Of a stretch of 21,313 nucleotides of DNA, positions 1 to 21,313 are shown one piece after another. The stretch is from an uncultured Clostridia bacterium (GTDB taxonomy: Bacteria > Bacillota > Clostridia > Christensenellales > Aristaeellaceae). The notes below the pieces were generated by a model. That model was given only the letters and a program-made list of their open reading frames with translations, was not told the origin of the DNA and ran no database searches. Each line of letters begins with the position of its first letter. Position 1 is the first letter of the stretch. The stretch is from contig CALGBY010000108.1 in assembly GCA_937886445.1 (NCBI GenBank), positions 1 to 21,313 of the forward strand. Direction: 5' to 3'. Both the position numbers and the translations under genes were made by a program.

Positions 1-1
1 G

Positions 2-526
2 CTTCTGGACATCGGGCTTCCCTTCTTCGACGGTTACCACTGGTGCCGGGAGATCCGCAAGCGCTCCAACGTGCCCATCATCTTCATCTCCTCCGCCTCG
101 GATAACATGAATATCATCATGGCCATGAACATGGGCGCGGACGATTTCATCGCCAAGCCCTTCGACGGGAGCGTCCTGATGGCCAAGGTGCAGGCGCTTT
201 TAAGGCGCACCTATGATTTTGCGGCCACCGCCCCGGTTTTATCCCACCGCGGGGCCATCCTGCAGACAGCGGACAGCGTCCTTCTTTACGGGGACGAGCG
301 GATCGAGCTTTCCAAAAACGAATTCCGCATCCTCTCCTGCCTTCTGGAAAACAAGGGCAAGGTGGTCAGCCGCGAAAAGCTGATGGAAAGGCTCTGGGCC
401 ACCGATAGCTTCGTGGACGAAAATACGCTCACGGTGAACGTCAACCGCCTCCGGAAAAAGCTCGACGCGGCGGGGCTTTCGGGCTTCATCGCCACCCGCT
501 TCGGCATGGGCTACGTGGTGGAATGA
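2..526 (+). CDS. OmpR/PhoB-family response regulator, BceR/GraR-like (5'-truncated by the window edge)
   Basis: The frame is open from nt 2. The translation ...LLDIGLPFFDGYHWCREIRKRSNVPIIFISSASDNMNIIMAMNMGADDFIAKPFD is the C-terminal half of a REC domain. It is followed by a winged-helix output domain (LSKNEFRILSCLLENKGKVVSREKLMERLW...NTLTVNVNRLRKKL...GMGYVVE*). The stop lies 1 nt before the next ATG, which is typical two-component coupling. Confidence 0.9.
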   Translation, partial: LLDIGLPFFDGYHWCREIRKRSNVPIIFISSASDNMNIIMAMNMGADDFIAKPFDGSVLMAKVQALLRRTYDFAATAPVLSHRGAILQTADSVLLYGDERIELSKNEFRILSCLLENKGKVVSREKLMERLWATDSFVDENTLTVNVNRLRKKLDAAGLSGFIATRFGMGYVVE

Positions 527-527
527 C

Positions 528-1139
528 ATGAAGGAAAGCCCGTTTTTCTTCCGGTGGCTGAAAGGAAAAGCGCCTCTTTTCGGCGCCTTTCTGCTCTTTT
601 CCGCCATCCTCATCGGCTCCTTTGCGCTTTATCATCTGCCGCTTCGGGCGGTGATATACCCGCTTTTTCTCTGCCTTCTGACAGGGTGTATCCTTCTGAT
701 CCCCGATTACCTCAAAAAGCGATCGCTCCATCAGACGTTACGCAGAATGGAAGGCTTCACCTCCGAAATGCTCGAAAGCCTCCCGGAGGCTCTTTCAAGC
801 GAAGGGGAGGATTATCAGGCCGAGACCCTGTTCACCATGATGGATTACCTGTTCCGCCGTCCGCTGGTGGAGGCTTTCACCACCTGGGATTTTGAGGATC
901 ATCAGTGGCTGAAGGCGCCCTCCGGCCTGGTGCATTCCGACGGTACGCCCAAAAAAGCCCTGCTGATGCTGAAGGAAAAGCTGGCGGGGGACTGGCATAC
1001 CAGTGCTGATCTGATCACCGATGAAAACGGCTGCTGCGAGCTGTACGGCTTCCGCGGGGATTATGAGCTGACCTGCGGCGATGCCGCCCTGCCCTTCACG
1101 TTGAAGAAGGATATGGGCGAAACACAGATTCGGCTGTAA
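528..1139 (+). CDS. Chimeric ORF: BceS-type intramembrane-sensing histidine-kinase N-terminus (2 TM) fused in frame to a GH10-like glycoside-hydrolase C-terminal fragment; probable rearrangement remnant
   Basis: Residues 1 to about 100 (FFFRWLKGKAPLFGAFLLFSAILIGSFALY...AVIYPLFLCLLTGCILLIPDYLKKRSL...LPEALSSEGEDYQ) have the layout of BceS/GraS sensors: two TM helices, almost no loop, and a linker. No DHp H-box and no ATPase (N, G1, G2) motifs follow. Instead the tail VEAFTTWDFEDHQWLKAPSGLVHSDGTPKKALLMLKEKLAGDWHTSADLITDENGCCELYGFRGDYEL resembles the C-terminal end of clostridial GH10 xylanase-like proteins. Confidence 0.6.
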   Translation: MKESPFFFRWLKGKAPLFGAFLLFSAILIGSFALYHLPLRAVIYPLFLCLLTGCILLIPDYLKKRSLHQTLRRMEGFTSEMLESLPEALSSEGEDYQAETLFTMMDYLFRRPLVEAFTTWDFEDHQWLKAPSGLVHSDGTPKKALLMLKEKLAGDWHTSADLITDENGCCELYGFRGDYELTCGDAALPFTLKKDMGETQIRL

Positions 1140-1200
1140 GAAAAACCGGGAAGAGAGATCCGGCCGGTATGAAAACGGCCGCACACATTCTTATTTATTC

Positions 1201-1236
1201 AAAGCACCCTGCCCGTTTGGACAGGGTGCTTTTGTG
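1201..1236. terminator. Hairpin terminator (AAAGCACCCTG-N10-CAGGGTGCTTT followed by TGTG)
   Basis: An 11-bp perfect stem (1201-1211 / 1222-1232) has its T-run partly inside the stem. It lies between the convergent genes 528..1139 (+) and 1416..1886 (-). A second small palindromic hairpin, CGGCCG-N9-CGGCCG, lies at about 1162-1182. Confidence 0.6.
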
Positions 1237-1415
1237 ATCCTGAGTCTGTTTCCGCAGCACCGTTCATCCGCCTGACCGGGATCCATGGATACAGGGGGCT
1301 GCCGTTTCCGTACGCGCCCGAAAAAGCCGCGGATGCTGTGACAGCTGACAGATGCGGTTCCGCACCGGGGCGGCGGGCGATCATGCCTGACCGCCTCTTT
1401 CCATCCGTTCCCGGA

Positions 1416-1886
1416 TCAGCCCTTGACGGAAAGCGCTTCTTTGATCAGATCGATCTTTATTTGATCCTGCTTGTTCTTTACATCTTTGCGATAGCTGTCC
1501 TTCAGAGAGGCTTCGTACACCTTCAGATAATCATTCAGGCCCGGCAGACGGTATTTTGCGCCTTCTTCTTCCAGAAACGGAATGCCGTCAGGCTCCACCC
1601 CGGCGAATCCGGTCAGGCTTTCCAGCACGGCAAAGGCCACCGTAACGCCGCCGCGCGTGAAAGCGTGCTCGTGTTCGTCGGTGAGGCGGTAGCCTTCCCG
1701 CTCCATCAGGGCTTTCAAAAGCGCCCACTCCTCTGTCAGGCACTTCTGCGGCAGCAGCACATCGATATCATCGGCGTTCAGGCTTTTCTGCAGTCTTCTT
1801 TCCAGCCCTAAAGAGCCGTAGAGCAGGGGACAGACCGACAGCTGAGCGTTGATCAGCCGGGCAAGCCGCAAAAATTCCGTATACAT
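1416..1886 (-). CDS. Small nucleotidyltransferase-fold protein (Pol-beta superfamily)
   Basis: The N-terminus carries the G-S ... D-x-D signature of Pol-beta-type NTases (LLYGSLGLERRLQKSLNADDIDVLLP). A good SD (GGAGGAAAA) lies 5 nt upstream of the ATG. The substrate cannot be called from sequence. Confidence 0.7.
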   Translation of the reverse strand: MYTEFLRLARLINAQLSVCPLLYGSLGLERRLQKSLNADDIDVLLPQKCLTEEWALLKALMEREGYRLTDEHEHAFTRGGVTVAFAVLESLTGFAGVEPDGIPFLEEEGAKYRLPGLNDYLKVYEASLKDSYRKDVKNKQDQIKIDLIKEALSVKG

Positions 1887-2127
1887 TCCGTTTTCCTCCG
1901 TGTGTTTTTTGATTTACTTTGGGCAGGTCATTCGTCCGGACGGTGAAATCGATCGTTTCACAGATCCCGGCCTGTATCTCCGAGGCAGAGAATTCCCGTG
2001 CCTTGAACAGGCGGATATCCCTGTCTGACGGTATTGTCACACAGATCCCCTCTTCCGTCAATACAGGCAAAACGGACGGACAGCGCCGCCCGGCATCAGA
2101 TTTATTCTTTTCCTGCCGGTGAAATAC

Positions 2128-2156
2128 TTGCACAAAACGCACAAAACACATATAAT
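2128..2156 (+). promoter_or_regulatory. Sigma-A type promoter for the phosphohexomutase/GH3 pair
   Basis: TTGCAC (2128-2133), a 17-nt spacer, then TATAAT (2151-2156). It sits 33 nt upstream of the ATG at 2189, and AGGAGG lies at 2174-2179. Confidence 0.7.
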
Positions 2157-2188
2157 ATCAGTATAAATACCTTAGGAGGCGGAACACG

Positions 2189-3907
2189 ATGGGTTACATG
2201 GATGAATACCGGGCATGGCTCGATCACTTTTCCGGAGATCTTAAGCTGACAGAGGAACTGAACGCCATTCAGGATGAAAAGGAGATCGAGGATCGCTTTT
2301 ATACCGATCTGTCCTTCGGCACCGCGGGCATGCGCGGCGTGCTGGGCATGGGCAGAAACAGGATGAATATCTATACCGTACGCAGGGCCAGCTTTGGCTT
2401 GGCGGATTTTTTGCTGGGCGACGGCTCTGCGGATAAGGGAGTCGTCATTGCTTATGACAGCCGCAATATGAGCAGCGAATTTGCCATGGAGGCGGCGCTT
2501 TCACTGGCCGCCCGCGGTGTGAAGGCCTACCTTTTTGATTCTCTCCGGCCCGTGCCTGTGCTTTCCTTCGCGGTAAGGCATCTGGGCACCGCCGCCGGCA
2601 TCGTGGTGACGGCCAGCCATAATCCTCCGCAGTACAACGGCTACAAGGTGTACGCGGCGGATGGCGCCCAACTGGGGCCCGAGGCTGCCGATGCCGTAAC
2701 GGAAAAGATCCGCGCGCTTTCCTACTTCGATCTTAAGCCCATGGATGAGGCTGAGGCGAAGGAAAAGGGACTGCTTCAGATCATCGGCGACACTGAAGTG
2801 GATACGGATTATATCGCGATGATCAAGAGCCTTTCGCTGCGTCCCGAGCTGCTGAAGGAAAAAGGAAAGGATCTTTCCATCGTATATACGCCGCTGCATG
2901 GCTCCGGCAATGTGCCTGTGCGCCGTATGCTGAAGGAACTGGGCGTTGAGCATGTGGCCGTGGTAAAGGAGCAGGAGCTGCCGGACGGCAACTTCCCCAC
3001 GGTGAAGGCTCCCAACCCTGAGGATCCGAATGCCTTCACGCTGGCGATCCCGCTGGCGGATCAGACAGGAGCTACCGTGGTGTTCGGTACCGATCCGGAC
3101 TGTGACCGCATGGGTGTGGCTGTGCGCGACAGCGAGGGTGTGTTCCATACCCTTACCGGCAACCAGATCGGCTGTCTGCTGCTTTCTCATGTGCTTTCGT
3201 CAAGAAAGCTGAACGGTACGCTGCCTGAGAACGGCGCGGCGGTCAAATCCATCGTGAGCACGGAAATGGCGCGTTCCATCTGCAAAGATTACGGCGTGGA
3301 GCTGTTTGACGTGCTGACGGGCTTCAAATTTATCGGAGAAAAGATACAGCAATTTGAAGAGAGCGGAAGCCACAGCTTCCTGTTTGGCTTTGAGGAGAGC
3401 TTCGGCTTCCTGTCCGGCACCCGTGTGCGCGATAAGGACGGCGTGAATGCCAGCCTGCTTCTGTGTGAAGCCGCCTGCGCCGCCGCGGACGAGGGCGTGA
3501 CGCTGTATGACAAGCTGCAGGCACTGTTTGAAAAGTACGGATACTACACCGAAAAGGTGGTATCCGTTACCCTGCCCGGCAAGGACGGCGTGCAGAAGAT
3601 GAAGGATATCATGGCGTCCCTGCGCGCGCATGCTCCGGAGCAGCTGGCGGGCCTTCGTGTGACCGCGAAACGGGACTATAAGTCCGGCATCCGTACGGAT
3701 CTGCTTTCCGGGAAGGAAAACGAAATGGGACTTCCCGCGTCCGATGTGCTGTATTGGGAACTGGAAAACGGAAACTGGGTATGTGTACGCCCCAGCGGAA
3801 CGGAGCCCAAGATCAAGCTGTATGTCAATACCCGCGCTTCTTCCGAAAAGGAGAGCGTTGAACTGAATGAACAGCTGAAGGAAGCCGCGCAGGCGCTGCT
3901 CGGCTGA
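2189..3907 (+). CDS. Phosphoglucomutase/phosphomannomutase (alpha-D-phosphohexomutase family, PgcA-like)
   Basis: It has the active-site serine loop TASHNPPQYNGYKVY, a metal-binding loop FGTDPDCDRMG, a sugar-binding loop GFEESFGF, and a C-terminal RPSGTEPKIKLY phosphate-binding loop. The 572-aa length is typical of Firmicutes PgcA. Confidence 0.95.
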   Translation: MGYMDEYRAWLDHFSGDLKLTEELNAIQDEKEIEDRFYTDLSFGTAGMRGVLGMGRNRMNIYTVRRASFGLADFLLGDGSADKGVVIAYDSRNMSSEFAMEAALSLAARGVKAYLFDSLRPVPVLSFAVRHLGTAAGIVVTASHNPPQYNGYKVYAADGAQLGPEAADAVTEKIRALSYFDLKPMDEAEAKEKGLLQIIGDTEVDTDYIAMIKSLSLRPELLKEKGKDLSIVYTPLHGSGNVPVRRMLKELGVEHVAVVKEQELPDGNFPTVKAPNPEDPNAFTLAIPLADQTGATVVFGTDPDCDRMGVAVRDSEGVFHTLTGNQIGCLLLSHVLSSRKLNGTLPENGAAVKSIVSTEMARSICKDYGVELFDVLTGFKFIGEKIQQFEESGSHSFLFGFEESFGFLSGTRVRDKDGVNASLLLCEAACAAADEGVTLYDKLQALFEKYGYYTEKVVSVTLPGKDGVQKMKDIMASLRAHAPEQLAGLRVTAKRDYKSGIRTDLLSGKENEMGLPASDVLYWELENGNWVCVRPSGTEPKIKLYVNTRASSEKESVELNEQLKEAAQALLG

Positions 3908-3930
3908 TAAACAGACGGAGGAACAGGCAA

Positions 3931-6009
3931 ATGATGACGCATGAGGAAGCCTTTGAACGCGCGAAAAAGATAGTGGATCAAATGACGCTTGAGGAAGCCG
4001 CCTCCCAGCTGCGCTACGGCGCGCCGGCAGTGGAACGGCTGGGCGTTCCCGCCTATAACTATTGGAACGAGGCGTTGCACGGGGTGGCCCGAGCCGGTAC
4101 GGCCACCGTGTTCCCGCAGGCTATCGGCCTCGGCGCCACCTTTGATACGGAGCTGGAGAACAGCATCGGCAAAGTGATCGCAGAGGAGGGCCGTGCCAAA
4201 TACAACGCCCAGAGTGAAAAGGGAGACCGCGACATCTATAAGGGGCTTACCTTCTGGAGCCCCAATGTGAATATCTTCCGTGACCCGCGCTGGGGCAGAG
4301 GCCAGGAGACCTTCGGTGAAGATCCCTACCTTACATCCCGCATGGGCGTGGCGTTTGTCAAGGGGCTGCAGGGCGAGGGCGAGCATCTGAAGGCCGCGGC
4401 CTGCGCCAAGCACTTTGCCGTGCACAGCGGCCCTGAGGCCCTGCGCCATGAGTTTGACGCGGTGGTGGATGAGAAGGACCTGCGTGAGACCTATCTGCCC
4501 GCCTTTGAAGCACTGGTGGGCGAGGCGGATGTGGAGGCCGTGATGGGCGCGTACAACCGCACCAACGGCGAGCCCTGCTGCGGACATAAGAAGCTGATGG
4601 TGGATGTGCTGCGCGGCGAGTGGAAATTCAAGGGCCAGTTCGTGAGCGATTGCTGGGCCATCAAGGATTTTCATGATGCCCATCATGTGACCGATACCCC
4701 CACCGAAAGCGCCGCGCTGGCGCTGAAGATGGGCTGCGATGTGAACTGCGGCTCCACCTATCTGTGCATGCTGGCGGCCTATCAGGAAGGCAAGGTGACG
4801 GAGGAGGAGATCCGCCTCGCCGCTACCCGCGCGCTGATGACCCGTGTACGTCTGGGCGTGCTGGATGGCAGCAGTGAGTACGACAGCATTCCCTATACCG
4901 CCTGCGATACCGATGAAAACGCTGCTGTATCCCTGCAGGCCGCGCGTGAGAGCATGGTGCTTTTGAAGAATGACGGTATCCTGCCTCTTGACGCTGATAA
5001 ATTGACCTCTGTTGCCGTGATCGGCCCGAATGCCGATTCCATCCCCGCTCTGGAAGGCAACTATTCCGGCACCTCCTCCCGCTATGTAACGGTGCTGGAG
5101 GGGATCCGTGAGGCGCTGAAGGGAAAGGCACGCGTGTATTACAGCCTGGGAAGCCACCTGTACAGAGACCGTACAAGCGGCCTAGCCATGGCGGATGACC
5201 GTCTCGCGGAGGCAAAGGCCGTGGCCGAGGCCGCCGATGTGACGGTGCTGTGCCTGGGCCTTGATCCGTCCATTGAGGGCGAGCAGGGCGATACAGGCAA
5301 TGAATTCTCCTCCGGCGATAAAAAGACGCTGGACCTGCCCGATACGCAGAAACGTCTGCTGGAAACAGTGCTTTCCGCGGGCAAGCCGGTCATCGTGCTG
5401 CTGCTTTCCGGAAGCGCTCTGAATGTAACGGAGGGCAATGCGATCCTGCAGTGCTGGTATCCCGGTCAGGCGGGCGGTACCGCCGCGGCGGATATCCTGT
5501 TCGGCCGGGTCTCTCCCTGCGGAAAGCTGCCTGTCACCTTCTATCACAGCGTGGATGATCTGCCCGATTTCTGCGATTACAGCATGAAGAACCGTACCTA
5601 CCGGTACTTTGAGGGCGAGGCGCTGTATCCCTTCGGCTTCGGACTCTCCTATGCGGGATTCAGGTATTCCGACGCTTCCTTCGCGGACGGCAGGGTCACC
5701 GTTACAGTAAAGAACACGGGCAGCATGGCCGCGAAGGCTGTGACTCAGGTGTATGTGAAGGATGAGGAAAGCCCCTTCGCGGTGCGCAATACCAAGCTGT
5801 GCGCCTTCAGCAAGGATCTGCTCGCTCCCGGTGAGGAAAAGCAGATCGAGCTGCCTCTTTCTGATGACGCCTTCGCCTGCTGGGATGAAAACGGCGTAAA
5901 GGCCGTCCGTTCCTCCCGTTTCACCCTGTATGTGGCGGACCGCCAGCCGGATGAGCGCAGCAGCGCGCTTGCAGGCGGCGATGTTCAGAAGATCAGCGTA
6001 ACACTGTAA
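3931..6009 (+). CDS. Glycoside hydrolase family 3 (beta-xylosidase/beta-glucosidase type) with Fn3-like C-terminal domain
   Basis: GH3 N-terminal motifs are present: NYWNEALHGVA, NIFRDPRWGRGQETFGEDP, KHFAVHSGPE and the nucleophile region GQFVSDCWAI. An alpha/beta sandwich and an Fn3-like tail follow (VTVKNTGSMAAKAVTQVYV). GGAGG lies 9 nt upstream, and the gene starts 23 nt after the upstream gene. Confidence 0.93.
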   Translation: MMTHEEAFERAKKIVDQMTLEEAASQLRYGAPAVERLGVPAYNYWNEALHGVARAGTATVFPQAIGLGATFDTELENSIGKVIAEEGRAKYNAQSEKGDRDIYKGLTFWSPNVNIFRDPRWGRGQETFGEDPYLTSRMGVAFVKGLQGEGEHLKAAACAKHFAVHSGPEALRHEFDAVVDEKDLRETYLPAFEALVGEADVEAVMGAYNRTNGEPCCGHKKLMVDVLRGEWKFKGQFVSDCWAIKDFHDAHHVTDTPTESAALALKMGCDVNCGSTYLCMLAAYQEGKVTEEEIRLAATRALMTRVRLGVLDGSSEYDSIPYTACDTDENAAVSLQAARESMVLLKNDGILPLDADKLTSVAVIGPNADSIPALEGNYSGTSSRYVTVLEGIREALKGKARVYYSLGSHLYRDRTSGLAMADDRLAEAKAVAEAADVTVLCLGLDPSIEGEQGDTGNEFSSGDKKTLDLPDTQKRLLETVLSAGKPVIVLLLSGSALNVTEGNAILQCWYPGQAGGTAAADILFGRVSPCGKLPVTFYHSVDDLPDFCDYSMKNRTYRYFEGEALYPFGFGLSYAGFRYSDASFADGRVTVTVKNTGSMAAKAVTQVYVKDEESPFAVRNTKLCAFSKDLLAPGEEKQIELPLSDDAFACWDENGVKAVRSSRFTLYVADRQPDERSSALAGGDVQKISVTL

Positions 6010-6010
6010 A

Positions 6011-6037
6011 GGAAACGCCGAATAAATCGGCGTTTCC
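6011..6037 (+). terminator. Hairpin immediately after the GH3 stop (possible terminator)
   Basis: GGAAACGCCGA-ataaa-TCGGCGTTTCC is an 11-bp perfect stem. No U-run follows on the + strand, so intrinsic-terminator function is uncertain. Confidence 0.45.
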
Positions 6038-6113
6038 CCAAAAGCAATGGCCGGCCGGTTTCGTGATATAAGGCACGGAATCGGCCGTTTATCAAATGAG
6101 GTAATTTGAAAAC

Positions 6114-6941
6114 ATGGTCGAACTGGGGAATCCGTATTATTTTCTTTTTTTACTGTCCGGTATCGCAATATTTGTTTTGTTCTGGCTGTGCCTGCGCAAA
6201 AAAAGCGAAGACACAAAGAAAAATGTTCTTTTTATCTGGCTGCTACTCAATTTCCTTCTGCACTTTCTGAAGCAGTTGCTCCCGGGGTACGATCTTCCCG
6301 GCACCCTGCACAAATCCACCGCGGAAAATATCTGCGCGGTGAGCACGATGTGCTTTCCGTTCATCATGCTTCTAAAAAAGGATCATCCGCTGCGGGACTT
6401 CATGTTTTTCATCGGCATCACGGGCGGGATGGGCGCTTTTCTGTATCCCACCGAGGCTTTTGGGCGTTCGCTCGGCGAGCCGGACCTGTACCGCTTTTAT
6501 TTCTGCCATTTCACTTTGGGCGCGGTGCCGCTGCTGAGCGCGGCGCTGGGCCTGTACCGGCCGCGAATGAAGCGTTTCTGGGTCATTCCGCTGCTGTTTC
6601 TGTGCTGGGAAGCCGTCATTTTTCTGAATGAGGCGGTGCTGGTCGCGACCGGCATTGTGAACAGCACGCCGGCGCAGTTTTTTGACCGTGATATCCGGAA
6701 CAACGGCTTTGTGTTCGGCCCTACTTCTGATATGGCGGCCCTCGGCAATATTCTCACGGCGGTCGTTCCGTCCTTTATGAAAAAGGATGTTTCCGGGCTG
6801 CTGGGCGGCGGTGAAATGTACTGGCCGGTGCTTTGGCTGCTGATCCCCGGCTTTGTGTATTTTGTGCCTCTCTGGCTTTTGATGTGCCTGCCGCTTTGGC
6901 TCAGAGAAAAGATCACTCACAGGAAAGAGGAAAGCCTATGA
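6114..6941 (+). CDS. Polytopic integral membrane protein, YwaF/TIGR02206-like
   Basis: About 7 hydrophobic segments. The pattern ENICAVSTMCFPFIMLL ... FFIGITGGMGAFLYPTE ... YRFYFCHFTLGAVPLLSA ... YRPRMKRFW parallels the LPLxLCS / F.LGi.GA.qA.LtP / FRFf..H blocks of the YwaF family. Confidence 0.75.
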   Translation: MVELGNPYYFLFLLSGIAIFVLFWLCLRKKSEDTKKNVLFIWLLLNFLLHFLKQLLPGYDLPGTLHKSTAENICAVSTMCFPFIMLLKKDHPLRDFMFFIGITGGMGAFLYPTEAFGRSLGEPDLYRFYFCHFTLGAVPLLSAALGLYRPRMKRFWVIPLLFLCWEAVIFLNEAVLVATGIVNSTPAQFFDRDIRNNGFVFGPTSDMAALGNILTAVVPSFMKKDVSGLLGGGEMYWPVLWLLIPGFVYFVPLWLLMCLPLWLREKITHRKEESL

Positions 6942-8095
6942 CCGAACGGCTGTATTATGATGATTCCTATATGCGGGAGTTTACCGCGCATGTTACCGCT
7001 GCCTGCGAAGCGGACGGGGATACCCTGATCACGCTGGACCGCAGCGCTTTTTACCCGACCAGCGGGGGTCAGCCCTATGATACCGGTGTGCTGATCGATA
7101 CGGCTTCAGGGCAGGCCTTTTCTGTTACCGATGTGGAGGTAAAGGATAACGAGGTATGGCACCGTGTTCGCGGAAAGCTGAAAACGGGCGATGAAGTGAC
7201 CGGAAGGATCGACTGGGAGCGCCGCTTTGACCATATGCAGCAACACGGCGGCGAGCATATGATCGCAGGGGCTTTCTGGAAGCTGTTTGGCGGCACCACC
7301 ATCGGGCTGCATCTGGGAAAAGAGGAAAGCAGTATCGATGTGACGATGCCGGACGGCCGTACGCGTATCACCGGGGAGGAAACCGCCGCGGTGGAGGAAT
7401 ATGTGAACCGGCATATCCAGAACGATGAAAGGATCCGCTGCTTCTTCCCTTCGGAAGCGGAGCTGGAAGCGCTCCCGCTTCGCAAGCCGCCCACGGTGAA
7501 GGAGCATATCCGTATCGTGGAGATCGGCGGATGGGAGCTGGTGGCCTGCGGCGGAACACATCCTTCGCGTACCGGTGAGATCGGGATCGTGAAGATCCTT
7601 TCCGTGGTGCCGGCAAAGGGAAAAGCGAGGGTGAGCTTTGTGTGCGGTATGCGCGCGGTGAGGTATCTTTCGCTCTGCGCGGCGCAGACGGAAATGAGCG
7701 CGCGTCTGCTTTCAGTGCAGCCGGGAGCATTGCTTCACGCGGCGGAGGAACTGAAGGAAAAGAACGCGGCGCTTGAGAAGGAACTGAAAAGCTTCCGTGC
7801 CGGGGAATATGAAAGAATGCTGGAGGAACATGACGGCGTTCTTTATCTTGAACAGGGAGACGCCGCCTGCCTGCAGACGGCGGTGAGCCGGTATATCGCC
7901 GCTCCCGGGCGTGTGGCGCTGTGCGGAGCTTCCGGACGGCTGATTTTCGCGAGAAGCGCCGGGCTTTCGGCGGATATGGCTGTGCTGCTCCGTCAGGTGG
8001 CCCGCGGCGGCGGTAAGCCGGATATGGCGAGCGGCGCCGGCACGGAGGAAAATGTACTGAGAGCGGCTGAGTTGCTGCGTAAAACGGAATTGTAA
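6938..8095 (+). CDS. alaX: Alanyl-tRNA editing protein AlaX-L type (tRNA synthetase second additional domain plus DHHA1-like C-terminus)
   Basis: It has the Zn-binding editing motifs HMQQHGGEHMIAGAF (HxxxH) and ACGGTHP, and a C-terminal GGGKPDMASGAG as in AlaRS/AlaX DHHA1 domains. I chose the ATG at 6938 (MTERLYYDDSYMREF): it has an AGGAAAGAGGAAAG SD and overlaps the upstream stop as ATGA. The longer 6833 start lies inside the membrane-protein gene. Confidence 0.9.
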   Translation: MTERLYYDDSYMREFTAHVTAACEADGDTLITLDRSAFYPTSGGQPYDTGVLIDTASGQAFSVTDVEVKDNEVWHRVRGKLKTGDEVTGRIDWERRFDHMQQHGGEHMIAGAFWKLFGGTTIGLHLGKEESSIDVTMPDGRTRITGEETAAVEEYVNRHIQNDERIRCFFPSEAELEALPLRKPPTVKEHIRIVEIGGWELVACGGTHPSRTGEIGIVKILSVVPAKGKARVSFVCGMRAVRYLSLCAAQTEMSARLLSVQPGALLHAAEELKEKNAALEKELKSFRAGEYERMLEEHDGVLYLEQGDAACLQTAVSRYIAAPGRVALCGASGRLIFARSAGLSADMAVLLRQVARGGGKPDMASGAGTEENVLRAAELLRKTEL

Positions 8096-8150
8096 CATTC
8101 ACAGGCGGGGCGGAATAATCGACTGCAGGTCTTCGTTATATGAATGTAGA

Positions 8151-8250
8151 TTTGGAAAACGAGTTCGGTCGTTTTTCAAACATACATCGGTTCCTCATTC
8201 GGAGGACGGGCAATAAGCCGGTAAACGGCATAAAACGGGAGGATGGGATC
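8151..8250 (+). repeat. Copy B of a conserved intergenic leader element (hairpin, core, GC hairpin, SD)
   Basis: TTTGGAAAACGA-gttcgg-TCGTTTTTCAAA (12-bp stem, 8151-8180) is followed by the core CATACATCGGTTCCTCATTCGGAGG (8181-8205). Next come GCCG-gtaaa-CGGC (8217-8229), AAACGGGAGGA, and the ATG at 8251. The architecture matches 15329..15446 on the minus strand. Confidence 0.7.
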
Positions 8251-8964
8251 ATGAAAAGGAAAACGCGCGGCATAGCCGCCTTCATCGTGCTGATCGTGCT
8301 GTGTCTTTCTCTGCTGCCTGCCGGCGCCGAGGGCGTGCCGGGCAGCGCGCGGCTTTCGAAATTCGTCCACAATGTGACGGTGACGGGAAAGATGGCTCCG
8401 GCGTATTTTGACCCGGATGTGACCTGTTATCTGCTCACTACGGGGCGGGATGTGAATAATGTGTACTTTACCTGCACCACGGAGGATCCCCAGGCCAGCA
8501 TGTATATCAACGGCCAGTATGTGCAGAGCGGCAAAAAGATCCAGGTGGCGTGGATGAATGACAATCCACAGCAGGTGGATATTGAAGTTTTCGGGATCTA
8601 CGGCGATTACAGAAAGTATACCGTGTTTCTGCAGCGCCGCCCCAGCGACAAGCGCACCCGTGTCAGCTCCGGCTATATCACAAAGCTGGCGCAGAAGGAC
8701 GGCGTGACAAAGATCACGGCGGATCTTGTGAATGTGTATTACTCAAACGGCAATATGAGCACCTTCCATAACGATTCCACGCAGCTTTATACCTATCCCT
8801 GCTCCGCGAACTGTGTATTCTATTACGGTACTGTGGATCAGGCTACGCGTGCCACCAGCGCGACGGAGTTTTCCTTCTTTTATACGCAGACCCCCGATCT
8901 ATTGTATCGCTTTGTCTATATCGAGGATGAGATCGTGGCGGTGATGCCGTACGCGGCGGACTGA
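8251..8964 (+). CDS. Secreted hypothetical protein with cadherin-like beta-sandwich domain
   Basis: The ATG at 8251 gives a classical signal peptide (MKRKTRGIAAFIVLIVLCLSLLPAGAEG), with GGGAGGA 7 nt upstream. The mature part (LSKFVHNVTVTG...FDPDVTCYLLTT...VYFTCTTEDPQASMYINGQYVQSGKKIQV...VDIEVFG...YRKYTVFLQR) follows the cadherin-like beta-sandwich pattern common in clostridial surface proteins. The C-terminal half is unassigned. Confidence 0.8.
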   Translation: MKRKTRGIAAFIVLIVLCLSLLPAGAEGVPGSARLSKFVHNVTVTGKMAPAYFDPDVTCYLLTTGRDVNNVYFTCTTEDPQASMYINGQYVQSGKKIQVAWMNDNPQQVDIEVFGIYGDYRKYTVFLQRRPSDKRTRVSSGYITKLAQKDGVTKITADLVNVYYSNGNMSTFHNDSTQLYTYPCSANCVFYYGTVDQATRATSATEFSFFYTQTPDLLYRFVYIEDEIVAVMPYAAD

Positions 8965-9077
8965 GATCAACCGGGCCGCGGCCCCTTGACGCATTCCGGA
9001 AGCCGGTTGCCGGCCTGACAGGCTGATGACCGGCCGCGGGGCGGGACCGAACCGGTTTTCTGAAAATCATACAATCA

Positions 9078-9120
9078 AAAACAGGCTATTGCAGATATTT
9101 TTCTCTGCAATAGCCTGTTT
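9078..9120. terminator. Bidirectional rho-independent terminator between convergent genes
   Basis: AAAACAGGCTATTGCAG-atatttttct-CTGCAATAGCCTGTTT is a 16-17-bp stem flanked by an A-run and a T-run. It abuts the stop of the minus-strand SGNH gene (9122). Confidence 0.85.
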
Positions 9121-9121
9121 G

Positions 9122-10354
9122 TTACGGCGTGAATGCGATCGCCGTTATGGTGAACCTTTTCTGTTCGCTTCCCTCCGCCATCCGGATCTCCACGGTATGT
9201 TCGCTTGCCGGTGAGGAAACAAACACCAGCTGGGTCTCGCTTTGCCCCCAGGCACCGGGAATATTCGCGTTCAGCGTCATCACACGCTTTCCGTCGATCC
9301 ACACCTCGGCACTGCCGAAGGCGGAGGAATTGACTGTGCGGTAGGAAATGAGCAGGTTTTTGAAGGAAGCGGTAAAGGTGAGGGGATCCTGCGGGGAGAG
9401 GGTGGAATGTGAGAAGTTTTTCCCGCATACACGGCCCACCGGGATGTTGGAATAGGAGGAGGGATCATCGGTGTTGAAGCCGCCGGCGCTGAAAGAGATG
9501 TCCTCCGGGATGCTGTCCGCGAAAACGCGTCTCATATTCATGTAGGATGTGCCGTACACACTGCGAACGGGGTCCTTCGTTACATCCTGCGCGTCCGTTG
9601 TCCTTTCGTAATCCGTACGGATGGCGGTCATGATACAGTCCGCCATCACCTGATGGCCGAGTGATGTGGGATGATAAACATCAAAGAAGAATTCCTTTTC
9701 TGTCCACTTGTCCCCTACATAGCGGAAGGCGCTGTTATACATGCTTACCATCGTCAGGTTGTAGCGCATACCGATGGGGGAAAGATCGTTCTGCAGGGTA
9801 TAGCCCGAGGGAAACACGCTGAACAGCAGGATCACGGCGGGATCGTTTTCGGCGTGCAGGATGCTTTTCACCATGGATTCATAGCAGCCGTGCCGGGTGG
9901 GATCACTGCCGTCATTGACCGCGTATTCGATGATCACCAGATCCGGCAGTCCGTCATCGTCCTTCACACGGCTTACAACATCGCGCTCATAACGCGTCCA
10001 TCCGAAGGTGGAGGCGGTGCCGCCTACGCCGGCGTTGACCAGCGCGATATTGCTTCCGTCCCCGCAGCCGTACTCCTTCCTCAGCGCGTCAAGCAGGCGC
10101 ATGGCCCAGCATTCGCTGTAGGTGGCCGCGCCGGCTCCCTCGGTGATAGAGCCGCCGATGACCGCCACGGTGATGTTTTCGCCGTTTTTCGCGCGGTCCA
10201 GTACTTTTTTCAGGCGGATATTGCTTCCCTTCATCATCTGGGCGGAGGAGAGCATCCCGCTGTACCAGTCTTCACTTTCCGGAATGCCTTCCGCAAGCGC
10301 GGAGGGAGCAAGGAACAATGCAAACACTGAAAGCAGGGCAAGCAGTTTTTTCAT
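9122..10354 (-). CDS. Secreted SGNH/GDSL-family hydrolase with C-terminal beta-sandwich domain
   Basis: Signal peptide MKKLLALLSVFALFLAPSALA. SGNH blocks are present: block I VIGGSITEG (catalytic Ser), block II NAGVGGT, block III EYAVND, and block V DVYHPTSLGH (D-x-x-H). About 130 aa of beta-rich C-terminus follow, possibly a carbohydrate-binding module. Confidence 0.88.
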   Translation of the reverse strand: MKKLLALLSVFALFLAPSALAEGIPESEDWYSGMLSSAQMMKGSNIRLKKVLDRAKNGENITVAVIGGSITEGAGAATYSECWAMRLLDALRKEYGCGDGSNIALVNAGVGGTASTFGWTRYERDVVSRVKDDDGLPDLVIIEYAVNDGSDPTRHGCYESMVKSILHAENDPAVILLFSVFPSGYTLQNDLSPIGMRYNLTMVSMYNSAFRYVGDKWTEKEFFFDVYHPTSLGHQVMADCIMTAIRTDYERTTDAQDVTKDPVRSVYGTSYMNMRRVFADSIPEDISFSAGGFNTDDPSSYSNIPVGRVCGKNFSHSTLSPQDPLTFTASFKNLLISYRTVNSSAFGSAEVWIDGKRVMTLNANIPGAWGQSETQLVFVSSPASEHTVEIRMAEGSEQKRFTITAIAFTP

Positions 10355-10385
10355 TATCGTTTTTCCTTTCGATCATCGTTCCGGT

Positions 10386-12158
10386 TCACCGGAGCGCTCC
10401 CGCGGGAGCGGGCGTCGCCGTGGGGTCAGGGGATGCTGTACGCACAGGTACGGGCGTAAGCACGGGAGAGGGAGCCGGTGTGAGCGGAGACACCGAAGGC
10501 ACGGCTGTCGGAACCGCTGTAGGGCACGGGGTAGGCGTCGCGTTTGCCGCCTCCACCTGCCTGTACAGTGTTTCCAGCGTACGTTTGGTGGCGGTGCCGC
10601 TCTGTTCAAGGCCGTTCGCGCGCTGATAGGCCTTTACGGCCTTTTCGGTGCCCTCACGGTACTGTCCGGTCACGGTGCCGGTGTAGTATCCCAGTTCCTT
10701 CAGCTTGCTCTGCAGCCAGTATACATCCTCGCCCTCGCTGCCCTTTTTCAACTGCCTGATCTCCCCGGACGGCACCTTTGTGCCGTCATAGGGCGTGTAT
10801 ACCGGCGGGACAGGCGTGGTATTGGGGGCGTATCTCTGCGCGTTATAGCTGCCGGGCTGCACGGAATAGACCAGCTCCGGGTCGCTTGCCGCGTCATCAT
10901 GGATCCATACCTTCATACCGGCCTTCGCGTGCTCATAGATCCATTTCGCGTCGGCCACCGTCATGCGGATGCAGCCGTGGCTGCCGGGCTTGCCCAGCCC
11001 CTTCAGGCTGTTTACCTTCAAAGTGGAATCGTCTCCCGCGTTGGAATAGAGCACGCTGTGGAAAGCGATCTCACTGTTGATCCTTGTCCAGTAACGTGCT
11101 TCACCGCCGCCCCAGGTGGGGAATTTGCAGTATTTGGCTCTTCTTCCGTTCAGCGTGAAGGTGCCGAGCGGGCTGGGATGAGAGGATGTGCCGGTGGCGC
11201 AGATGAAGGATTTGGCGAGGGTCGTATAATCCTGCGTTGAGGAATCGTATTCCCACACCTTTACCACCTGGTTTTTGACATCCACTTCAAAATAGTACTG
11301 CGCGGGTACGGGCGCGGGGGAGGGACGGGGCGTGGCGGCGGATGCGTCTGCCGCTTCCGGGTCATTGAACAGGATGTTCCAGGTGATTTCATCCACTGTG
11401 CCGGTCTGAGGCAGGCCGTTCATTTTCTGGAAGACCTTCACGGCTGCCTGCGTGTTTTTGTAGTAGCCGTCGGTGTTCTTTTTGTAGGTGAAGAAGCCAA
11501 GCTCGCGCAGGCGCTGCTGCACCTTCGTTACATTGCTGTTTTTTGATCCGTAGGAGAGCGTTCCGGGAAAGGCCTGAGGCGGCAGAGGAGTCATACCGGC
11601 CGGGGTGGGCGTGGCGGCGGCAGGCGCGGGGGCGGCACTTGCGGAAGGAGCAACTTCCGAAGTATACAGCACGGTGAGCGTCTGCGCGTCGGCCCTGCCG
11701 GTCGCCTCCAGCCCCGCGTCCTTTTGGAAGGTGCTGACGGCGGTACGCGTCTGGGCGAGATAGTTTCCGGTTACCTTTGAGGAAAGATAGCCCATGGCGA
11801 TCAGCTTTTCCTGCAGTTTTTTCACCTGTTCGCCCTTGTCGCCGTAGCTGAGTGGCAGGTAGCAGTTGCCGAAAATGATCTGCTGGGTATCGCTGTCCGC
11901 GATCCCGGAGACCTCCAGCTCATAGGCGTCCTGTACATTGCGCACCGCTTTGCGGGTCTGCTCGGCAAATTTTCCGGAAAGCGGGCCGGAATAGTAGCCC
12001 AGCTCCTTCAGACGGGTCTGGAGGGCAAGCACATCCTCTCCTTCATCCCCGTATTGCAGCGTATCGTAAAAACGCTCTGTTTCCTCTTCTGAAAGGGCAG
12101 ACATACACAGGCAGAGAGACAGCAGGGCCAGCAGCACCGCGATCAGCAGTTTCTTCAT
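10386..12158 (-). CDS. L,D-transpeptidase (YkuD domain) with four PG_binding_1 domains and Pro/Thr/Ala-rich linkers
   Basis: Catalytic motif GKPGSHGCIRMTVADAKWIYEH. There are four repeats of the peptidoglycan-binding pattern (L.YGD.GEDV..LQ..L.ELGYY.G...G.F...T..AV..FQ...GL...G), three before and one after the catalytic domain. It has a signal peptide. The start overlaps the GtrA stop (ATGA). Confidence 0.92.
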   Translation of the reverse strand: MKKLLIAVLLALLSLCLCMSALSEEETERFYDTLQYGDEGEDVLALQTRLKELGYYSGPLSGKFAEQTRKAVRNVQDAYELEVSGIADSDTQQIIFGNCYLPLSYGDKGEQVKKLQEKLIAMGYLSSKVTGNYLAQTRTAVSTFQKDAGLEATGRADAQTLTVLYTSEVAPSASAAPAPAAATPTPAGMTPLPPQAFPGTLSYGSKNSNVTKVQQRLRELGFFTYKKNTDGYYKNTQAAVKVFQKMNGLPQTGTVDEITWNILFNDPEAADASAATPRPSPAPVPAQYYFEVDVKNQVVKVWEYDSSTQDYTTLAKSFICATGTSSHPSPLGTFTLNGRRAKYCKFPTWGGGEARYWTRINSEIAFHSVLYSNAGDDSTLKVNSLKGLGKPGSHGCIRMTVADAKWIYEHAKAGMKVWIHDDAASDPELVYSVQPGSYNAQRYAPNTTPVPPVYTPYDGTKVPSGEIRQLKKGSEGEDVYWLQSKLKELGYYTGTVTGQYREGTEKAVKAYQRANGLEQSGTATKRTLETLYRQVEAANATPTPCPTAVPTAVPSVSPLTPAPSPVLTPVPVRTASPDPTATPAPAGALR

Positions 12159-12772
12159 GACAGTTCCTCCCGGGATCCTGACGGATCCTTTTTCTTTTTA
12201 TGCCCGAAGACGGCAAATTTGCTCGCGAAGTAGTTGAAGATCACTACCAGCACGGTAACCAGTATTTTGTCAGCGAGATGTCCGAGCACTCCGAGCAGCA
12301 GCAGGTACACGCCGGCTTCGATCACGATGAAGCCGGTCACTCTGGCGAGCGCAAACCGGCCCAGCTCCTTCAATGCGCCTTTGCCATGCTCCCTGCTGCG
12401 GAATACGAACGCTTTATTGGTAAAGAAGGCAAAGAGCACAGCGCACACCCAGCTGCCCAGCTGACACCAAAGCGCGTGCAGCGCGTAGGAACCGCCCTCT
12501 CCCGAAAAAAGCGCGGACAGCAGCGAAAGCAGGCTGCTTTTCTCTTCTCCGCGGCTGTCCAGATGAAACAGCGCCGCGAGTATCAGGTAGCTGATAAAGC
12601 TCACAAGCGTCGTGAGCGCGCCGAAAACGCAGTAGCTGACGAGCTCCGATATCTTTTCTCTTGAATCCAGCGGCCCGGGAGGGGTTTTGAACAGCTTTCG
12701 TATCAGCTTTTCCGCAAGGTCTGTTATGAACCCCAGTGCTTTTTCGGTAAAGCGGCGTATGGCTCCGGTCAT
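12155..12772 (-). CDS. GtrA-family membrane protein (polyprenyl-phosphate-sugar translocation family)
   Basis: Four TM segments with the GtrA signature layout (YCVFGALTTLVSFISYLIL ... AFFTNKAFVFR ... VIFNYFASKFAVFG). It is preceded by a charged N-terminal extension of about 40 aa. Confidence 0.85.
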   Translation of the reverse strand: MTGAIRRFTEKALGFITDLAEKLIRKLFKTPPGPLDSREKISELVSYCVFGALTTLVSFISYLILAALFHLDSRGEEKSSLLSLLSALFSGEGGSYALHALWCQLGSWVCAVLFAFFTNKAFVFRSREHGKGALKELGRFALARVTGFIVIEAGVYLLLLGVLGHLADKILVTVLVVIFNYFASKFAVFGHKKKKDPSGSREELS

Positions 12773-12788
12773 ATTTGTTTCCTTTCGT

Positions 12789-13010
12789 TCACAGGCTTTC
12801 CGTTTCCCCGTGGTCTCCCCGGGCGTAGCCCGCGGCCAGAAGGGCTGAAAGCGGCAGAGTACAGGTCTTTTTGGAACGGGAGGTGATATAGGTAAAGGTA
12901 TCTCCCTCCATAAGGACCACAGTGATGTTTCGGTATTTCATATCCTCCGCGAAGAGAACGCGCACCGGGCGGTTATGGCGGAGGGAATAGCGCAGAAAGG
13001 TTTCCGTCAT
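12789..13010 (-). CDS. Small (73 aa) hypothetical protein, translationally coupled to the upstream membrane transferase
   Basis: The ATG overlaps the stop of 13007..15328 (ATGA). The next gene follows after 16 nt with its own AAAGGAAA SD. The sequence (LRYSLRHNRPVRVLFAEDMKYRNITVVLMEGDTFTYITSRSKKTCTLPLSALLAA) has the alternating beta-strand pattern of YolD/WYL-like small barrels. That is a pattern impression only. Confidence 0.6.
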   Translation of the reverse strand: MTETFLRYSLRHNRPVRVLFAEDMKYRNITVVLMEGDTFTYITSRSKKTCTLPLSALLAAGYARGDHGETESL

Positions 13011-15328
13011 TCGGTCTCTCCTCCGTTTTCCGGTATTTCATAGATGCGTATATCCTCATACCCGCCGCTTTCATAAATCAGGCGGCAGCAGCGGTCAAGC
13101 GCGTCCTCATTGACCGGTACAGAACCGTTGGAGCGTTCATAGGGAGATATGTATACATATTCCGCGCCGTACTTTTCCGCAATATCCATGTTGTTTTCCG
13201 GGTCCTCCAGGAAAAGGAGGATGTCGCTCTGCCGTTCCCAGGTATCAAAGCCGTGCCAGTAGAGCCACAGGTCCGGCCCGCACACGATATCCCGTCCCGC
13301 CAGAGCGGATACCGGGTTGATATGCTGTGTCCAGGTGATGAACATGGCGTGTTCCGGCGTGTGCTCCTCAATAAAGGCCGCGGCGTCCGCGTCCTCTTTT
13401 GAGAAGGATTCGTAATCGCTCACGCATTCCCTCGCGATGCTGATCGTGCCTGAAAGGAAGCACACCGCGCAGAACACGGCCGCGATCAGGCGGCGGGAGC
13501 GCAGCCCCTTCATACGGCTGTACAGCTTCAGGGCGTAACGGGCGGCGATCACGCAGGAGATCATATACCATACATAGAAAAGCTTGTTGTTGTCATATTC
13601 GTTGGGCTGAAAGCGTACGCATTCCGCCGGGATGAACACGGCAAACGCGAGATAAGCGAGAAAGCGCGTTTTGCGGTCCTTTTCAAACAGCGCGCAGAGA
13701 AGCAGCAGGAAGGGAAGTCCGATGTTTTTGATGTAGAACCAGAAATAGGCGTCACGCAGGCCTTCCGAGGCGGAATTGTTGACCCAGTTGAACTGCAGCG
13801 TGAGAAAATGCGTGCTGCCGGAGGCCTGACGGAAGGTCCATGTGAGCAGCTGCGGTGCGGCGATGACCACCGTGACGGCGCCGAAGATCAGCCAGCGCAG
13901 GATGCGAAGGGCGCGCCTTTTATCTCTGTTTTCCACAAGGCAGATCAGGGCAAGACACAGGCCTGCCGCGACCGGCGCGAGAAACAGAATGTCCGGCAGG
14001 TTCGCCTCGGGCACCTGCAGCGTGCTGTCCAGCACGGAGAGGATCTGCGGGGCGAAGCGGATGAGCACGAGCAACCCCTCCGCGGCCAGCATGCCCAGCA
14101 AAAGGCCGCGCAGCCTGCGCCCGCCTTTTCCGTGTACGGCGTCATAGACCAGCCCGCCGGCGCATACCAGCCCCAGCGCCAGGAAGGAATGTGTGTGGAC
14201 CATCGGCAGCGCCCCCGCCCATACGGCCATAAGCAGAATGAGACGGATGTCTTTCCTGAGGGTACGGCGCAGATCGGGAGCGGCGGGGGTAATGGCTTTT
14301 CTTTTCCACAGGGCGCGGGAGACCTGACAGGAGAAGCGTCCCTTTATTTTTGCCGGATGCCTGCGGTCAAAACGGCTGCCCGCGGCAAACTCATATACCA
14401 GATACAGGCAGGGAAGCAGCTGACACCAGCCGGCCAGCGTGGTGCGCTGCGGGATGAGCATATCCGCGATCACATTGCTCCAGCGCAGGTTATAGGTAGT
14501 GAATTCCGCGTGGTTGGCCGGTGTCTGATACCAGCCGTCCAGCATCACCTTCAGGCGCTGCCACAGCCCGGTCACGCTCTGCAGCTCATTTTCGGCGTAA
14601 ACACCGTTCTGCACACCGGCCATATCCAAACTGTAAAAAAAGCCCAGACCGCCGTTCAGGAAGAAGAACAGCGCGGCCAGCACGGCTGTGCTCCGCTTCC
14701 TTGCGATCCTTTCCGCCAGAATGATATATCCCGAAAATACGAGGGCTGCCATCAGCACCGAGGGAAAATTGACCGCGAAGCGCAGGGAGCAGCCAAACAG
14801 CATGAAGGAGGCGGACAGGCTGTCCGCGAGGAAAGGATAGGTGAGCAGCTCGCCGGGATAGATGGAATAATCCAACGGTACCTTCGCGTTGCGGAAGGAG
14901 GTGATGATGCCCAAATGCAGGTTCAGATCGCCGTAGGTGCTCTGCCCCACATGCAGGGAGCCGTCCGCCGCCGGATAAATATTATGCGTGATGAACAGAT
15001 ACAGGGAAAGCAGGGTAAGCGGCAGCGCTGTGCAAAGCAATGCCGTACACAGCCGTTTTTCCTTTTCGTCAAAGCGTGACGCTTTTTCGCGGCTGTGCGT
15101 GAAATACGCCGCGCAGCCCAGCAGCAGCAGCGGGAGGAGGGAAAGCAAATGCCCCTTTAGCGTAAAGTCAAACAGGTAGGCACTCAGATAAGGAAGCCAC
15201 ATTTCAAGCAGCAGGCCGAAAGCGACTCCCAGCCAGAGGCGGGCGGTAAAGCGTATACGGGGAAGCAGGCAGCGAACGCAGAATACGCCGCAGCCGAGAT
15301 AGACCAGTGTAAAGAGAATGCCCGCCAT
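13007..15328 (-). CDS. Large polytopic membrane protein, GT-C-fold glycosyltransferase-like (ArnT/PMT/YfhO-type architecture)
   Basis: It has about 14 or more TM segments, a conserved-looking early loop (GQSTYGDLNLHLGIITSFRNAKVPLDYSIYPGELLTYPFLADSL), and a soluble C-terminal domain of about 150 aa. It sits in an operon with GtrA. I prefer the ATG at 15328 (SD GGGGAAGGGGA, and a 5' UTR conserved with copy B). The ORF track's alternative GTG at 15373 would add 15 aa. Confidence 0.85.
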   Translation of the reverse strand: MAGILFTLVYLGCGVFCVRCLLPRIRFTARLWLGVAFGLLLEMWLPYLSAYLFDFTLKGHLLSLLPLLLLGCAAYFTHSREKASRFDEKEKRLCTALLCTALPLTLLSLYLFITHNIYPAADGSLHVGQSTYGDLNLHLGIITSFRNAKVPLDYSIYPGELLTYPFLADSLSASFMLFGCSLRFAVNFPSVLMAALVFSGYIILAERIARKRSTAVLAALFFFLNGGLGFFYSLDMAGVQNGVYAENELQSVTGLWQRLKVMLDGWYQTPANHAEFTTYNLRWSNVIADMLIPQRTTLAGWCQLLPCLYLVYEFAAGSRFDRRHPAKIKGRFSCQVSRALWKRKAITPAAPDLRRTLRKDIRLILLMAVWAGALPMVHTHSFLALGLVCAGGLVYDAVHGKGGRRLRGLLLGMLAAEGLLVLIRFAPQILSVLDSTLQVPEANLPDILFLAPVAAGLCLALICLVENRDKRRALRILRWLIFGAVTVVIAAPQLLTWTFRQASGSTHFLTLQFNWVNNSASEGLRDAYFWFYIKNIGLPFLLLLCALFEKDRKTRFLAYLAFAVFIPAECVRFQPNEYDNNKLFYVWYMISCVIAARYALKLYSRMKGLRSRRLIAAVFCAVCFLSGTISIARECVSDYESFSKEDADAAAFIEEHTPEHAMFITWTQHINPVSALAGRDIVCGPDLWLYWHGFDTWERQSDILLFLEDPENNMDIAEKYGAEYVYISPYERSNGSVPVNEDALDRCCRLIYESGGYEDIRIYEIPENGGETE

Positions 15329-15446
15329 TTTTTCCCCTTCCCCGTTTGCCGCCGGGATGGCGGAACGGTTCACTTATGCGTTGTGCCTCCGGAATAGCAC
15401 CGATGGGCTGTTTGAAGATCGGCCGACACGATCTTCAAACTTGTAC
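15329..15446 (-). repeat. Copy A of the conserved leader element (5' UTR of the envelope operon)
   Basis: Read on the minus strand: GTTTGAAGATC-gtgtcggcc-GATCTTCAAAC (15440-15410), then the core AGCCCATCGGTGCTATTCCGGAGG (to 15386). Next come CCGCC-atccc-GGCGG (15363-15349), AAACGGGGAAGGGGA, and the ATG at 15328. Confidence 0.7.
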
Positions 15447-15452
15447 TAATAT

Positions 15453-15481
15453 ATTATACAAAAAAAGCGTGTTTTTGACAA
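15453..15481 (-). promoter_or_regulatory. Near-consensus sigma-A promoter driving the envelope operon
   Basis: On the minus strand: TTGTCA (15481-15476), a 17-nt spacer, then TATAAT (15458-15453). The predicted start lies a few nt upstream of the copy A hairpin. Confidence 0.75.
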
Positions 15482-15570
15482 TGATATTTCAAAAATATTA
15501 CGGATTATTTACAAATAATCGGTTGCACATGCTCAGAGCAACAAATGACTGCTTTTGTGCCGTATCCTGC

Positions 15571-15599
15571 TTGCAAAAGCGGAAGTACGCGTGTATCAT
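15571..15599 (+). promoter_or_regulatory. Candidate promoter of the esterase gene
   Basis: TTGCAA (15571-15576), a 17-nt spacer, then TATCAT (15594-15599). It sits 48 nt upstream of the ATG at 15647, and the SD is AAAGGAGAAAA. Confidence 0.5.
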
Positions 15600-15631
15600 A
15601 ATTGCAGTGAATAATCAACCGATTTTGATGA

Positions 15632-16717
<1,086 letters not shown>

Positions 16718-16725
16718 CTGCACAG

Positions 16726-16750
16726 GCGGGGCCTCAGGTCCCGCTTTTTT
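16726..16750 (+). terminator. Rho-independent terminator of the esterase gene
   Basis: GCGGG-gcctcaggt-CCCGC followed by TTTTTT (16745-16750), 9 nt after the stop codon. Confidence 0.7.
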
Positions 16751-16805
16751 GCTGCGGTTTTTGGATGAGGCCGCGTGTTCTGATCGCTTTCAGCTTCTGA
16801 TCATG

Positions 16806-16819
16806 CGAACAAATGTGCC
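16806..16819. promoter_or_regulatory. Possible LexA (Cheo/SOS) box upstream of uvrB
   Basis: CGAACAAATGTGCC matches the Firmicutes consensus CGAAC-N4-GTTCG at 11 of 14 positions by my count. It lies about 10 nt upstream of the uvrB -35, and uvrB is a classical SOS gene. Confidence 0.4.
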
Positions 16820-16828
16820 CAAATATAC

Positions 16829-16857
16829 TTGCGAAAACACCGCGAAAAGGGTATAAT
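16829..16857 (+). promoter_or_regulatory. Sigma-A promoter of uvrB
   Basis: TTGCGA (16829-16834), a 17-nt spacer, then TATAAT (16852-16857). Confidence 0.7.
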
Positions 16858-16900
16858 GGACGGGAAGGGACCGCCCGGAGGCGGCACGAGGACAGGAAAG

Positions 16901-18931
16901 ATGAGTGAAGAAAGACAGAACGGCAGGTTTGTGCTGAAGGCACCCTACAGCGCGACAGGAGATCAGCCGCAGGCCATAGAGCAGCTGGCGGAGGGGATCA
17001 GGCAGGGGCTGCCCGCGCAGGTGCTTCTGGGTGTGACCGGAAGCGGAAAAACCTTTACGATGGCCTCGGTGATCGAAAAAGCCCAGCGGCCTACGCTGGT
17101 GATCGCTCACAACAAAACGCTGGCGGCGCAGCTGTGCGGGGAATTCCGCTCCTTTTTTCCGGACAGCGCGGTAGAGTATTTTGTAAGCTATTATGATTAT
17201 TACCAGCCGGAATCCTATATCGCGAGTACCGATACCTATATCGAAAAGGAGACCTCCGTCAACGAGGAGATCGACCGTTTGCGCCACAGCGCCACCGCGG
17301 CGCTGCGCGAGCGGCGGGATGTGATCATTGTGGCTTCGGTTTCCTGCATTTATTCGATGGGAGACCCCGAGGAATATGAGGGGCAGATGATCTCGCTGCG
17401 CCCCGGCATGAAAATGGAACAGACAGCACTGCTCAAAAGGCTGGTGGAGGTGCAGTACGAGCGCAATGATATCGGCTTTGACCGCGGTGATTTCCGCGTT
17501 CGCGGCGATACGGTGGAGGTGATCCCCGCCGGCAGCAGGGAAGACGGTATCCGTGTGGAGTTTTTCGGTGATGAGATCGACCGTATAACGGAATTCCGCG
17601 TCACCGACGGGCATACGCTGCGTACGGTACAGCACGCGATGATCTTTCCCGCCACCCATTATGCCACCGGTGTGATGGGCAGGGAGGATGCCCTTGCCGA
17701 GATCGAAAGGGATATGAACCTGCGCGCGAAGGAATTTGAGGAGGCGGACAAGCCGCTGGAGCATGAGCGCATCCTGCAGCGCACAAGGTATGATATTGAG
17801 ATGCTGCGTGAGATCGGCATGTGCCAGGGCATAGAGAACTACAGCCGGTACTTTGACGGCAGAAAGCCGGGAGACCCGCCCTTCAGCCTGCTGGACTATT
17901 TTCCGGATGATATGCTGATCATGATCGATGAAAGCCATGTCACGGTGCCGCAGATCCGCGCGATGTATGCCGGAGACCGGGCACGCAAGGAAATGCTTGT
18001 GGAATACGGCTTTCGTCTGCCCAGCGCCTTTGACAACCGACCGCTTACCTTTGATGAATTTGAGCAGAGGATGAAGCAGGTGATCTTTGTTTCCGCTACG
18101 CCCGGCCCCTATGAAAAGGAACATGCCTGCCGCGTTGCGGAACAGATCATTCGCCCCACCGGCCTGCTGGACCCGAAGATTGATGTCCGCCCCGCCACCG
18201 GACAGGTGGATGATCTGGTGGGCGAATTGCATACTACGGTGGAAAAGGGCTTCCGCGTGCTGGTCACCACGCTTACCAAGCGCATGGCGGAGAGCCTGAC
18301 CGGATATCTTGATGATATGGGCTTTCGCGTAAGGTATCTGCACAGCGAGATCCTGACGCTGGAAAGACAGAAGCTGATACGCGAACTGCGTACGGGTGAA
18401 TACGATATCCTGGTGGGCATCAACCTGCTGCGTGAGGGTCTGGACCTGCCCGAGGTGGGGCTGGTGGCCATTCTTGACGCGGATAAGGAGGGCTTTCTGC
18501 GCAGTGAGACCTCGCTTATCCAGACGGTGGGACGCGCCGCGCGCAACGCGGAGGGGCGCGTGATCATGTACGCCGACAAACCTACCGATTCCATGATGAA
18601 CGCCATTGAGGAGACCAACCGTCGCAGAAGCATACAGCAGCGCTACAATGAGGAGCACGGCATCACGCCGCAAAGCGTGAAGGCAGCGGTACACGCGCTG
18701 CTGGAGATCACCGACAAGGTGAGCGAGGAGATCACCGGCGATATGAAGGAGGAGGAGCGGCAGGCCCTGATCGCCTCTCTGGAGGATCAGATGCTTTCCG
18801 CCGCCGGAAATCTGGAATTTGAAAAGGCGGCCAAGCTGCGCGATCAGCTGCTGGCCCTGCGCGGGGAAGCCCCCGTTGATAAGCATCAGCCCTCCAGAAG
18901 ACGGAGAGAGCATTTGAAACACGGAAGATAA
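16901..18931 (+). CDS. uvrB: Excinuclease ABC subunit B
   Basis: Diagnostic UvrB sequence throughout: [20 protein letters not shown], Walker [28 protein letters not shown], helicase motifs [10 protein letters not shown] and QTVGRAARN, and the C-terminal UVR domain ([13 protein letters not shown]). The ATG at 16901 (GAGGA 8 nt upstream) gives the canonical N-terminus. The 16829 start lies in the promoter. Confidence 0.97.
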
Positions 18932-18938
18932 TGATCTG

Positions 18939-18980
18939 CCGCCGCGTTTGCCGGAAAGTGAACGCGGCGGTTTGCTTTTG
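18939..18980 (+). terminator. Rho-independent terminator of uvrB
   Basis: CCGCCGCGTT-tgccggaaagtg-AACGCGGCGG followed by TTTGCTTTTG. Confidence 0.8.
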
Positions 18981-19018
18981 CGACACGGCATGGCTGAGCC
19001 CTGCAGACGGATCATTTA

Positions 19019-19060
19019 CAAACATACATCGGTGCCTCCTCCGGAGGCTGGTTATCAGCC
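19019..19060 (+). repeat. Copy C of the conserved element (core only)
   Basis: CAAACATACATCGGTGCCTCCTCCGGAGG (19019-19047) matches copy B at 26 of 29 positions by my count. It is followed by a small hairpin GGCTG-gttat-CAGCC (19046-19060, its first two G shared with the core's terminal GG). No SD or start follows. Confidence 0.65.
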
Positions 19061-19338
19061 TGCTCTTTGCGCTGTGCCGCCTGATCCGGGCCGGCCCCGT
19101 AGTGATCCGTCCTTCCGCTTCCGCATGGTACTCTGTTTTCAAACACGCCGCCGTATTTGTATTCATCTGTTTTGCTCATAACCCATAAGCGGTTTTCTGT
19201 ATGAATAGCCGCGGACGGTACAGCCCGGAAGCGGGTGCAGACCGCGTGATCTGTCTGAAATTTCCGCAGCCGAAATTATGACAAAAAACTGTTGAAAAAA
19301 AGAGTGCACTGAAAGTGCATGTAACTCCTGTGTAATAC

Positions 19339-19367
19339 TTGAATATACATATTGAATGTGATATGAT
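19339..19367 (+). promoter_or_regulatory. Candidate extended -10 promoter for the Hpt/REC-HD-GYP pair
   Basis: TTGAAT (19339-19344), a 17-nt spacer, then TGaTATGAT (-10 at 19362-19367). It lies in the AT-rich stretch about 95 nt upstream of the ATG at 19460. Confidence 0.5.
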
Positions 19368-19459
19368 TGTGCGGTAAACAAACTGTGTATGATACTGTGT
19401 TGTGCCGGGCGTGACCGGCAGGTGTATTTTGACAAAAAAGTTTTGAGAGGACAGCCTGT

Positions 19460-19816
19460 ATGAAAGCAGAAATGTTCTATGCCGCGGTGGAGGGTGACTG
19501 GCAGGATGTGATGGGCCGCCTGATGAAGGAAGAGCGTGTGCTCAAGTTTCTCAGAAGGTTTGCTGCCGGTACGGAGATGAAGGATCTGGAGGATGCTCTT
19601 GCTCAGGAAAACTGGGAAGCCGCTTTCCGCGCCTCTCACACCCTGAAGGGTGTGGCAGCCAATCTGGGCCTGACCCAGCTGTATAAAAAGAGCAGCGAGC
19701 TGTGTGAAGAGCTGCGCCCCTGCGTAAAGCCTGCGAAGGATATTTCCGGCATGGCAGAGGCAGTAAGAAAGGATTACGCAAATACGGTGGCTCTGATCGG
19801 GGAGCTTGAGGGCTGA
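19460..19816 (+). CDS. Stand-alone histidine phosphotransfer (Hpt) domain protein
   Basis: Its 118 aa are predicted all-helical, with the Hpt signature around the phospho-His: AAFRASHTLKGVAANLGL. Confidence 0.85.
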   Translation: MKAEMFYAAVEGDWQDVMGRLMKEERVLKFLRRFAAGTEMKDLEDALAQENWEAAFRASHTLKGVAANLGLTQLYKKSSELCEELRPCVKPAKDISGMAEAVRKDYANTVALIGELEG

Positions 19817-19868
19817 CTGTATCGGCATCACAGAGTCTGAACAGCAGGAATGAGAAGAGGGTACATAT

Positions 19869-20981
19869 ATGACACGGGCTTTGATTGTTGAAGACAACAG
19901 CATGAACCGCGAAATATTATGTGAAATGCTGGAGGATGATTTTGAACTGGTCACCGCGGCCGACGGTGTGGAGGCGCTGGAAAGGATCGATGAGTACGGC
20001 ACCTCTCTTTCTGTTGTGCTGCTTGACCTTGTTATGCCGCGTCTGGACGGCTTCGGAGTGCTGAACGGCATCCGGGACCGCGGGCTCGCGGAGGATCTTC
20101 CTGTTCTCATCATCAGCGGTGAGGCCGTTGAGGCCGAACGGCGCTGCTTTGATTACGGCGTGTCGGATTTTATCCGCAAGCCCTTTGATGAACGCATCGT
20201 CAAGCGCCGCGTGAAAAACGCGAGCGATCTGGCCATATACCGCCGCCATCTGGAGGAAACGGTGGATCTGCAGACGCAGGAACTGCAAAAGCAGAACCGT
20301 CAGTTGGCGGAGCAGGCCGAGCAGCTGAAAAAGAGCAATATCAACATCATTGAGATCATGGGCAGCATCGTTGAAGCCCGCAACATGGAAAGCGGCCAGC
20401 ACATTCAGCGTGTGAAGCTGTATTCCGGCATTATCGGACGCACCCTGATGCGCCTCCATCCCGAATACGGCCTTACGGAGCAGGATGTGGAATTTATCAT
20501 GGCTGCCAGCCCCCTGCACGATGTGGGAAAGATCATGATCCCCGATGCCGTGCTGCTCAAGCCCGGCCGGTTTACTCCCGAGGAATGGGAGACCATGAAG
20601 GCGCATACGCTGATGGGCTGCGATCTGCTGAACCGCGTAAAATATATCTGGGATGAAAGCTACTACCGCATGAGCTGGGAGATCTGCCGCTGGCATCATG
20701 AAAAATATGACGGACGCGGCTATCCGGACGGTCTCGCGGGAGATGATATCCCCATTTCGGCGCAGATCGTGGCTGTTGCGGATGTATATGACGCGCTGGT
20801 GAATGAACGCCCGTACAAAAAGGCCTTCTCCAAGGAAAAAGCCTATGAAATGATCATCGGGGGAGAATGCGGCGCGTTCAACCCCAAGCTGATGGAATGC
20901 TTTACCGCCGCCCGCGAGGAAATGGAAAAATATGCGGGGGGGGGGGAACGAATTCTGACACCAAATGACGCAAATATGTAA
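19869..20981 (+). CDS. Response regulator with HD-GYP output domain (cyclic-di-GMP phosphodiesterase, RpfG family)
   Basis: REC domain: IVEDN..., phospho-acceptor context VVLLDLVMPRLDG, and KPFD. A coiled-coil linker follows. The HD-GYP domain has HIQRV, PLHDVGKIMIPD, HHEKYDGRGYPDGL and VADVYDAL. Confidence 0.93.
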   Translation: MTRALIVEDNSMNREILCEMLEDDFELVTAADGVEALERIDEYGTSLSVVLLDLVMPRLDGFGVLNGIRDRGLAEDLPVLIISGEAVEAERRCFDYGVSDFIRKPFDERIVKRRVKNASDLAIYRRHLEETVDLQTQELQKQNRQLAEQAEQLKKSNINIIEIMGSIVEARNMESGQHIQRVKLYSGIIGRTLMRLHPEYGLTEQDVEFIMAASPLHDVGKIMIPDAVLLKPGRFTPEEWETMKAHTLMGCDLLNRVKYIWDESYYRMSWEICRWHHEKYDGRGYPDGLAGDDIPISAQIVAVADVYDALVNERPYKKAFSKEKAYEMIIGGECGAFNPKLMECFTAAREEMEKYAGGGERILTPNDANM

Positions 20982-21045
20982 CAGTTCAGGCCTTTACCTC
21001 CGGCGGGGCATACAACCTCCGGCAGCGGCAGGGCGGTCTGCTTCG

Positions 21046-21074
21046 GCTCCGGCTTGCATGTCCGGAGCTTTTTG
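21046..21074 (+). terminator. Rho-independent terminator downstream of the HD-GYP gene
   Basis: GCTCCGG-cttgcatgt-CCGGAGC followed by TTTTTG (21069-21074). Confidence 0.75.
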
Positions 21075-21221
21075 TGTATCGCATTGTTCCGGCAGACATT
21101 TTGCTGGTGATATGATAAAATGAAAAGCGTCTTTATGATCAGGCTGCGGATGCGCAGACGAAATGCGGCCTGAGAGAGTACAGGCGGAAAAACCGTGTAC
21201 GGTCTGCTTATAAATTTCAAC

Positions 21222-21313
21222 CTTTTGGCCCGCCCTCCGGAAGAGGCACCGATGGGCTGGGGCTGTGAAAGAACATATTTCGTGTTCTTTCGCAGCTCCC
21301 TATTAGCATACAA
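21222..21313 (-). repeat. Copy D of the conserved element (hairpin plus core), at the window edge
   Basis: On the minus strand: GGGAGCTGCGAAAGAACA-cgaaata-TGTTCTTTCACAGCCCC (21300-21259), then AGCCCATCGGTGCCTCTTCCGGAGG (to 21234) and GCGGGCCAAAAGG. The core matches copy A at 24 of 26 aligned positions with one gap. Upstream of the hairpin, TTGTATGCTAATA resembles TTGTATAATAT of copy A. Confidence 0.65.

Follow-up and report, generated by a model that had tools for sequence, protein, structure and literature searches.

The 67 nt at 8150-8216, immediately upstream of the native 5' untranslated segment of a gene for a secreted cadherin-like protein, are probably a copy of an interspersed repeat that is non-autonomous, lineage-specific and active in the recent past. 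In the stretch of DNA analysed here (21.3 kb, referred to as the window), the unit is present in four copies, two of them full, one 5'-truncated and one with its hairpin replaced, and two copies lie on each strand (Table 1). Among close relatives, the site upstream of the cadherin-like gene (locus B) carries 0, 1 or 2 copies, which argues for an insertion polymorphism and not for a conserved regulatory leader. A sequence-only reading had described the region as the second full-length copy of such a leader. Its hairpin, core, small hairpin, SD and ATG are all found where it placed them, and the second full-length copy of a repeated module is real, with a similarity beyond chance as judged by shuffles; the two copies that it had counted are joined in the window by two more.

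The unit has a length of 66-67 nt and is composed of a GTTTG...CAAAC hairpin, a 25-nt core and, after it, ACGGGCAATAA. The hairpin at the start of the unit (P1, 31 nt) combines a constant foot, GTTTG/CAAAC, with a variable inner stem and a loop containing YCGG. The core is laid out over ~25 nt as AGCC-CATCGG-TGCCTCTT-CCGGAGG, and the tail on its 3' side follows the consensus ACGGGC(A/C)ATAA. The end of the core forms an SD-like GGAGG, which in unit B has no start codon 4-12 nt downstream and which some predicted folds place partly in a stem. Searches with the 25-mer at up to 3 mismatches (<=3) or with the 21-nt consensus CATCGGTNCCTCNTNCGGAGG returned 2-3 matches versus 0.00-0.04 expected by chance from shuffles.

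In every case, comparison of the units shows ...AA as the left flank and G... as the right one. The left flanks at the four sites (GTAA, ACAA, TAAA and ATAA; n=4) have AA alone in common, and an AAG target-site duplication is possible, but indistinguishable from conserved element ends. The two ends of the unit, GTTTGAAAAT... and ...GGGCAATAA, are not complementary and so form no terminal inverted repeats, and neither a cognate transposase nor an unambiguous target-site duplication was found for the unit. A protein-coding role was considered and rejected: no frame is open across all copies, and the ATG on the reverse strand is followed by stops in several of them. A 55-aa ORF over copy 4 was discarded as coding in the same way, being frameshifted in strain L044. 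In gene calls, translation of the unit gives the cadherin-like protein a spurious N-terminal extension of 37 aa (P0001, P0174, P0178).

Table 1. Positions in the window of the repeat copies, their parts and the neighbouring promoters and gene.
Feature	Position	Strand	Basis
Promoter-like motif of the cadherin-like gene, GGAA[GT]A-N16-CGTT (GGAAT-N17-CGTT in the window), outside the repeat	8112-8137	+	six loci
Repeat unit B, full, 67 nt: P1 hairpin, core and tail	8150-8216	+	nhmmer 57 bits, E=2e-16
P1 hairpin of unit B, 12 bp, loop GTTCGG	8151-8180	+	sequence and fold
P1 stem arms of unit B, TTTGGAAAACGA/TCGTTTTTCAAA	8151-8162 / 8169-8180	+	sequence
Conserved 25-nt core of unit B, CATACATCGGTTCCTCATTCGGAGG	8181-8205	+	shuffle test
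ACGGGCAATAAG, directly after the core of unit B	8206-8217	+	sequence
Tail of unit B (ACGGGCAATAA), common to copy 3, ending ATAA	8206-8216	+	unit alignment
Native remainder of the 5' UTR: small hairpin GCCG-GTAAA-CGGC (8217-8229), then AAAACGGGAGGA with SD	8217-8250	+	
SD of the cadherin-like gene, GGGAGGA	8237-8243	+	
Secreted cadherin-like protein gene, ATG at 8251	8251-8964	+	Pfam PF12733, E=1.3e-6
Repeat unit A, full, 67 nt (copy A)	15374-15440	-	nhmmer 57.6 bits
Sigma-70-type promoter TTGTCA-17-TATAAT (11/12), before unit A and the 773-aa gene	15453-15481	-	kept in L045
Copy 4, truncated: P1 loop, 3' arm and core, without 5' arm and without tail	19007-19047	+	nhmmer 32 bits
Copy 3: core and tail	21223-21259	-	nhmmer; window ends 54 nt beyond
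Substitute hairpin GAAAGAACA-N7-TGTTCTTTC, in the place of P1 at copy 3	21267-21291	-	

Evidence for insertion comes from the orthologous loci. The cadherin-like protein has 53 database homologs, and the DNA around several of them was fetched. The unit is absent upstream of orthologs at 89, 70, 67, 62 and 47% protein identity. In L002, L004, L006 and L008, the 5' region at locus B is a short hairpin with an SD, lacking both P1 and core, and L046 (85% nucleotide and 89% amino acid identity) has a clean empty site, with CGTTATATGATTGAATGAA directly joined to GTCGCAAAGCGGC and followed by the SD. The counterpart of 8217-8250, with its native small hairpin and SD, is present in the empty-site L046 and in other orthologs; the sequence up to 8250 had been read as one module, and this last portion belongs to the native UTR. 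The same picture was obtained for the gene downstream of copy A, whose ortholog in L045 has kept the TTGTCA-17-TATAAT promoter and has no unit. A search of about 60 kb of the relatives' syntenic DNA with an HMM of the unit (nhmmer) gave no match. Lack of conservation at orthologous loci was the outcome that the sequence-only reading had itself named as refuting its leader, and 8150-8216 is missing there.

At the other extreme, strain L047 carries two head-to-tail units at locus B that differ in P1, core and tail. Against the window, L047 gives two BLAST HSPs that overlap exactly on 8151-8217, which indicates that one unit was duplicated in tandem and defines the unit of 66-67 nt. MAFFT misaligned the copies that bear indels, and the nhmmer model was built on a hand alignment instead.

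With contigs of this species recovered from other samples, the window shares 98.4-98.5% identity; about 33 kb and four loci, all from the one species, were examined. The differences between strains are concentrated in the unit: 18/72 positions differ inside it at locus B versus 15/1130 in the flanks (P=3e-18), and 10/73 versus 17/928 at locus A (P=9e-7), so that divergence amounts to 14-25% in the unit versus 1.3-1.8% in the flanks. Most of these changes lie within P1 and are compensatory, as at locus A, where the arms GTTTGAAGATCG/CGATCTTCAAAC of one strain are replaced by GTTTGGAAATG/CATTTCCAAAC in another; the core is much better conserved. Across five distinct P1 sequences with 11 pairs each, 55/55 cells are paired and 3 pairs have changed on both sides, a pairing score that was equalled by 6/500 shuffles. 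Two G-T wobbles are tolerated in P1, which on the other strand are C-A mismatches. The sequence-only reading had held that structure is kept while sequence is free and that the hairpins are unrelated. Its first half is upheld by the compensatory changes that maintain pairing; the second is not, the hairpins sharing the GTTTG/CAAAC foot and the YCGG loop and differing in the inner 5-6 bp.

Similar P1 variants also turn up at more than one locus. Unit 2 of L047 has a P1 like the one at copy 3 of L044, and 16/17 positions of the copy 4 remnant of P1, ACGGATCATTTACAAAC, agree with the P1 hairpin that unit B has in strain L041. This recurrence points to exchange among a pool of copies, a pattern not to be had from point mutation at a single site. 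From these comparisons we infer that P1 may be swapped through gene conversion among many genomic copies or through repeated site-specific insertion.

Folding with RNAalifold, which the sequence-only reading had recommended, gave a consensus of P1 and of a second helix within the core (P2, CCAUCGG/CCGGAGG). The two helices fared differently: P1 is backed by covariation, whereas the changes in P2 are two single, G-U-compatible ones (CATTGG and TTCGGAGG) with no double compensatory change, and P2 is broken in unit 2 of L047 (CAGGAGG) and in copy 4 of L044 (GGATGG). Pairing between the core and the downstream SD was rejected as a general feature; it is possible in unit B, and the anti-SD-like CCUC is missing in unit A.

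Both full units are in sense orientation 5-8 nt downstream of a predicted transcription start, which agrees with the earlier placement of the module in the 5' UTR. At locus B, the gene upstream encodes an AlaX-type editing protein and the gene downstream a product with a signal peptide and a Cadherin-like beta-sandwich domain (PF12733). Between them, GGAA...CGT of the promoter-like motif does not vary, in sequence or in spacing, across six loci at 47-100% protein identity, with 0.4 occurrences of the motif per window expected by chance. A dedicated promoter for the cadherin-like gene is therefore likely. It supersedes the suggestion that, with no good -35 in sight, the leader might be transcribed by read-through from alaX; the weak TTATAT cited at that time overlaps the -10 part of the motif. 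Judged on the general form of such promoters, the motif would resemble an ECF-type promoter. Sigma-54, SigH and SigE/K readings of the core or the promoter, made by eye, misfit in spacing or in key bases.

Unit A is located upstream of the ATG at 15328 of a gene for a 773-aa polytopic membrane protein (- strand). P1 begins 12 nt after TATAAT at A and 13 nt after CGTT at B, and from the sense position of both full units close to the transcription start we expect the unit to make up the initial ~70 nt of the transcript. The hairpin had been suggested as a possible attenuator, which is unlikely: an intrinsic terminator was ruled out for P1 on the grounds that its T-run is inside the 3' arm of the stem and CAAAC comes after the stem, and no + strand terminator was called in 7950-8350. 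Orientation is sense relative to local transcription at 3/3 sites with adjacent genes; with two copies per strand and an orientation that follows transcription, there is no replication-strand bias, which suggests selection or targeting linked to transcription. Sense orientation, the site near the transcription start, G-U tolerance in P1 and the conserved core hint at selection on RNA, of which a purely selfish element has no need.

A dedicated cis-regulatory RNA leader, riboswitch-like or protein-binding, in which P1 would be structural and the core the recognition element for a regulon of exported or cell-surface genes, would fit the location of both full copies in 5' UTRs, the preservation of P1 pairing, the stronger conservation of the core and the two G-U pairs gained in P2 of the RNAalifold consensus. 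We nevertheless consider it unlikely, because the module is missing from all orthologous loci examined, including the sister lineage at 85% nucleotide identity, and because a single site can hold 0, 1 or 2 copies and has received a tandem insertion. The state of P2, with no double compensatory change and with broken pairing in two copies, also speaks against a conserved RNA fold of this kind, as does the lack of an Rfam family and of any occurrence in 185,579 GTDB species. Furthermore, no such gene lies downstream of copy 3 or copy 4. With 2/4 copies having no exported-protein gene downstream, the earlier idea of a shared regulon of exported or cell-surface genes loses its basis.

These two additional copies bear on the history of the repeat. 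Copy 4 lies downstream of the uvrB terminator. At copy 3, the window and strain L044 cease to be homologous exactly at the 5' edge of the core. In L044, copy 3 has a normal P1, and the left end of an IS200-family element begins ~5 nt beyond it; in the window, the place of P1 is taken by a substitute hairpin, for which no match elsewhere was found in databases. This hairpin, near the end of the window, was considered a candidate for the right end of that IS200-like element, whose own hairpin it does not resemble. The left end in L044 matches RF01405/STnc490 with 69 bits (Rfam), STnc490 being an antisense RNA of the IS200 5' UTR (PMC4513863), and is 70% identical to DNA upstream of an annotated IS200/IS605 tnpA on a C. 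botulinum plasmid. It indicates that the species has a hairpin-dependent single-strand transposase and that the repeat is a place of rearrangements. The hairpin of this resident IS200-like left end, CCCCACGC-TAG-GCGTGGGG, is unrelated to P1.

The break at the edge of the copy 3 core and the IS200-family element adjoining that copy in L044 could also be accommodated by a site that acts at the DNA level. The core, with its TCCGGA palindrome, would then be a recombination or attachment site or an operator, the hairpin a cruciform or ssDNA feature, and the cores may bracket an invertible or mobile 2.2-kb Hpt/HD-GYP segment. The cores at 19027-19047 and 21234-21254 do form a 21-nt inverted repeat, 95% complementary and 2186 nt apart, and copy 4 has changed from CCTCCGGAGG to CATCCGGATG with a perfect 10-bp palindrome kept. 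However, the palindrome varies between copies (it reads TTCGGA in unit B and TCAGGA in unit 2 of L047), no recombinase gene is present in or beside the segment, and the orientation of the segment is identical in both strains. The C-A mismatches that P1 wobbles create on the other strand and the orientation of the copies with local transcription are likewise at odds with a DNA site, which we regard as very unlikely. A paralogous sRNA family, with copy 3 as a stand-alone ~110-nt sRNA ending ACCGTACACGGTTTTT and its duplicates in two 5' UTRs acting as decoy and target of a common binding partner, is scarcely credible, for although copy 3 has a -10-like TGCTAAT just upstream at the contig end and is followed by a weak terminator-like hairpin with a T-run and by no gene, and although the loop sequence CCUCUU is anti-SD-like, the terminator was not called by the scan, copy 3 of L044 is preceded by the IS200 end and not by a conserved promoter, copies of the same sense cannot pair with one another, and mobility explains the insertion polymorphism better.

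Within the collections searched, the element is, as far as these show, confined to one uncultured Clostridia species. Rfam 15 at the gathering threshold had no match on the whole window and nothing relevant on 8 related loci; at E<=10 it gave nothing in the region of B, and weak, chance-level matches alone in the regions of copy A and copy 3. The core pattern was run against GTDB with one genome for each of the 185,579 species and returned 31 unrelated singletons, none with the hairpin context of the element. The singletons are taken as chance matches, several of which fall inside genes. A longer two-gap pattern gave 1 chance match and no element in the JGI metagenomes, and the core pattern had 0 matches in viral contigs, plasmids and phages. 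When the core, translated in six frames and concatenated, was compared with the protein database, 4 candidates shared words with it and none scored, and exact-protein look-ups of the 773-aa protein and the HD-GYP regulator gave no record.

We return to the mobile repeat as the preferred reading of 8150-8216. The unit is inserted at intergenic sites that are unrelated to one another, and both full copies lie between promoter and ribosome-binding site. Its movement might depend on a hairpin-recognising enzyme supplied in trans, which is the most economical guess and one that we make with low confidence; the IS200-family element of the species is a possible source of the enzyme, with hairpins that differ from P1. 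When transcribed, the unit would give the mRNA a stem-loop of high stability near its 5' end, together with an SD-like GGAGG that has no start codon, and on the strength of these two features we propose that it may act as a portable 5' stabiliser or translation modulator. This may be the most likely effect of the transcribed unit, which at most would be a portable mRNA stabiliser or translation modulator and not a ligand- or regulon-specific leader.

A bolder version of the repeat reading is speculative, and we give it a small chance of being right. It pictures a hairpin miniature element devoid of terminal inverted repeats that homes, always in sense, to the first few nucleotides transcribed from a promoter (between AA and G), perhaps via open or transcribed DNA, and that would serve as a portable 5'-UTR cassette of stem-loop and decoy SD, its hairpin being actively re-templated or exchanged between copies so that each strain comes to have its own stems.

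For annotation, the result keeps a mobile repeat from being recorded as a riboswitch-like leader or as the signal of a regulon. It adds a small interspersed element not described before, from an uncultured lineage of Clostridia, with recent activity visible at one locus in its empty, single and tandem states and with a hairpin whose turnover is unusually fast while pairing is kept. Placed between promoter and ribosome-binding site, the unit offers a natural experiment on the influence of inserted 5' structures on mRNA stability and translation in Firmicutes, and it is a potential source of strain-level differences in the expression of surface-protein genes.

Several known systems share parts of this description. 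A CRISPR array was excluded, as it is the palindromic 31 nt that vary and the other 36 nt that stay constant, cas genes are absent, and the match to Rfam CRISPR-DR41 reaches just 17 bits (E=1.3); an attC-like site was excluded by its GTT/AAC polarity, the reverse of that of attC. With the 5' stabilisers (the aprE and ermC leader stem-loops and the cry3A STAB-SD), the transcribed unit would have in common a stable stem-loop within a few nt of the 5' end and a strong, startless SD-like GGAGG (PMC3997798, PMC4113751), features that protect Firmicute mRNAs from 5' decay (PMC3997798, PMC4113751). The likeness is one of sequence features alone, and those stabilisers are fixed parts of particular leaders, are not mobile and have no counterpart to the conserved CATCGGTGCC.

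Among mobile elements, IS200/IS605 and their gene-less derivatives resemble the unit in that terminal inverted repeats are absent and a target duplication is not evident; they depend on hairpins and insert next to a short fixed sequence (PMC4513863), as the unit may do too, but they carry similar hairpins at both ends, whereas the unit has one strong hairpin. Bacterial MITEs are, like the unit, small, non-coding and multi-copy, with presence or absence at orthologous sites (PMC10969869); unlike them, the unit has no terminal inverted repeats. REPs are 20-40 nt long, tagged GTAG or CGTC at one end, and typically arranged as inverted pairs (REPINs/BIMEs) (PMC2817692, PMC3733652, PMC3116915). REP/REPIN elements (RAYT, Y1 HUH) and the unit both consist of a hairpin with a conserved flank, are intergenic, multi-copy and clustered, and for both, mobilisation in trans in the form of a single-stranded hairpin is presumed. 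The unit departs from REPs in its GTTTG/CAAAC foot, which has no GTAG or CGTC, in its 36-nt non-palindromic core and tail and in its head-to-tail arrays, and there is no RAYT gene within the window.

The pneumococcal BOX, RUP and SPRITE repeats are short, structured, intergenic and species-restricted, and the number of their modules varies between strains (PMC3049150). They are often co-transcribed as 5' or 3' UTR extensions, can alter the expression of neighbouring genes and have no known transposase of their own (PMC3049150). The unit is likewise a short, structured repeat in a Firmicute, restricted to a species and variable in copy number between strains. It has no sequence similarity to these repeats. 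BOX is built of modules (boxA-B-C) and RUP is bounded by terminal inverted repeats; the unit is a single 67-nt element, free of such repeats, whose stem is swapped between strains. We class the unit as a variant of the general small-interspersed-repeat kind that stands outside every named family (BOX/RUP/SPRITE, REP/REPIN, MITE).

The gene callers started the ORF of the secreted cadherin-like protein at an ATG upstream of the repeat copy in its 5' UTR and ran it through the repeat. Thus, the 37-aa N-terminus carried by the database entries for this protein (P0001, P0174 and P0178) is false and merely represents translated repeat; it varies from strain to strain. When upstream regions of the gene were compared, a bipartite promoter-like motif, GGAA[GT]A-N16-CGTT, was found to be invariant in six loci (47-100% protein identity). 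By its appearance, this motif looks ECF-type.

In one relative (L004, with 67% identity in the cadherin-like protein), a GGDEF-domain protein is encoded directly after the cadherin-like gene; in the window, 11 kb separates the gene from an HD-GYP response regulator. These positions hint that the surface protein is tied to c-di-GMP signalling.

Several other features of the window were recorded (see table). Read in reverse complement, copy 4 (the truncated repeat unit) encodes the C-terminus of a 55-aa ORF; this ORF is probably not a gene, since a 1-nt indel shifts its frame in strain L044. uvrB and the Hpt gene are separated by 530 nt; this stretch contains, on the minus strand, a terminator-like hairpin and T-run, and no minus-strand gene is located upstream of the hairpin. 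A 30-nt inverted repeat (80% complementary) flanks a 3.8-kb block containing a GDSL lipase, an L,D-transpeptidase and a GtrA-like gene. Upstream of the phosphoglucomutase gene, the DNA left of window position 2121 is unrelated between the window strain and L041, with a 156-aa gene in the window versus a 351-aa gene in L041. This is a strain-specific replacement, and its junction carries no copy of the repeat.

Coordinates of the features in the window and in related contigs
Feature	Contig	Position	Strand
Strain-specific DNA	window	1-2120	
Strain-specific DNA	L041	1-1397	
Promoter-like motif	window	8112-8137	+
False ORF extension (from ATG 8140)	window	8140-8250	+
Inverted repeat arms	window	9152-9181; 12975-13004	
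55-aa ORF	window	19012-19179	-
Terminator-like hairpin	window	19305-19319	-
Substitute hairpin region, copy 3	window	21267-21313	-
Cadherin-like gene followed by GGDEF-domain protein	L004	4778-6718	
IS200-family left end	L044	11424-11562	+

At copy 3, the homology between the window and L044 stops exactly at the core. In place of P1, the window strain has an unrelated hairpin, GAAAGAACA-N7-TGTTCTTTC, followed by ACAGCCCCAG; a database match was sought for this substitute region and none was found. In L044, an insertion sequence of the IS200 family begins, with its left end, ~5 nt from P1 of copy 3, corresponding to just past window position 21313, and both contigs terminate near this point. 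The left end matches RF01405 (STnc490) with 69 bits and shares 70% identity with the region 5' of an annotated IS200/IS605 tnpA on the C. botulinum plasmid NC_012219.
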